64,000 nt of DNA from Dehalococcoidia bacterium (GTDB taxonomy: Bacteria; Chloroflexota; Dehalococcoidia; UBA6926): assembly GCA_965206275.1 (NCBI GenBank), contig OZ242203.1:1123190-1187189 (forward strand), in the 5' to 3' direction. The notes below the pieces were generated by a model. That model saw only the letters and a program-made list of their open reading frames with translations. It searched no databases and had not been told where the DNA came from. Each line of letters starts with the position of its first letter. The stretch's first letter is position 1. Positions 1-64,000 of the stretch are shown here, one piece after another. A program made the position numbers and the translations under genes.

Positions 1-1
1 G

Positions 2-1423
2 TACGAGGTGTCGAACGCGCGGGTGAGTTCCTATCGGGCGGGCTACGTGCCGGAGGAGCGGCGAGAGATTGAGGCCGCGCTGTCCACCGGCGAGTTGACG
101 GGCGTCGTGACGACGAACGCGTTGGAGCTGGGAATCGACATCGGCCACCTGGACGCGACGGTGCTGAACGGCTACCCCGGCTCACTTGCGTCCACGTTCC
201 AACAGGCGGGGCGGTCCGGGCGGCGGGGCGAGCGCGGCCTGTCCATCATGGTCGTATACGACAACCCGCTTGAGCAGTACCTGGCGCGGCACCCGGATAT
301 TTTGTTCCGTCGGGGGATGGAGCATGCCCGTATCTCCACCACGAACCCGCGCATCCTCGATCCGCACCTGGTGTGCGCGGCGGTGGAGGCGCCCATCGGC
401 GAGATTCCGGGGGATACTGAGTTGTTCGGGGGAGATGAGACGGTCGCTGCGGCGTTGGAACGGCTCTCGCAGGACAGCTACCTGATTGGGCGGGAGCGGC
501 GGGGTACGGAGCGGTGGTACCCCCATCCCAAGGCGGGGGCGCATCCGGCAAGCGACGTTTCGCTGCGCTCAACGTCCGGCGACAACTATGTGCTCGTTGA
601 GGAGACGACGGGCGCGGTGCTGGAGACCATCGCTGAGGAACACGCCTTTGCCTACGCGCATGAAGGGGCAGTGTACCTGCATCGTGGCGAGCAGTTCATG
701 GTCAGCGATCTGAATCTCACCACAAAGAACGCCATGCTGCAGCGGACCAACGTGGAGTACTACACCACATCAATGGCGGACACGGATATGACCGTGCTCA
801 AGACGGATCGAGACAAGAAAGATGGCAAGGTCAAGGCGTCCGTCGGGCAGGTCAGAGTGGAGCGGACGGTGTACAAGTTCAGCCGTCGCCGGCATGACCG
901 GAATGACAATCTCTCCTACGGGGACGTGGACCTGCCGCCGCGCAGCTTCGAAACGGTGGGGCTGTGGTGGACGGTTCCCGGAAAGATGGTTGAGTCGCTC
1001 AGAGAGCACGCGCCGGAGCCTCCGCCCGGGAAGGATGCTGCCAAGGAGGCGAATGCGCTTGAGGACGCGTTCGTCACAAGCGCGCTGCACGCCTGTGAGC
1101 ATGCTTGCATCAGCCTCTTGCCGCTGTTCGCGCTGTGCGACCGGAACGACATTGGCGGGCTATCGACTCCATACCATCCAGATACGAAACAGGCGACGAT
1201 CTTCATTTATGACGGCATCCCGGGCGGGGTCGGTATCGCTGAGCGAGGCTACGACGTGCTGCGTGAGTTGTGGCAGGAGACCCTCACGATGCTGAACGAA
1301 TGCCCGTGTGAGAACGGGTGCCCCTCATGCGTGCAGTCGCCGAAGTGCGGCAACAACAACGAGATGCTGGACAAGCGCGGGGCGCGGCTGCTTTTGGAGA
1401 TGTTGGTGGGGGAGACACAATAG
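2..1423 (+). CDS. DEAD/DEAH-box helicase with C-terminal DUF1998 Zn-binding domain (MrfA/SftH/Hrq1-like), 5'-truncated by the window edge
   Basis: Helicase C-terminal motifs TNALELGIDIG and QQAGRSGR; C-terminal C-x-C-x3-C-x2-C (CPCENGCPSC) and IYDGIPGGVG typical of DUF1998; frame open to window start. Confidence 0.85.
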   Translation, partial: YEVSNARVSSYRAGYVPEERREIEAALSTGELTGVVTTNALELGIDIGHLDATVLNGYPGSLASTFQQAGRSGRRGERGLSIMVVYDNPLEQYLARHPDILFRRGMEHARISTTNPRILDPHLVCAAVEAPIGEIPGDTELFGGDETVAAALERLSQDSYLIGRERRGTERWYPHPKAGAHPASDVSLRSTSGDNYVLVEETTGAVLETIAEEHAFAYAHEGAVYLHRGEQFMVSDLNLTTKNAMLQRTNVEYYTTSMADTDMTVLKTDRDKKDGKVKASVGQVRVERTVYKFSRRRHDRNDNLSYGDVDLPPRSFETVGLWWTVPGKMVESLREHAPEPPPGKDAAKEANALEDAFVTSALHACEHACISLLPLFALCDRNDIGGLSTPYHPDTKQATIFIYDGIPGGVGIAERGYDVLRELWQETLTMLNECPCENGCPSCVQSPKCGNNNEMLDKRGARLLLEMLVGETQ

Positions 1424-1465
1424 CTCCCAACGGGGCGTAGAATGGTGTCCGTGCGAGGTGAACGC

Positions 1466-1741
1466 GTGGAACTGTATCAATTGGATTACGTCCTCCATGA
1501 GCCCTCCGAAGAACACGGCGGCCTCTACATGGCCGAGATTCCGGAACTTCCCGGCTGCCGTGCATGGGCCGAGACTGCCAAGGAGACCCTTGCTGAATTG
1601 AGCGCGGTCGCCGAGCAATTCATTCTCTCGTACAAGGATCGCGGCAAACCCCTGCCCGGGGTTCACGACATCGCAATAGAGACTTGGCGACGGGAACCCT
1701 CCACACTAAACTGTTGTGACCATAAAGGGAGATTGTTTTAG
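1466..1741 (+). CDS. HicB-family antitoxin-like protein
   Basis: YMAEIPELPGCRAWAETAKETLAEL is the HicB N-terminal signature; GAGGTG SD precedes GTG at 1466. Confidence 0.75.
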   Translation: MELYQLDYVLHEPSEEHGGLYMAEIPELPGCRAWAETAKETLAELSAVAEQFILSYKDRGKPLPGVHDIAIETWRREPSTLNCCDHKGRLF

Positions 1742-1769
1742 AAGATCTTAAGTTTATGGCAGGCGTTCA

Positions 1770-2339
1770 ATGATCGTATGGTGGACACTACTCATGGTCT
1801 CGGGGATTATCGCTATCCTCTGGGTGCCCTTATCTATTGTCATTGCTCCTTTCGCTGCCGCCATAACAATGAGACAAGCTTACTTACGGCGACTTAACAT
1901 CCGGTACTATGGGCTCATTGGGGCGCTATATTCAGCATGCCTCTTTATTCCATGGACTTATTTGTTCATACGAATGAGGGGGAGGAGATTTCCAATTGCA
2001 TTCATGGTGGCCAGCTATGTCATGGTCTACAGCTTTTGGGCACTATTTCTGTTATCTTCCTTTATCGAACTTAATCGAATCTTCACGACCCCCATATATC
2101 AGCATCACAGAACTAACCCGATTACTATATTCGCTATGTTGATGGTAGTTGTCGGAATTTTTGTCGCCGTTAGATATGCCCTTGTTTTGACTCAGAGTGA
2201 TTCGCAAGTCCATTTACAGAATGATACTGTGGAGAATGGATACCGCTTTGGCGAAATCAAATACGTTGTGCCGTTCATGCTTGCTGAAGCCCAAGCCGTA
2301 GTGTTTTTCCTTCTATCGATTGGCACGATAAGTTCTTAG
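1770..2339 (+). CDS. hypothetical multi-pass membrane protein (lower GC than flanks)
   Basis: 189-aa ORF with several hydrophobic segments in a visibly AT-richer stretch. Confidence 0.6.
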   Translation: MIVWWTLLMVSGIIAILWVPLSIVIAPFAAAITMRQAYLRRLNIRYYGLIGALYSACLFIPWTYLFIRMRGRRFPIAFMVASYVMVYSFWALFLLSSFIELNRIFTTPIYQHHRTNPITIFAMLMVVVGIFVAVRYALVLTQSDSQVHLQNDTVENGYRFGEIKYVVPFMLAEAQAVVFFLLSIGTISS

Positions 2340-2418
2340 CGCGATTGGAGATTAGCTGAGGACAGGAGGTGGAACCGTTCGCACGCGGAGTGTTCGTATC
2401 GAGTCGACCGGCGGCATT

Positions 2419-3039
2419 GTGCTGGAGGGGCAGCTTGATTTGCCCGATGAGGGCGCAGCGACGCCATCGGCGGGCGTTGTGATCTGTCATCCGCATCCGC
2501 AGTACGGCGGGGAGATGACGAACAACGTAGTGATGGCCGTTTCGTCGAGCGTCGTGGCGTATGGGCTTGCGGCGCTGCGGTTCAACTTCCGCGGCGCGGG
2601 GCGCAGCGGCGGCTCGTACGACAACGGCGTCGGTGAGCAGGACGACGCGTTGGCAGCGCTGGATGCTCTGGCCGCAGGCTCCGTTTCCGACGAATTGCCC
2701 AATGAGATGCGCGTCGCGTTGGCAGGGTATTCATTCGGCGGGGGTGTGGCGCTGGGAGCCGCGGGGCGGGCGGAGAATCTTGCCGCGTTGGCGCTGATCT
2801 CTCCGGCCATGGGCGACGGCAAACCGGACGCGTATGCGGCACTGACGATGCCGAAGCTCATTGCCACGGGCGAGGCAGACAACTTCGCGACGGTGGAGCG
2901 GGTGCGGGGTCTGGCAGGGATGCTGCCGGGCGTGACGGAGATCTACATCGCGCCGCAGACGGACCATTTCTGGTGGGGCGAGGAGATGAACCTGGGCCGC
3001 CGCGTGGGAGAGTTCTTGAGTTCTGCGGTGGGGCGATAG
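2419..3039 (+). CDS. alpha/beta-fold hydrolase (CHPHP..GG.M.N family)
   Basis: CHPHPQYGGEMTN, RFNFRGAGRS, nucleophile elbow GYSFG, C-terminal DHFW; true start may lie upstream (see findings). Confidence 0.85.
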   Translation: MLEGQLDLPDEGAATPSAGVVICHPHPQYGGEMTNNVVMAVSSSVVAYGLAALRFNFRGAGRSGGSYDNGVGEQDDALAALDALAAGSVSDELPNEMRVALAGYSFGGGVALGAAGRAENLAALALISPAMGDGKPDAYAALTMPKLIATGEADNFATVERVRGLAGMLPGVTEIYIAPQTDHFWWGEEMNLGRRVGEFLSSAVGR

Positions 3040-3051
3040 GCGATAACAGAA

Positions 3052-3083
3052 AGCCCCCGCCCATCGTGTAATGGGCGGGGGCT
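3052..3083. terminator. probable bidirectional intrinsic terminator
   Basis: Perfect 13-bp inverted repeat AGCCCCCGCCCAT / ATGGGCGGGGGCT between convergent genes, flanked by short A and T tracts. Confidence 0.75.
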
Positions 3084-3116
3084 ATTTCTCCGAAGAGTTG
3101 CCAGGTAGTCGTTTGG

Positions 3117-4208
3117 CTAACCTTTGCTCGGCATAGTGGCGATGACGGGACCGGGGCCGACGGAGGTGTTGCCGTTCGTCGAGAGGACGGACGTCAATTC
3201 CAGCTCGACCAGGTTCTCACCGTTCTCCTGCCACTTGCGCTTGACGGTGCCGCCCGTGACCACGGTGTCGCCAACGGTGCTGAACACGCGCATGCGGAAG
3301 GAGCCAATCTGCTTGATCTTGCCGCCCAAGCCGATGAACTCTCGCGCCACGCGCTCCCACATGCCGTTGTGGAAATAGTTCATGGCGTACATGTCCGCCG
3401 CGCCGCCCTCCTGGGCAACGTGCGTGTTGTGATGGATGGCGTTGAAGTCGCGATTCGCGCCCGCGGCCATAACCATGCGCTGAACCGTCAGCGGGTAATG
3501 GACGGCTGGGACCTCATCCCCCTCGTTCACGTCCTCCCAGTAACGCTGGAAATCCCAGTCGATGATCGGGTTGGCGCGGGGCTCGATGGCGCGAGCGGGC
3601 TTCTCGCCGTCGCCGCCCGCGGCTGCGGCAGCTGCTCCCGCGCCCGGGTTGGGGACGTAGGTGTAGCTGACCATGATCTGGCGGCCTACCGGCGTGCCGT
3701 CCTGGTTGTTCCACTTGTACTCGTATCGCAGGAACGCACCGTCGCCGACCCGTGTCTTGCGCGGATTGACGTCAAGCAGAACCTGGGACACCTGGGAGAC
3801 ACGGTCGCCGATGTACAGCGGCCTGAGCGTTTCCACCTCAAGATCCGTGACGAAGCCTGCGGTGCCGGGCGAGGGGACTTCCAGGGTCTTGCCTGCGCGG
3901 CCAGTGCCGGAGTTGCTGTAATGCGGATCATCCGTCGGCCAGATGCTGCCCATGCCCGGCTCCCACATGGAAGCGGTCTGGAAGACCTGGATCATATGGG
4001 CGGGGGCGAAAACGCCCTCGTAGCCGTACTTCTTCGCAATAGCCTCATCGAAGTGCAGCGGGCAGTCGAACTCCAGAACCTCCATCTGGCGACGGATGCC
4101 GCTTTGCTCAACGGCATCGATGCCCGTCTTGGGCTCGATCATGATGTCCTTGCCGAGGAGCTCGCGAGTTGGGCCCCACTCCAGTTCCGAGTCATTATTT
4201 GACGTCAT
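3117..4208 (-). CDS. double hot-dog MaoC/FAS1-like acyl dehydratase
   Basis: N-terminal FAS1-like dehydratase domain (PLHFDEAIAK..G.FAP) fused to a MaoC domain with RDFNAIHH motif. Confidence 0.8.
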   Translation of the reverse strand: MTSNNDSELEWGPTRELLGKDIMIEPKTGIDAVEQSGIRRQMEVLEFDCPLHFDEAIAKKYGYEGVFAPAHMIQVFQTASMWEPGMGSIWPTDDPHYSNSGTGRAGKTLEVPSPGTAGFVTDLEVETLRPLYIGDRVSQVSQVLLDVNPRKTRVGDGAFLRYEYKWNNQDGTPVGRQIMVSYTYVPNPGAGAAAAAAGGDGEKPARAIEPRANPIIDWDFQRYWEDVNEGDEVPAVHYPLTVQRMVMAAGANRDFNAIHHNTHVAQEGGAADMYAMNYFHNGMWERVAREFIGLGGKIKQIGSFRMRVFSTVGDTVVTGGTVKRKWQENGENLVELELTSVLSTNGNTSVGPGPVIATMPSKG

Positions 4209-4313
4209 CGTCCTCTCCTTACCCCTTGTTTCACCGTGTGCGGCGCATTACGCCGGACAGGGAAATAGTGGCGGATTGCGGGCACGGGCGCAAGCGGGGG
4301 CGTTCACGGCTCC

Positions 4314-4340
4314 GGTTTCTTCGCTTCGCTCAGAATGACA
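4314..4340 (+). repeat. short palindromic element, type B variant
   Basis: GGTTTCTTCGCTTCGCTCAGAATGACA resembles copies at 10156, 23427, 26651. Confidence 0.65.
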
Positions 4341-4380
4341 TGGGGCAGGGTATCCTACAGGTTGCCGAAGGGATACACAG

Positions 4381-4947
4381 ATGACTCAGGGTAGCGGCGA
4401 AAGAAGCGGGCGGGGGAGCGCGGCCAATCGCAAGGGGCTTGTCATCGTCAATACGGGCGACGGCAAAGGCAAGACGACGGCCGCGCTTGGGGTGTTGTTT
4501 CGCGCGTGGGGACGGGGGATGAACACGCAGGTGTTCCAGTTCATCAAGCACACAGGCTCGCGTTTCGGAGAAAGTCGCGCTGCGGACAGACTGGAAATTC
4601 CATGGAGCGCAATGGGCGATGGGTTCACGTGGCTTAGCAAGGACATCGATGCGTCTGCCGACATGGCTCGGGCGCAGTGGGAGGATGCGAGCAAGGCGAT
4701 CCTCGCCGGAGAGCGCGAGTTAATCATCCTGGATGAATTTACCTACCCGCTCGCGTACGGCTGGGTTGATGTGGGTGACGTCATTGAGGTTTTAAAGCAG
4801 AGGCCGGAGATGATGCACGTCATCATCACAGGGCGCAATGCGCCGCAGGCGTTGATCGATTACGCCGATCTTGTGACGGAGATGCGCGAGATCAAGCACC
4901 CGTTCAATGAGCAGGGCATCCGCGCTCAGCCGGGCATCGAGTTCTGA
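4381..4947 (+). CDS. cobO: cob(I)yrinic acid a,c-diamide adenosyltransferase
   Basis: NTGDGKGKTTAALG, QFIK, ILDE, ITGR, KHPF..G..AQPGIEF. Confidence 0.93.
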   Translation: MTQGSGERSGRGSAANRKGLVIVNTGDGKGKTTAALGVLFRAWGRGMNTQVFQFIKHTGSRFGESRAADRLEIPWSAMGDGFTWLSKDIDASADMARAQWEDASKAILAGERELIILDEFTYPLAYGWVDVGDVIEVLKQRPEMMHVIITGRNAPQALIDYADLVTEMREIKHPFNEQGIRAQPGIEF

Positions 4948-4950
4948 GCG

Positions 4951-6045
4951 ATGACGACCCCTGCCCCATCCCTTGAGCACGCTGTCGACGCCATACGTCC
5001 GCCGGACGCCGACGCGATGAGTCGGGCGGCGGCGCGTCAGGCCACGTTGACCAAGCCGCCGGGGAGCCTCGGGCAGCTTGAAGAGTTGTCGATATGGCTC
5101 GCCGGGATCCTCCGCACGGAGCAGCCGCGCATCGGCGGCAAGGCAATCGTCATTGCGGCGGCGGATCACGGCGTGGTCGCGCAGGGAGTCGCGGCGTATC
5201 CGCAGGACGTGACGGCACAGATGGTGCTCAATTTCCTGTCGGGCGGCGCGGCGATCAACGTGATGTGTCGGCAACTGGGCATCCGGCAAATCATCGTCGA
5301 TGCCGGTGTTGCGACGGAACTGCCACCTCATTCGGACCTGCGCTCTCTTGGGATCGGGCGAGGCACGACCGATATGACGCAGGGCCCGGCGATGACGCGC
5401 GAGCAGGCGCGGGCATGCCTTGAGGCGGGCATCAGTCTCGCGCAGGAGTGCGTTGAGAGTGGAATCGACCTCATCGGCACGGGCGATATGGGCATCGGCA
5501 ACACGACGGCGTCCGCGGCCATCACATCGGTCGTGACAGGTCTGCCGCCGGAGGAAACCACCGGCGACGGAGCGGGGCGGCCTGCGGCGGGGCTGGACCA
5601 CAAGGTAGAGGTCATCAAGCGAGCGATTGATGTCAACAGGCCGGACCCTGCGGACGGTCTCGCGGTTCTGTCCGGCGTGGGCGGGTTTGAGATCGGCGTG
5701 TTGACGGGAGTGATGATCGGCGCGGCCGCAAGTGGCAGGCCGGTCGTGCTGGACGGGTTCATCTCGGGAGCGGCTGGGCTCATCGCGAACGCAATTGCAT
5801 CAGCTACGCGGGACTATATGATCGCGGCGCACCTATCTGCGGAACGTGGACATCACTCTGTCCTTGATTTTCTTAACCTGACGCCCCTGCTGGACCTTAA
5901 TATGCGGCTGGGCGAGGGGACGGGGACGGCGCTGGCGATGCCGATCATCGAGGCGGCTGCAGCCACCCTGTCGGACATGGCGACATTCGACGAGGCGGGA
6001 GTGTCCGGCCCTGCGGACGAGCCGGGGGTGAGGGGGGTCGAATAG
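4951..6045 (+). CDS. cobT: nicotinate-nucleotide--dimethylbenzimidazole phosphoribosyltransferase
   Basis: LTKPPGSLGQLE, AADHGV, GDMGIGNTT, GGFEIG, MRLGEGTG. Confidence 0.95.
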   Translation: MTTPAPSLEHAVDAIRPPDADAMSRAAARQATLTKPPGSLGQLEELSIWLAGILRTEQPRIGGKAIVIAAADHGVVAQGVAAYPQDVTAQMVLNFLSGGAAINVMCRQLGIRQIIVDAGVATELPPHSDLRSLGIGRGTTDMTQGPAMTREQARACLEAGISLAQECVESGIDLIGTGDMGIGNTTASAAITSVVTGLPPEETTGDGAGRPAAGLDHKVEVIKRAIDVNRPDPADGLAVLSGVGGFEIGVLTGVMIGAAASGRPVVLDGFISGAAGLIANAIASATRDYMIAAHLSAERGHHSVLDFLNLTPLLDLNMRLGEGTGTALAMPIIEAAAATLSDMATFDEAGVSGPADEPGVRGVE

Positions 6046-6878
6046 TGAACGGCCTGTACGCCGCCATTGGGTTCCTGACCATCATCCCGATGCCTCGCGT
6101 GAGCGACGGGGCGCTGGCGTGGGCGCGGATGTGGTTCCCTGTGGTCGGGCTTGGCATCGGCGGGCTGTTGGCCAGCCTTGACTACGCCCTGCGGGAAGGC
6201 TTCTGGACGCTCACCGACGTCGGTTTCCCCTCCCTGCTGCTCGCCGCGCTGATCCTTGCTCTTCTTGTGATTGTCACGCGGGCGCTGCACTTGGACGGTT
6301 TCATGGACACGTGCGACGCGCTATTTGGCGGTGACACTGCGGAGCGGCGACTGGAGATCATGCGGGATTCGCGGGTTGGGTCGTTCGCGGTAGCGGGCGC
6401 TCTCTGTCTCTTTCTAATCAGCTTCGCCGCCATCGTCTCGCTGTGGCCTCCGGGTCGTTTCTGGGCGCTCTTGCTTATTCCCTGCCTCTCGCGGTGGGCG
6501 ATGGTGGTGACGATGGCGGCGTTTCCCTACGCCCGGGGCGAGGAGGGACTCGGGGCAGCGTTTCTCAAAGGAAACTCGGGTGTGCAGACGGTTATCGCGA
6601 CTGTGTTGGCGGTTGTAGCGGCAGTTGCGTTTGCCGGGGCAACCGGTGTCGTCTTGCTCGCTGTGGCGGGCGCTGTGGCGCTGATCGTTGGGCGGATAGC
6701 GACGAGTCGGCTTGGCGGCGTGACCGGCGACATCTACGGCGCGGTGAATGAGCTGGCGACAATGGTGATGCTGGTGGCGGTATCACTGATCGTTTTGGGC
6801 GACGTTCTGCCGTTGGAACCGATATGGTCCGGAATGGATATCGACTTTGGCCTCGGGGATGATTCCTATGCGCCGTAG
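6045..6878 (+). CDS. cobS: adenosylcobinamide-GDP ribazoletransferase (cobalamin synthase)
   Basis: FLTIIP, LHLDGFMDTCD, IMRDSRVGSF, GGVTGDIYGA. Confidence 0.93.
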   Translation: MNGLYAAIGFLTIIPMPRVSDGALAWARMWFPVVGLGIGGLLASLDYALREGFWTLTDVGFPSLLLAALILALLVIVTRALHLDGFMDTCDALFGGDTAERRLEIMRDSRVGSFAVAGALCLFLISFAAIVSLWPPGRFWALLLIPCLSRWAMVVTMAAFPYARGEEGLGAAFLKGNSGVQTVIATVLAVVAAVAFAGATGVVLLAVAGAVALIVGRIATSRLGGVTGDIYGAVNELATMVMLVAVSLIVLGDVLPLEPIWSGMDIDFGLGDDSYAP

Positions 6879-6887
6879 AGGAGCGTG

Positions 6888-7451
6888 ATGGGCGCGGGAC
6901 TGACACTCATCATCGGCGGGGCGCGATCCGGCAAGAGCGCGTTCGCGGAGAAGCTGGCGGCGCAGTATGAACACGTGCTGTTCGTCGCGACGGCGGAGGC
7001 GCTTGACGAGGAGATGGAACGGCGCATCGAGAAGCATCAACGCAATCGTCCGGACACCTGGCGCACGCTGGAAGAGCCGCGTGATGTCGCGGAGGTCATT
7101 TCCAGTAGCGACCTGGCTCACGATGTTCTGCTGTTCGACTGCCTGACGCTGTGGGTGAGCAAGTTGCTGCTGGACATGGAGGAGGGGGTGGACGCGGAAC
7201 AGCACATCGCGGCAGAGGCTGAGCGGTTGCTCGCTGTGTATGAAGCTTCTGACGCAGAGTGGGTTGTCGTGACGAATGAGGTGGGTGAAGGCATAGTGCC
7301 GCCGACGGTGTTGGGTCGGGCTTTCCAGGATGCGCTCGGTCGAGTGAACCAGATCTTCGCGGCACGGGCGGACAGGGTCTATCAGATGACGGCGGGGTTG
7401 GCGGTAGACCTGAAGGCGATGGGCGGGAGGCCGTACGGAGACGTGGACTAA
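6888..7451 (+). CDS. cobU: bifunctional adenosylcobinamide kinase / adenosylcobinamide-phosphate guanylyltransferase
   Basis: GGARSGKS, EMERRIEKH, DCLTLW, VTNEVG.GIVP. Confidence 0.93.
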   Translation: MGAGLTLIIGGARSGKSAFAEKLAAQYEHVLFVATAEALDEEMERRIEKHQRNRPDTWRTLEEPRDVAEVISSSDLAHDVLLFDCLTLWVSKLLLDMEEGVDAEQHIAAEAERLLAVYEASDAEWVVVTNEVGEGIVPPTVLGRAFQDALGRVNQIFAARADRVYQMTAGLAVDLKAMGGRPYGDVD

Positions 7452-7488
7452 GCGCGTCCCTGCTACAATCGCGGAACGCGAACATTTC

Positions 7489-7514
7489 TGGATTCCCGCT
7501 TTCGCGGGAATGAC
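7489..7514 (+). repeat. short palindromic element, type A (ATTCCC-N8-GGGAAT core)
   Basis: TGGATTCCCGCTTTCGCGGGAATGAC, identical to 10095-10120. Confidence 0.85.
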
Positions 7515-7531
7515 GGGGGAGACATCAACTA

Positions 7532-8443
7532 ATGACACAAGAGAATCGGCCGAGCGGCCCACCGGAGCCTGTTGATGATGAGAGCGGCGGCCAGCCCGTC
7601 CTGTATGAGACGGCGGAGGAGGGCAGCGTCGCCATCGTGACCCTGCACCGTCCCGGCGTGCTCAACGCCATCAACGGCGCGTTGACGGAGGCGCTCAAGG
7701 AGGCGCTCGCCAAGGCGGATGCGGACGATGACGTGCGCGTCGTGATCATTCGCGGCGCGGGCCGCGCTTTCTCCGCCGGCGGCGACATCACGGAGTCGTC
7801 CCGCCGCATCCTGGCCAACGATGATTCGCTGGAGCGCGCGACGCCCGGCGCGGCGCACATCACGGTGTGGGAGCTGGGCAAGCCGGTCATCGCAGCCGTG
7901 CATGGGTACGCCATCGGACTGGCGTTTGAGTTGGCCGGTGTGTGCGATTTCACAGTTTTGGCAGACGACGCGAAAGTGGGCGAGATCCAGATTCGGCACG
8001 GCTACGGCCCGCCGGTGTTGATGACGCCGTACGTGGTGACGCTGAAGCGTGCGAAGGAAATCCTGTTGCTGGGCGACATGGTGGACGCGCAGGAGGCGCT
8101 GGCGATGGGGCTGGTGAATCGCGTCGTGCCTGCTGACAAGGTGATGGAGGAGGCGCTGTCCATCGCGCGGCGCATCGCGGCGCTGCCCGCGGCGACGGTT
8201 CGGATGAACAAGGCGCTCATCAACCGCTCGTATGAGGTGGGCGGGTTCCGCACGGCTTTGAACTATCGCGATGACGAGGCGTTTGCCGATCTGTGGGCAT
8301 CATCGCAACAGGACGACGAGATACGGCAACGGCTGCAGGTGCTGCAGGACCGCGGCTGGGAGGCGTTCCGAAACGAGCGCGACGCCAAGTATCACGGCCG
8401 CACTGCTGAGGAAGAGGCGGCGGCGCGGGAGAGCGGGGGCTAG
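7532..8443 (+). CDS. enoyl-CoA hydratase/isomerase (crotonase) family protein
   Basis: AFSAGGD, KPVIAAVHGYAIGLAFELA, GLVNRVVP. Confidence 0.9.
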   Translation: MTQENRPSGPPEPVDDESGGQPVLYETAEEGSVAIVTLHRPGVLNAINGALTEALKEALAKADADDDVRVVIIRGAGRAFSAGGDITESSRRILANDDSLERATPGAAHITVWELGKPVIAAVHGYAIGLAFELAGVCDFTVLADDAKVGEIQIRHGYGPPVLMTPYVVTLKRAKEILLLGDMVDAQEALAMGLVNRVVPADKVMEEALSIARRIAALPAATVRMNKALINRSYEVGGFRTALNYRDDEAFADLWASSQQDDEIRQRLQVLQDRGWEAFRNERDAKYHGRTAEEEAAARESGG

Positions 8444-8500
8444 TATTCAGTCCCCAGCGCCTAGCCGATCACGCCGACAGGCAGTCCTGAGGGTACTCGC

Positions 8501-8653
8501 GTGATTCTGTACGTTGTCGGCATGGCCATCGGAATTGGCGTCGGGTTGTTCATCGGCGTGACGGTCGGGCCGCTGTGGGTGGGAATTGTGCTGGGCACGG
8601 CTATCGGTATCGCCCTTACTGTTGCGTTGCAACGGGGACGGGGCGAGAGGTGA
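8501..8653 (+). CDS. small glycine-rich two-helix membrane protein (50 aa, not in ORF track)
   Basis: GTG start after GAGGG; MILYVVGMAIGIGVGLFIGVTVGPLWVGIVLGTAIGIALTVALQRGRGER with GxxxG repeats and a basic tail. Confidence 0.6.
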   Translation: MILYVVGMAIGIGVGLFIGVTVGPLWVGIVLGTAIGIALTVALQRGRGER

Positions 8654-8684
8654 AGACAGATCCTGGCTGCCGGGTAACCGATCC

Positions 8685-9206
8685 TTAAAGTAAGTACCGT
8701 CTTGTGGTCCCTTTGGAATGAGACCAGATAAGTTCGTAGCCGGGGTCTATAGGTCCCCAATCACTTTCAATGATTCCTTCCTGATCGAGATTGGCGCAGA
8801 CCCACACAGCGCACGTGGGTAGGCCTCCATTGGCTTCGGAGTTGAATGCGAATACCGCAATTGCACCCGCATTGTCTGGGTCAAGCAAGGCGTTCTCATA
8901 GCCACCCCATGCTGAGGTCAGAACTCGGGTGCCATCGTCTCGACGCGTCAACTTGTCTGCATAGAGAGTAGCAATGACCTCAGGGTTAGTGTCGCTGCTA
9001 TCGACTTCAACTATAAAATTGACTTCGCGAATATTTGCATGCCCTTCTAGCAAATCAGGCAAGAATTGCACGGCTAGATCAATCGGAATTCTCGGCCCTG
9101 GGTCGCTATTCCCCGACGCAAGAGTGTCAGAAGGGGACAGTCTCTTAATCCATAAGAGAGATTCTCGCTCCCATTGCCGATCCAACCATTCACGAAGAGT
9201 TGGCAT
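8685..9206 (-). CDS. stand-alone EcoRII N-terminal (effector DNA-binding) domain protein
   Basis: W..IKRLS..DT..SG, LLDPDNAGAIAVFAF and VWVC..LDQEGIIE...GPIDPG parallel the EcoRII N-domain; no catalytic C-domain; AAGGAG SD. Confidence 0.75.
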   Translation of the reverse strand: MPTLREWLDRQWERESLLWIKRLSPSDTLASGNSDPGPRIPIDLAVQFLPDLLEGHANIREVNFIVEVDSSDTNPEVIATLYADKLTRRDDGTRVLTSAWGGYENALLDPDNAGAIAVFAFNSEANGGLPTCAVWVCANLDQEGIIESDWGPIDPGYELIWSHSKGTTRRYLL

Positions 9207-9255
9207 TTTTCTATGTCTCCTTCATCTGGGGGCAGAATCCTACCCAGAATGATGA

Positions 9256-10050
9256 CTACCCTCGAAAGATGTGTTCCCGATGGTAAGCGAGAAACTCGGG
9301 GGCTGGCCGCAGTTTTTCGGGTGGGCTAATCGCATGTCCGTCATAAGCTACGATGGTTTGCGCAAAGAATCTGTCCTCATCCGATTCAGTATTTCTAGAA
9401 ACTCTAACAATCAGGTCGCCATCGAGAGTTATCAAGCCACGGTCAAATGCCTTGTCATGTAGCGCAGACAGGAGCAGTCCATTGCGCGGGTTAATCCGGT
9501 TCTTCTTGTCGATGTGCCACGGAACGATGTGGCTGGCAATGAGCAAGTCAGTCTCCGAAAGTCCGGAGATGCAACATCGGTAGTTGTATGCCGCCAAGAC
9601 TGCCTTACGGAAGAAGTCTTGCCCAGCTCTCTGAATGACGACCACCTGTCGCTCTGTAGTACGTTCTTGTTCCTCATCAGCCATGTCAGCAGGGTCGGAT
9701 TCATCCAACAGTCCATGGTTCTGCCGGGCGACTGTCGATTCCTCCAAAAAGGCATCCCAGTCCTCACCCATTTCGTTCCAAATGTCTCTGACAGCGGCCG
9801 ACCCGTTTTGTAAGCCCCGCTGTTCGAGGTCTGGGTCCAAGCTCGCATAGTTGCCTAGCCTCATGGCAACCGACCCGCCTGTCCGCCCAATTGCCTCCGC
9901 TACTCGCATAACTTCCTTATTCCGCGAGTTGTATTGTCCGAAGGGAATCCGCCAATAGAGGTCGAGGACAATCAGCAGTTCTTCCCTACTCCAGCCGCGT
10001 CCTCTGCGGGAAGAACTGGTATCACCGAGAATCTGTCCGCCGTTGGCCAT
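9256..10050 (-). CDS. HNH endonuclease (predicted restriction endonuclease type)
   Basis: WSREEL..LYWRIPFG N-domain; FFRKAVLAAYNYRCCISG, ASHIVPW, NPRNGLLL..LHDKAFDRG, YHREHIF. Confidence 0.88.
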   Translation of the reverse strand: MANGGQILGDTSSSRRGRGWSREELLIVLDLYWRIPFGQYNSRNKEVMRVAEAIGRTGGSVAMRLGNYASLDPDLEQRGLQNGSAAVRDIWNEMGEDWDAFLEESTVARQNHGLLDESDPADMADEEQERTTERQVVVIQRAGQDFFRKAVLAAYNYRCCISGLSETDLLIASHIVPWHIDKKNRINPRNGLLLSALHDKAFDRGLITLDGDLIVRVSRNTESDEDRFFAQTIVAYDGHAISPPEKLRPAPEFLAYHREHIFRG

Positions 10051-10094
10051 GGGCTAAGTATAAAGCGGGCGTAGGATTCTACTGGCGAATGAGA

Positions 10095-10183
10095 TGGATT
10101 CCCGCTTTCGCGGGAATGACGGCATCCCTTCGACAGGCTTAGGGTGAACGGGTATAGATTCCTCGGCTGCGCTCGGAATGACA
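10095..10183 (+). repeat. mosaic of three short palindromic elements (A 10095-10120, C 10126-10151, B 10156-10183)
   Basis: TGGATTCCCGCTTTCGCGGGAATGAC; CCCTTCGACAGGCTTAGGGTGAACGG; AGATTCCTCGGCTGCGCTCGGAATGACA. Confidence 0.85.
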
Positions 10184-10188
10184 GCAGG

Positions 10189-11967
10189 CTACTGGCTATT
10201 CGGCTCAGCTTGCGGGGGCTGCCCGTTGCCGCTGCCGATGCTCGGCATGCTGCGGCCGCGGAGGATGGCCTGGTAGTGACGTCCCCAGAGGGGATCGTTT
10301 TCGAGTGAGCTGAAATCGTCCTGGCCCCAGATCCAGCTCCGGACCTCTTCGTTCGATGCGACGGCGGCGCGCAGGGCGTTCAGGGCAAGTTCCGTCCGAC
10401 CCTGCCGTCCCAGCACGCGCGCATACCAGAACAGGGCATCCGCGGAATCATCGGGTCGAGCTTGAACGGATGCGTTTAGGGAGTCCAACGCCTGCGTGAG
10501 CATCCCAACGTCAGTGAACGCGACACCCCTGTTATAGAGGGCATCCGCGTGATTGGGGTCGATGCGCAGCGCGGCATCGAATGAATCGATAGCCTCCATG
10601 GTGCGGCGCATCTGTGCGAGGGCGTTGCCGCGATTGTTCAACGCGTCCGGGTCATTGGGCCGCAACGTGAGGACACGATTGTATGACTCCAGCGCCGCGG
10701 CATAGTCCTGCAACTCCATGTAGGTGTTGCCGCGGCTGTTCTCCGCGTCTGCATGGCGAGGCTCAATCTCCACGGCGCGCGCAAACTCGCTCAGCGCGTC
10801 GCCCAGCAAATCCTTGCGGTAGAAGACGATGCCGCGTCCGTGGTGGGCATCCGGGTGTCGTTCAGCCAACTGGAGCGCGAGGTTGAACGTGCCGAGCGCA
10901 TCATCAAGGCGGTCCAACTGATTGAGGACGAGGCCGCGGTAGACAAGGGCTTCGATGTGATCAGGGCGTCTGAGCAGCGCGTCCTGCAGGGCAACCAGAG
11001 CGTCCTCCGTCCTGCCAACCGCCAAGAGGGCACGGCCCCTGGTGGAGAGAGCGCGGGCATGACCGGGCTCGAGGGCGATGGCGCGATCACATGCCGCAAT
11101 CGCCTCGTCGTAGCGGTGCATCTCCGTCAGAGCGGCGGCAACGTTCACGTGCAACACCGGCAGGGATTCATGATCGCGCAGCGCTTCCTGGAAGGAGACC
11201 AGCGCTTGCTGAGGCTGGCCGGCCAGCATGAAGACGTTGCCAGAGTTGACCTTCGGCTCAATCAGGTTCGGGTCGATTTCAGTCGCCCGGCGATAACTGG
11301 CAAAGGCCGGTTCTATGCGCCGCAGTCGGATCAGCGCATTGCCACGATTGTTGAGGACGCGAGCGGGATGGGCAGCGCCAAGCTGCAGAACACGCTCCAG
11401 GGCCTGCAGAGCCTCATCAAATCGGCTCAGTTCCGCCAGCGCCGCCGCGCGGCCTGCAACGGCATCCGTGTTATCCGCGTCGGCAGCGATGACTCTATCG
11501 AAAGCATGGAGGGCGTCCTGCGGTCTGGCCAGCGCCAGGTGTGAGATGCCACTCGCGTACGATACCTTGCCGATAATCTTGCGATTGCGTCGGGCGAAAT
11601 CGAACGATTCAACGGCAGCATCGAACTGCCGCTGTCGCATAAGCGCCAAGCCACGCAGATACCAGATATCCGGGGCCTGCTTGTCGGTTGCGCCATCAAG
11701 CGCGTATTCATAAGCGACGAGGGCACGAAGCCAATCGCCGGTGCTTGCCCACGCGCGTCCCTCAAGCAGCCAGTCTGAGGTCCCCTTGTCATCAGAGACT
11801 TGTTCGAGGAGATGGTACAGGAGGATGCCAATCTGCTCGGAGGCGTCAGGGAGACGGGAGGCGAGAATGTCGGCATCGATCCAGTCATCGCCTCGCGGCC
11901 AGTCCGGAGGCATGTCAAGGAGTTCAATGGTAGTGCCCCGGAGATCGAGGAGGGGCGGCAGGCTCAC
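10189..11967 (-). CDS. tetratricopeptide-repeat protein
   Basis: More than ten 34-aa TPR units (e.g. ALNNRGNALAQMRRTMEAIDSFDAALRIDP) and a C-terminal capping repeat ending DDFSSL. Confidence 0.88.
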   Translation of the reverse strand: MSLPPLLDLRGTTIELLDMPPDWPRGDDWIDADILASRLPDASEQIGILLYHLLEQVSDDKGTSDWLLEGRAWASTGDWLRALVAYEYALDGATDKQAPDIWYLRGLALMRQRQFDAAVESFDFARRNRKIIGKVSYASGISHLALARPQDALHAFDRVIAADADNTDAVAGRAAALAELSRFDEALQALERVLQLGAAHPARVLNNRGNALIRLRRIEPAFASYRRATEIDPNLIEPKVNSGNVFMLAGQPQQALVSFQEALRDHESLPVLHVNVAAALTEMHRYDEAIAACDRAIALEPGHARALSTRGRALLAVGRTEDALVALQDALLRRPDHIEALVYRGLVLNQLDRLDDALGTFNLALQLAERHPDAHHGRGIVFYRKDLLGDALSEFARAVEIEPRHADAENSRGNTYMELQDYAAALESYNRVLTLRPNDPDALNNRGNALAQMRRTMEAIDSFDAALRIDPNHADALYNRGVAFTDVGMLTQALDSLNASVQARPDDSADALFWYARVLGRQGRTELALNALRAAVASNEEVRSWIWGQDDFSSLENDPLWGRHYQAILRGRSMPSIGSGNGQPPQAEPNSQ

Positions 11968-12611
11968 GCGCGGTGCCTCTCGTTGTCCACGCCCTCCGAG
12001 AGGATATCGCCGATGGAGTTGCCGGGGGGCTCCGCGTCGTCATCAAAGGGTTCCGTCTCCTCGGATGGGGAGTCCGGGAGAGCGAACGGGGAAACAATCG
12101 GGATGTCCTCGAATGCAGCGGAGCCGTCCGCGCGGAGGCGGCGGACCTCAGCTTCCGCCTCCGCCAGGTAAGACGCAATGGCCTCCCTCTCAAGGCGCGC
12201 AATCTCCGGGCGGGCGCGGATGAATCCACGGAGGACGGTGTAGTAGCGCTCCGCGGCCGTCACCAACTCTGCTGCCAGATCCTGTCGTTCCTCTTCACTA
12301 TCCCCCGTGTCCACAGAAAGACGCAGGCGGATGGCGTTGACCAGTTCCCCTTGCCGCCGCACGGCGTCAACCTCAGCGGCGGCCTCCTCGTGCTCAAGTT
12401 CCCTGTTTCGCAATTCCGCCTGGTTGCGGAGGGTGAGCGCCAGAATGACGAGGGCTGCGAACGCGACAATCGTGATGACCACCGGGATAAAGCCCGTGAC
12501 GATAGCGTCGCCAATATCAGAAAATGGGATGGTGATAACACCTGTCAGGTGCAGAATGCCGAGAATAGTTGAGGTCAGCACCAGGGCGATGCTGACGGCA
12601 AGCGTCTTCAC
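11964..12611 (-). CDS. hypothetical membrane protein (2 TM, helical region, acidic tail)
   Basis: Two N-terminal hydrophobic helices; 4-nt overlaps with both TPR genes. Confidence 0.7.
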   Translation of the reverse strand: MKTLAVSIALVLTSTILGILHLTGVITIPFSDIGDAIVTGFIPVVITIVAFAALVILALTLRNQAELRNRELEHEEAAAEVDAVRRQGELVNAIRLRLSVDTGDSEEERQDLAAELVTAAERYYTVLRGFIRARPEIARLEREAIASYLAEAEAEVRRLRADGSAAFEDIPIVSPFALPDSPSEETEPFDDDAEPPGNSIGDILSEGVDNERHRA

Positions 12612-13951
12612 GACGCAATCAGTTGCTCGAACCGTGACGCCACATCGGGGTCTGAGTACAGCGCGCCAAAGTCCGTTTCCGTCTTGGCTTGTTCACGCAA
12701 AGTGGGGGAGGCGGTGACCGCCTGCCGCAGAGCTTCAAACGCCTCCGTCGTCTGGCCGAGTCGGCTTTGTGCCCTGGCCTTGTGAAAGAGCGCGTCCGCA
12801 AAGCCGGGGCGCAGAACGGCGGCGCGGTCAAAGGAGGCAACGGCATCCCGAAACTGCTCCAGTCGCGCAAGGGCGACACCTCGACCGTAGTGCGCTTCCG
12901 GGATGTCCAGACGCAGGCGCAGGCAACGCTCGAAGGCATCCGCCGCTTCTTCAAACCGCCCCATACGAGAGTAGGTGACGCCGCGGTTGTAGTGCGCCCG
13001 GGCAAAGGCAGGGCGAAGATCAATGGCCCGCTCATAGGACCGCAGGGCCTCGTCGTTGCGACCCGAGAGAGCAAGCGCGTTTCCGAGATCGTTGTGTAGA
13101 TCGGGGTTGTCGGACAGATATGTCCGGGCGTTCTCAAAACCTATGATGGCGTCATCAAGGCGACCGGAATCGGAGAGAGCACGGGCGCGGTCATAGATTG
13201 TGTCGCCGTCCTGCCCGTTGATGCTTAGCGCGGAGTCAAAATCCCGGATGGCGTCATCGAATCTGTCCAACTCGGCAAGAACATTACCCCGGCCTGCCAG
13301 AACCGCAGGATCCGGATTCCCGCCTGCGGGGAGCAGCCCGTCATAAACCTGTAGGGCCTCACGCAGTTCACCATCGCGCTGCAGCGCGACGGCGTACAGC
13401 AGGCGAATCTGTGGGTCTTCAGGCAACTCTCGCAGCGCCTGCCTGTATGCGGCGGAGGCGCGTTCATCCTCGCCGATAGCGAGGTAGGCGTTGCCGCGAA
13501 ACACCCAGTCCTGCGCCGAGAAAGTTTCGAGAACGTCAGAACGCTCCAGCAACAAACGCACTTCCGGCCGCAGATGGGCCTGCAATGCATGTGGCGAGGC
13601 GGCATCCCGCGAGGACGGCGCCCTGCTTCTCAAGGCTCGTTGGGCGCGCCATGCCTCTTCATGTGATTCATACATGCGGCGGAGGCGCTCAGCCTCCTCG
13701 TTGTCACCGCGCCGCTCTGCGGAGGCAATCTGTCGCTCAAAGCTGCGCCAAAAGTCCTGCTCGACCTCACCGTGCACTTCCTCAAGATCGGCAGCGTCAG
13801 CGACAGCTGTGTCCGGCGGTGTTTCAGTCACGCTGCGTTCAGACATTCCAGTGAAAAGGTTGCTGAAGAATTTCATGCGCCATTCCAGCACCGCGATGGC
13901 GATAAGCGACGCCCCAACAAGCACAACTATTACCGGCATTAAGTCCTGCAT
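12608..13951 (-). CDS. membrane-anchored tetratricopeptide-repeat protein
   Basis: N-terminal TM (PVIVVLVGASLIAIAVL), about 8 TPR units, C-terminal ETDFGAL cap; start taken at ATG 13951. Confidence 0.85.
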   Translation of the reverse strand: MQDLMPVIVVLVGASLIAIAVLEWRMKFFSNLFTGMSERSVTETPPDTAVADAADLEEVHGEVEQDFWRSFERQIASAERRGDNEEAERLRRMYESHEEAWRAQRALRSRAPSSRDAASPHALQAHLRPEVRLLLERSDVLETFSAQDWVFRGNAYLAIGEDERASAAYRQALRELPEDPQIRLLYAVALQRDGELREALQVYDGLLPAGGNPDPAVLAGRGNVLAELDRFDDAIRDFDSALSINGQDGDTIYDRARALSDSGRLDDAIIGFENARTYLSDNPDLHNDLGNALALSGRNDEALRSYERAIDLRPAFARAHYNRGVTYSRMGRFEEAADAFERCLRLRLDIPEAHYGRGVALARLEQFRDAVASFDRAAVLRPGFADALFHKARAQSRLGQTTEAFEALRQAVTASPTLREQAKTETDFGALYSDPDVASRFEQLIAS

Positions 13952-14050
13952 ATAGGGGAAAGGGTACTCCCGATACGTTCTAACGGCAACACGACAGGAC
14001 ATAAGAAGGTACGGGAAAGAGCGCATTCATGTGCCACATGGAGTTGCGGG

Positions 14051-14070
14051 ATAAGCACGTCTGTTCTTAT
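14051..14070. promoter_or_regulatory. LexA-type operator (GAAC-N4-GTTC, one mismatch) upstream of the capsid gene
   Basis: ATAAGCAC-GTCT-GTTCTTAT: 8-bp inverted arms with one mismatch. Confidence 0.55.
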
Positions 14071-14121
14071 CTTTCCGCCATTGGATATCGCCGGAACAAC
14101 GCTCCCTGGGAGGTGAAACGA

Positions 14122-15012
14122 ATGGCGCTCACATTGACGGAAGCAGCCAAGCTCTCCAATGACGTCCTGTTGCAGGGCGTGATAGAAACGGTGATCAAGG
14201 ACAGTCCCGTTCTCCAGACGCTGCCCTTCATCGAGATTGTCGGGAACGGTCTCACCTACAACAGGGAAAAGGCCGCTCCGACAGTCGGTTTCTACAGCGT
14301 TGGCGATACGTGGACGGAGAGCACGCCGACGTTCACCCAGTTGACGGCGACGCTCTCCATCCTGGGCGGCGACGCGGACGTGGACAACTATCTTGCGACC
14401 ACACGGTCCAACATCCAGGACCTCGAAGCGGCGGTCGTACAGCTGAAGGCGCGGGCGATCCAGCACAAGTTCGAGGATACGTTCATCAACGGGAACACGG
14501 ACATTGAAGAGGACTCGTTCGATGGGCTCGACATCCTGGCAACGGGTGATCAGGCCCTCACGATGGGGCAGGACGGCGACACGCTGACGCTGGACAAGCT
14601 CGATGAACTCATCGACACCGTCAAGGGTGGGAAGCCGGAGATGCTCCTGATGAGCCGCCGCTCTCGCCGCAAGCTCAATTCGCTCGCCCGCGCCTCCGGT
14701 TCCGGCATCGTGGTGTCCGACCGCGATGAGTTCGGCCAGATGGTGCAGTACTACGACGGCATCCCTGTGGGCGTGAACGACTGGATCTCCGATGCGCAGA
14801 CGGTTGGGAACAGCACCGATTGCTCGACGATTTTCGCCTACCAGGCAGGCGAGGGCGGGCTTGTGGGTCTAACGTCTCCGGGCGGACTGCAGGTGGAACG
14901 CGTCGGCAACCTGGAGACGAAGGACGCGCGGCGAACACGCGTGAAGTGGTACGTGAGCCTTGCCCTGTTCAACACGGCCAAGCTCGCCAAGCTGACGGGA
15001 GTTCGGGACTAG
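14122..15012 (+). CDS. phage major capsid protein (HK97-like fold predicted)
   Basis: MALTLTEAAKLS, SPVLQTLPF, F.NG....SFDGL, TLDKLDELID, YDGIPV, RVKWY.SLA..N...LAKL.GV; GGAGGTG SD before ATG 14122; 296 aa. Confidence 0.85.
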   Translation: MALTLTEAAKLSNDVLLQGVIETVIKDSPVLQTLPFIEIVGNGLTYNREKAAPTVGFYSVGDTWTESTPTFTQLTATLSILGGDADVDNYLATTRSNIQDLEAAVVQLKARAIQHKFEDTFINGNTDIEEDSFDGLDILATGDQALTMGQDGDTLTLDKLDELIDTVKGGKPEMLLMSRRSRRKLNSLARASGSGIVVSDRDEFGQMVQYYDGIPVGVNDWISDAQTVGNSTDCSTIFAYQAGEGGLVGLTSPGGLQVERVGNLETKDARRTRVKWYVSLALFNTAKLAKLTGVRD

Positions 15013-15051
15013 TTTCTCTGTTCGCGGTCAGCACGGATAGAAGGACGGAAG

Positions 15052-15672
15052 ATGAGCACGCTGGGACAGGTGCGGGAGCGCGTACGGCGCGATCTGCACG
15101 ATGAGGACGCCAATAGCTACCGCTGGACGGACGATGTGTTGAACCGTCACATCGAGCGGGCGCTTGCCAAGGTCTCAAAGGTCGCGCCGCAGGAGAAGAT
15201 AGCTTCCAAGGGACTGACAGACGGCAGCAGGGAAGTCTCGGTTGCAGACCTGACCGATCGCGTCGTCGTTGAGGCTGTCGAGTATCCCGTGGGCAAGCAC
15301 CCACCGTCCCGCGTGCGCTTCAACCAATGGGGCGACACGCTCATGTTGAACCTGCCCGGCGAACCGAAGGTAGGCGAGAGCGTCACCGTGTACTACGGCG
15401 CGCTTCATCGACTGACGGACTCCGCATCCACCCTGCCCGAGGCGCTGGAGGAGCTGGTGATCACGGGCGCGGCGGCATACGCGGCGCTGGAGTGGGCCGC
15501 CTACGCGGTCAATCGCCTGAATGTCGGCGGGCAGGACGTGTGGCGACAGTACCTGACATGGGCGGAGGAGCGGATGGCCGACTTTGAGCTGCAGTTGGCA
15601 CGAATCGGCCGACGCTCCGGCTTTCGCGCTCGAAAGCTCTTCCATGCGGACGATGGCGACGGCGAACTCTAG
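15052..15672 (+). CDS. putative phage head-tail adaptor protein
   Basis: TLGQVRERVRRDLHD....RWTDDVLNRHIERAL N-terminal helix pair typical of adaptor proteins; directly follows the capsid gene. Confidence 0.6.
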   Translation: MSTLGQVRERVRRDLHDEDANSYRWTDDVLNRHIERALAKVSKVAPQEKIASKGLTDGSREVSVADLTDRVVVEAVEYPVGKHPPSRVRFNQWGDTLMLNLPGEPKVGESVTVYYGALHRLTDSASTLPEALEELVITGAAAYAALEWAAYAVNRLNVGGQDVWRQYLTWAEERMADFELQLARIGRRSGFRARKLFHADDGDGEL

Positions 15673-15716
15673 GCCGTCCGAACGCAGCAGCACGATCAAT
15701 TCCACGGTGAGCAGAG

Positions 15717-17702
15717 ATGCATTCCCTATCTGAAACCCTGCTGGCCGCGCAGCGCGACCGCGCAGCCATTCCGTACGTGCACGCCACGCTCGCTGAGCGG
15801 TGGGGCGGCGTAACACAACTCAGATGGGAACGCCTTGTTTCCGAGGAGGAGTCGGACGGGCCGCATGACGCCGTCGTCACGTCCGGCGGCTCTCTCATCC
15901 GCGTCCGCGCTCAGGCCAACCCGAACGGGCTCTTCGTACAGCGGACAGTCACTCCCGGCCCGGATACACAGTTCGGGGCGTGGCGAAATCTCGGCACGAC
16001 ATCCGCCTCAGCAGGCGTTGCGGTCATTGAGCTTGGCGGACAGATCCATGTTTTTGACGTTGCGCCCAACCAGCGGACAATCCGCGAGCGAACGAGCCGG
16101 GATGACGGCGCGACCTTCGGCTCGCCGCGCACAATCGCTACCGCGGCTGCAAATGTGACCTCCCTTGCGGCGGCATCCAGCGCGGGCGGCGGAGCGCTGC
16201 TGTTCTACGCGGAGTCAACAGGCACAGTTCGCTCAATGACGAGAACTGCAGGGGCATGGTCGTCACCTGCCGGGTGGACCAACTCGTTGAGGACGGTGGA
16301 CGGCATCGCATGCGCCCATATCGACGGCGATTGGGCCGTCGTGGTGTGCGGGACACTCTCAAACAGCTCGTCAGGCGTGTGGACATGCACCTTTGGTGCG
16401 GGTTCATCACAGACCGCGGGAACGTGGTCGACACTGCGGGAGGTGATTGCGTCGGCCGCGGGCGCTGATGTGACATACTCCGATCCCGGCATTTGCGAGG
16501 CGGACGGGCCGCGGATCAGCTTTGTTGAAGCGTATAGCGGGACGACCGCGTACACGCAGACGATGACGACGCACGCTGCGGCAGGTACGCGCTTTCGCGA
16601 CCATCGCTGGCGCGAACCCTCGCCGTTCGGCCAGATCGGAGGGACAGGGCCTGCGCTCACTGCCAATGCCTCCTTTGCGTGGCTGACAACACCGTCGGGC
16701 GTGTGGCGAGCGCGCAGCGGCACCCCGTCCATTGATATTTCCCAGTCCGTTATTGCCGTGGACGTGAGAGAAACACCGCGCGGCGCTTCCGTGGCACTTG
16801 TTCTGGCTGAAGGGCCGCACCTTGATGCGTCAATCACTGTTGGCTCGGGCCCATTGGGGCATGAACTCAGCATTGCGTGGGGTTTTGAGACGGCTGAAGG
16901 ACAGGAAACGGGTCAGCCCCAGCGCTATTGGGTTCGGGAGGTTCGACGAGAGACGCAGCGGGGCAGCCCTGTAACGGTTTTGGAGGCGGAGGACGCGTGG
17001 TGGTTCCTGGGCAACATGCGAGCGCGGCGTCAACTCACGTGGCCGGCGCACACGACATCCGTGTGGAACATCCTCGGCCAGTTGCTCACAATGGCGGGTC
17101 TGTCCGCCACACTTGCCCGTTCAAGCCCGGCGATCGTCGCCACGTATCCCGCCATCACGGTCTCCCCGAATGACAGTCTTGCGGTTGCCATCAACCGCCT
17201 CATGTCCCGTGTGCCGGATGTCCTGCGTTTCTCTGACGGCGTGCTAGAGGCAATTCACACCCGTGAGACCGACTCCGCCGTTTATTCCTATGGCGAGCCG
17301 GAGGGCCATGCCCTGCTGGACGCCGCGCGCTCATCCGCGCTCTCCCGCGTCAATCACGTGCAGGTCTACGGGCGCGGGGCAATCGCTCAGGCGGTCAATG
17401 AACGGGAGATGGCATCCGTCGGAAGTCTCTTGGTGCAGGTCGTCGACCCCTCACTGACAACAGCAGAGGTGGTGGCGACAAGAGCGGACGCCGAGCTACG
17501 CTCACGTGGCATCCTGCAGCCCTTTGCGCGCATCACGGTCCCGGTGAACGCCGGGCAGCAACTGCATGACGTGGTGTCGGTCACCGCGCCGTCTGTGGGG
17601 TGGGCGTCGGAGCGGTTGCGGGTGGCGGGCCTGCGGACCCGTTACGACATCGGCAGGTCGCAGCCGGTGTACCAGCAGGACATCGATCTGAGCGGAGTGT
17701 AG
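15717..17702 (+). CDS. putative phage tail protein (N-terminal beta-propeller plus C-terminal hub-like region)
   Basis: Asp-box SRDDGATF and Trp-marked beta blades in the N-half; C-half with alpha/beta pattern reminiscent of baseplate hub proteins; position in the capsid operon. Confidence 0.5.
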   Translation: MHSLSETLLAAQRDRAAIPYVHATLAERWGGVTQLRWERLVSEEESDGPHDAVVTSGGSLIRVRAQANPNGLFVQRTVTPGPDTQFGAWRNLGTTSASAGVAVIELGGQIHVFDVAPNQRTIRERTSRDDGATFGSPRTIATAAANVTSLAAASSAGGGALLFYAESTGTVRSMTRTAGAWSSPAGWTNSLRTVDGIACAHIDGDWAVVVCGTLSNSSSGVWTCTFGAGSSQTAGTWSTLREVIASAAGADVTYSDPGICEADGPRISFVEAYSGTTAYTQTMTTHAAAGTRFRDHRWREPSPFGQIGGTGPALTANASFAWLTTPSGVWRARSGTPSIDISQSVIAVDVRETPRGASVALVLAEGPHLDASITVGSGPLGHELSIAWGFETAEGQETGQPQRYWVREVRRETQRGSPVTVLEAEDAWWFLGNMRARRQLTWPAHTTSVWNILGQLLTMAGLSATLARSSPAIVATYPAITVSPNDSLAVAINRLMSRVPDVLRFSDGVLEAIHTRETDSAVYSYGEPEGHALLDAARSSALSRVNHVQVYGRGAIAQAVNEREMASVGSLLVQVVDPSLTTAEVVATRADAELRSRGILQPFARITVPVNAGQQLHDVVSVTAPSVGWASERLRVAGLRTRYDIGRSQPVYQQDIDLSGV

Positions 17703-17704
17703 GT

Positions 17705-17920
17705 ATGGAGCTGCGTCGGGGCACATTAAGGGGCTTCAACTCGTCGTCATTCACAGCAGACGTTCAGTTGGACGGGAGCGTGCCGACGTGGCTGACAGGG
17801 GCTCGCATCAGCCGGGCGATTCCGTCCACGGAGATGCTGGCCGGCCGATCGTGTATCGTGGCCTTCGCTTCAGACCCATCCGACCCCACTGAGGCCGTCG
17901 TTATCGCGGTTTACACCTAG
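17705..17920 (+). CDS. small beta-rich protein, putative spike/baseplate OB-fold
   Basis: MELRRGTLRGFNSSSFTADVQLDG...GRSCIVAF...AVVIAVYT, 71 aa; ATG 2 nt after the upstream stop. Confidence 0.5.
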   Translation: MELRRGTLRGFNSSSFTADVQLDGSVPTWLTGARISRAIPSTEMLAGRSCIVAFASDPSDPTEAVVIAVYT

Positions 17921-17943
17921 TTGGGGGTGAGCCCGCGCGACTA

Positions 17944-18276
17944 CTACTGGGGAATGCTCAGGCAGGGACGGATGATGGCGCTCCCTCCGATGGCGATGTG
18001 GGGCGAACCCTGCGCGATCCTCGCGGCGTCCTCCAGAGATTCCGCGTTGATGATCAGGTAGCCGCCAACTCCAATGTCCTCGGGCACATAGTCATTGATG
18101 CCATCTTTTTCGACCACCTTGCCGCCGGGTTCCAATGGTCTGCCGGAGTCCAGCGCGCCGGAGGCAACCAGCCCTCCAAGCCACGCCTGCCACTCGCCCA
18201 TATAAGCCTGTGTTTGCTCATCCCCGTCCTGCGAGTCCAGAGCGCGACCAACGGTCAGCACAAGAAATTGCTGCAT
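17944..18276 (-). CDS. YciI-family protein
   Basis: GEWQAW, GGYLIINAESLEDAARIAQGSP..GGSAIIRP; GGAGG SD before ATG 18276. Confidence 0.8.
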   Translation of the reverse strand: MQQFLVLTVGRALDSQDGDEQTQAYMGEWQAWLGGLVASGALDSGRPLEPGGKVVEKDGINDYVPEDIGVGGYLIINAESLEDAARIAQGSPHIAIGGSAIIRPCLSIPQ

Positions 18277-18352
18277 GACTCCTCCAACTCCTGTTACTCC
18301 ACCCACTGATGCCGACACCCCAGATGGCCTGCCGCGCTTGTATAGTATCCGC

Positions 18353-18706
18353 ATGATTTTATTCAAGGAGCCGAGCGTTCAACTGATCCTGCGGGGCGAG
18401 AAGTCGCAGGCGCGCAAGCTGTGGGCGCGAGTACGGGCCAAGGAGGGGGCGGAGCACTTGCTCTACCGTCGCCCGCCGATGACCGGCGAGAAGCCGTTTG
18501 CCAAAATTCTCGTGACGCGTGTGTGGAAGCAGCGTATTGGGGATATGACGCAGGAAGAGGCGCTGGCGGAGGGCTGGCCGGACACGGCGGCGTGGATCGA
18601 GCAGTTCAGCGAGGGGCGTAAGTTCGACCGCCCCGTTGACGAGGTGGAGGTCTACGCGCTGGAGTTTGAGGTCATCGAACGGTTCGAGGAGCCGGTGCCG
18701 GCCTAG
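18353..18706 (+). CDS. ASCH-domain protein
   Basis: LILRGEKSQARK (GxKxxxxR-like), DMTQEEALAEG, YALEFEV. Confidence 0.75.
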   Translation: MILFKEPSVQLILRGEKSQARKLWARVRAKEGAEHLLYRRPPMTGEKPFAKILVTRVWKQRIGDMTQEEALAEGWPDTAAWIEQFSEGRKFDRPVDEVEVYALEFEVIERFEEPVPA

Positions 18707-18716
18707 ACTCCCAAGC

Positions 18717-19190
18717 CTACTCCGGTGGATCGGCTCGCAAGATAAGTACGGGGACGCCGGCACGGCGTATGACACGACCCGAGACACTGCCCGCGATTAA
18801 ATCCGTGACCCTGCCTGCGCCGTGACGCCCCATCGCAATCATGTCGCAGGCGTTGGCCTCTGCCACCTCGAGAATCACGTCCGGCGTGGGCCCCCATTCC
18901 ACCATGGTGTTTACCACGAAGCCGTAGTTCTCAAGATCATCCTTTGCCCCGTTGACGATCTCATCCGCCTCAGTACGGGTCTGAGATTCAATCCCTTCCA
19001 GGTCCTCGCGGGACGGCAGGCGCGGGACGAACCCGAGCCGGATGGAGGAGGGCCCGGGCATTCTGAGGTGAGCAACATGCAGGACGGTAATTTCGACGGT
19101 GGCCGCCACGTCGCCGAACAGCTTGCCCAACCACTCCACGGACGACACATCCTGGCCGGATCCGTCCACCGCCAGCAGTATGCGCGTCAT
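18717..19190 (-). CDS. universal stress protein (UspA family)
   Basis: ILLAVDGS, DMIAMGRHG..GSVSGRVIRRAGVPVLI. Confidence 0.9.
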   Translation of the reverse strand: MTRILLAVDGSGQDVSSVEWLGKLFGDVAATVEITVLHVAHLRMPGPSSIRLGFVPRLPSREDLEGIESQTRTEADEIVNGAKDDLENYGFVVNTMVEWGPTPDVILEVAEANACDMIAMGRHGAGRVTDLIAGSVSGRVIRRAGVPVLILRADPPE

Positions 19191-19255
19191 TGATCGTTCC
19201 TTCCGCTTTCACCCATGAACGATGGGGGCGGGCGTCCTGGCAGCCGAGAAGAACT

Positions 19256-19387
19256 CTATGACGCGGCGCGGCGGCGCCTGAGCCTGCTCATGATGAAGCC
19301 GGCAGCGATGCCGATGACAGGCGCCGCCGTCAGCAGCGCGAGGGAACCGATGATGAGCCAGTGGGTGTAGTCATATCCCAAAATCAT
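19256..19387 (-). CDS. small single-pass membrane protein (43 aa, not in ORF track)
   Basis: MILGYDYTHWLIIGSLALLTAAPVIGIAAGFIMSRLRRRRAAS; same strand as and upstream of the UspA gene. Confidence 0.55.
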   Translation of the reverse strand: MILGYDYTHWLIIGSLALLTAAPVIGIAAGFIMSRLRRRRAAS

Positions 19388-19471
19388 GGTGGTTGCCTTT
19401 GTGCATGGGGCCTTGCCGATTCCATGGTACTCCAGTTAGGGGCGGGCGGCGCGAGGATGACGCGGCTATTC

Positions 19472-19529
19472 AGAACGCATGTTGCAATGTTGCGCGCGGC
19501 GTGATAGTGTCTGTCAGAACGCGCGTTCG
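19472..19529 (+). promoter_or_regulatory. comM promoter with two LexA-type boxes
   Basis: -35 TTGCAA (19482-87), 17 nt, extended -10 TGnTAGTGT (19502-10); AGAAC-GCGC-GTTCG (19516-29, perfect core) and AGAAC-GCAT-GTTGC (19472-85, one mismatch). Confidence 0.7.
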
Positions 19530-19564
19530 TTGTAGTTAGTTTGGCGCGTGTCGGAGGTGTCGGT

Positions 19565-21112
19565 ATGACGTTGGCACAGGTGCGCAGCTGCGCAGTTGTC
19601 GGTCTTGAGGGTTCGATTGTCGAGGTGGAGGTGGACATCGCGCCCGGCCTGCCCGCTTTCACGATTGTGGGGCTGCCGGATACGGCCGTGCAGGAAGCGC
19701 GGGAGCGTGTTCGCGCGGCAATCAGGAATTCCGGGTTTGAGTTTCCGCAGCGTCGAATCACGGTCTCCCTTGCTCCTGCGGACCTTAAGAAGAACGGAAC
19801 GTCCTATGACTTGCCCATCGCCGCGGGTATCCTGATCGGCTCAGGGCAGGCAGGAGCGCAATTCTCGTTGGAGGACGTTGCTTTCCTGGGTGAGCTTTCG
19901 CTTGAGGGGCAGGTGCGGCACACGCAGGGCGTCCTGCCGATGACGGCGCTGGCGCGTGAGGGCGGGCTGACGCAGATCGTTGTTCCGGCTGTCGACGCGC
20001 CGGAGGCTGCACTCGTAGACGGCATTGAGGTGTTGCCTGCGGGCAACCTGCGGGAGCTTGTGGAGCACATCAGCGGTGAGCAGTCGTTTCGTCCGTTCTA
20101 TCAGACGGAACCGCCGGCAGACCCAGGCGGGACGGCAACCATCGACGGTTTTGATATGTCGCTCGTCCGCGGGCAAGAGAATGTAAAGCGAGCCTTGGAG
20201 GTTGCGGCGGCGGGCGGCCACAACCTGGTGATGATGGGACCGCCGGGCAGCGGCAAGACGCTCCTCGCGCGATGCCTGCCGTCCGTTCTTCCCACGATGA
20301 CGCGGGATGAATCATTGGACGTGACGAAGATCTACAGCGTGGCGGGGCTGCTGCCGCCGGAGCGGCCGCTCATCTCTGCCCGTCCGTTCCGCGCGCCGCA
20401 CTACACGGTCTCCAACGCCGGGCTGGTGGGCGGCGGGCATTGGCCGCGCCCGGGCGAGATTACGCTTTCGCATCGCGGCGTGCTGTTCCTAGACGAGATG
20501 CCGGAGTTCGGCCACCACATTTTGGAGGTTCTGCGGCAGCCGTTGGAGGACAAGGCCGTGACGATCAGCCGCGCCCAAGGCTCGATCACATTTCCCGCCA
20601 ATTTCATGCTCGTCGGCGCGATGAACCCCTGCCCATGCGGGTTCTACGGAGACATTGTGAAGGCGTGCTCGTGTTCGCCCTCCGCTATCGACCGTTATCA
20701 GCGCCGCATCAGCGGACCGCTGCTGGATCGCATCGACATCTTCGTTGACGTGCCACGTGTGGAGTACGAGAAGCTGACGGACGAACGGAAAGGCGAGACG
20801 TCGGCGATCGTGCGGAGCCGTGTGGAAGAAGCGCGGACGCGACAGCGGGCGAGATTCGGCAGTTCGTCCGGCGTGCTGACCAACGCGGACATGGGGCCGG
20901 TGGAAGTGCGTGAGTTCTGTGGGCTGGATGATGCATCACACGGACTTTTACGGGCAGCGATGCAGCAACTGCACCTGAGCGCTCGAGGCTACCATCGCAT
21001 TCTCAAGCTGGCTCGGACGATTGCGGACCTGGCGGAGGAGCCGACCATCACGTCCCGACATCTGAGCGAGGCGTTGCAGTATCGGCCGCGTGAGTTGGGC
21101 GCGGCGGCGTAG
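19565..21112 (+). CDS. comM: ComM/YifB Mg-chelatase-like AAA+ ATPase
   Basis: IVGLPDTAVQEARERV, GPPGSGKT, RPGEITLSHRGVLFLDE, AMNPCPCG, ARTIADL; GGAGGTG SD. Confidence 0.93.
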   Translation: MTLAQVRSCAVVGLEGSIVEVEVDIAPGLPAFTIVGLPDTAVQEARERVRAAIRNSGFEFPQRRITVSLAPADLKKNGTSYDLPIAAGILIGSGQAGAQFSLEDVAFLGELSLEGQVRHTQGVLPMTALAREGGLTQIVVPAVDAPEAALVDGIEVLPAGNLRELVEHISGEQSFRPFYQTEPPADPGGTATIDGFDMSLVRGQENVKRALEVAAAGGHNLVMMGPPGSGKTLLARCLPSVLPTMTRDESLDVTKIYSVAGLLPPERPLISARPFRAPHYTVSNAGLVGGGHWPRPGEITLSHRGVLFLDEMPEFGHHILEVLRQPLEDKAVTISRAQGSITFPANFMLVGAMNPCPCGFYGDIVKACSCSPSAIDRYQRRISGPLLDRIDIFVDVPRVEYEKLTDERKGETSAIVRSRVEEARTRQRARFGSSSGVLTNADMGPVEVREFCGLDDASHGLLRAAMQQLHLSARGYHRILKLARTIADLAEEPTITSRHLSEALQYRPRELGAAA

Positions 21113-21116
21113 CTCA

Positions 21117-21190
21117 CCCTTCGACAAGCTCAGGGTGAACGGGGGCACATCCCTCAGAGTGAGCGGACAGCGGAGTATTGGATTCCCGCC
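21117..21190 (+). repeat. mosaic short palindromic elements (type C plus partial C and truncated A)
   Basis: CCCTTCGACAAGCTCAGGGTGAACGG (21117-42), CTCAGAGTGAGCGG, TGGATTCCCGCC. Confidence 0.75.
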
Positions 21191-21191
21191 C

Positions 21192-22448
21192 CTACGCAAC
21201 GCGAATTGGGTGCGGAAGGGGTTGGTTGAAGAGGTAGCCCTTCTCGTTGAAGGGAACGTGATCAGGCTGCGTATTTCCGGCAGTGTCAGTCGCGCGTGTC
21301 ATGATTGTGTGCTCGCCTGCCTCGGCGTCCCAGGTGAACTCGAACCGCGCCCATGAGTAGTCGGGTTGCTCGCGGGATAGCTCTGCATTGCGCCATGTCC
21401 GTCCGCCATCCATGCTCCATTCAACCTGGGAGATAGATCCTGCGGGCGAATGAGCGTAGCCGTGGATACGATGCCGTCCCTGCTCCAGTTGCGCCGGCCA
21501 TGACAGCGCAAGCGCGCTCTTGATGACCTGCATCGTGACGGGCTTGCCGCGTGCCTCGCCCTCGGCCGGGTAGTCGTTCCCGATAAGCACATAGGAGGTT
21601 GTGTTGTTGCGCGTCCATAGCTGCTCCGAGGACACAACAACCCTGCCAAGCCACTTGATGTGCGAACTGCCGACCCAGCCCGGCACGATGGCGCGCAGGG
21701 GAAAGCCGTGGTCTTTCGGCAGCGGCTCGCCGTTCAGCGAGTAGGCCAGCAGGGTATCGGAATCCATTGCCTTTTCGACGGGCAGCACATAGCGAAAGCC
21801 GTTCTCGGGGGCCTCCGTATCCAGGCCGACCAGCAGCACGCTCACCGCTTCATCAGTGATGCCTGCAAGCGTCAGGACATCACGCAGCGCCACTCCCGTC
21901 CATTCACCGTTCCCGATCGCGCCCCTCTCCCACTGCGTCCCCTTTGCCTCCCGGCCCTGTAAGATGCCGAACATGGCGCGATGATTGCCCGCGCACTCCA
22001 GGTAGGAGACCAGGGTGCGATTCGGCAGGCGCTGCAACTCTTCGAACGAGAGTTGGACGGGTTCAGCTACCGCGTCACCTTCAATGGACAGCTGCCATGC
22101 GGACGCATCAATGTCGGGGGTTGGGCCGTTATTGCGGACGAAGAACAGGTCGTTGGGGGTTATGAGGTCGTGCAGGTTCTCAAGTCGGGCTTCAAGGCCG
22201 ATGTCGTCGCGGGCGATAAAAGGCCCGGGGTCTTTGAAGAGCAGGCGCTGTCGCACCGCCGTCGCCGTTGGATCAGCAGAATCACCCGTGAACAGGTTGC
22301 CTGAACATGCGGTGATGACAGCCGCCGCGCCGCCAATTATCAGGAGCCGCAGGAATTCACGTCGATCCATACCGTTCGCGCTGGCGAACTTCCAGAGGGA
22401 TTCATCCTCCGGTCTCTCTATGGTGGGTTGCGTGTCGTTATTCGTCAT
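21192..22448 (-). CDS. sulfite oxidase-family molybdopterin oxidoreductase, Tat-exported
   Basis: DRREFLR Tat motif, FFVRNN, LECAGN, DHGFPLRAIVPGW.G...IKWL, C-terminal dimerisation domain. Confidence 0.9.
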   Translation of the reverse strand: MTNNDTQPTIERPEDESLWKFASANGMDRREFLRLLIIGGAAAVITACSGNLFTGDSADPTATAVRQRLLFKDPGPFIARDDIGLEARLENLHDLITPNDLFFVRNNGPTPDIDASAWQLSIEGDAVAEPVQLSFEELQRLPNRTLVSYLECAGNHRAMFGILQGREAKGTQWERGAIGNGEWTGVALRDVLTLAGITDEAVSVLLVGLDTEAPENGFRYVLPVEKAMDSDTLLAYSLNGEPLPKDHGFPLRAIVPGWVGSSHIKWLGRVVVSSEQLWTRNNTTSYVLIGNDYPAEGEARGKPVTMQVIKSALALSWPAQLEQGRHRIHGYAHSPAGSISQVEWSMDGGRTWRNAELSREQPDYSWARFEFTWDAEAGEHTIMTRATDTAGNTQPDHVPFNEKGYLFNQPLPHPIRVA

Positions 22449-22633
22449 TGGGGTCCCAGATGAGGCGTCTGGATCACATCAGTATTGTGCCGTATGCGTT
22501 GAGGCTGTCGAACTTGACCTCAATAGGGGCGTGTAGCTACGATATTGTGTCAAAAGTCACAAAGTAGACTTCATTTTGACGCCGCAGAGCATCTTTAGCG
22601 GCGCTTTAAGCAAAGACAAGGCTGAAAAACCAT

Positions 22634-23320
22634 ATGACAAGCGCAAACGGATCGACACTGACCCTCGAGGGCGAGCGGCGTGAGGCGCTGGGCCGCCACG
22701 TGAAGGCACTCCGGCGGGACGGCATCACGCCGGCCAACCTCTATGGCCGCGGCGCGGACTCCATCAGCTTCCAGGCTGAGACGCGCGCGCTGGACAAGCT
22801 GGTCACGGACGGCGGGCGCGGATCGCTGGTTGAACTGACCATCGACGGGGAGAAGCATCAGACACTTCTCCGCGGCCTGCAGCGGCACCCGGTGACACGG
22901 GCCATCCTGCACGCGGACTTCTACATCGTGGAGATGAACCGGCCGGTTCAGACGACGGTTCCGGTGCACCTGGTGGGCGACGCCCCCGCAGCGCGGCTGC
23001 CGGGAGCGGTCATCACGCACCTGACCCACGAGGTCACCATCGAATGCCTGCCGGCCAACATTCCGGCCGCCGTCGAGCTGGATGTGACCGTCCTGGAGGA
23101 ACTGGAAACGTCGCTCCACGTTTCGGACATCACTGCGCCGGAGGGCGTGGAGATCCTGACTGATTCAGAGACGATCATCGTGCGGGCGACACACTCCCGC
23201 GTGGCGGCGACCATCGAGGCGGAAGATGCCGAGGCCGCTGAGGAAGAGGCCGCCGAGGCCGCGGAAGGCGCTGCTGCGGAGGCTGCGGCACCCGCAGAGG
23301 AGTCTTCCGGGGACGAGTAG
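22634..23320 (+). CDS. rplY: 50S ribosomal protein L25 (long Ctc type)
   Basis: LRRDGITPANLYG, QRHPV....LHADF, C-terminal domain and acidic tail. Confidence 0.93.
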   Translation: MTSANGSTLTLEGERREALGRHVKALRRDGITPANLYGRGADSISFQAETRALDKLVTDGGRGSLVELTIDGEKHQTLLRGLQRHPVTRAILHADFYIVEMNRPVQTTVPVHLVGDAPAARLPGAVITHLTHEVTIECLPANIPAAVELDVTVLEELETSLHVSDITAPEGVEILTDSETIIVRATHSRVAATIEAEDAEAAEEEAAEAAEGAAAEAAAPAEESSGDE

Positions 23321-23426
23321 GGGACTGCACCGACAGGGTGCGATCCCCACCCTGGCTCTCCTTCGCGATGGAAGAGGGAATCCCTCTTGGTTGGCGTTAC
23401 AGCGTTGGTTGCACAAGGACGACTTT

Positions 23427-23595
23427 AGATTCCTCGGCTGTGCTCGGAATGACATTTAAGCCGCCCTGCGGGCGGCACTGGATTCCCGTTTTCGCGGGAA
23501 TGGCGGGGGGCCCTCCGACTACGCCCAGGCTGACCGGATGCTGCGCTCAGGGTGAGCAGGAGAGGCGGCCCTTCGGCCATGCTCAGACCGAGCGG
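23427..23595 (+). repeat. mosaic of short palindromic elements (B, A, degenerate C copies)
   Basis: AGATTCCTCGGCTGTGCTCGGAATGACA (23427-54), TGGATTCCCGTTTTCGCGGGAATGGC (23479-504), degenerate C units 23511-23595. Confidence 0.75.
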
Positions 23596-23685
23596 TCTCC
23601 GGGATGTTTGGCGAAGCGTTAAGAGCATGTCCGGGAACGGCGTGGGCACGCGATTCCTGCCACTTGAGACGTGGCGTTGACATTT

Positions 23686-23714
23686 TTGAGCGGGATTCGA
23701 ATTTCTGGTAGAAT
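23686..23714 (+). promoter_or_regulatory. putative sigma-70 promoter of gyrB
   Basis: TTGAGC, 17 nt, extended -10 TGnTAGAAT. Confidence 0.5.
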
Positions 23715-23955
23715 AGATATAGGTTGCGGCCGTATCTGCGAGAGGCGCTGAGTCGTATCTGAAAACGGCCCTTTGGACAACACTGGGGGCGCATCTGAAT
23801 CGGCTCTGTGGAAGGAGCGGAACGGACGCAAATGCGCGGGGAAAGGTAAGCAACAAGAACGGCGCTTCGCGAGACGCATATAGGTGGCGTACATATAGCA
23901 AATCTGTGGCCACTGTCGACTCACGTGATTGTCGCTCACTAAAGGGGTGAACTAG

Positions 23956-26604
<2,649 letters not shown>

Positions 26605-26608
26605 CTCG

Positions 26609-26678
26609 CCCTTCGACAGGCTCAGGGCGAGCGGGGCGAATCACCGATTTAGATTCCTCGGCTACGCTCGGAATGACA
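26609..26678 (+). repeat. mosaic short palindromic elements (C then B)
   Basis: CCCTTCGACAGGCTCAGGGCGAGCGG (26609-34), AGATTCCTCGGCTACGCTCGGAATGACA (26651-78). Confidence 0.8.
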
Positions 26679-26681
26679 GAG

Positions 26682-26981
26682 ATGGCCATCGTCGTCGGTT
26701 ATACCGTTCTTGAGCTGCGGCTGCCTGAGGCGATGTCGTTGAAGGACAAGCGGCAGGTGATCAAGAGCGTCATCGAGCGTGTGAAGCGCCGCTACAACGT
26801 CTCCATCAGCGAGGTTGGCGAGCACGATTCGCCACGGATGGCACTGCTGGGGGTGTCATGCGTGGGGCAATCCGAGGTGGGGTGCCGCCGGACGCTGGAC
26901 AACGTCGCTGAGTACGTCTACACCTCACGCCCGGATGCGGAAGTCATGCCGCATGTGGTTGAGATCGTGGGGGTGGGGTGA
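26682..26981 (+). CDS. DUF503 (YlxP-like) protein
   Basis: SLKDKRQVIKS....KRRYNVSISEV. Confidence 0.85.
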   Translation: MAIVVGYTVLELRLPEAMSLKDKRQVIKSVIERVKRRYNVSISEVGEHDSPRMALLGVSCVGQSEVGCRRTLDNVAEYVYTSRPDAEVMPHVVEIVGVG

Positions 26982-27024
26982 GGGGCACGATACAATTTCA
27001 GCAAGCAGGTAGTGGGGTGTGGGT

Positions 27025-27684
27025 ATGCCGATTCAGAGATTCGTTGTGGGGCCGATGGGGAACAACACCTACGTGGTGTTTGACGAAGCGTCGAAAGAGG
27101 CGGCGCTTGTCGATCCGGCTAAGGGTTCGGGGCCGGTGTTGGTGTGGATGCAGACGCACGGGCTACTGCCCAAGTACGTCCTCAACACACACGGCCATTC
27201 CGACCACACCTTCGACAACGGACTAGCGATGGACGGATCCGACGCGGACCTGATGATCGGTGAGCCGGATGAGGCGATGCTGGAACAGCTGGCGAAGGGT
27301 GACGGATGGCTGGGCAAGCCTGAGATGCCCTCTCCGATGGCGGACGCGTACCTGGAGCACGAGCAGGAGCTTGTGCTCGGGTCGACGGCGATCCGCGTGC
27401 TGCACACGCCGGGCCATACGCCGGGGAGCAGCTGCTTCGTCTACGAGGACGCCGTGTTGACGGGCGACACGCTGTTCCAGGGGTCAATCGGGCGTACGGA
27501 TTTCCCGGGCGGGTCGTTCCCGGAGATCGTCAGGTCGATTGAAGCCCACCTCTACACGCTGGCGCCAACGACGCGGGTGCTTCCCGGTCACATGGAGGTC
27601 TCGACAATCATCGACGAGAAGCAGCACAACCCGTTCGTCGGCGAGGGGGCGCGGATCAATCTTTCCCAGCTACAGCAGGACTAA
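27025..27684 (+). CDS. MBL-fold metallo-hydrolase (glyoxalase II-like)
   Basis: THGHSDH, HTPGHTPG, TGDTLF..SIGRTD, PGH. Confidence 0.9.
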   Translation: MPIQRFVVGPMGNNTYVVFDEASKEAALVDPAKGSGPVLVWMQTHGLLPKYVLNTHGHSDHTFDNGLAMDGSDADLMIGEPDEAMLEQLAKGDGWLGKPEMPSPMADAYLEHEQELVLGSTAIRVLHTPGHTPGSSCFVYEDAVLTGDTLFQGSIGRTDFPGGSFPEIVRSIEAHLYTLAPTTRVLPGHMEVSTIIDEKQHNPFVGEGARINLSQLQQD

Positions 27685-27701
27685 CGGGCGCCGTCAGGGT
27701 C

Positions 27702-27944
27702 ATGAGCACGCCGGACCAAAGAGCCGGGGGCGGAGATTCGCCGCAGCTGCAGGCGCTGAAGGCGGCGCAGGAGCGGGTGAACGCGTTGCGGTCGGGGCTT
27801 GAGCGGCCGCCGCTGAAGAACGGAGACTCCGGGGACACGTACGCGCAAGAGCTGGTGACGGCGATGAATCGTTTGATGTCTTTGATCCGGCACGCGGCAC
27901 CGGAGGATGTGGCGGCGTTCGACGAATGGCGGAACAGGCCGTAG
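27702..27944 (+). CDS. hypothetical protein
   Basis: 80-aa ORF filling the gap between same-strand genes; no motif recognised. Confidence 0.5.
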   Translation: MSTPDQRAGGGDSPQLQALKAAQERVNALRSGLERPPLKNGDSGDTYAQELVTAMNRLMSLIRHAAPEDVAAFDEWRNRP

Positions 27945-28044
27945 ATTCGTACGTGGTATACACTGGAATGGCTGGCCGGACGGGCATCTCAAGGCTTCTG
28001 GTGGGGGAGCGGCCGTCCGGTGATTCCACCTCACAAGCACGGCC

Positions 28045-29193
28045 ATGACAACGAACAAGAAAGACTATTACGACGTTCTTGGACTGTCCCGCAACGCCTC
28101 CGCAGAGGACGTGAAGCGGGCTTTCCGTAAGCTTGCCTTTGAGCACCACCCGGACCGCAATCGCTCCTCGGACGCCGAGCAGAAGTTCAAGGAGATCAAC
28201 GAGGCGTACGAGGTTCTGCGCGACGAGCGCAAACGGGCCGCGTATGACCGCTTCGGCCACGCAGGCCTGAACGGGGCGGACGGGTTTGCCAACGGTGACG
28301 CATTTTCAGGCTTCGGCGGCTTTGGCGACATCTTCGATGCGTTCTTCGGCGGGATGCGCGGCCGGCAAGGCCAGCGCGGCGGCCCGCAGCGCGGCGATGA
28401 CCTCGCCATGCGGATGCAGCTACCGTTTGCGGACGCGGTGCTGGGTGTTGAGAAAGACATCAAGGTCTCCCGCAATGAAATGTGTCAGCCGTGCAAGGGA
28501 TCGGGAGCAGAGCCCGGGACGCAACCGGAGGCGTGCGCCGCCTGCAACGGAACCGGCGAGATTCGTCGCAGCCAGCAGAGCATCTTCGGCCAGTATGTGA
28601 ACATCAGCGCCTGCGGACGGTGCCATGGCGAGGGCAAGGTCATCACGAGCCCGTGTGTTGAGTGCCGCGGGGCGGGGCGGATCAAGCGGGAGCTATCCGT
28701 GCGCGTCACCGTGCCGCCGGGAGTGGACACCGGCAATCGGATCCGTCTCGGCGGCGAGGGCGAGGCCGGCGCGAACGGCGGGCCGCCCGGAGATCTCTAT
28801 ATTGAGCTTGACGTGGCGCCGAGTGCCGTGTTTGAGCGGGAGGGGCGGCACCTGTTCCACCGCGTGCCCATCAACATCGCGCAGGCAGCGCTCGGGGCGG
28901 AAATCACCATCCCGACGCTGGAGGGCGATGAGCCGTTCTATATCCCGGCCGGAGTGCAGTCCGGACAGTCGTTCAGGATCAAGGGGCGCGGCGTGACTGA
29001 CCCGAAGAACCAGCGCGCCCGCGGCGATCTTTTTGTCGTCGCATCAGTTCACGTGCCTGACCAACTCACGGATGAACAGCGACAATTGCTGGAGCAGCTT
29101 GCCGCGACACTGCCGGCCCCGCCCGAGAACGGGCAGGATGGCGAACGCGAGGGCGGTGGCTTCATGGACTGGATCAAGAACACGTTTCGCTAG
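28045..29193 (+). CDS. dnaJ: molecular chaperone DnaJ
   Basis: J-domain HPD, G/F region, four CxxCxGxG repeats. Confidence 0.96.
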
Positions 29194-29210
29194 TCAGCGG
29201 GGGTGGGGAG

Positions 29211-29732
29211 ATGAACGGCGTACAGGTGTTGACCCGGGAGATGCGGGAGATCCAGACGAGCCTGCTCCGTGAACTGGAGCCGCTGACGGAAGAGAATATC
29301 TACTACGCGCCGATTCCCGGCGCGACGACCATCGCGTTCATCGCCTGGCACATCACCCGCACGCTTGATGACGCGGTGCATATTTCCATACCGGTGGAAC
29401 CGAAGCCGACAATCTGGGCGTCGCAGGGCTACCACGAGAAGTTCGTCATGCCGGCCGGGGAGGGCACGGGCACCGGGTTCACTGCGGACCAGGTGGGAGA
29501 CTTTCGTCCTGGCCTTGAACTACTGCGGTCGTACGCGACAGAGGTGGGGCCGACAATCCCCGCGGCGTTCGAAGACATGACGGACGACGATCTGGATAGG
29601 GTGATGGACGAGGAGCGGCCTGATCGGACGCTTGCGCGCCTGCTTCAGACGTTCATCATCGGGCACACGTTCTACCACCTGGGAGAGATCCGGTACCTCA
29701 AGGGCATGCAGGGCATGCCGTTCCCGCTTTAG
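29211..29732 (+). CDS. DinB-family protein
   Basis: TIAFIAWH, C-terminal H...HLGEIRYLKG. Confidence 0.8.
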   Translation: MNGVQVLTREMREIQTSLLRELEPLTEENIYYAPIPGATTIAFIAWHITRTLDDAVHISIPVEPKPTIWASQGYHEKFVMPAGEGTGTGFTADQVGDFRPGLELLRSYATEVGPTIPAAFEDMTDDDLDRVMDEERPDRTLARLLQTFIIGHTFYHLGEIRYLKGMQGMPFPL

Positions 29733-29779
29733 GCGTGCGGCGGAACGCTTCTGTAAGGGGCAGAGCCCCTTCTACCCCT

Positions 29780-30919
29780 TTACCACTGCACAAACATAGG
29801 CATGACGACGTGGATGTATTCTGTGCCGTCGTCCGTGGACGCGGGGCGTATGGTGCCCGGGCTGGAGGGGCCTGAAACCTCAAGGGTGGCCGTGGAGTTC
29901 AGGACGCCGAGAACGTCTTCCAGATAGCGGTGGTTGAAGGCGATATGCGCCTCCTCTCCGCCGATGTTGGCGTCAATCACCCCTTCGTGATCGCCGATCT
30001 GGTCTGAACGCGCCTCAAGTCGCATCGTGCCGGCCATCTCATTCTCGCCGGGCGTCATGTACAGGCGGACGATGCCGTTGCCCTCACGGGCGAAGACGGC
30101 GGCGGTCTTTGTGGCGCGCAGGAAGTCCGCGACTTCCACGGATGTCTGCGTGTTGGACGACTCCGGAATGAGCTGCCGATAGTTGGGGAAGTTGCCCTGG
30201 ATGAGCTGGGAACCGAGCACGATATTGCTTAGGTGGAATTGCACCTGCGTCTTGGCCTGGTTCACGGTGACACGGACAGGCATCTCCTGCTCCGTCAGCA
30301 TGCGATTGAGCTCGCGCAGGGAACGCGCGGGGATGATGAGATCGACGCCTTCGCTCACCTCTTGCGGCAGCCTGGTGGTTTGGACGGCGAGACGGAAGCC
30401 GTCAGCCGCGGCCATCGTGATGCTCTCGCCCTCGATGGATGTGTGGACACCGGTCAGCACGGGGCGGGAGTCCTCCGTGGCGGCGGCGATGATGACGCGG
30501 TCGATGCCGGCGCGCAGAACATCCGGTGGCACCTCCGCGCTGATACCGTCGTCAGCGACAGGCGTGGGTGGGAAGTCATCCGCATCCAGCCCGCTCATGT
30601 GCGTGTTGAATCGGCCGGAGATGATGTTCAGCTGGCGCGTGCCCGCATCAAGCTCAAGGTCGACGCGATCTCGCTGGAGGGAGGAGACGTAGTCTGAGAA
30701 GAGGCGGGCGGGAATGGCGACTGAGCCCTGTGTCTCCACGCTTGCGCTGATCCAGCAGGAGATGGAGAGTTCAAGGTTGGTGGCGGTGAGCCGCAAACGG
30801 GACTCATCCGTCTGGAGCATGACGTGGGTGGTGATGGGCATTGTTGTGCGTGTTGCCACCGCCGGCATGACCGTCGCGAGTCCGCGTTGAAGATTCTCCT
30901 GGAGAACCGAGAATTTCAT
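29780..30919 (-). CDS. dnaN: DNA polymerase III subunit beta (sliding clamp)
   Basis: MKFSVLQENL, ATNLE, SRPVLTGV, ADGFRL, GNFPNY, HVVMPM. Confidence 0.95.
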   Translation of the reverse strand: MKFSVLQENLQRGLATVMPAVATRTTMPITTHVMLQTDESRLRLTATNLELSISCWISASVETQGSVAIPARLFSDYVSSLQRDRVDLELDAGTRQLNIISGRFNTHMSGLDADDFPPTPVADDGISAEVPPDVLRAGIDRVIIAAATEDSRPVLTGVHTSIEGESITMAAADGFRLAVQTTRLPQEVSEGVDLIIPARSLRELNRMLTEQEMPVRVTVNQAKTQVQFHLSNIVLGSQLIQGNFPNYRQLIPESSNTQTSVEVADFLRATKTAAVFAREGNGIVRLYMTPGENEMAGTMRLEARSDQIGDHEGVIDANIGGEEAHIAFNHRYLEDVLGVLNSTATLEVSGPSSPGTIRPASTDDGTEYIHVVMPMFVQW

Positions 30920-31179
30920 TTGTTTGTGTCTCCTGAATGGGGCCAACGGCCCCCCGTACCCCCGATATGCTGCGAGTATCCCGCGTTGAGCGGACTTGGG
31001 TCAAGTCGCAGTACGTCTATCTAGTGCATAAACGCATGGAATCCTCGCATGTTGTGGGGGACGTGTGGGGTCATCTGCAATACATCAGGCGCAGTAGTGC
31101 GAGAATGGCGCGAATGGGGTGTGGACACGGTATGATGCAACGGAAATAGAGACGGAAATACCGCATACAGGGGGATGGA

Positions 31180-32076
31180 ATGAAACTGGTGATGTACAAC
31201 GATTTCCGACCGGGCCTGCTGGTGGACGGCAACGTTATTGGGCTGGGCAGCTTGGTGGACGAGTATATGGGTTCACACGTCGAGGACGTGATGATTAACC
31301 TTATTGAGGACTTCGCTTCCGTGCGTGACGACCTGGAGGACATCGCGGATTCCGGCGGCGGGGTGCCGGTATCGACAGTGCAGCTGCGCGCGCCGCTGCC
31401 GCGACCGCGCAAGCTCATCTGCTGCTTCGGCAACTACAAGGAGGGGCAGGATCGGGATGCCTTCCCAATCGATATGTTCCTCAAGTCGCCTGAGGCGATC
31501 ATCGGCCCGGGCGATACAGTCGTCCTGCCGAACACCCCGTTCACCATCTGCCACCATGAGGCGGAGTTGGCTCTGGTCATCGGCAAGCGGAGCAAGCACG
31601 TATCCCAAGAGGATGCGATGGACTCCATCTTTGGCTACACGGCGTTCATGGACGTCTCGCCTCGCGCCGGCATCGGCCGCGGGCCGACGATGATCCAGAA
31701 GTCCTATGACACCTGCGCCCCGATGGGCCCGTGCATCGTCACGGCGGACGAAATCGAGAATCCACACGAGCTCGATATCAAATACTGGGTGGACGGGCAG
31801 GCGCGCCATGACTACAACACGAGCGACCTGGAGCACACGGTTCCTGAGCTCATTGAGTGGGCGACGAAGGTGATGACCTTGCTGCCCGGCGACGTTATCG
31901 CCCTTGGCACCAACCATCAGGGCATCGGCCCGCTGCAGGACGGCGAGACCGGCACGATTGAAATCCAGGGAATCGGCGCGTTCAGCATCAAGGTCATGGA
32001 TCCGGAGAAGCGCTCGTGGCCGAAGGAGATCGACCAGGAGATGGCCGGGCGGGTGCGCGAGGCGCGCCCCGGCTAA
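31180..32076 (+). CDS. fumarylacetoacetate hydrolase family protein
   Basis: FLKS, HHEAELA, KSYDT..PMGP, LLPGDVIALGT. Confidence 0.9.
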   Translation: MKLVMYNDFRPGLLVDGNVIGLGSLVDEYMGSHVEDVMINLIEDFASVRDDLEDIADSGGGVPVSTVQLRAPLPRPRKLICCFGNYKEGQDRDAFPIDMFLKSPEAIIGPGDTVVLPNTPFTICHHEAELALVIGKRSKHVSQEDAMDSIFGYTAFMDVSPRAGIGRGPTMIQKSYDTCAPMGPCIVTADEIENPHELDIKYWVDGQARHDYNTSDLEHTVPELIEWATKVMTLLPGDVIALGTNHQGIGPLQDGETGTIEIQGIGAFSIKVMDPEKRSWPKEIDQEMAGRVREARPG

Positions 32077-32089
32077 GACAGCGTTCAGA

Positions 32090-32120
32090 CGGGGTGTGCT
32101 TGCAACGTGAGCACACCCCG
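32090..32120 (+). terminator. intergenic hairpin, possible terminator or processing stem
   Basis: 11-bp inverted repeat CGGGGTGTGCT / AGCACACCCCG; no clear U-tract. Confidence 0.4.
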
Positions 32121-32142
32121 CTACTGATAATGACCTGCCGCC

Positions 32143-33234
32143 ATGAGTTCGACTGAGACTCTCGCCCAGACAATCCGCGTCCCGGAGATGACGCTGCGGG
32201 AGTTTGCCGTGGCGGCATTTGTGGCGGTTGGCGTTTCAGATGAGGATGCCGCCAACGCTGCCAATACGCTTATCGAGGCGGACATGCGCGGCATCGGCTC
32301 GCACGGGATGGCGCGACTGGACCGGTTCTATCTCACGCCGCTTGAGTCGGGGCTGGTTAACCCGCGTCCTCAGTGGATTGTGCGCGCGGAATCACCGTCA
32401 ACGGCCACCATCGACGCGGACGGCGGGCTGGGGCTGAGTGTGGGTGTCCGCGCGATGAACCTTGCCATCGAGAAGGCGCGTGAGGTTGGCTCCGGATGGG
32501 TGACGGTGGCGAACAGTCGCCACTTTGGGGCGGCAGGCGTGTACGCCACACAGGCGCTTGCCCACGACATGATCGGCATCAGCATGACGAACACGGGGCC
32601 GATCGTCCTTCCGGCGGGCGGCGCGGAGCCGCGGCTGGGCTCGAACCCGATTGCCGTCGCAGCGCCCACAGCGGACGGGACGCCGTTCATCTTTGACGCC
32701 GCGACATCCGTTGTCTCTGCAGGGAAGTTCGACACATATCACCGTCAGGGCAAGCTCGCCCCCGAGGGATGGGGACTGACAGACGACCTGCAGCCGATAC
32801 GCAATCCGGCGCGCGGGCCGGGCGGGCGTCGCATCCTGCCGTTGGGCAGCGACCTGGAGCATTCGTCGTACAAGGGCTACGGGCTGGCGATGATTGTTGA
32901 CATCCTCTGCGGCGTGCTGTCCGGCATGGGGCCGGGGCTGGCGATTGCAGGCTCCGGTGTCGCGGGGGGATACCAGTCGGCGCACTTCTTTGGCGCGATG
33001 CGGATTGACGCGTTCACGGACGCCGACGGGTTCAGGCAGTCGATGACAGACTATCTAACCGCGCTTCGGGCAACGCCGCCGCTTCCGGACGTAGAGAGCG
33101 TGCTTGTGCCCGGGGACATTGAGGCCGAGACCATTGAGGATCGCAAGCGGAATGGCATACCGTTGTACATGGACTCCGTTGAGAGTCTGCGAAACGTGGC
33201 GCAGAGGCTGAATCTGCGCCTGGATCTGGGATAA
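32143..33234 (+). CDS. Ldh_2-family (type 2 malate/L-lactate) oxidoreductase
   Basis: ADMRGIGSHG, SRHFGAAG, GSNPIA, YKGYGL, VPGDIE. Confidence 0.9.
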   Translation: MSSTETLAQTIRVPEMTLREFAVAAFVAVGVSDEDAANAANTLIEADMRGIGSHGMARLDRFYLTPLESGLVNPRPQWIVRAESPSTATIDADGGLGLSVGVRAMNLAIEKAREVGSGWVTVANSRHFGAAGVYATQALAHDMIGISMTNTGPIVLPAGGAEPRLGSNPIAVAAPTADGTPFIFDAATSVVSAGKFDTYHRQGKLAPEGWGLTDDLQPIRNPARGPGGRRILPLGSDLEHSSYKGYGLAMIVDILCGVLSGMGPGLAIAGSGVAGGYQSAHFFGAMRIDAFTDADGFRQSMTDYLTALRATPPLPDVESVLVPGDIEAETIEDRKRNGIPLYMDSVESLRNVAQRLNLRLDLG

Positions 33235-33279
33235 AGACGCGAGTTCCACATAGGGACGTCGAATCAAGGGGGGATTGAG

Positions 33280-34101
33280 ATGCCGCACGTGAAGGCCAAC
33301 GGAGTGGAGCTGTTCTACGAGTTGTTCGGAGACTCGTCCAAGCCAACGTTTGTGATGACGCACGGTTTGGGCGGCCACGGGAGAGGCTACGAGAATCAGA
33401 TAGAAGCGCTTTCCGCCGAATTTCAGCTCATGCTGTGGGACATGCGCGGATTCGGCCAGTCGGAGCGCGTGCCAGTGACGGAGGGCGCTTACTCCCGATG
33501 GACGATGGCGAAGGATCTTTCAGAGTTGCTGAAGGCGATTGGTATCAACCAGGCGCACATTCACGGGCATTCGCTGGGCGGGCTTATCTCGCAGCAGTTC
33601 GCGATTGACTACCCGGAGCAGACGCTCTCGCTCGTCATCCAGGACACGTCCGCTGAGATCAAGCAGGAGTACCTGTCTGGATGGGACGGGATGCTCAAGA
33701 CGGTTCGCGAGCAGGGGATTGGCGCGCTTCCGTTTGATCCTCAGCGAAGCTGGGGCGACCCATACATCGAATCCAACCTTGAAGACATCAGGGCATTCAC
33801 CACCGCGACGGCAGAGCGCAACGCGCCCGAGGTTTACGCCGAGGGCGTGCGTATCTCAGGGCCCGAACTCGGGGCGCACCCGGTCGCGCCGGACCTCCCG
33901 GGCATTACCTGCCCCGTACTGGTCATCTGTGGCGATCAGGACCGATTGACGCCGCCGGGTGGCTCGGTACGAATTCATCGCGCCATTCCCCAGTCGAAGC
34001 TCGTGATTCTCCCGGGCGCTGGGCACTTCCCGAACATCGAGACGACGGATGCGTTCAATGAGGCGTTGCTGGAGTTTTTGCGGGAGGCAAGTTCGGAATA
34101 G
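33280..34101 (+). CDS. alpha/beta hydrolase
   Basis: HG, DMRGFGQS, GHSLGG, GDQD, GAGH. Confidence 0.88.
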   Translation: MPHVKANGVELFYELFGDSSKPTFVMTHGLGGHGRGYENQIEALSAEFQLMLWDMRGFGQSERVPVTEGAYSRWTMAKDLSELLKAIGINQAHIHGHSLGGLISQQFAIDYPEQTLSLVIQDTSAEIKQEYLSGWDGMLKTVREQGIGALPFDPQRSWGDPYIESNLEDIRAFTTATAERNAPEVYAEGVRISGPELGAHPVAPDLPGITCPVLVICGDQDRLTPPGGSVRIHRAIPQSKLVILPGAGHFPNIETTDAFNEALLEFLREASSE

Positions 34102-34150
34102 CAGGCGTCACGACCATGACTCCTTTTTCGCTCTATGGAGTCCAATTAGT

Positions 34151-34323
34151 TGATACTTGCTTTCAATAGCCCTCATTGGCCGCACGGGTAAATCCTAGCT
34201 CTTTCTACGAAGAAAATGTCGCGCCCATACCGGGAGGGCAAGATTCGGTTTGTTATTTTTCTGATACTTGCTTTCAACAATTTTTTCGGCCTCTTGCAAT
34301 GAGTTCTTGATACTTACTGTCAT
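34151..34323. promoter_or_regulatory. three copies of a 16-bp operator-like motif upstream of the RRM gene
   Basis: TGATACTTGCTTTCAA at 34151 and 34262, TGATACTTACTGTCAT at 34308. Confidence 0.55.
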
Positions 34324-34473
34324 TTGAGGCCTCAGAATCGCGAGATTTGAGTAAAGCGGGCTCATACAGGGTATACTTAGCACGTTCCGACAACAGATTG
34401 CCGGCCGTCCCCGCGCGGAGTGGCATGTGCTGGGGTTTGGGATAGTAGTAACAGAGACGGGGAGACCGGACGT

Positions 34474-34758
34474 ATGAGGATATATGTCGGAAACCTGAGT
34501 TTTCAGGCGACAGACGCAGATTTGCAGGAGCTTTTTCAGCAGCACGGCGAGGTCACTTCGGCGCAAGTCATCATTGACCGCTATTCAATGCGCTCGCGTG
34601 GGTTCGGATTCGTGGAAATGCCAAACGGCTCGGAGGCTGAGGCCGCCATTGCGGCGCTCAATGGCAACGAGCACCAGGGCAGACAGCTGACAGTGAACGA
34701 GGCTCGCGATCGCCGCGAAGGCGGCGGTGGCGGTGGCGGCGGACGCCCGCGCTACTAG
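34474..34758 (+). CDS. RRM-domain RNA-binding protein with Gly-rich tail
   Basis: RNP2 IYVGNL, RNP1 RGFGFVEM. Confidence 0.93.
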
Positions 34759-34879
34759 CGCGCTTCGGTAGTCTCTACCCCCACACACTAACTCTCTGCG
34801 TAGCGGAGAGGGGCCTTTGAGAATTCTCCGCACCTCAACTTGCCTATGGCAGGGAGGCGTACCAGTGGGGCGTTCGTCC

Positions 34880-35467
34880 CTAGCGGATTCTTCCCCGAGA
34901 GTAGCGGTTACGGCCGTCCGTTCCGTCGATGGAGTAGTCCGTCAGGTCGATGATGCGGGCTTCGGGCTCCTTGCCCTGCTCGATGTCGAGGAGAACGACG
35001 TGGCCGAGGCGAGCTTCCCGGTTGTGGGGGTAGGTGGCGCTGCCGCCGTTGATGATCAGCATCCCGTCTTCCTTGCGGACAAACTCAAAATGGCTGTCAC
35101 CGCAGACCACGATGTCCGGCAGCATGCCATCGGGCGTCATGCCGAGGTAGGTCTTGACAAGGTCAGTGGCAGTGCGTGACCCCCAGCCATCGATGATATG
35201 AACCAAGCCGAGGCTAAAGCCCTCGAACTTAAAGAACCACTTGGGGCGGATGCGCTTATCGACCTCGCTAAGGCCGTAGTCGTGGTTGCCCTCTGCGGCA
35301 TATGTTGGCGCGATGCGCTCCAGCCAATCAATAACGCCGGTCGTGATGAGGTCACCGCCGTGGAGGATGATGTCGACATCCTTGAAAACAATCTCGACTT
35401 CGGGCCAGAGCTCCGGGATTGAACTCGGGATGTGTGTGTCGGAAATGATACCTATTCGTGTTGCCAT
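34880..35467 (-). CDS. YfcE-like metallophosphoesterase
   Basis: SDTH, HGGD, GNHD, INGGS. Confidence 0.85.
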   Translation of the reverse strand: MATRIGIISDTHIPSSIPELWPEVEIVFKDVDIILHGGDLITTGVIDWLERIAPTYAAEGNHDYGLSEVDKRIRPKWFFKFEGFSLGLVHIIDGWGSRTATDLVKTYLGMTPDGMLPDIVVCGDSHFEFVRKEDGMLIINGGSATYPHNREARLGHVVLLDIEQGKEPEARIIDLTDYSIDGTDGRNRYSRGRIR

Positions 35468-35479
35468 AAAAGTTAGGGG

Positions 35480-36610
35480 TTATTCCTCCGGAGTTTCGCG
35501 TTTGTTTGAGCGCCGAATCTGTGCCTTGATGTTGTCCAGCACCATGGTGGGCGTGGGATCGACGCCGTTCACCAGCGCCAGGTAGTAGCTGACGTAATCG
35601 CCCAACAGCACCGCCTCCAACAGGCGCGCAACAGGGGCGTCCGCGCTCAGAGTGGGCCAGTGAACGGGTACGCCCAAATCGCTCAGGATATGGCGCGATA
35701 TGTCGTAGCGGTCGTGGAGGCCGCGCGGGCCGGCCGTCGGGGGGCCAAGCAGGACAACGGCGAGGTTGTCGCTGAAATCGGGCTGTTCAAAGCCGACGAC
35801 GGCATTGTGATGCATCTCCGGCAGTTCTTCCGTCCATGCGGGCATCTTCGCATTCTCATTGATCTGCGTCTTCCAGCGGCGCGCGGCGGAATCAAGGCCT
35901 CGCGCGCTAACGATGACGGGAATGCGCCCGGAAAGCGCGCGCGCCAATTCCTTGGCGGGGTTGGCCCGCCCGGTCTCGGTTCGAATGCAGCCGGTATCGA
36001 AATCTGCCTGCCGCGTTTCAAGTTCAGCAACGGCATCGGCCAAGGCATTCTCCGTGCCGGGCGGGGCGATGCCGAGGTCAACGAAGATTCGAAGCATCGC
36101 GCCGAGCGCATACGGAAGATAGGTGCGGGGAGGGCCGCCATTCTCCGGCATCACCGCAATCGGAATGCCGTTGTCGCCGGCTAAGTCTCCAAGCGGCCCG
36201 CCACCGGTCATCACAATTAGATGCGCGTCGCGTTGACGCGAAGCTTCCACACCGGACAGCGCTTCCTCGGTGCGGCCGGAGTGGCTCATGACAATCACAA
36301 GGCTTTCGGGTCCGGCGGCGGGGTGAGCGCCGTAGTCTCGGAAGACGTCAATTCGTGCCCCGGATTCCCCCGGCTCACGGAGGGACTCTACGGCCTCGGC
36401 GGCGATGTCTCCCGCGATGGCGGAGCCGCCCATGCCCTGTACCACAACGTGCCGAACGGCACGATACTCGTCAGGCAGCCGGAGGGAGGCAGCGCCGTTC
36501 CACCCTTGCGTGACGCGTTGGGGAAATGCCGCTATGTGCCCGCCCATCCCGGAGGGGTCGCCTCTGCCGTCAGCAGATAAGTCGTCCAGATCGATTGAGG
36601 CTACCTGCAT
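35480..36610 (-). CDS. bifunctional phosphoglucose/phosphomannose isomerase
   Basis: GMGGSAIAG, SHSG.TEE, RWKTQINENAK, PEMHHN. Confidence 0.9.
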   Translation of the reverse strand: MQVASIDLDDLSADGRGDPSGMGGHIAAFPQRVTQGWNGAASLRLPDEYRAVRHVVVQGMGGSAIAGDIAAEAVESLREPGESGARIDVFRDYGAHPAAGPESLVIVMSHSGRTEEALSGVEASRQRDAHLIVMTGGGPLGDLAGDNGIPIAVMPENGGPPRTYLPYALGAMLRIFVDLGIAPPGTENALADAVAELETRQADFDTGCIRTETGRANPAKELARALSGRIPVIVSARGLDSAARRWKTQINENAKMPAWTEELPEMHHNAVVGFEQPDFSDNLAVVLLGPPTAGPRGLHDRYDISRHILSDLGVPVHWPTLSADAPVARLLEAVLLGDYVSYYLALVNGVDPTPTMVLDNIKAQIRRSNKRETPEE

Positions 36611-36733
36611 GAAAGTTGGTTCTTTTTGCGTTTCGTGTTCGTGTGCCGGAGCGGAGGCTGGGTGAGACGCCGCGGCGATGTTTGACTGCCCTAATACTAC
36701 AGGATGCCGACGGGCGGCGCGTGTATCTACGTG

Positions 36734-37765
36734 CTACAGCGTTTCGTCGGGGTATTCGGTGGTGGCGGGACGTCCCATCAGGGACTGTATCGCTTCCCGA
36801 GGGTTCAGCCCCTCATGGAGGACGCGGTGAGTCTCAAGCGTGATGGGGGTCTCCACGTTGAGACGTTCAGCCAGGCGGATCGCGGCGGGAGTGGTGTTGT
36901 AGCCTTCACAGACCTCGTTCAGGTCCTCGATGATTTGCGCAATGTTTCGTCCCCGTCCCAGCTCCTCACCCACATACCGGTTCCGAGAGAGGCGGCTGTA
37001 GCACGTCGCTACGAGATCACCGACACCGGCAAGTCCGCTGAAGGTCAGGGGCTGAGCGCCTGCGGCGATGCCGAGCCGCGTGATCTCCGCGATGGCGCGG
37101 GAGATGAAGGCCGCCTTGGCATTGTCCCCGAATTCCATGCCGTCGATCATGCCCGCGCCGATGGCGACGATGTTCTTGAGGGTGCCGCCAAGCTCGACGC
37201 CTGCGACGTCGGTACTCGTGTAGACGCGGAAAACGGATGAGGTGAGCGCCCCCTGCACGCGTTCTGCCATTTCTTCCGTAGCAGACGCGACAACTGCGGA
37301 GGAGGGGAGACCGGCGGCGACTTCATGGGAGAGATTGGGGCCGGAGATGACGCAGTACTGGCCCAGAGCGTCCTGCCCCATTTCCTGTGCAAAGACCTCG
37401 CTCATACGTGAGCCATCAGTGCGGTCGAGGCCCTTGGTGGCGCTGACGATGGCGGCATCAGGCGATGGGTTCCCTTCCCTGAGCCATTGCAGGTTCTGGC
37501 GGAAGGTCGGGGACGGCACGCAGACGATAATTATGTTGGCGTCCGAGACGGCCTGGGTCATATACGGGGTGACGCGCAGATTATCAGGAAAGGGAAAGCC
37601 GGGGAGGCGGTCGATGTTCTCTTTGGCATCATTCATCCGCCGTGCGGTTTCCTCAGTGCGTGCCCAGAGGAGGGTGTCCGCGCCCGCGCGCGCGAGCAGG
37701 AGGGCGAGTGTTGTGCCCCAACTCGTCGTGCCGATGACTGCCGCCCGCCGCGCCTGCCCGCTCAC
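36734..37765 (-). CDS. gpsA: NAD(P)H-dependent glycerol-3-phosphate dehydrogenase
   Basis: SATKGL, SGPN, LKNIVAI, GDLVATC....SRN. Confidence 0.93.
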   Translation of the reverse strand: MSGQARRAAVIGTTSWGTTLALLLARAGADTLLWARTEETARRMNDAKENIDRLPGFPFPDNLRVTPYMTQAVSDANIIIVCVPSPTFRQNLQWLREGNPSPDAAIVSATKGLDRTDGSRMSEVFAQEMGQDALGQYCVISGPNLSHEVAAGLPSSAVVASATEEMAERVQGALTSSVFRVYTSTDVAGVELGGTLKNIVAIGAGMIDGMEFGDNAKAAFISRAIAEITRLGIAAGAQPLTFSGLAGVGDLVATCYSRLSRNRYVGEELGRGRNIAQIIEDLNEVCEGYNTTPAAIRLAERLNVETPITLETHRVLHEGLNPREAIQSLMGRPATTEYPDETL

Positions 37766-37826
37766 ACGAGACCTCCTGCGCTTGGTGTCCCCTCAATTGT
37801 CCCATACGGGACTAGGGGGCGGAGAG

Positions 37827-38495
37827 TCAGCCGGTTGGTTCTGCGGGTTGGCCGAATCGTCGTTCGGTGCCGCGAATCAGACGCTGGATGTTGTCGCGAT
37901 GGGCATAGATGATGATCGTGCCGCCCACGAGAGCGAGGGGGCCAACGATGAAAGGCACCACCTCCAGGAACGGTGGCGCCAAGCCCAGAACAGCGAAGGC
38001 GACCATGATACCGACGCAGGTCACGGTGCCCAGCAGGGAGCCGAGTGAGACATATCTGGTCAGGGCGATGATAAGGATGCCGACAATCGTGCCGATGATA
38101 GCGGCGGGCCAGACGAGAGCAAGCGCCGCGCCGCCTGCCGGGATGACGCCGCGTCCGCCGCCGAAGCCAATGAAGATAGATCGACTGTGACCCACAACGA
38201 CGGCTACAGCGCCAGCAACTTCTCCGGGCGTGTCCGCGATAAAGCCGCTCACGATGACTGCCACGGAGCCCTTGAAGAGGTCGAGCAGGACGACAGGGAC
38301 GGCAGCTTTCCACCCGAGCGTGCGGAGGACATTGGTTGCGCCCGTACGGCCGCTGCCGGACTCTCGAACGTCAACGTTTCCAAAGACTTTGCCCACGAGC
38401 AGGCCGATGGGCACCGCGCCGAGCAGGTAGCTGCCAAGCGCGGCGGCGAGGGTGAGGGCGACACCGGTAAGGGTGATGTCGTCAATGAAATCCAC
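37827..38495 (-). CDS. plsY: glycerol-3-phosphate acyltransferase
   Basis: YLLGAVP, GSGRTGATNVLR, GH...F..GG.G, HRDNIQRL..GTE. Confidence 0.92.
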   Translation of the reverse strand: MDFIDDITLTGVALTLAAALGSYLLGAVPIGLLVGKVFGNVDVRESGSGRTGATNVLRTLGWKAAVPVVLLDLFKGSVAVIVSGFIADTPGEVAGAVAVVVGHSRSIFIGFGGGRGVIPAGGAALALVWPAAIIGTIVGILIIALTRYVSLGSLLGTVTCVGIMVAFAVLGLAPPFLEVVPFIVGPLALVGGTIIIYAHRDNIQRLIRGTERRFGQPAEPTG

Positions 38496-39868
38496 TAGTC
38501 CGGCTCCTCCTCGTCGCGGTTGCGGCCACGGAAGATCAGGCGAATCGCGGTGCCATCAAACCCAAATCGTCGCCGCAGGACGTTCTCAAGATAGCGGCGG
38601 TAGGAGAAGTGAACCAGTGAAGGGTCATTGCAGAAGAAAACGAACGTGGGCGGATTCACCTCCGGTTGGGTGGCGTAGTAGATCTGCAGCCTCCTCCGGC
38701 CGGAGGAGGGAGGCGGGTGATCGGCGAGCGCGTCAAGCAAGGCGCGGTTCAGCTGAGCCGTCGTGACGCGTGTCATGCGCTCCATCTGGATACGGGCGAC
38801 GGCATCAAGGACGGCGCGCACGCCGCGGCCTCGCAGGGCAGACGTGAACAGGATCGGCATGGACGGAAAGAATTTTAAGCGGGCGCGGACGAGCATTTCG
38901 ACCTCTTGCCGGTCGATCTCGTCCTCCTGCGCAAGGTCCCACTTGTTGATGACGAGCGCGAGGCCCTTGTGCGCCTGCTGGACGAACCCGGCGACGTGGA
39001 GATCCTGCGCAGTCAGATATTCCGTGGCGTCCACTACCAGCACGGCAACGTCGGCGCGTTCGATGGCCTGCATGGCGCGGGCGACACTGAATCGCTCCAC
39101 GCCCCGCTCGATGTGTCCACGGCGGCGGACGCCCGCCGTATCAATGAGCAGGTACTTTCGGTTTTCGTACTCGAAGAGGGTGTCCAGCGCATCCCGGGTG
39201 GTTCCCGGCTCGTCCTGCACCATCGCGCGCTCCTGGCCGAGGATGGCGTTGACCAGAGAGGACTTGCCGACGTTGGGACGGCCCACGATGGCGACAGGAA
39301 TCGAGCCCTGCGGCGCGGGGGGCGGGTCCTCCACGTTCGGTAGGGCCGCCATGATGCCGTCCCACAGTTCATTCAGGCCGCGTCCATGGTGGGCGCTGAC
39401 GATAATGGGATCGCCAATGCCAAGTTCATAGAACTCCGCGGCAAGCCGTTCACGTTGGATGTTGTCCGCCTTGTTGGCAATCAGCACGACAGGCTTGGAG
39501 ACGCGGCGCAGGAGATCGGCGACCTCCTCATCGGCGGGCAGGAGGCCCGCGTCCACATCAACGACAAAGAGCAGCACATCTGCCTCGCTTAGAGCGACGG
39601 CAACCTGGTCGCGGATCGCGCCAATCATGCCCTGCTCTTCTCCGAGGATGAGTCCGCCCGTATCGATAAGGGCGAGGGTGCGGTCGTCACGGGTAACGTA
39701 GGCCGTCACACGATCCCGCGTCGTGCCCGGTTCATCGGCGACGATGGCAATTCTCTCGGCGACCATCCGATTGAAGAGGGACGACTTGCCGACATTGGGG
39801 CGGCCAACGATGGCAACCGTCGGCAGGCCGCGCGGCACTCCGGTGCGTGTTTCAACGAGGGCAGTCAT
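38495..39868 (-). CDS. der: ribosome biogenesis GTPase Der (EngA)
   Basis: Two GRPNVGKSSL G-domains, C-terminal KH-like domain (PPTFVFF, YRRYLEN). Confidence 0.96.
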   Translation of the reverse strand: MTALVETRTGVPRGLPTVAIVGRPNVGKSSLFNRMVAERIAIVADEPGTTRDRVTAYVTRDDRTLALIDTGGLILGEEQGMIGAIRDQVAVALSEADVLLFVVDVDAGLLPADEEVADLLRRVSKPVVLIANKADNIQRERLAAEFYELGIGDPIIVSAHHGRGLNELWDGIMAALPNVEDPPPAPQGSIPVAIVGRPNVGKSSLVNAILGQERAMVQDEPGTTRDALDTLFEYENRKYLLIDTAGVRRRGHIERGVERFSVARAMQAIERADVAVLVVDATEYLTAQDLHVAGFVQQAHKGLALVINKWDLAQEDEIDRQEVEMLVRARLKFFPSMPILFTSALRGRGVRAVLDAVARIQMERMTRVTTAQLNRALLDALADHPPPSSGRRRLQIYYATQPEVNPPTFVFFCNDPSLVHFSYRRYLENVLRRRFGFDGTAIRLIFRGRNRDEEEPD

Positions 39869-39877
39869 GGCGTTGTC

Positions 39878-40825
39878 CTATGAGGCAGAGGGGATCGCGC
39901 CGAGCAGCATGGCCATCAGCGCAGCCTGCGCGTGCATCCGGTTCTCGGCCTGGTTGAAGACAATGGACTGCGGGTGCGTCAGCATCCCCTCGGAGATCTC
40001 CTCGCCCTCATGCGCGGGCAGATCATGCATGAACACCGACGTGGGTTTGGCCAGTTCCATGAGGTGCGGGTTGACCTGGTAGCCCCGGAAGTCACGCGCG
40101 CGCTGCTCGCGCTCCACCTCCTGACCCATGCTGGCCCACACGTCTGTGTAGACAACGTCCGCGCCCTCGACGGCATCCTCGGGTCTCAGGAGTAGCTGTG
40201 GGGCATGTCCGGCCGCTCCTGCCAGTTTCGTTGCCTGGGCGACTATGTCACTCGGCAGCTCATAGCCGGATGGCGAGGCGATGCGGAACTTCGCGCCAAC
40301 GAGCGCGCAGCCGAGCGCGAGGCTGGCCGCGACATTGTTGCCGTCGCCGATGAACGCAATGGTCAAGCCCTGCAGCGTTCCGAAGTGCTCACGGATGGCC
40401 TGCAGGTCTGCGAGGATCTGGCAGGGATGCTCGACATCCGAGAGAGCGTTGATAACGGGCACATCCGCCGCGTTGGCAAGGTCAACGAGCGTGCCATGCG
40501 AATTGACCCGGGCTGCGATGACATCCGCGTAACGGCTGAGGACTCGCGCAACGTCCTCCGGCGGCTCGCGTCCGCCGAGCCCAACTTCCTGCGGCAACAT
40601 GCTGAGGCTGTGGCCGCCCATCTTGCTCATGCCAAGCTCAAAGCTGACGCGTGTGCGCAGTGACGGCTTCTCCAGCAATAGGACGAGGCTGCGGCCACTC
40701 AGATTCGGTCGCAGTTCGCCCGTCCTGATGGCCATGGCGGCATCCAGGACGGCACGGACCTCTTCAGAGGTGAGGTCTGCCGACGACAGGAAATGGCGGC
40801 GCGGGGGCGCTTCCGTAAGTGTCAT
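39878..40825 (-). CDS. argF: ornithine carbamoyltransferase
   Basis: KPSLRT, HPCQ, GDGNN, YTDVWASMG, HDLP. Confidence 0.93.
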   Translation of the reverse strand: MTLTEAPPRRHFLSSADLTSEEVRAVLDAAMAIRTGELRPNLSGRSLVLLLEKPSLRTRVSFELGMSKMGGHSLSMLPQEVGLGGREPPEDVARVLSRYADVIAARVNSHGTLVDLANAADVPVINALSDVEHPCQILADLQAIREHFGTLQGLTIAFIGDGNNVAASLALGCALVGAKFRIASPSGYELPSDIVAQATKLAGAAGHAPQLLLRPEDAVEGADVVYTDVWASMGQEVEREQRARDFRGYQVNPHLMELAKPTSVFMHDLPAHEGEEISEGMLTHPQSIVFNQAENRMHAQAALMAMLLGAIPSAS

Positions 40826-40957
40826 AGTCCATTAATTCTACCCCTCAGCTACCAGAAGGCTATACACGCTGCTCAACCTGACGCGTGCAACTAGCCATCT
40901 ACGTCCGTATGCTTGAATCTGACATCCTGCTCAGGAACACAAGGATCAAGTAATTCC

Positions 40958-41686
40958 ATGCACAGACAAATCCCTCTCTCCGCACAATTTCTGCCACTAA
41001 TTGCTGTTGCGGCGCTGATACTGGTTCTGACGGCTGCGGCGTGCGGCACTGGCAGCGAATCTGACAGTGATGACGGCGAGGCTGATACGGTCGCTCCAAC
41101 AGCGACGGCAACGTCCGTTCCCACAGCCACCACGGCGGCGGACACAGCGATGGAGGAGGGCGTCTCCATCGTCCTACAGGCGGGTTTGGCCCGCTACCTA
41201 ATCCGCGAGGAGCTTACAGGCGTCCCGTTGCCATTTGACGCCATCGGCGAGACATCTCAGGTGACAGGAGCGCTCACGTTCACGGCGGACGGCGACGTGG
41301 TCGTGGAGAATTCACGCATCGTAATGAACGCGGCGAGCCTGCGGAGCGATGAGGCGAATCGCGACAGATACCTGCGCGGCAATGCCATTGAGACCGCGAC
41401 GTATCCGGAGATCATATTCGTCATGACGGGAGTGAGCGGGCTTGAGTGGCCGCTGCCAACGTCCGGTGAGATCGAGTTCACGATTGAGGGTGATCTGACC
41501 GTGCGCGACGTCACCCGTCCGGTGGAATGGGAAACGGTCGCCACGTTTGACGGCAATAACGTCAGCGGCACAGCCAAGACGAATTTCACCTTCGGCGAAT
41601 TCGAGATGGAGGTCCCGGATCTCTGGTTCATCGTCAGCCTGGAGGACAACATCCGCCTTGAACTTGAATTCGTGGCGGGGTGGTAG
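40958..41686 (+). CDS. YceI-family lipoprotein
   Basis: Signal peptide ending TAAAC; LRSD..NRD, YPEI.F, GDLTVRDVTRPV. Confidence 0.82.
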   Translation: MHRQIPLSAQFLPLIAVAALILVLTAAACGTGSESDSDDGEADTVAPTATATSVPTATTAADTAMEEGVSIVLQAGLARYLIREELTGVPLPFDAIGETSQVTGALTFTADGDVVVENSRIVMNAASLRSDEANRDRYLRGNAIETATYPEIIFVMTGVSGLEWPLPTSGEIEFTIEGDLTVRDVTRPVEWETVATFDGNNVSGTAKTNFTFGEFEMEVPDLWFIVSLEDNIRLELEFVAGW

Positions 41687-41758
41687 GCAGTTAGAGAGCC
41701 GCACTTTTCCGCTCTCACTACCCCCTACAATCTATAGCGCAGGGGGTGATGATTCTCG

Positions 41759-42619
41759 ATGGCGATGGAGCTGATTCGGACGATTGAGGAGTTTCGGCGC
41801 GTGCGTGAAGACGTGCGCGCGGCGGGTTCTCTCGGGTTCGTGCCGACGATGGGTTTTCTGCATGAGGGCCATATCTCGCTTGTTGATCTGGCGCGAGCGG
41901 AGAATACGGTAGTTGCCGCGTCCATCTTCGTGAACCCGGCGCAGTTCGGCCCTAATGAGGACCTGGCCGCCTATCCACGCGATCTTGAGCGTGACATGGA
42001 GATGCTTGAAGCGGCCGGGTGCAACCTGCTCTTTCACCCCTCGCCGGAGGAGATGTATCCGCCGCCGGAGCAAGACGTCTACGTGGTGCCGGGGGATATT
42101 GCCTCCCGCCTTGAGGGAGCCGCGCGGCCCACTCATTTCAGGGGTGTTGCGACAGTCGTGATAAAACTGTTCAACATCGTGCAGCCGGACCGCTCGTACC
42201 TTGGCCAAAAGGACGGCCAGCAGGTGGCGGTCATCCGCCGCATGATGCGCGATCTCAACGTGCCGGGGGAATTGGTCGTGGGCCCGACGGTGCGCGAGCC
42301 GGACGGCCTCGCCATGTCCAGCCGCAACACGTATCTGACAACGGAGGAGCGGGCGGCCGCGCCGATCATTTACCAGGCGTTGACGGAAGCGCTGGATCTC
42401 TATCGCGCCGGGCAGATGGACGCGGACATACTGCGCGACACAATCCGGACAACCCTCGAATCGGAGCGGCTGGTGGCGTCTATCGATTACGTCTCCATTG
42501 CCGACCCTCTGACACTCGCGGAGGCTGAGGGTGAGGTGGCTGAGGGCGCAATGGCGTCGACTGCGGTACAGATGGGTAAGCCGCGGCTGCTGGACAACAT
42601 TATTCTGACGCGGTCATAG
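41759..42619 (+). CDS. panC: pantoate--beta-alanine ligase
   Basis: VPTMGFLHEGH, FVNPAQF, GQKD, GLAMSSRN, RLLDN. Confidence 0.95.
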   Translation: MAMELIRTIEEFRRVREDVRAAGSLGFVPTMGFLHEGHISLVDLARAENTVVAASIFVNPAQFGPNEDLAAYPRDLERDMEMLEAAGCNLLFHPSPEEMYPPPEQDVYVVPGDIASRLEGAARPTHFRGVATVVIKLFNIVQPDRSYLGQKDGQQVAVIRRMMRDLNVPGELVVGPTVREPDGLAMSSRNTYLTTEERAAAPIIYQALTEALDLYRAGQMDADILRDTIRTTLESERLVASIDYVSIADPLTLAEAEGEVAEGAMASTAVQMGKPRLLDNIILTRS

Positions 42620-42630
42620 ACGCCTTTCAC

Positions 42631-43437
42631 ATGAATACACCGATGGATTGGGACGACCTCCGCCGTGAGACGGCGTCGCTGCGTGAGGAACGGGCCGAGA
42701 CGGCGGTCGAGCTCGCGGCGCGGGGGGCGCAGCTTCTCCACCGGGCTCTGACGGAGATGTACATCGGGGAGCCGGAGCCCCTGCGGGAGATTGCGCTCAC
42801 CATCGGGGACGCGCGCCCGGAGGTCGTCGCGATACGGAACGTCGGCGTGTCCGCCTACCGCACGGCCCGGGAGGCGCGATCCGGAGACCGGATGGCGGCG
42901 GCGGCGAGGAGTGTTGCGCGGCTGGCGCGGCTGCTGGGAGACACTCCGGCATCACTTGGGCGGCGCGGGCAACCCCTGCTGCCGGAGAATGCCACAGTTG
43001 TAACCATGGGCCGTTCAAAGAGTGTCCGCGCAGCCATTGCGCTGGCCGGAGACCGCATTGTCGAGACGCGGGATTCCACGCTGGCCTTGGCGGACAACCG
43101 GAGGGATCTTGATGGAGCAGATATCGTCCTATTGGGCTGTACAGCGTTTTTGGCGGACGGCTCGATGGCGGCAGACCCGGGGACGCTGGCGCTTGTGGAG
43201 ACCGCTGCGGACCGCGATCCCGTCGTGCCAGTCCACTTCTTCGCGGACACCCTCAAGCTGGCGCCGTGGCTGCCCGGGCGGAGCAACGGTCAATCCTCTA
43301 TTGAACTGGACATCATCCCGCCCGAGTACGTCGATCATGTGATAACCGAGGACGGTATACGACGCCCGGGGCAGTTGCTACAAGCAGCGGCGGACCTGGC
43401 CACCTGGTGGCGGATGCTTGAAACGCCGGAGGGGTGA
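42631..43437 (+). CDS. divergent eIF-2B alpha/beta/delta-like (sugar-phosphate isomerase fold) protein
   Basis: GA..L, ARP....IRN, VTMGRSKSV, D.VLLG, GT..L, C-terminal IPPEYVDHVITEDG. Confidence 0.6.
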   Translation: MNTPMDWDDLRRETASLREERAETAVELAARGAQLLHRALTEMYIGEPEPLREIALTIGDARPEVVAIRNVGVSAYRTAREARSGDRMAAAARSVARLARLLGDTPASLGRRGQPLLPENATVVTMGRSKSVRAAIALAGDRIVETRDSTLALADNRRDLDGADIVLLGCTAFLADGSMAADPGTLALVETAADRDPVVPVHFFADTLKLAPWLPGRSNGQSSIELDIIPPEYVDHVITEDGIRRPGQLLQAAADLATWWRMLETPEG

Positions 43438-43446
43438 GGTTCGCCT

Positions 43447-46400
43447 CTACAGCGTCAAGCGTGAATACAACTGCGGCAGGCGCTTGGGGAGGAGTTCGAT
43501 GTCGGCGAGCACTTCGTACGGGAGGTCGCCGCACATCTCTTTCATGTAATCGTGGCCGGCGCGGTCCACCGTGAGCAGGAACGGGATGATTCCCTTGGCC
43601 TTGGCTTGCACGAGCGCATCATGGGTATCGTGGACAGCGTATTCCTTCTCCGCGCCCTCGCGACTGTACCCGCGGTCCTGCGGGCGGCCATCCGAAATCA
43701 GAAACAGTACCTTGGTCTTGGCGCTCACGTCATCCAGCTTGGCGGTCGCGTGGCGGATAGCCGGGCCCATGCGAGTGGCGTGGAGCGGCGTAATGCCGTC
43801 AATGCGCTTGGCGACGCGGTCTGAGAACTGCTCTTCCAGGCCCTTCACGCTGTAGAACTCCACGTTCTCGCGGCCATAGCCGGAGAAGCCGTAGATGCCG
43901 TACTGATCGCCGATGGTCTCAAGCGCGCGGATCAGCAGTACGGTTGATTCCTTTTCCAGGTCGATGATGCGGAGATAGGAGCGTTTCTGCTGCTCGCGGC
44001 GGGAGCGCAGCCAGAAGAGGTATTGGCGGGGATCGTCCGGGATGTCCTCATCGTCATCGTCGAAGTCTGAGCGCTCCTCGATGGCCTCCGCCGTCGACGC
44101 ACTCATATCAAGCAGGAAGATGACGGCCACGTCGCGTTCGGTCTTGTTGCGCCGCCAGTAGACCTTGTCGTCCGGCGTCGCGCCCGCCCGGCGCTGCACG
44201 ATGGCGTCGATAACGGCATCGAGGTCGAACTCCTCGCCGTCCGTCAGGCGCTTCTCCTTGCGGTACGTCTCCGGCACCATCATCTCGAACTGCCGCCGCA
44301 CCTCGTTGATGAGGCCAGCATGGCGCTCGATGGTCTGCTCGTAGAATTCCGCGGAGCCTTCCTGCATGGTGGACTCGCGGACGCGGCACCACGCGGGCTT
44401 GTAGTCGAGCGCCACGAAGTCCCACTCGTCATAGAGCGCGGTCTGTTCCTGCTCCTCCAGCGATTCCTCGTTCTCGTCGCCGTCGCCCTTACCGCTTCCA
44501 ACCTCGCCCATCTCGTCATTGAACTCGGCGTCCGGGCCTTCGATGGCCTCGCTCATCAGGCTTGAGATGAATAGGCCGCTTGGGTCGTCGATGTCGCCCT
44601 CGACGACGCTTGAAAGGTCGATCTCAGCGCTCTTCTCAAGAAGCTGACGGACCATCTCCTCCGTGAGAGGCGGGGCCTGCACGCTGTCTTCGGCGCGCTG
44701 CTGCCCCTTGCGGAGGTTAGCGAGCGTCTGAACAAGCTCCGGCTTGAAATCGCCGCGATAGTCCACGTCCTGCGGGGACTGATACGGAACGTCCTGCTCG
44801 GTGCCGGAGCCGGGCACAAAGTCCTCACCGCCCATCTGGGCGCTGTCCGCCTCCTGCACCCCCTGCGCCGCCTCTCCGCCAAGTTCATCGAGGTCCATGT
44901 CTTCCCAATCGAGATCGGGCTGCGGCATGGTGTTCGGCACGTTGATCAACAGGCGATAGAGAATCACAGTCGCCTCGGCAGAGTCCTCCACGGTTGCCTC
45001 GTCATGGCGGAGACGAGCCAGGATGACGGCCATGCGCTCAACAACGTCGCGCAGGCTCTGCGGGACGGGGATCTTCTTGTCGCCCTCGAGCAGGGTCATG
45101 CGTATGAGCAGCTCGATAAGCGCCATCCGGAGAGGGAGCTGCTGCGGGGCGGGGCGGCCAATCACGGCGGCGGCCTGCACCATTCCATAGGCGCGGCGCA
45201 GTCCGCGGTAGTGCTGTCTGACCAAGTGATCGACGCGGGCGTCTTCTAAAGCGCCGAATAAGTCGGACGCGAGGCGACGCTCCGGGAAAAGGTCAAAGAA
45301 CCGCTCATAGTCCGAGAGGACTGCGGTGGTTACGCCGGTCATCTCCGGGTTCGGCGCTGCGGCAACGGGCTCACGAGACACCCCATCACCGTTCTGTTCC
45401 TTTGCCCGCTCAGCGAGCGCAGGACGGGTGAGCGGGAAGATATTGCCCGCGCGGTTGAAGTTGAAAGTGAAGCTGTCGAACTCAAGGTGGCCGGTCTGGT
45501 GTGTGCAGAGAACCTTGAACCAGCCGAAGTTGTCGTCCTTGGTCTCAAAGAGCGCGATTTCCGGTGGGAGGAAGACGTTGGTGCCGTCCGTGGAGGCGCG
45601 ATCCTCCGTAGCCCAGCCGATGCTGCGGTTTGCAAGTTCCGGGGTGGGTCGCAGCTGCATGTCGCCGCCGGTAAGGCCGCGCGCGTACATCTGCAGGATA
45701 GGAGCGATATCCTCAAGGCTGACGGTGGCGGAGAGTTCCTGAATCAGGGCCTCGCCGCGCGCGGATTCCAGCTTGAAGAAGGCGATGCCGGCGGCTTCGT
45801 TCCGCTCAAGCATCGTGACACCCTCCTGGAACCATCTGACGAGGTTGTCGTCGTCGATGCGATCAAGGACCTGCGGGGCAGCGCGGAGAAACTCAACTGC
45901 GGCCTCCTCGGACAGCCCGCACAGCACCTCAAAGTCGTCGAGCGCTTGCCGGTGCATGTGGAGAGGGAGATCGCTGATGGCGCGAGAGCCTTCGGCCAGG
46001 AAAGACAGGTAGCGCTTGCCGCCATCGTCAGCCAGGTTGATGGCAAACGTCAGGAATCGCTGTCGTTCCGAGCGGACGATGCGCGGAAGGGCGACTGCGG
46101 CGGCACGCTGTGTTTCCTTGGCGTACTTCCAGTTGCGACTAGCGGTCGCGTCCAGTAGCTCCAGGTACGTGTCGATGGTCTCGTCATCCACGTATGGCAG
46201 GGAGTCCGGCGCCATCGTCAGGCATTCTTCCGCGAGTTCGCTGGAGTGCTGGGCGACGTGGTCAAGGAAGTTTGCAAAAGTGGCGAGGTCGCTCAGCCTT
46301 ACGTGGTCAAGAAGGCCCGGGCTCACCTCAAAGAACCGGGCGGCCAGCGCGCCCGATTTCCAAGTTCCATGGAAAAGCGTTTCGGCAGCCGAGATCCACG

Positions 46401-46788
46401 CGGGCAGGCGGCCAACGTCGCGGCGTTCAAGGAATCCGGCGCTGGCGCGGAAGAACGAGGAGGCAAGCGCGGCGGAGTGCGCCGACAATGCCCGGCCGCT
46501 CTCGTACCATGCTGTGGCCTCATGCGGCCTCTCCAGCGCGTCAAGGACGGCTGGGGAGGAGCGGACATACTCCGCGGCGGCTTCCCATGCGCGGAACGAG
46601 GCTCCCGCGATGCCAAGAGCCGCCGACAGCCACTGGTCGTAATGCTCTTCACTGCCGAGGCGATGCTCAACGTGCTCGGTCGCGCCGTGGTAGGCCTGCC
46701 CAACCGCGGCGGGCAATGCGAGCAATTCGGCAATCAACTCATCACGCGTTGGTGATGCGCTGCCTGTTCCGCCTTGTTCCGATGTCAT
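43447..46788 (-). CDS. NorD/CbbO-like VWA-domain protein with long N-terminal helical extension
   Basis: MIDAS LLDMSAST, TRMGPAIRHA, ISDGRPQD; ASTDG and LEDARVD motifs; 1113 aa. Confidence 0.82.
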   Translation of the reverse strand: MTSEQGGTGSASPTRDELIAELLALPAAVGQAYHGATEHVEHRLGSEEHYDQWLSAALGIAGASFRAWEAAAEYVRSSPAVLDALERPHEATAWYESGRALSAHSAALASSFFRASAGFLERRDVGRLPAWISAAETLFHGTWKSGALAARFFEVSPGLLDHVRLSDLATFANFLDHVAQHSSELAEECLTMAPDSLPYVDDETIDTYLELLDATASRNWKYAKETQRAAAVALPRIVRSERQRFLTFAINLADDGGKRYLSFLAEGSRAISDLPLHMHRQALDDFEVLCGLSEEAAVEFLRAAPQVLDRIDDDNLVRWFQEGVTMLERNEAAGIAFFKLESARGEALIQELSATVSLEDIAPILQMYARGLTGGDMQLRPTPELANRSIGWATEDRASTDGTNVFLPPEIALFETKDDNFGWFKVLCTHQTGHLEFDSFTFNFNRAGNIFPLTRPALAERAKEQNGDGVSREPVAAAPNPEMTGVTTAVLSDYERFFDLFPERRLASDLFGALEDARVDHLVRQHYRGLRRAYGMVQAAAVIGRPAPQQLPLRMALIELLIRMTLLEGDKKIPVPQSLRDVVERMAVILARLRHDEATVEDSAEATVILYRLLINVPNTMPQPDLDWEDMDLDELGGEAAQGVQEADSAQMGGEDFVPGSGTEQDVPYQSPQDVDYRGDFKPELVQTLANLRKGQQRAEDSVQAPPLTEEMVRQLLEKSAEIDLSSVVEGDIDDPSGLFISSLMSEAIEGPDAEFNDEMGEVGSGKGDGDENEESLEEQEQTALYDEWDFVALDYKPAWCRVRESTMQEGSAEFYEQTIERHAGLINEVRRQFEMMVPETYRKEKRLTDGEEFDLDAVIDAIVQRRAGATPDDKVYWRRNKTERDVAVIFLLDMSASTAEAIEERSDFDDDDEDIPDDPRQYLFWLRSRREQQKRSYLRIIDLEKESTVLLIRALETIGDQYGIYGFSGYGRENVEFYSVKGLEEQFSDRVAKRIDGITPLHATRMGPAIRHATAKLDDVSAKTKVLFLISDGRPQDRGYSREGAEKEYAVHDTHDALVQAKAKGIIPFLLTVDRAGHDYMKEMCGDLPYEVLADIELLPKRLPQLYSRLTL

Positions 46789-46843
46789 TCGTTCTTGGGT
46801 TTATTCCGACCGAGCAGCCGCATACGCGCAGCTTGGCCGTCCT

Positions 46844-47743
46844 CTATTCAAAGATGCTTGTCGTAATCTCCCGGATGCTGCGCTGTACGGAGGGGTCGTC
46901 AGTCAGTGCGTCGGAGATGGCCACGTCACACGCGCGGCGTGGGGAGACGCCCCGGGAAATCAGTTTGCCCGCGTAGATCAGCAGGCGCGTCGAGACGCCC
47001 TCCTGCAGGCCATGCTCCTTGAGATTGCGGATCTTCTCACCGAGGCGGGCAAGCAGGTCGGCAGAGTCCTCATCGACGCCGCTCTCCTGGAGGACAATCT
47101 GCGCCTCATACTCCCGCGGCGGGTAGTCGAACTCCATCGCGACGAAGCGCTGTCGCGTGGACTGCTTGAGGTCCTTGAGGGCGCTCTGGTAGCCGGGGTT
47201 ATAGGAGATGACCAGCAGGAACCCGTCCGCAGCCTCCAGGATCTGGCCGCGCTTCTCAACAGGGAGGAGGCGGCGATGGTCCGTCAGCGGGTGGATGAGA
47301 ACGGTGGTGTCCTTGCGGGCCTCAACGACCTCATCCAGGTAGCAGATCGCGCCGGTCTTGACTGCGCGAGTCAGCGGACCGTCAACCCACTTGGTCTCCT
47401 CGCCCTCGAGCAGGAACCGGCCAACGAGGTCGCTGGCGGTCAGGTCCTCATGGGCGGCGATGGTCACGAGCGCCTTGCCGTGGGAATCTTCCTTGCCGTC
47501 CGGCCTGACGGTGGTTATGGGGCGGCCAAGCCGCCACGCCATGTATTCAACAAAGCGCGTCTTGCCGCAGCCCGTTGGGCCCTTGAGGATGACGGGAATC
47601 TTCTCTTCGTAGGCTGCGGTGAACACTTCTACCTCGTCCCTGATGGGCAGGTAGTAGGGCTCACTGTCAATGGTGTATTCCTCGATCTCGTACTCGGAGT
47701 ACGACATCACGGTGGCGTCTTTGAGAACTGTCTGCTCGGTCAT
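46844..47743 (-). CDS. CbbQ/NirQ/NorQ-family MoxR AAA+ ATPase
   Basis: [46 protein letters not shown]. Confidence 0.92.
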
Positions 47744-47785
47744 TCCAATCCCTTTGAGTGGTTTCAATCCGTATAAGAAATCAGC

Positions 47786-48394
47786 CTAGAGGAACGGGCG
47801 GATGCGGGCATGCCAGAGCTCGCCAACGCGGATGCGGAGTTCCTCAATGGTGCCAGTGTTCTGGAGGAGGACGTCCGCTTCGTCCGCGCGTTCCTCGTTG
47901 GAGAGCTGCGCGTTGATTCGCTGTTTCGCCTGTTCTTCCGTGAGACCGTTGCGGGACTGTAGACGTGAGATGGCATCCGCTTCAGATGCCTCCGTGACCC
48001 ACAGCTCGTCGCACATATCCGTCCAGCCCGCCTCAATCATGATTGCGGCTTCCAGGACGGCAATCTTGGCGCCGCCTTCGCGCAAGTCCGCGATGGTCTT
48101 CTCGGCCAGCGCGCGAATCCTCGGCCACGTGATTTCATTGAGCGCCGTGAGTTCGGCCGGGTCAGCAAATACGATCGCGCCGAGCTTGCGACGGTCAATC
48201 TCTCGCGTGTCCGGATTCATCAGGTCGTCCCCCCACCGGGCCAGGATGTCCTTCCACGCGTCTGTATCAGGCAGATAAGCCTGATGTCCCAGCTCATCGC
48301 CGCTGATGACAGTGGCTTCGTACTCATCGCGGAGAATCTCGCTCACGAGGCTCTTCCCGCTTGCAATCCCCCCTGTCAGGCCAATGACCTGCAT
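47786..48394 (-). CDS. coaE: dephospho-CoA kinase
   Basis: GLTGGIASGKS, DRRKLGAIVF, RINAQ. Confidence 0.93.
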   Translation of the reverse strand: MQVIGLTGGIASGKSLVSEILRDEYEATVISGDELGHQAYLPDTDAWKDILARWGDDLMNPDTREIDRRKLGAIVFADPAELTALNEITWPRIRALAEKTIADLREGGAKIAVLEAAIMIEAGWTDMCDELWVTEASEADAISRLQSRNGLTEEQAKQRINAQLSNEERADEADVLLQNTGTIEELRIRVGELWHARIRPFL

Positions 48395-48549
48395 TCCTTT
48401 ACCCCCTCACCGTTCGGCCAGTGCCCGAACCAATGGTTGTATGGCCGCGCATTTCGTACGCGCGCCCGAACTAGTAGTATACGGCACGACTAGCGCCCCC
48501 CGCACAGGGGATTACCGCCGTCCCGCACGTTCATAAGCGATAATCAGGT

Positions 48550-49977
48550 ATGACACAGTCACCGGAGGAGAACTCAGCCGATGGGCGGCATCGGCAATCC
48601 AATGCCCTGCGCGCGCTGCCCAGCGTGGATCGACTGGTCGGCAGCGAGCCGTTGGGAGCGCTGGCGGAAAGTGTTGGCGCCGATGCGGTGACGCACGCCG
48701 CCCGGCAAGCAATCGCCGACGCGCGTTCGGCGATTCTCACGGGCACGACGGACGCCGCCCCTGATCTGGATTCCCTCGCCGAACAGGTTGCAGCCTCCAT
48801 TGACGACCTCCTGGGGCCGCGACCGCGCCGTGTCATCAACGCTGCAGGTGTCATCATCCATACGAACCTGGGACGCGCGCCGCTGAGCCGGGCCGCCATA
48901 GAGGCGATGGGCAACGTGGCGCGGGGGTACTCCGACCTCGAGTACGACCTGCAGGCCGGAGAGCGTGGCTCCCGACACGCACACCCGGAACGGCTGCTGC
49001 AATTCCTGACAGGCGCGGAGGCGGCCATTGTGGTCAATAACAACGCCTCTGCCGTGCTGCTTGCCCTGGCCGCCATCGCCGGGGGGCGGGAAGTTATCGT
49101 CTCGCGGGGTGAGGCGGTGGAGATTGGCGGGCGGTTCAGGATACCGGACGTGCTTCGGCAGAGCGGAGCGACTCTTGTTGAGGTCGGGACGACGAACCGC
49201 ACCTATGCCGCGGACTACGCGGAGGCCATTACGGACAACACCGGCGCGCTGCTGCGGGTGCATCGCAGCAATTTCCTTGTTGTCGGATTCACGAGCACGC
49301 CGGACGCGGCGGAGATCGCGGAGATTGCGCGCGGGCGCGACGTTCCTCTTATCAACGATCTTGGCTCAGGCTGTCTGCTGGACACCGCGCAGTTCGGCCT
49401 CGCGCCAGAACCGACCGTGCGCGACACGCTGGAACGCGAGGGGTCGGACATTGCAATGTTCTCCGGCGACAAGCTGCTGGGCGGGCCGCAGGCCGGCGTA
49501 GCTGTAGGACGCAAGGACCTCATCGACAAGATGAAGTCCCACCCACTCGCCCGCGCCGTACGAATCGATAAGCTGGACCTGGCGGCGCTGACGGCGACGC
49601 TGCAAGCGTACGCGCGCGGCGCGGCGCTAACCGAAGTGCCCGTGTGGCGCATGATCTCTGCAGACGTGGCGGCGCTGGACGAGCGGGCGCTGCGGTGGCA
49701 GGAGGAAATCGGCGGGGAGGGCCTGCGCGTGGTGGAGGCGGAAACGGCTGTCGGCGGCGGGAGCTTGCCGGGCGGAACGCTGCCGACACGGGCGCTCGCA
49801 ATCGAGCCTTCGCGGGCCAACGCGGACGCGCTGGCGGAACGGCTGCGCGTGTCAGGCTCTCATCCGGCCATCATTGGCCGCATCGATGAAGACCGCCTGC
49901 TGCTTGACCCCCGCACCGTGCTGCCGGAAGAAGATGACGAGTTGATCTGGGCAGTACGCGCGGCGCTGGAAGGCTAG
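48550..49977 (+). CDS. selA: L-seryl-tRNA(Sec) selenium transferase
   Basis: VINAAGVIIHTNLGRAPL, VNNNA, EVGTTNRT, FSGDKLLGGPQAG. Confidence 0.93.
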   Translation: MTQSPEENSADGRHRQSNALRALPSVDRLVGSEPLGALAESVGADAVTHAARQAIADARSAILTGTTDAAPDLDSLAEQVAASIDDLLGPRPRRVINAAGVIIHTNLGRAPLSRAAIEAMGNVARGYSDLEYDLQAGERGSRHAHPERLLQFLTGAEAAIVVNNNASAVLLALAAIAGGREVIVSRGEAVEIGGRFRIPDVLRQSGATLVEVGTTNRTYAADYAEAITDNTGALLRVHRSNFLVVGFTSTPDAAEIAEIARGRDVPLINDLGSGCLLDTAQFGLAPEPTVRDTLEREGSDIAMFSGDKLLGGPQAGVAVGRKDLIDKMKSHPLARAVRIDKLDLAALTATLQAYARGAALTEVPVWRMISADVAALDERALRWQEEIGGEGLRVVEAETAVGGGSLPGGTLPTRALAIEPSRANADALAERLRVSGSHPAIIGRIDEDRLLLDPRTVLPEEDDELIWAVRAALEG

Positions 49978-49993
49978 CAGGGCCCTGTCTCCC

Positions 49994-50887
49994 ATGATTC
50001 GCACAGGATATGTTGCCGTTGTTGGGCGGCCCAACGTTGGGAAATCGACGCTCGTCAACAATCTGGTGGGGACGCGGCTGGCCGCCGTCAGCCCCAAGCC
50101 CCAGACCTCGCGTTATCGCATCCTTGCCGTCCTGCACGGTGATGATTTCCAGGTGGGGCTGCTGGACACGCCGGGGCGTCCGGCCGAGCCGCGTGTGGAT
50201 GCCCTGAGCCGCAGGATGCTGCGCGAGACACGGCAGGCATTGGAGATTGCCGACCTGGCAGTGCTGGTATCCGCGCCACGCACCGCGGGAGACGTTGAAG
50301 AGACGTTGCTCGAAGAGATCAAGGCACAGGACATACCGGCCATCGTTGCAATCAACAAGCTTGATACCGTGCGCAAGGGCGCCCTCTTGCCGGTTATTGA
50401 GGACTACAACGAACTGTATGGCGGGTTTCGGGACATCATTCCCGTCAGCGCCCTCACAGGAGACGGGCTGGACAGTCTCCTGGAGCGCATCATCGCCAAC
50501 CTGCCGGAGCAGGAGCCGCTCTTCGATCCGTCCACGCTGACCGACCGCTCGGAGGCGTTCCTGATATCCGAGTTGATACGGGAGGGCGTGTTTGCGGTCT
50601 ACGGCGATGAGGTGCCCTACGCGACCGCCGTTGAGGTGGAAAAGCATGTGCCGCGAGACCCGGAACACGGAGACAAGGACTTCATCGAGGCGAGTGTCTA
50701 TGTTGAGCGGGTCTCGCAGCGGGGAATCGTCGTTGGCAAGGGAGGGCAGGCGCTCAAGGATGTGGGCGTGCGCGTTCGGCCTCTTATCGAGGAGTTGCTG
50801 GGCCGCCCGGTGATGCTGTCGTTGTGGGCGCGCACGAGGCCGCGGTGGCGTCGTGACGACCGTTTTCTCAGGTCTCTGGAGGAATAA
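49994..50887 (+). CDS. era: GTPase Era
   Basis: GRPNVGKSTL, DTPG, NKLD, EVPY, KH domain VVGKGG. Confidence 0.93.
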   Translation: MIRTGYVAVVGRPNVGKSTLVNNLVGTRLAAVSPKPQTSRYRILAVLHGDDFQVGLLDTPGRPAEPRVDALSRRMLRETRQALEIADLAVLVSAPRTAGDVEETLLEEIKAQDIPAIVAINKLDTVRKGALLPVIEDYNELYGGFRDIIPVSALTGDGLDSLLERIIANLPEQEPLFDPSTLTDRSEAFLISELIREGVFAVYGDEVPYATAVEVEKHVPRDPEHGDKDFIEASVYVERVSQRGIVVGKGGQALKDVGVRVRPLIEELLGRPVMLSLWARTRPRWRRDDRFLRSLEE

Positions 50888-50889
50888 GC

Positions 50890-51513
50890 CTACCCGCTCC
50901 GCCCGTAAAGACGGTGAGCCGTGATGTACTTCAGGACTGTCTCCGGCACCACTCCACGCAGGTTTGCGCCGGTCTCCAGCATGTCGCGGATGGACGACGA
51001 GCTGACGTCCATGCGGGGGGCATCTTCGAGAACGGTGACCCTTTCGCGCAGGCCGGGGATGGCGTTATAAGCCGCAGTGAGGTCGGGGCGTCCCGCGCCA
51101 TCCACACGGGGCATGGCGATGAAGCGGCACAGGGGCACGAGTTCCTGCGGATTGTGCCAGCGGGGGAGATCCGCCACGGAGTCTTCGCCAAGGATGAAGT
51201 AATGCTCCCTGTCCGACGACAAGTTTTCCCGGAGTTCCCGGAGTGTCTCGACCGTGTACGTGGGGCCGGGGCGCGTGACTTCCATGTCGGACACCACGAA
51301 ATCGGGATCTGAGCTTATCAAAAGGTGCGTCATGGCGAGGCGGTCTATAGCGGGGGCTACATCCTGCCCCTCCTTGAGCCACTGCTCGCCGGCCGGTATG
51401 AAGAGCACGCTGTCCAGGCCGACGCGGTCCTTCGCCTCACGCGCAATCATCAGGTGGCCGGCATGGGGAGGATCAAAGCTGCCGCCCAGGATGCCGACGC
51501 GACTCACCGCCAC
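50890..51513 (-). CDS. nadD: nicotinate-nucleotide adenylyltransferase
   Basis: GGSFDPPHAGH, YTVETL, FILGED, VSSSSIR. Confidence 0.93.
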   Translation of the reverse strand: MAVSRVGILGGSFDPPHAGHLMIAREAKDRVGLDSVLFIPAGEQWLKEGQDVAPAIDRLAMTHLLISSDPDFVVSDMEVTRPGPTYTVETLRELRENLSSDREHYFILGEDSVADLPRWHNPQELVPLCRFIAMPRVDGAGRPDLTAAYNAIPGLRERVTVLEDAPRMDVSSSSIRDMLETGANLRGVVPETVLKYITAHRLYGRSG

Positions 51514-52784
51514 ATCACCTCGGTTTCGCCGATCAGGACCCAGTCGCCGGGCTCCGCGCCAGCCCGTTCAAGCGCATCAATTGCGCCGATGTGGCCAAGC
51601 TCCCGCCAGAACTGCGCGGCGACGGCCATGTCCGTAAGGTCGATGCCATCCGTGAGGCGCTCAATCCTGGGGTGCCTGAGCCGCCACACTCCCTCTTCCT
51701 CTGCCTCCACGACCGGCATGATGCGATCCGGCTCGGGCCGGAGGATGACTTCCGGTTCCTCTGTCACGGGGGTCGGCGCTCTCTTTCGCGCCTCCCTTTC
51801 GGTTTCCACGCGGGTGTACGCGGCCCGCATCAGCTCCGTCACACCTTCGCCAGTGACGGCAGACACCGCGAACACCTCGTCCACACCCTCAGCAGCGAAC
51901 GAGGTCCGGAGCTCCGACAGCTGTTCCTGGACCTCGGGCATGTCGATTTTGTTGATTGCGACTATCTGCGGCTTCTCCTCAAGCTGAGCCTCATGGAGGG
52001 CAAGTTCGTTGTTGATGCTGCGCCACGCGTCGAGCACGTCCGGGAGGCTACCGTCGATGATGTGAATGAGAATTGCGGTTCGCTCCACGTGGCGCAGGAA
52101 CTGATCGCCAAGTCCCTTGCCCTCGTGCGCCCCCTCGATAAGCCCCGGTATGTCCGCGAGGACGAAGCTGCTCCACCCGACATCCACGACGCCGAGGTTC
52201 GGCTCCGTCGTTGTAAACGCGTAGGACGCCACACGCGGATTCGCGCCGGAACTGCTGGCCAGCAGGCTGGACTTGCCGGCATTGGGAAGACCGACGAGAC
52301 CCACGTCAGCAAGGAGTTTCAGATCCAGTTGGACATCCACTTCCTCGCCGGGCTCGCCACCCTCCGCAAGTCGCGGTGCGCGATTCGTTGAACTCGTGAA
52401 GCGCACGTTGCCCCGGCCTCCGCTCCCACCCTTCGCGACCACAACGCTCGCTCCATTCGACTCCAAATCCACCGTGCCGGCGCCCTTCTCGCCAGTCCAC
52501 GTCACAATCGTCCCAACAGGAACCGACAACACAAGATTCCCGCCCATCTTCCCTGTCTGCTTCTTACGACGTCCGGGTTCCCCGTTCTGAGCCGCATATC
52601 GAATCTGGCGGCCATAGTCCTGTAACGTCATCAGGTTCTCGTCCGCCCGAAACACCACACTGCCGCCCTCGCCGCCATCACCGCCGTCAGGACCACCGAA
52701 CGGCACATACTTCTCGCGTCGAAAGGAAACTGCTCCACGGCCACCATTTCCACCACAGACATGGATTTGAGCTTGGTCAATCAT
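51504..52784 (-). CDS. obgE: GTPase ObgE
   Basis: FRREKYVPFGGPDGGDGG, GLPNAGKSS, DIPGLIEGA, C-terminal OCT domain. Confidence 0.96.
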   Translation of the reverse strand: MIDQAQIHVCGGNGGRGAVSFRREKYVPFGGPDGGDGGEGGSVVFRADENLMTLQDYGRQIRYAAQNGEPGRRKKQTGKMGGNLVLSVPVGTIVTWTGEKGAGTVDLESNGASVVVAKGGSGGRGNVRFTSSTNRAPRLAEGGEPGEEVDVQLDLKLLADVGLVGLPNAGKSSLLASSSGANPRVASYAFTTTEPNLGVVDVGWSSFVLADIPGLIEGAHEGKGLGDQFLRHVERTAILIHIIDGSLPDVLDAWRSINNELALHEAQLEEKPQIVAINKIDMPEVQEQLSELRTSFAAEGVDEVFAVSAVTGEGVTELMRAAYTRVETEREARKRAPTPVTEEPEVILRPEPDRIMPVVEAEEEGVWRLRHPRIERLTDGIDLTDMAVAAQFWRELGHIGAIDALERAGAEPGDWVLIGETEVMWR

Positions 52785-52790
52785 TCTCAA

Positions 52791-52977
52791 AGGATATATG
52801 TAGATGATTAGTTATACTCCGGTTAACGCTGTGGACATAGTGGATGAAGTATTGAGTTGAGAAGGGGATGGGTGGTGGATTCCGCGTGGAATCCATGTGG
52901 AAAAGCGGTGGAAACCCGCCGTGTGCGGCGCAGGGTTGGTGGAAAGATTTGAATTATTGGCCGGTGAATGTGGAAGA
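52791..52977. other. probable replication origin (oriC)
   Basis: Directly downstream of dnaA; eight co-oriented nGTGGAnnn DnaA-box-like sites next to an AT-rich patch (GATATATGTAGATGATTAGTTATA). Confidence 0.7.
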
Positions 52978-54324
52978 AGCGATCTGGATGATGGCTTCGG
53001 CGTCAGCGCGGAGCCGTGCGTCTGTGGATAGCGCACGCTCCATGCGGCGAATGCTGTGCATCACGGTAGTGTGATCGCGGTTGCCGAACGCCTTGCCAAT
53101 GTAGGCGAGGGAGTGGTCCGTGTGGCGGCTGGCGAGGAAGACGGCGAGGTGCCGCGCTTCGGCTGTCGGACGGGCCCGGCTGCGGCCGGTGATGTCTGCC
53201 GGGGTGAGTTGGCGATAGGCGGCTGTGGTCCGGATGATGGCCTCGATAGTCAGTGGAACAGGATCCGGGTTCGTCGACGCAGCGGACAGGGCCTGGCGAG
53301 CGAGTTCGAGAGTAAGCGGCTCGCTAAGCAAGGTTGCATGGGCGATGACGCGTGTGAGTTCACCCTCCAGATGGTTGATGCTGGAGAACTGACGTGTGGC
53401 CAGGTAGGCGAGGACATCGTCCGGAGTTTCGAGGTCATAGCGCGCCGCATTGAAGGCGAGGATGCTGAGGCGGGCGCGCCTGTTCGGCGGCCTCACGTCA
53501 ACGGCCAGGCCGGCGTGTAGGCGGGCTGCAAGGCGAGGGTTCCTAAAGCTCAGGGCATCCGGCGCCCTGTCCGCGGAGACGACAATCTGCTGACCTGCTC
53601 GCAAGAGCGCCCCGAACGTGTGCAGCAGCGCCTCTTCGCTCTTGACCTTGCCGCAGATGAACTGGACGTCGTCAATGACCAGGATTTCCGGAGAGCGGTA
53701 GCGCTCCCTGAACCCTGCCGTCGTCTTCTGCTGGACGGACGTGACGTAGTCGTGGACGAACTGCTCTGATGGCGCGAGGAGCGTGGTGCGGCCATTCCCC
53801 TGCGCCTCGTTGGCGATCGCGTGAAGCAGGTGGGTTTTGCCGAGGCCGGGCGCGCCGTACAGAACCAAGGGGTTATAGTCGCGGATATGATCATTCGCGA
53901 CCTTTGTCGCGGCGGCATAGGCGAGCTTGTTGTTGTCACCGACGACGAAGCGGTCAAAGGTGAACTGCGGGTCCGGTCTCACTCCGATGGCGAAGGAGGA
54001 ACCGGCGCGAGCGGGTCTCTCAACCGCCGATTCCAGCGCAGCAGGCTCAACGGGCTGTGGGAGCGGCGCATCGGATGCCACCTCCAGGACGACAGTGACC
54101 GGGCGCTTGAGCACATCAGAGATAGTGCGCTCCATGATGGGAAGCAGGGAGCCCTGGACCCAATGCTGGACATACTCGCTTGGAACGGAGACGGTGAGCT
54201 CATCACTGGTGAGGGTAACGCCGACAGTGCCCGCCAGCCACATGTTGTACGCGGCTACGCTCATCTGCTTGCGAAGGCGGCCGAGGGCCTCCTCCCATAT
54301 GTCGCGCACAGACCGATCGGGCAT
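52954..54324 (-). CDS. dnaA: chromosomal replication initiator DnaA
   Basis: FTFDRFVVG..N, YNPL.LYG.PGLGKTHL, IDDVQF, RDHTTVMHS. Confidence 0.95.
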   Translation of the reverse strand: MPDRSVRDIWEEALGRLRKQMSVAAYNMWLAGTVGVTLTSDELTVSVPSEYVQHWVQGSLLPIMERTISDVLKRPVTVVLEVASDAPLPQPVEPAALESAVERPARAGSSFAIGVRPDPQFTFDRFVVGDNNKLAYAAATKVANDHIRDYNPLVLYGAPGLGKTHLLHAIANEAQGNGRTTLLAPSEQFVHDYVTSVQQKTTAGFRERYRSPEILVIDDVQFICGKVKSEEALLHTFGALLRAGQQIVVSADRAPDALSFRNPRLAARLHAGLAVDVRPPNRRARLSILAFNAARYDLETPDDVLAYLATRQFSSINHLEGELTRVIAHATLLSEPLTLELARQALSAASTNPDPVPLTIEAIIRTTAAYRQLTPADITGRSRARPTAEARHLAVFLASRHTDHSLAYIGKAFGNRDHTTVMHSIRRMERALSTDARLRADAEAIIQIASSTFTGQ

Positions 54325-54583
54325 CGAAACGCTGTCTCCTCCCCACCGAGAACGGCCTCGATTGTCCGTGTGACAGCCCTACGCGAGCGTGGAGGGCACG
54401 CCGTAGACGGGTAGTGTCGCTGGCGCATCGATCCGCAAGAACCTACGTTAACACCCGCTTAGCGAAGGGCGTCGAGACGGTAGAAACGCAAACCGTCATG
54501 GTGCCCATGAATGAGTCAATGGGGCGCGCGTCCAAGCCATTGCGGCAGACTCCCAATACCTCAATAATTCGAGGGTACCCATA

Positions 54584-55582
54584 TTGAGCAACCCCCTCGC
54601 GACGGAGAAAATGGCGGAGAATTCTCGGATCATCTTTTGCGGCACGGCGGAATTTGCCGTGCCGACGCTCGACGCGCTGATGACGTCGGAGAATCGGCCC
54701 GTCGCCGTGCTGACGCGTCCGGATCAGCCGGCAGGACGCGGTCGGCGTCCAAGGCAATCGCCCGTCAAGGAACGCGCCGAGCAATATGGTCTCGAGGTGC
54801 TGGAGCCAACAACGCTCCGCTCGGAGGAAGAAGCTGAACGCATACGAGCGTTTGAACCAACCGTCATCGTAACGGCGGCCTACGGGCTGATTTTCCCGCG
54901 CAACTTGCTGGACATCCCGCCGCGCGGCGCAGTCAACATTCACCCATCCCTGTTGCCCCGCCACCGCGGACCCGCGCCAGTAGTGTGGACGCTCCTCGAG
55001 GGCGACGAGAACGCCGGTATCAGCATCTTCCTGCTGGAGGAGGGAGTCGATACGGGCCCGCTGTTGAGCCGGCGTGTGGTGCCGATTCGCTCCGGTGAGA
55101 CCGCCGGCGAGCTGACTGAACGGCTTTCGCAGTTGGGCGCGGCGCTCTTGGTGGAGACGCTGGGGAGCTGGCTTGATGGGTCTATAGCACCCGAGGCACA
55201 GGACCACGACATGGCTACGCAATCGCGCATGCTGAAGAAGGGTGACGGCGTGCTGGATTGGAATAGCCCAGCGCAAGAGCTTGAACGGCGTGTTCTGGCC
55301 ATGACGCCATGGCCGGGCGCGCACACGACTCTCGCGGGCAAGCGGCTGAACATCCGCCGCGCCATCGCCCTTCCGCCGGAATACGACCCGAGAGGAGCCG
55401 CCCCCGGGCAGGTGGTGCGCCTCAGGCGCTCAGAGGACGGCGGCGGCATGGGTGTCGCCATCGGCACCGGTGAGGGCCTGCTTGAGCTCCTTGAGGTGCA
55501 GGCGGAGGGGCGACGGACGATTCCCGCCCGTGATTTCGCGCGAGGCAGCGCGGACTTTATCGGCGCAACGCTGCCGAGTTAG
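54584..55582 (+). CDS. fmt: methionyl-tRNA formyltransferase
   Basis: GTAEFA, TRPD..GRG, NIHPSLLP.HRGPAP, DTGP, PWPGA; start may be ATG 54611. Confidence 0.93.
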   Translation: MSNPLATEKMAENSRIIFCGTAEFAVPTLDALMTSENRPVAVLTRPDQPAGRGRRPRQSPVKERAEQYGLEVLEPTTLRSEEEAERIRAFEPTVIVTAAYGLIFPRNLLDIPPRGAVNIHPSLLPRHRGPAPVVWTLLEGDENAGISIFLLEEGVDTGPLLSRRVVPIRSGETAGELTERLSQLGAALLVETLGSWLDGSIAPEAQDHDMATQSRMLKKGDGVLDWNSPAQELERRVLAMTPWPGAHTTLAGKRLNIRRAIALPPEYDPRGAAPGQVVRLRRSEDGGGMGVAIGTGEGLLELLEVQAEGRRTIPARDFARGSADFIGATLPS

Positions 55583-58500
55583 CCAGTCTTTTCCACCCCG
55601 ATGGTGACGGTGGCCTCGTCCAGCTTGACGGTATTGGTGGCCGCGCCGTCGCCTGGCGCGGTCTGCAAGATGTCCACCGAAAGGGTTTCCTGCCGGACGT
55701 AGTCGCCGAAGTCGGACAGCGCGCCCGCCACACCGTCCCCGTCACCTGAAACGTAGGCGGTGATGCGGTCGGAAACATCCAGCCCGGCGGTGCGGCGTAG
55801 TTCCTGCAGATGGCGCACGAGTTCACGTGCCAGTCCCTCGCGTTCAAGCTCAGTTGTGATTTCCGTGTTCAACGCGACGGTATAGATACCCTCCGCGCCG
55901 GAGATGAACCCCTCGCGGTCAGACGTATCAACAAGCAAGTCCTCATGCGAAAGCTCGAAACCGGCCAGTTCCTGCGATTGCTCATCGCGGACGCGTGCGG
56001 CGACGGTGTTGAGGTCGGCGTCGGACAGGCCTTCGATATGGGTTGTCAGTTTCGGCAGATCACCACCGAGGCGGCGTCCGAGGTTCTGCAGATTCGGGCG
56101 CACGCGGACGGAGAGGAAAGCCGATTCGTCATCGACAGGACTAACAGCCTTGACGTTCAGCTCTTCCAGCAGCTGATCCTCGATGCGTGCCAGCGATTCA
56201 CGGTCGGCTCGCCCGGGCAGCATGACCAACATCTCCTGCAGCGGCTGCCTGACCTTGATTTGGGCCCGGCCCCGAACGGCGCGGCCCAGGCTGGAGAGGC
56301 GCATGGCAAGCCTCACGTCCGCCTCCGTCTGTTCGTCGCGCAGGGCGTCGTCCACTTGCGGCCATTCGGCGAGATGGACGCTCTCCGGCTCATCGTCAGC
56401 GAGAGAGGAGACCAGGTTGCGATGCATGTGCTCTGCGACAAACGGCGTGAACGGCGCGAGGAGGCGCGAGAGGGTCGTCAGCACCTCGTAGAGCGTGTGA
56501 TAGGCTGCCGCCTTGTCCGCGTCGTTGTCGGACTTCCAGAAACGGCGGCGGTTGCGCCGCACGTACCACGTGGAGAGCTCGTCCACGAACGACTCAATCG
56601 CGTGTGTCGCCTCCATCACCTCGTACCGCTCCATTGCGTCTGTTACGGCGGCGATGAGGCTTTGCAGGCGGGAAACGAGCCAGCGGTCGAGCAGGGGGCG
56701 ATCTGCCAAAGGCGGCACGGGCGTGGAGACGGGGTCAAAGCCGTCCACGTTGGCGTACGTCACGAAGAAGCTGTAGGTGTTCCACAACGGCAGCAGGAAC
56801 CGCCGGACTGTGTCCCCAACGAGGTTGGCGGAGAAGCGGCGGGCGTTGCCCGGCGTCGACGCCGTGTACATGTACCAGCGCAGGGCGTCCGCGCCGCGGG
56901 CCTCAAGGATGTCCCATGGCTCCACCACATTACCGCGCGACTTGGACATCTTCTCGCCGGCCTCGTCCAGGATGTGGCCGAGCGAGAGGACGTTCTTGTA
57001 CGCCGGGCGGTCGAACAGTAGGACGGCAAGCGCGTGCAGGGTATAGAACCAGCCCCGTGTCTGGTCGACACCTTCGCAGATATAGTCGGCCATCTGTTGC
57101 TGCTCAAAGACAGCAGTATTCTCGAACGGGTAGTGCCACTGTGCGACGGGCATCGCGCCGGAGTCGTACCACGCGTCCATCACCTCGGGGATGCGCCGAT
57201 ATGTGCCAGCGCACGAATCGCAGCTAAACGTCACGTCATCGATGAACGGCCGGTGAAGATCCATGCCGGCGGTGTAGCCCGCAAGACCGGGTTGCCCGGC
57301 CAACTGCTCGACGCTGCCAATTGCCGTCGGATCGCCGCAGGCGTCGCAGAGCCACAGGGGAATCGGGGTGCCCCAATAGCGCTCCCGGGAGAGCGCCCAA
57401 TCCACGTTGTTCTGCAGCCACTCGCCGAACCGGCCCTCGCCGATGTGCTCCGGCACCCAGCCGATCTCGCGGTTGGCGGAGATGAGCCTGTCCTTGAGAG
57501 CCGTCGTGCGGATATACCAGGACTCCTTGGCGTAGTACAGGAGCGGCGCATCGCAGCGCCAGCAGAAGGGATAGGTGTGGGTCATCGTGCCGCCGCGCAG
57601 GAGCAAGCCGCGCTCATCCAGGTCGGCTGCAATATCAGGGTCGGCGTCCTTGAAGAACTTGCCCGACCACGGGATGCCGTCGTAGTCGAGCATTGCGCCA
57701 TCGATGTTGACGGTATGAACGACGGGCAGGCCCTCGGCATTGCCAACACTCAAGTCCTCCGCGCCGTATGCGGGCGCGATGTGAACGATGCCCGTGCCCT
57801 CTGTGAGGAGGACGAAATCAGCGGAGACGACCTTGCCTGCGTAGCCGTCCGGCACTGCATAGTCAAAGAGTGGGTCATAGGTGAGGCCGACCAATTCTCT
57901 GCCGGAGAACTCACCGACGATTTCGTAGTCGCCCTCAAGCGCCTGATCCGTGAGCGCATCGGCAAGAATCAGCCTTTCCTTGCTGCCGTCCTTGCCCCAT
58001 GGCCCCTCGGCAATGACGTATCGCGCGCCGACCGCGACGGCCAGGCCGGTATTGCCCGGTAGCGTCCAGGGCGTCGTCGTCCATGCCAGCAGGTAGGCGG
58101 GCGAGCCGCCCTCACCCAGCAGTTCCCGTGCCTTGTCAGTGTCTTGGATGCGGAACTTGATGTGGACGGACGGGTCCTCCGCGTCGTCCTTGTAGCCCAA
58201 GGCGACCTCATGGGAACTGAGAGACGTCACGCACCGCGGGCAGTGCGGCGTCACGCGGTAGCCCTGGTAGATGAGGTCCTTGTCCCAGAGCTGATTGAAG
58301 ATCCACCATCCGGACTCGATGTACTCGTTGGAATAAGTCACATACGGATCGTCCATGTCGACCCAGAACGCGATGCGCTCCGACAGCGATTCCCAGTCCT
58401 GCACGTAGCGGAAAACACTCTCCTTGCACTTCTCGTTGAACTTCGCGATGCCGTAGGCCTCGATGTCGCGCTTGGTGGAGAGATTCAGTTCCGCCTCAAC

Positions 58501-58788
58501 GGCAAGCTCCACCGGCAGCCCATGCGTGTCCCAGCCTCCCTTGCGGGGCACCTGGTAGCCCTGCATGGTCTTGAAGCGGGGAATGACGTCCTTGAACACA
58601 CGGGCGAGAACATGGTGGACGCCGGGCGCGCCATTAGCCGTCGGGGGGCCCTCGAAGAACGTGAAGATCGGACCGTCCTCGCGCTCCTTCATGGAGCGAC
58701 GAAAGATATCCTTGTCCTTCCAGAACTGCAGCACGTCTCGCTCCATGTCCGGAAACGAGACCTTGCTGGATACGGGCTCAAAGGGCAT
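55579..58788 (-). CDS. ileS: isoleucine--tRNA ligase, type 2
   Basis: EGPPTANG.PGVHH, GWDTHGLPVE, DWALSRERYWGTP, DQTRGWFY, KMSKS; IleRS2-type C-terminus. Confidence 0.95.
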   Translation of the reverse strand: MPFEPVSSKVSFPDMERDVLQFWKDKDIFRRSMKEREDGPIFTFFEGPPTANGAPGVHHVLARVFKDVIPRFKTMQGYQVPRKGGWDTHGLPVELAVEAELNLSTKRDIEAYGIAKFNEKCKESVFRYVQDWESLSERIAFWVDMDDPYVTYSNEYIESGWWIFNQLWDKDLIYQGYRVTPHCPRCVTSLSSHEVALGYKDDAEDPSVHIKFRIQDTDKARELLGEGGSPAYLLAWTTTPWTLPGNTGLAVAVGARYVIAEGPWGKDGSKERLILADALTDQALEGDYEIVGEFSGRELVGLTYDPLFDYAVPDGYAGKVVSADFVLLTEGTGIVHIAPAYGAEDLSVGNAEGLPVVHTVNIDGAMLDYDGIPWSGKFFKDADPDIAADLDERGLLLRGGTMTHTYPFCWRCDAPLLYYAKESWYIRTTALKDRLISANREIGWVPEHIGEGRFGEWLQNNVDWALSRERYWGTPIPLWLCDACGDPTAIGSVEQLAGQPGLAGYTAGMDLHRPFIDDVTFSCDSCAGTYRRIPEVMDAWYDSGAMPVAQWHYPFENTAVFEQQQMADYICEGVDQTRGWFYTLHALAVLLFDRPAYKNVLSLGHILDEAGEKMSKSRGNVVEPWDILEARGADALRWYMYTASTPGNARRFSANLVGDTVRRFLLPLWNTYSFFVTYANVDGFDPVSTPVPPLADRPLLDRWLVSRLQSLIAAVTDAMERYEVMEATHAIESFVDELSTWYVRRNRRRFWKSDNDADKAAAYHTLYEVLTTLSRLLAPFTPFVAEHMHRNLVSSLADDEPESVHLAEWPQVDDALRDEQTEADVRLAMRLSSLGRAVRGRAQIKVRQPLQEMLVMLPGRADRESLARIEDQLLEELNVKAVSPVDDESAFLSVRVRPNLQNLGRRLGGDLPKLTTHIEGLSDADLNTVAARVRDEQSQELAGFELSHEDLLVDTSDREGFISGAEGIYTVALNTEITTELEREGLARELVRHLQELRRTAGLDVSDRITAYVSGDGDGVAGALSDFGDYVRQETLSVDILQTAPGDGAATNTVKLDEATVTIGVEKTG

Positions 58789-58920
58789 CAGCCGTCTACC
58801 TGCCTGCTATTTCTTGAGTCGTTTGGTCTCGGGAAAGGCCCGAATTGACATTCCATTGTGGAAAACGGCAATCAACAACGTCAAGCGCGCAGGTGTGCAG
58901 GCTATCTGAAGTAGGCTCCG

Positions 58921-59160
58921 TCACCAGCTTGTCGGGCTCTGCGATGGTGATGTTGAAGGCTCCTCGTCCGCAAGGCGACCGAACGCGAAATAGGCCAGCG
59001 CGCCGGGGAGCAGCAGCAGTATGACAATCACCCACAGCCAGCGGTTGCCGCCTCGCACCCGCTTGCGCTTGCCGAGATCACGCCCCGCGGCAACCTGAAC
59101 GGCGATTTGAATGGCCACATAAGCCAGCAGAATCACCAGCACGAGGACGGCCTGAGACAT
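58921..59160 (-). CDS. small membrane protein, PLDc_N-like
   Basis: Two TM with D...R.RVRGGNRWLWVIVILL.PGALAYF.FGR. Confidence 0.75.
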   Translation of the reverse strand: MSQAVLVLVILLAYVAIQIAVQVAAGRDLGKRKRVRGGNRWLWVIVILLLLPGALAYFAFGRLADEEPSTSPSQSPTSW

Positions 59161-59171
59161 GGTGGGGATTC

Positions 59172-59486
59172 CTATTCAACAACGACGGCGGTGCCGTAGG
59201 CGAGTAGCTCAGCCGCCCCGGACATGACCATAGACGTGGAGAAGCGCAGGGCGATGACAGCATTCGCGCCCATCTCCTCGGCACGCTGCTCCATCCGGTG
59301 CAGGGCTTCCGCGCGGGATTCCGCCATGAGCTTGGCGTATTCCGGCACCTCGCCCCCGACGATGTTGCGAAACGCGGCGGTAATGTCACGCCCCACGTTG
59401 CGGGCACGCACAGAGTTGCCGTAGACGACACCTTTTGTCTCCGTGATGGTCATGCCGGGGATATCGTTCGATGTGACCGTGATCAT
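59172..59486 (-). CDS. YbjQ-family (UPF0145) protein
   Basis: RNIVGGE..EY, GANAVI..RF, AYGTAV. Confidence 0.92.
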   Translation of the reverse strand: MITVTSNDIPGMTITETKGVVYGNSVRARNVGRDITAAFRNIVGGEVPEYAKLMAESRAEALHRMEQRAEEMGANAVIALRFSTSMVMSGAAELLAYGTAVVVE

Positions 59487-59713
59487 GGCTGCGCCTCCTC
59501 ATACCGACGGACCTCGGCGCTCTTTCGCTCACGCAGCCGATCCCAGATGGCCTTGACCAGCAGTACGAGCGCGCCTATGACAATTGTCGGCAGGCCGATT
59601 CTCATGATGATGGGCACCTCGTCCGTGAGCACGATGAAACGCACCATCGTATATGCCCCATAGCCGCCGACCATCACGATGCCCACCAGGAGCAATGTCA
59701 GGCCCAATTTCAT
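59483..59713 (-). CDS. small two-TM membrane protein
   Basis: Two hydrophobic helices, charged tail, ATGA overlap with the YbjQ gene. Confidence 0.7.
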   Translation of the reverse strand: MKLGLTLLLVGIVMVGGYGAYTMVRFIVLTDEVPIIMRIGLPTIVIGALVLLVKAIWDRLRERKSAEVRRYEEAQP

Positions 59714-59763
59714 AGCAGTGTCTCCTCCGCCTGCGTCACATGATACGCGCCATGCGGGGTGAA

Positions 59764-60456
59764 TTAGGAATTCGCTTGAATGGCAACGATGGCGTCGCGA
59801 TTGGGGATGTCTTCAAGTGAGAGGCGAGGTGTCTCAGGCAGGAGAGCTGCCATGGCCGCAGCGAATTGAGAAGCCGTGATGGCACTGCGTGTCTCTGTAA
59901 GACGTACGAGAAAAGCTGTGGACGTTGCAGCCAGGATAAATGGGCCAGGTTCACGCCGAGCTTCGGGCGTGGATTCTATGGTGAGCCATCTTTCTTGCCA
60001 CCACAGCCGCAGCCCGTTTTCAGGGCCGAGGGACAGGGCGATGGGCGCGTCAATAGAAGCGGTTTCTGCGTCAGCCTCTGTGAAGAAAAGCGCCCCGGCG
60101 CCCGAGGTGGGAAATCCCGGCTGCCGATCGCTGGCGTCAAATCCTCCGGCTATGATGCCTATAAGCGAGCGGCCGAATCTGCCCAACAAGGCCGAATCAA
60201 TATCGGTGGCGAATCGACTAGCCAGCACGATCTCGGCGTCCAGCCAGGACCACGGGATATGTTCTGCTCGTAACAATGAGGACCCGAAGGCAAGTTCAAT
60301 ACCGGCGGGTACGAGCGATTCACGTTCCTGAGCGGGCAACGAGTCCGTGACCAGAAGACCGGTTGAGCGGCCAAGACGCGCTGCGGTCAGCGTAGCGAAA
60401 GCGGTGGCGGCGGTGGGCCCACCGATGGCCACAAAATCAGGCGGACTGCCTGTCAT
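59764..60456 (-). CDS. degenerate PfkB/ribokinase-like protein
   Basis: GG..A.A..TAARLG N-motif, IP.SW....I, LGPENG; lacks the DxxGAGD anion-hole motif. Confidence 0.5.
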   Translation of the reverse strand: MTGSPPDFVAIGGPTAATAFATLTAARLGRSTGLLVTDSLPAQERESLVPAGIELAFGSSLLRAEHIPWSWLDAEIVLASRFATDIDSALLGRFGRSLIGIIAGGFDASDRQPGFPTSGAGALFFTEADAETASIDAPIALSLGPENGLRLWWQERWLTIESTPEARREPGPFILAATSTAFLVRLTETRSAITASQFAAAMAALLPETPRLSLEDIPNRDAIVAIQANS

Positions 60457-61406
60457 CAGCGAGGAGCTTCCTCATCCTCCTCAAGTTCCTCTTCATCCTC
60501 GTCGATGTAGTCCTCGTCGTCATAATCCTCATCGTCGTATTCGTCTTCATCATCGTAGTCGTCATCGTCATATTCTTCGTCGTCGTACTCATCGAGGTCT
60601 TCATCTTCCTCAATGTAGTCATCATCCTCGTACTCATCCTCATCGACGGGCGGCGTGGACAAGGGAGGTTCCTGGACGGCAGCACGACCGCCGCGCTGGT
60701 CACCGCCGCCGCGTGGGGCCTGCTGGATGGTGACGCGTCGATTCTCGCCGTGGCCCGTGCTGCCCGTGATGACGGCCGGATTGTTTGCAAGCGTCATGTG
60801 GATGATGCGACGGTCGGCGGGCGACATGGGGTCGAGGGTGATGGGACGCCTCCGCCTGCGCACGTGATCCGCGGCGCGGAGGGCAATCTGCTGGAGGCGA
60901 TAGATGTGGCGCTGCTGGTAGCCCTCCACGTCAATGCGGAGGGGAACGTAATGTCCAACAGAGCGCGAGACGATGGTGTTGAGGAGCATCTGAACGTGGC
61001 GAAGCGTCTGACCGCGCCGTCCGATCAACAGGCCGGCGTCTTCCCTCTCAACGTCGAGAACGATGGGGTCTCCGGGCTCAAAGGGGCGGGTGGGATCGCT
61101 TCCGGGGACATAGACGGAGATGTCGGCATCAACATCCATGTATCGGAGCAGTTCGGCGAGAATCTCTTGCGCGCTCTCTGCATCCGCGGAGAGGGACGCG
61201 AATGATGCGTACTCGTCATCATCGCCTTCCTGCCGCACTCGCAAGCGAACCCGCGCATCTTCTGAGCGGAGCCCCAGCAAGCCGGAGCGCCCTTCGCTAA
61301 CGACGTGGACGTCGACGTCTTCGCGGTCGAGTCCGAGTTCGTCTAGTCCTCGCCGAATCGCTTCCTCGACGGTCCTCCCCGTCCATTCCAGACTCTGATC
61401 CATCAT
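60456..61406 (-). CDS. jag: Jag/EloR (KhpB) RNA-binding protein with acidic tail
   Basis: GRTVEEAI..GL..L, KH GLLIGRRGQTL, R3H RRIIH, STGHGENRRV. Confidence 0.9.
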   Translation of the reverse strand: MMDQSLEWTGRTVEEAIRRGLDELGLDREDVDVHVVSEGRSGLLGLRSEDARVRLRVRQEGDDDEYASFASLSADAESAQEILAELLRYMDVDADISVYVPGSDPTRPFEPGDPIVLDVEREDAGLLIGRRGQTLRHVQMLLNTIVSRSVGHYVPLRIDVEGYQQRHIYRLQQIALRAADHVRRRRRPITLDPMSPADRRIIHMTLANNPAVITGSTGHGENRRVTIQQAPRGGGDQRGGRAAVQEPPLSTPPVDEDEYEDDDYIEEDEDLDEYDDEEYDDDDYDDEDEYDDEDYDDEDYIDEDEEELEEDEEAPR

Positions 61407-62208
61407 TTGACCTCGTCTCCAGCTGAGGGGTTGGAGGGACAGTGGCATTCGCAGCGACCCGTGGCCGACCAGGAATCAGATTCCCCCACCCGGATATGAA
61501 TCCCTGCATACCAATCGTTATGAAGTTAGAGACGAACCAGTATAGGGCTAAGCCCGATGGGAAAGTAAAGGCAAGGAATCCCAGCATGATGGGGAACAGG
61601 AACAACATAATCTGCTGTTGCTGTCTCTGCTGGTCAGACATGGCGGGCGGCTGCATGATTCGCTGCTGCGCCCACGTGGATGCCGCGACAAGCAGAGGCA
61701 TAAGGGGCGTGGGGTCAGGAGCAGAGAGGTCCAGTGTGCCGATAATCCACGGCATCTCCGTGTTCAACGGCAACACTTCACCGCCAACGGGCAGCCACGA
61801 ATAGAGACGCTGCGAGAGGTAGACAAAGCTGCCGGGCAGGTTACCCAAGCCCTTGATGATTGCCCAGTACAACCCAATCCAGATCGGGAACTGCACAACC
61901 ATCGGCCCCAGGCAGCCGAGCGGACTGACGCCGGCCTCCCGGTACATCTTCATCGTCTCGCGCTGCTGGAGCTGCGGGTTGTTCTTGTAGCGGTTGCGGA
62001 TCTCCTGCATCTGCGGCTGAAGCGCCTGCATCTTGGCGGAGGACTGCAGCTGCTTGATGGTCAACGGATAGAAGGCCACGCGGACGACGACGGTGAGGGC
62101 GATGATGGCAAGCGCCATGCTGTCAAAGAGCAGGCTGTAGAGCAGCACCAGCCCGTTCAGCATCGGCTGGAGAAGCAGGAAGATAAAGATATCGCCAACG
62201 ACTTCCAT
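61297..62208 (-). CDS. yidC: membrane protein insertase YidC/Oxa1 (short type)
   Basis: AIIALTVVVR...PL, LQPQMQEI, GCLGP..QFPI, PSGLALYW..SN. Confidence 0.92.
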   Translation of the reverse strand: MEVVGDIFIFLLLQPMLNGLVLLYSLLFDSMALAIIALTVVVRVAFYPLTIKQLQSSAKMQALQPQMQEIRNRYKNNPQLQQRETMKMYREAGVSPLGCLGPMVVQFPIWIGLYWAIIKGLGNLPGSFVYLSQRLYSWLPVGGEVLPLNTEMPWIIGTLDLSAPDPTPLMPLLVAASTWAQQRIMQPPAMSDQQRQQQQIMLFLFPIMLGFLAFTFPSGLALYWFVSNFITIGMQGFISGWGNLIPGRPRVAANATVPPTPQLETRSNDGSESGMDGEDRRGSDSARTRRTRTRPRRRRRPRR

Positions 62209-62217
62209 AGCTGCTGC

Positions 62218-63345
62218 CTAGCTCTCCACCGGGAAGACCCGCACGGGTTGTCTCAATGAGGGCGACGCGCGGTAGATTGCGCCGTCCTGGGCAAAGAACA
62301 GCGCATCGCTTTCTCCGAACGCCACAATCGGCGCGTAGACGGGATCGGGCAGTTTGCCGCCCACGATGCCCTGCCCGGTCACGGGATCGATCCACCACGT
62401 CTCTTTCTCTTCGTTGGCGATACTGATGTGGCTGCCCGTCAGGGTCGGGTTGCTCTGTATTGCGCCGCCGGTCATGACGGGATCCAACACCTGCGCGCCC
62501 GTGTCCTTGTCGAGGATGTACAGGGAGTGATCGAGGGATGGCGCAAACAGGCGATCACCGATGATGAGTGGAGCGGCCCAGAACCAGTTATCCGCGGTGA
62601 ACGGCGCCGACCAGCGTGGCTCACCGTTCGTGGCGTCCAGCGCATAGAGGTTGTTGTCGAACGCGCCCGCGTAGAGGACCCCGGCATGCAGCGTCATACC
62701 GCCGATGCCGGCATCCGCCTGATGCCGCCACGCCTCAGTGCCGGGGCTCTCGTCCATGTGAACTGCGTGCAGCGTGCCGCCCAGCGTGGCCACGTACACC
62801 AGTCCGTCACCGATGACGGGCGTGCCCCAGATCTGGGAGTCGGCCTCGAATGTCCACAGCGTGGATGCGTTCGTGATGTCGATTGCGTATAGTGTCCCGC
62901 GCTCCGTATCTGATGTGCCCTCGGTGCCAAACAGGAGTACGCCGTCCGGCGTCAGCGCCGGCCCGCCGACGATCGGGGAGTCGGCTTCAAAGAACGGGAT
63001 GCACTCAGCCTCGGATTCCGGCAACAGCGAATCGGGGTCTACGGCGTACAAAACCCCGTCAAATCCCCCCGCATAGATGCGCCCATCATATAGCAGGGGC
63101 GCGCCAAAGATAGCGCGGATGCTATTGCGGCCCTCACCTGTTTCGCACCGCCCCAGCTCCTGGCCGGTAATGATGTTGCCGACGACGATGTGGCCGGTGT
63201 CAGTGCCTATGACGACGGTCTCCTCAGCAAGAAAGACAGGCGCGGCCCACGGCTTCGGATCGTACAGGCTGCCCGCCGTGCAGCCGAACGCCGTGAGCAG
63301 CGCGAAGACGGCAATGAGCAGGAACGCTTTACGGGACAGGGTCAT
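62218..63345 (-). CDS. PQQ-like beta-propeller repeat lipoprotein
   Basis: Signal peptide with AFGC lipobox; repeated G..DG.LYA.D..G...W.F blades. Confidence 0.85.
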
Positions 63346-63538
63346 AGCCCCCTTCCCGGAACGGATGGCATCGCGCCAGCCGCCGCGCCGCCATGACCGT
63401 GCCACGTAGCGCGCCGTGCCGTTCCACAGCCTCACGCGCGTAGTCGGAGCACGTGGGCTGATAGCGGCAGGCGGCGGGTAGAAGCGGTGAGAGGACGAAC
63501 TTGTACAGCCGCAGGAGGCCCAGGGCCAGATACTTCAT
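63329..63538 (-). CDS. yidD: membrane protein insertion efficiency factor
   Basis: [26 protein letters not shown]. Confidence 0.93.
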
Positions 63539-63547
63539 ATGCTTTGC

Positions 63548-63934
63548 TTAGTCCCGATGAGAATCTGTCGTGTCAGTGGAGCCTGTCGCGATTTCTCTAT
63601 CACACAGCCCGGCGCGCTTGAGAACGTCGGCAACCGCATCTTCGATGCCGCGATAGTCCGCTCGCGTGATCTGCGGTCTGGCGATAAACACGAGGTCGAC
63701 TCCTGATTCGCTTGGGCCCAGCTTGCGGACCGCAGCGCGCAGTCGCCGCTTGACGGCGTTGCGCGTGACTGCGCCGCCCACGCGCTTGCTGACGGCATAG
63801 CCGGCGCGCATGGTATTCACATCGTTCGGCGCGTAGCGAAGGACGACAAGCTCATTGGCACGGCCCTTGCCGATGTGGGAAACGCGGTCGAAATCGGAAC
63901 TCCGACGCAGCCGGTGATCCGCCGTCCGTGGCAT
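63548..63934 (-). CDS. rnpA: ribonuclease P protein component
   Basis: RLRRSSDF, GYAVSKRVGGAVTRNAVKRRLR, DLVFIAR. Confidence 0.92.
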   Translation of the reverse strand: MPRTADHRLRRSSDFDRVSHIGKGRANELVVLRYAPNDVNTMRAGYAVSKRVGGAVTRNAVKRRLRAAVRKLGPSESGVDLVFIARPQITRADYRGIEDAVADVLKRAGLCDREIATGSTDTTDSHRD

Positions 63935-63944
63935 GGCAGAGATG

Positions 63945-64000
63945 TTAGACGCTGAGACGGTGACGCCCCTTGGTGCGTCGACGCGCAACAACGTTTCTGC
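63945..64000 (-). CDS. rpmH: 50S ribosomal protein L34, 3' end only (not in ORF track)
   Basis: Minus strand reads RNVVARRRTKGRHRLSV-stop immediately upstream of rnpA. Confidence 0.85.
   Translation of the reverse strand, partial: RNVVARRRTKGRHRLSV

What the first reader, a model, noticed from the sequence alone, without database searches (positions are those of the whole stretch)
14122..17920. Minimal domesticated phage-derived particle cassette (capsid, adaptor, tail/hub, spike): candidate gene transfer agent-like system
Seen: four intact co-oriented genes with a strong SD on the first and base composition similar by eye to the housekeeping genes: major capsid (296 aa), adaptor-like (206 aa), propeller/hub-like (661 aa) and OB-fold-like (71 aa). 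The flanks are host-type genes (TPR operon; YciI, ASCH, UspA, comM). The whole 64 kb has no integrase, att repeats, repressor, replication, terminase, portal, protease, tail tube, tape measure or lysis gene, and no pseudogene debris. Established: GTAs are host-retained phage structural genes, often split over several loci and under host regulators; decaying prophages usually show frameshifts and leftover modules. Inference: a vertically inherited short-tailed GTA-like particle with portal/terminase encoded elsewhere, or, if those are absent, a DNA-free capsid-based compartment or delivery device.
Basis: partly seen in the sequence, partly recalled or inferred. Interest (0 to 1): 0.9.

Follow-up and report, generated by a model that had tools for sequence, protein, structure and literature searches.

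The report
Host-owned phage-derived particle genes in Dehalococcoidia
These four genes are one third of a ten-gene set for a small virus-like, DNA-packaging particle that many Dehalococcoidia bacteria inherit like ordinary genes, so it is probably a previously undescribed gene transfer agent.

Summary
Window 14122-17920 holds four intact co-oriented genes: an epsilon15-type HK97-fold major capsid protein, an SU10-type portal adaptor, a 661-aa protein (N-terminal beta-propeller plus gp27/Mu gp44-like tail hub), and a 71-aa OB-fold domain like the base of phage central spikes.

The same chromosome has a second locus about 45 kb upstream, outside the window: p123, p107, large terminase, an HTH protein and the portal. 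A third locus about 231 kb downstream encodes a scaffold-like protein.

- In other Dehalococcoidia the same genes form one 10-15 kb cluster flanked directly by housekeeping genes.
- The capsid is present in 21 of 21 other genomes of the genus, at the same chromosomal site in all 13 loci checked, and in 229 of 401 class genomes.
- dN/dS is 0.08-0.25, like the neighbouring host genes.
- The capsid+portal+terminase tree agrees with a GyrB tree.
- No integrase, repeats, replication genes or long-tail genes were found beside it.

Best reading: an anciently domesticated, multi-locus, short-tailed particle of the gene-transfer-agent kind. Particle production, packaged DNA and transfer are untested. 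My literature searches found no description of it.

The parts
14108..14115 (+). Shine-Dalgarno sequence GGGAGGTG, six bases before the capsid start codon
   Evidence: Read directly from the sequence.
14122..15012 (+). Major capsid protein, 296 aa, HK97 fold of the epsilon15 gp7 type
   Evidence: phrog_212 E 4e-73 over residues 1-295; PF05065 E 9e-9; NCBIfam MCP_gp7_epsi_15 E 5.7e-63. Best phage matches are 43% identical. Orthologues are 83-99% identical in the genus and 56-77% in the class.
15052..15672 (+). Portal (head-to-tail) adaptor, 206 aa
   Evidence: PF24175 SU10_adaptor E 7e-8, 33.6 bits against a cut-off of 27. A profile of 11 orthologues weakly matches PDB 7wmp 'Adaptor protein gp12', E 0.054. 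It follows the capsid gene in the same order in 38 of 67 non-genus loci.
15717..16718 (+). N-terminal beta-propeller domain of the 661-aa protein, about residues 1-334; lectin- or sialidase-like, probably the surface-binding part
   Evidence: AlphaFold2 model from 14 orthologues, pLDDT 87.8, pTM 0.83. Foldseek matches Photorhabdus lectins and bacterial neuraminidases at E 3e-10 to 2e-9. The domain boundary is read from the model's secondary structure and is approximate.
16719..17702 (+). C-terminal tail-hub domain of the 661-aa protein, about residues 335-661; gp27 / Mu gp44 / VgrG type
   Evidence: Foldseek against PDB: 7b5h_AJ E 3.2e-17, Mu gp44 1wru E 6.6e-15 (TM 0.70 to the target), T4 gp27 1k28_D E 4.9e-11. 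Against BFVD: 'Tail protein', 'Phage protein D', '43 kDa tail protein' at E 1e-17 to 1e-13. No sequence match in 50,697 phage records.
17705..17920 (+). 71-aa OB-fold protein, probably the plug or spike base seated on the hub
   Evidence: AlphaFold2 pLDDT 93.3, a five-strand barrel. Foldseek finds IF1 (6e-4) and the N-terminal OB domains of Mu gp45 (9ki1_V, 2.7e-3), P2 gpV (3qr8, 4.3e-3) and T4 gp5 (1wth_A, 1.9e-2). In 8 other loci the same domain heads a fibre-like protein of 307-576 aa. Hub-plus-OB complex prediction: weak support, score 0.45, best control 0.02.

Best explanation
The cassette is the capsid-and-tail third of a ten-gene, phage-derived particle system. The host lineage has owned the system since early in the history of class Dehalococcoidia.

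**The three loci in this genome**
- Locus B (G000:C1 about 1,088,385-1,092,337, outside the window): p123, p107 (C-terminal membrane helix), large terminase, a 148-aa HTH protein, and an SPP1-type portal.
- Locus A (this finding): capsid, adaptor, propeller-hub, OB plug.
- Locus C (1,372,357-1,372,854): a scaffold-like protein.

**Proposed working (all inferred)**
1. Scaffold, capsid protein and portal build a procapsid without a protease, as in epsilon15- or P22-type heads.
2. The terminase fills it with DNA. p123 and/or the HTH protein may act as the small subunit.
3. Because the genes are scattered over 285 kb and no replication or excision module exists, that DNA must be mostly host DNA.
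4. The adaptor closes the portal. A hub trimer plugged by the OB protein forms a minimal short tail.
5. The hub's propeller binds a surface glycan of a recipient cell, and the DNA is delivered.

**Shown:** gene identities, the three-locus layout, conservation, purifying selection and co-divergence with the host.
**Not shown:** assembly, host-DNA packaging, release, adsorption and transfer.
For: 1. **Phage ancestry of the parts.**

2. **One system.** TerL, portal and capsid lie together within the fetched stretch (21 kb or less) in 9 of 67 non-genus loci. All of p123 through the OB protein are contiguous in L046, L062, L069 and L098, and in G042 and G053. Capsid, adaptor and hub keep the same order in 38 of 67 loci.

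3. **Co-occurrence in 61 relatives**.
 - Hits: capsid 42, portal 46, TerL 46, hub 42, scaffold 39.
 - 37 genomes have capsid, portal, TerL and hub together.
 - 14 genomes have none of the five, apart from one weak 57-residue TerL-like match in G022 (E 1.7e-4).

4. **Fixed in the genus.**
 - Capsid, TerL, hub and scaffold are found in 21 of 21 other genomes, and the portal in 20 of 21.
 - Locus A sits between the TPR operon and ASCH in 13 of 13 genus loci.
 - Locus B has the same gene order in 10 of 10 genomes, and locus C lies beside the same phosphoesterase gene in 9 of 10.

5. **No mobility module.**
 - The flanks are housekeeping genes.
 - The contiguous 10.5-kb cluster in L069 is flanked downstream by MoaA, Ham1, FBPase, CobO and PurF-like genes; its upstream flank was not scanned.
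 - No flanking repeats or tRNA were found.
 - The genome's only two tyrosine recombinases lie far away.

6. **Purifying selection.** Median pairwise dN/dS among 9-10 genus genomes is 0.076 (capsid) to 0.249 (p107), against 0.038-0.197 for eight flanking host genes. dS is similar: 0.58-1.10 against 0.58-1.15.

7. **Co-divergence with the host.**
 - The capsid+portal+TerL tree and the GyrB tree of the same 19 genomes share the genus clade, its branching order (G009, then G021 and G015, then the core pairs G004+G008 and G007+G014) and the G041+G042 pair.
 - Four GyrB clades missing from the free tree are not rejected (AU p 0.19-0.37).

8. **A working packaging enzyme.** Walker A-like RQxGKNELSA, LExDExQ, TTVxYGTxW and two nuclease Asp motifs are at least 95% conserved in 29 TerL orthologues of 41-100% identity.

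9. **Class-wide spread.** The capsid is in 229 of 401 class genomes, nearly always as one match. Families are close to all-or-none: f17 31/34, f22 10/10, f24 0/34, f26 0/11, f31 0/10 (the tally includes one unpublished genome, G231).

10. **Nearest phages are far more distant.** The best phage capsid is 43% identical. Of 18 proteins of that phage, only the capsid protein hits this genome.
Against: - **No functional data.** There is no evidence of particles, of what they hold, or of transfer. No RNA data set was found.
- **No lysis gene or regulator identified.** The small terminase subunit is only guessed: p123 and p107 have no family hit.
- **Possible defects in some carriers.**
 - Capsid split over two frames in G004.
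 - One TAA in the portal of G019.
 - Scaffold in two pieces in G017.
 - Stops or fragments in G028, G030, G032, G033, G034, G036 and G039.
 - These are either assembly errors or real decay in some lineages.
- **Losses in close relatives.** The system was not found in the two sister genera of the same family (0 of 3 genomes each) or in whole families. It is therefore dispensable.
- **Limits of the tree test.** It uses one host marker and 19 genomes, deep nodes are weakly supported in both trees, and the tested clades were chosen after seeing the trees.
- **Unprecedented tail.** To my knowledge no solved short tail joins a gp27-like hub directly to an adaptor, so the proposed tail architecture has no structural precedent.
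- **Only weak support for the hub-OB contact**.
Confidence: 0.6

Rival explanations
1. It is a domesticated particle, but its job is not gene transfer. The host may keep it for another use: killing or marking competitors through the hub and propeller, exporting DNA for biofilm or nutrient purposes, acting as a decoy or abortive response to related phages, or delivering a protein cargo.
For: All the evidence for domestication fits this reading equally well. The hub carries a lectin- or sialidase-like propeller. In some lineages the OB domain is fused to long fibre-like extensions, so surface targeting is under diversification. The hub is the fastest-evolving part: 24-41% identity across the class against 56-77% for the capsid. 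In G048 the p123-c52-TerL unit exists in four copies, which plain random packaging does not require.
Against: Keeping portal and terminase under purifying selection with intact ATPase and nuclease motifs points to DNA-filled heads. Known killing particles (tailocins) have dropped heads and packaging genes (general knowledge). No toxin or effector gene is linked to the cluster in the loci examined.
Confidence: 0.2
2. These are prophage remnants or repeated lysogeny. A very successful temperate phage family of Dehalococcoidia keeps integrating, and what is seen are defective prophages in various states of decay.
For: Some carriers show stops or fragments in single genes. IMG/VR lists 511 stretches with related capsids, filed as viral. 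Capsid relatives at 47-56% identity occur in 20 Chloroflexota genomes outside the class, with head genes but no detectable hub or OB protein. These could be true prophages of the ancestral phage group.
Against: - Position is identical across 13 of 13 genus loci, with host-like synonymous divergence.
- Three separate loci are each conserved.
- dN/dS is 0.08-0.25.
- Trees are congruent.
- No integrase, att-like repeats or tRNA target were found.
- The contiguous form is only about 10.5 kb, with housekeeping genes directly downstream (upstream not scanned).
- The 80 best IMG/VR contigs are short: median about 6 kb held, longest contig 27 kb. They carry the same genes in the same order and nothing more.
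Confidence: 0.05
3. It is a DNA-free capsid compartment or shell, as encapsulins are. The capsid protein forms a nanocompartment and the other genes are accessory.
For: The capsid has the HK97 fold shared with encapsulins. The cassette seen on its own has no portal or terminase.
Against: Portal, terminase and scaffold are present, co-inherited and under selection. The capsid matches phage major head families over its full length, not the encapsulin family. No cargo enzyme is linked to it.
Confidence: 0.04
4. It is a capsid-forming satellite or helper-dependent island. It would be a mobile element that makes its own heads and borrows tails, replication or lysis from a helper phage.
For: The gene set is small and head-centred, with its own terminase, as in capsid-forming phage-inducible islands (general knowledge).
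Against: It has no integrase, repressor, replication or excision genes. It is split over 285 kb in this genus. Vertical inheritance is congruent with the host. It has its own adaptor, hub and plug.
Confidence: 0.03

Closest known systems
Alphaproteobacterial type I gene transfer agents (RcGTA of Rhodobacter capsulatus)
   Same: Both are head-and-tail gene sets of phage origin of about 10-15 kb, without replication or integration genes. Both are endogenised, partly spread over several loci, inherited vertically and conserved across a large clade (definition and description read in PMC9662315, abstract and Introduction; this system).
   Different: The origin is independent. The capsid here is of the epsilon15 gp7 type, and none of the ten proteins hits any other NCBIfam model. 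No tube, tape measure or long-tail genes were found. The tail appears to be reduced to adaptor, hub and OB plug. The host phylum is Chloroflexota. No experimental evidence of particles or transfer exists.
Short-tailed phages epsilon15 and SU10 (capsid and adaptor families)
   Same: The capsid matches NCBIfam MCP_gp7_epsi_15 (E 5.7e-63) and Pfam SU10_MCP weakly. The adaptor matches Pfam SU10_adaptor. The head is scaffold-dependent and no protease gene was found.
   Different: There is no nozzle, tail needle or tail-spike homologue by sequence. The distal tail protein is instead a gp27-like hub. The nearest cultured-phage capsids, at 43%, belong to Pseudomonas siphophages of the Ab18 group, whose other 17 tested proteins do not match this genome.
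Central hub and spike of contractile and long-tailed phages and injection systems (T4 gp27-gp5, Mu gp44-gp45, P2 gpD-gpV, VgrG)
   Same: The fold of residues of about 335-661 matches these hubs (Foldseek E 1e-17 to 1e-11). The 71-aa protein matches the OB domain at the base of gp45, gpV and gp5. The gene order is hub then spike.
   Different: The hub is preceded by a roughly 330-residue beta-propeller in the same chain. The spike is reduced to the OB domain alone, with no beta-helix and no tip. No tube, sheath or baseplate wedge genes are present.
Encapsulins (HK97-fold nanocompartments)
   Same: Both are host-owned, vertically inherited HK97-fold shell proteins.
   Different: This system keeps portal, terminase, scaffold, adaptor and tail parts. 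Its capsid groups with phage head families. No cargo gene is linked to it.

Membership tests
Gene transfer agent (definition of Kogay et al. 2022, PMC9662315, Introduction) | Uses proteins derived from a tailed-phage ancestor to form phage-like particles | tested here: met
   Capsid, adaptor, portal, large terminase, scaffold-like protein and hub all match phage families or folds. The similarity criterion is met; no images of particles exist.
Gene transfer agent (definition of Kogay et al. 2022, PMC9662315, Introduction) | Mostly packages random pieces of host DNA | not testable with these tools
   This needs DNase-protected DNA from particles. The only indirect evidence is that TerL keeps its ATPase and nuclease motifs.
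Gene transfer agent (definition of Kogay et al. 2022, PMC9662315, Introduction) | Genes fully endogenised in the host genome, often across several loci | tested here: met
   There are three loci, at 1,088-1,092 kb, 1,137-1,141 kb and 1,372 kb of one chromosome. Each lies between housekeeping genes, and each is syntenic in the genus.
Gene transfer agent (definition of Kogay et al. 2022, PMC9662315, Introduction) | Its own genes cannot all be packaged into one particle | tested here: inconclusive
   The three loci span about 285 kb in this genome, far beyond what a head built from a 296-aa HK97-type protein is expected to hold (general knowledge). Head capacity was not measured. In lineages with a contiguous 10.5-kb cluster (L069) the criterion could fail.
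Gene transfer agent (definition of Kogay et al. 2022, PMC9662315, Introduction) | Mostly vertical inheritance and co-diversification with the host | tested here: met
   The capsid+portal+TerL tree and the GyrB tree of 19 genomes are congruent at supported nodes. Four discordant GyrB clades are not rejected, AU p 0.19-0.37. dS is like that of host genes. Family-level presence is near all-or-none. Only one host marker was used.
Gene transfer agent (definition of Kogay et al. 2022, PMC9662315, Introduction) | Packaged DNA is delivered to other cells | not testable with these tools
   This is an experimental criterion.
Functional or recently inactivated prophage | One contiguous element with integration, regulation, replication and lysis modules, bounded by attachment repeats | tested here: not met
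   The genes are split over three loci. No flanking repeats or tRNA were found. The tyrosine recombinases lie 533 kb and 537 kb from the cassette. The flanks are housekeeping genes. No lysis or replication family was seen among the neighbours scanned.
Encapsulin nanocompartment | HK97-fold shell without portal or packaging machinery, with a targeted cargo enzyme | tested here: not met
   Portal and terminase are co-inherited and selected. There is no hit to the encapsulin family and no linked cargo gene.
Tailocin or contractile injection system | Sheath and/or tube and baseplate, without head genes | tested here: not met
   No sheath, tail-tube (TTP_1) or tape-measure family was found in the genome. 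Head and packaging genes are present.

The most novel reading that the evidence does not exclude
This is an ancient, class-wide gene transfer agent of independent origin, the first in Chloroflexota. It would be built from about ten genes (roughly 10.5 kb where contiguous). Its tail would be of a kind not described in any phage: a portal adaptor joined directly to a gp27-type hub that carries its own lectin-like propeller and is plugged by a bare 71-residue OB domain. In some lineages the packaging unit (p123, the small membrane protein and the large terminase) has multiplied to four copies. That hints that different terminase sets could choose different DNA.
Probability: 0.35. Interest if true: 0.9.

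Novelty: new variant of a known kind. Interest (0 to 1): 0.8.

Why it matters
- **Few independent cases are known.** Gene transfer agents with an established genetic basis fall into only three independently domesticated groups (PMC9662315, abstract). Which bacteria own such particles is an open question for understanding gene flow.
- **The host group is important and hard to study.** Dehalococcoidia are abundant in subsurface, marine and contaminated settings (general knowledge; not tested here) and most are uncultured. A host-owned DNA-packaging particle conserved in 229 of 401 sampled species genomes would be a candidate main route of gene exchange in the class.
- **It bears on virus counts.** Virus-detection pipelines file these loci as viral: 511 stretches in IMG/VR. 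The finding therefore also affects how viral counts and "prophages" of Chloroflexota are read.
- **It may define a minimal particle.** The very small gene set and the unusual adaptor-hub-plug tail would be of interest as a minimal DNA-delivery particle.

Tried and rejected
**Steps that gave nothing**
- *Sequence searches for the 661-aa and 71-aa proteins.* Pfam, PHROGs and NCBIfam gave nothing. tblastn of the 661-aa protein against 50,697 phage records gave no match. Folds had to be predicted instead.
- *Profile searches of PDB.* The capsid profile gave nothing at E 0.001 or better. The OB profile gave only E 0.68-0.78. The adaptor profile gave one weak match, E 0.054.
- *p123, p107 and the HTH protein.* No informative family was found. 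The protein atlas gave only Chloroflexota clusters of hypothetical or HTH_23 proteins. A 0.80 score to a T5 small-terminase cluster is below the level that counts. The small terminase subunit therefore remains a guess.
- *Extra genes seen between capsid and adaptor in other lineages* (c8, c63, c51, c27). They have no tblastn match in this genome and no Pfam family. I do not count them as parts of this genome's system.
- *The 200-aa gene divergent from p123.* It is conserved only within the genus and is not part of the system elsewhere.
- *Expression.* No RNA holder was listed for the cassette. I did not lay reads.
- *Hub-plus-OB complex.* Weak support only: score 0.45, best control 0.02. The mark was reached by 58 of 80 solved complexes and 2 of 110 mismatched pairs. 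At 0.60 or under it was reached by only 7 of those 80 and by both mismatches. The runs agree in at least 98% of contacts, and the partner's pLDDT is at least 79. The job used two copies of each chain, unlike the tool's calibration and unlike the expected trimer.
- *Supplementary files of papers* were not consulted. Those of PMC9662315 could hold GTA gene lists that would sharpen the comparison.

**Readings considered and rejected:** prophage remnant, encapsulin, satellite and tailocin. See the rival explanations and the membership test.

**Literature**
- Terms combined gene transfer agent(s) with Dehalococcoidia, Chloroflexi, Chloroflexota or Dehalococcoides, and Dehalococcoidia with capsid, terminase and portal.
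- None of the listed titles or abstract openings describes this system, and one search returned 0 papers.
- Only PMC9662315 was opened (outline and Introduction). All other papers were seen as search listings only.

Full report
**What is in the window**

Positions 14122-17920 carry four intact genes on the + strand, of 296, 206, 661 and 71 codons. They are 39, 44 and 2 bases apart. A GGGAGGTG ribosome-binding site lies six bases before the first ATG.

- The first protein is a full-length phage major capsid protein. It matches phrog_212 at E 4e-73 over residues 1-295, Pfam Phage_capsid at E 9e-9, and NCBIfam MCP_gp7_epsi_15 at E 5.7e-63, above its cut-off.
- The second matches Pfam SU10_adaptor at E 7e-8, above the cut-off.
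- The third and fourth match no family in Pfam, PHROGs or NCBIfam. The third has no tblastn match in 50,697 phage records.

GC content and third-position GC are like those of the neighbours. The neighbours are ordinary cellular genes. On one side are EcoRII-N and HNH_2 nuclease-like genes, two TPR proteins and a membrane protein. On the other are YCII, ASCH, Usp, ComM-type Mg chelatase and a molybdopterin oxidoreductase. Further along lie an L25-like ORF (named by eye; no family search was run) and GyrB. There is no tRNA gene in the window, and no direct repeat brackets the cassette.

**The two unknown proteins**

An AlphaFold2 model of the 661-aa protein, built from 14 orthologues, is confident (pLDDT 87.8, pTM 0.83).
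- Its C-terminal half, from about residue 335, matches tail and baseplate hubs. Examples are the Anabaena and Algoriphagus injection-system baseplates (E 3e-17 and 5e-17), Mu gp44 (E 6.6e-15, TM 0.70 to the target), VgrG1 and T4 gp27.
- In the viral library it matches 'Tail protein', 'Phage protein D' and '43 kDa tail protein'.
- Its N-terminal half is a beta-propeller that matches Photorhabdus lectins and bacterial neuraminidases.

The 71-aa protein, modelled from 25 orthologues, is a five-strand OB barrel (pLDDT 93.3).
- Besides generic OB proteins such as IF1, Foldseek finds the N-terminal OB domains of the central spikes Mu gp45, P2 gpV and T4 gp5.
- In eight other Dehalococcoidia loci the same domain is the first 70 residues of a fibre-like protein of 307-576 aa. 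It therefore behaves as an anchoring domain.
- A complex prediction of hub plus OB protein gave weak support only: 0.45 against 0.02 for the best control.

**The rest of the system lies outside the window**

I compared 19-kb neighbourhoods of the capsid gene in distant relatives. They showed extra conserved genes next to it. Used as queries, these genes hit this same chromosome at two other places.

- *Locus B* (G000:C1 about 1,088,385-1,092,337; the window starts at 1,123,190) encodes five proteins:
 - p123;
 - p107, a coiled-coil protein with a C-terminal hydrophobic helix;
 - a large terminase (Terminase_6C E 8e-5; four PHROG terminase families);
 - a 148-aa HTH_23 protein;
 - an SPP1-type portal (E 2.5e-14; phrog_64 E 5e-25).
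- *Locus C* (1,372,357-1,372,854, minus strand) encodes a 166-aa coiled-coil protein. It is homologous to the gene that precedes the capsid gene elsewhere, and it weakly matches a head scaffolding PHROG (E 1e-3).

Neighbours of both loci are housekeeping genes: Rex, an ABC transporter, enoyl-CoA hydratase, nitronate monooxygenases, a phosphoesterase and RelA/SpoT.

The genome has only two tyrosine recombinase genes, at 604 kb and 1674 kb. It has no second capsid. It has no hit to other portal or terminase families, nor to sheath, tape-measure or TTP_1 tail-tube families.

**One system, ancestrally contiguous**

The 80 best capsid loci from one genome per species are all Dehalococcoidia or Chloroflexota assemblies, at 69% identity or more.

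In the 67 loci outside the genus:
- capsid, adaptor and hub occur in that order in 38;
- TerL, portal and capsid lie within the fetched stretch (21 kb or less) in 9;
- the whole series is contiguous in L046, L062, L069 and L098, and in G042 and G053. The series runs p123, (small membrane protein), TerL, HTH, portal, scaffold, capsid, adaptor, hub, OB.

In L069 the series occupies about 10.5 kb and is flanked downstream by MoaA, Ham1, fructose-bisphosphatase, CobO and a PurF-like gene; I did not scan its upstream flank. In L046 an acyl-CoA dehydrogenase lies a few genes upstream of the cluster. Only one of 12 such loci has a tRNA gene nearby. Different lineages have split the series at different points. 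A self-packaging phage could not tolerate that.

**Distribution**

Counts for the window's genome plus 60 relatives:

| Gene | Genomes with a hit (of 61) |
|---|---|
| Capsid | 42 |
| Portal | 46 |
| TerL | 46 |
| Hub | 42 |
| Scaffold | 39 |

- 37 genomes have capsid, portal, TerL and hub together.
- 14 have none of the five, apart from one weak 57-residue TerL-like match in G022.
- The 10 partial cases are mostly fragmented assemblies or show stops.
- In the genus, capsid, TerL, hub and scaffold are in 21 of 21 other genomes and the portal in 20 of 21. The exception has 230 contigs.
- Nothing was found in the two sister genera of the family (0 of 3 genomes each).
- In an even sample of the class, the capsid is found in 229 of 401 genomes and 127 of 207 genera. 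It is nearly always a single match. Family tallies are close to all-or-none: f17 31/34, f22 10/10, f21 6/7, f24 0/34, f26 0/11, f31 0/10 (one of the positives, G231, is an unpublished genome).
- Across the phylum sample, 20 genomes outside the class have capsids at 47-56% identity. In the five I fetched, head genes are present but no hub or OB homologue was detected. I leave open whether these are older relatives of the system or prophages.

**Vertical inheritance and selection**

- Within the genus, locus A lies between the TPR operon and ASCH in 13 of 13 loci.
- Locus B has the same five genes in order in 10 of 10 genomes. Locus C sits beside the same phosphoesterase gene in 9 of 10.
- The distance between the loci varies from 5 kb to over 200 kb.
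- Median pairwise dN/dS (Nei-Gojobori, 9-10 genomes) is 0.076 for the capsid, 0.10-0.11 for portal, TerL, adaptor and OB protein, 0.14 for hub and p123, and 0.19-0.25 for scaffold, HTH protein and p107.
- Eight flanking host genes give 0.038-0.197. Synonymous divergence is the same in both groups.
- A maximum-likelihood tree of concatenated capsid, portal and TerL from 19 genomes shares several features with the GyrB tree of the same genomes: the genus clade (100/100), the order G009, then G021 and G015, then the core, the pairs G004+G008 and G007+G014, and G041+G042 with G048.
- Four GyrB groupings absent from the free tree are not rejected by the particle-gene data (AU p 0.19-0.37). I named these groups after seeing the trees.
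- Capsid identity to the window tracks GyrB identity: 83% against 77% for G009, and 59-74% against 61-68% for other families.
- The closest phage capsids are only 43% identical.
- IMG/VR holds 511 related stretches. The 80 best are short contigs carrying the same genes in the same order, without further phage modules. They look like the same host loci, filed as viral.

**How it most likely works**

The set is what a minimal short-tailed head needs: a terminase, a portal, a scaffold, a capsid protein without a protease, an adaptor, and a distal piece. TerL keeps its Walker A-like, Walker B and catalytic Glu motifs, its coupling motif and two nuclease Asp motifs in 29 orthologues down to 41% identity. 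Heads are therefore probably filled with DNA.

With no replication, excision or contiguous genome, that DNA should be host DNA. This is how a gene transfer agent works. The adaptor would close the portal. The hub trimer and OB plug would form the tail tip. The propeller, or in other lineages the fibre fused to the OB domain, would bind the recipient.

Release is unexplained. p107, with its membrane helix, is the only candidate, and that is a guess. Regulation is also unknown.

**Comparison with what is known**

I measured the system against the six-point GTA definition of Kogay et al. 2022 (read in PMC9662315, Introduction).
- Three points are met here: phage-derived proteins, endogenised multi-locus genes, and vertical co-diversification.
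- One point is inconclusive: whether the particle is unable to package its own genes.
- Two points need experiments: random host DNA, and delivery.

It is not a member of the RcGTA family. The capsid is of the epsilon15 gp7 type, no long-tail genes exist, and no other NCBIfam model is hit. It fails the tests for prophage, encapsulin and tailocin (see the membership table).

Six full-text searches found no description of such a system in Dehalococcoidia or Chloroflexota. Only listings were read for those hits.

**Weak points**

- There are no functional data.
- Only one host marker was used for the trees.
- The genomes are metagenome-assembled. Single stops or frame breaks in some carriers (G004 capsid, G019 portal, G017 scaffold, and several non-genus genomes) cannot be told apart from assembly errors.
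- The small terminase subunit, the lysis function and the regulator are unidentified.
- The tail architecture is inferred from folds and gene order only.

**Verdict**

It is best described as a candidate new, independently domesticated gene-transfer-agent-like viriform, conserved across much of class Dehalococcoidia, with an unusually small gene set and an unusual tail. I put the domestication at about 0.85, and GTA-type gene transfer as its function at about 0.6.

Noticed in passing
G048 loci L242 (4753-6529), L243 (5125-7171), L244 (4603-6637) and L151 (2611-4536): In one genome of another family, the unit p123 + small membrane protein + large terminase is present in four paralogous copies (79-84% nucleotide identity). 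Only one copy is linked to the HTH protein and portal. The others sit between housekeeping genes (GlmS-like, UbiA, YceD, FabD-like, enoyl-CoA hydratase, MFS). A repeat of about 160 bp (89% identity) lies upstream of p123 in three copies. G030 has three TerL copies and G040 has two.
   Followed up: partly
L031 6355-10628 (G000:C1 about 1,372,355-1,376,628, minus strand): The scaffold-like gene lies downstream of, and on the same strand as, a RelA/SpoT (p)ppGpp synthetase-hydrolase gene, a tRNA-Leu gene and a calcineurin-like phosphoesterase gene. The phosphoesterase neighbour is conserved in 9 of 10 genus genomes. A link to starvation signalling is only a thought.
   Followed up: partly
window 8685-10050, minus strand: There are two nuclease-like genes, EcoRII-N (E 3e-22) and HNH_2 (E 5e-13), in a stretch of lower GC (0.52 for 9001-10000). 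This is possibly a small restriction or defence island next to the TPR operon. The HNH gene recurs near the cassette in only some genus genomes.
   Followed up: no
window 23956-26604: GyrB of this genus is 882 aa, against about 640-690 aa in other families of the class. Alignments to those break after about residue 590, so the genus carries a large insertion in GyrB.
   Followed up: no
L071, L080, L083, L085, L088, L091, L106, L107: In these Dehalococcoidia loci the 70-residue OB domain is fused to a fibre-like extension of 240-500 residues. Five of them end in a shared ...LKWRGS.GT.TT.A.A motif. In most of them the gene sits directly after the capsid gene rather than after the hub gene.
   Followed up: partly
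L237-L241 (G555, G653, G587, G502, G566): Chloroflexota outside the class carry single capsid genes at 47-56% identity. In four of the five fetched loci, related portal, TerL or scaffold genes lie nearby; L237 showed the capsid alone. No detectable hub or OB protein was found, and the gene order differs.
   Followed up: partly
L030 10357-11028, minus strand (next to the portal gene): A PLD-like nuclease with a zinc ribbon matches phrog_9329 at E 2.7e-36. It is present beside the portal in some genus genomes and replaced by another gene in others.
   Followed up: no
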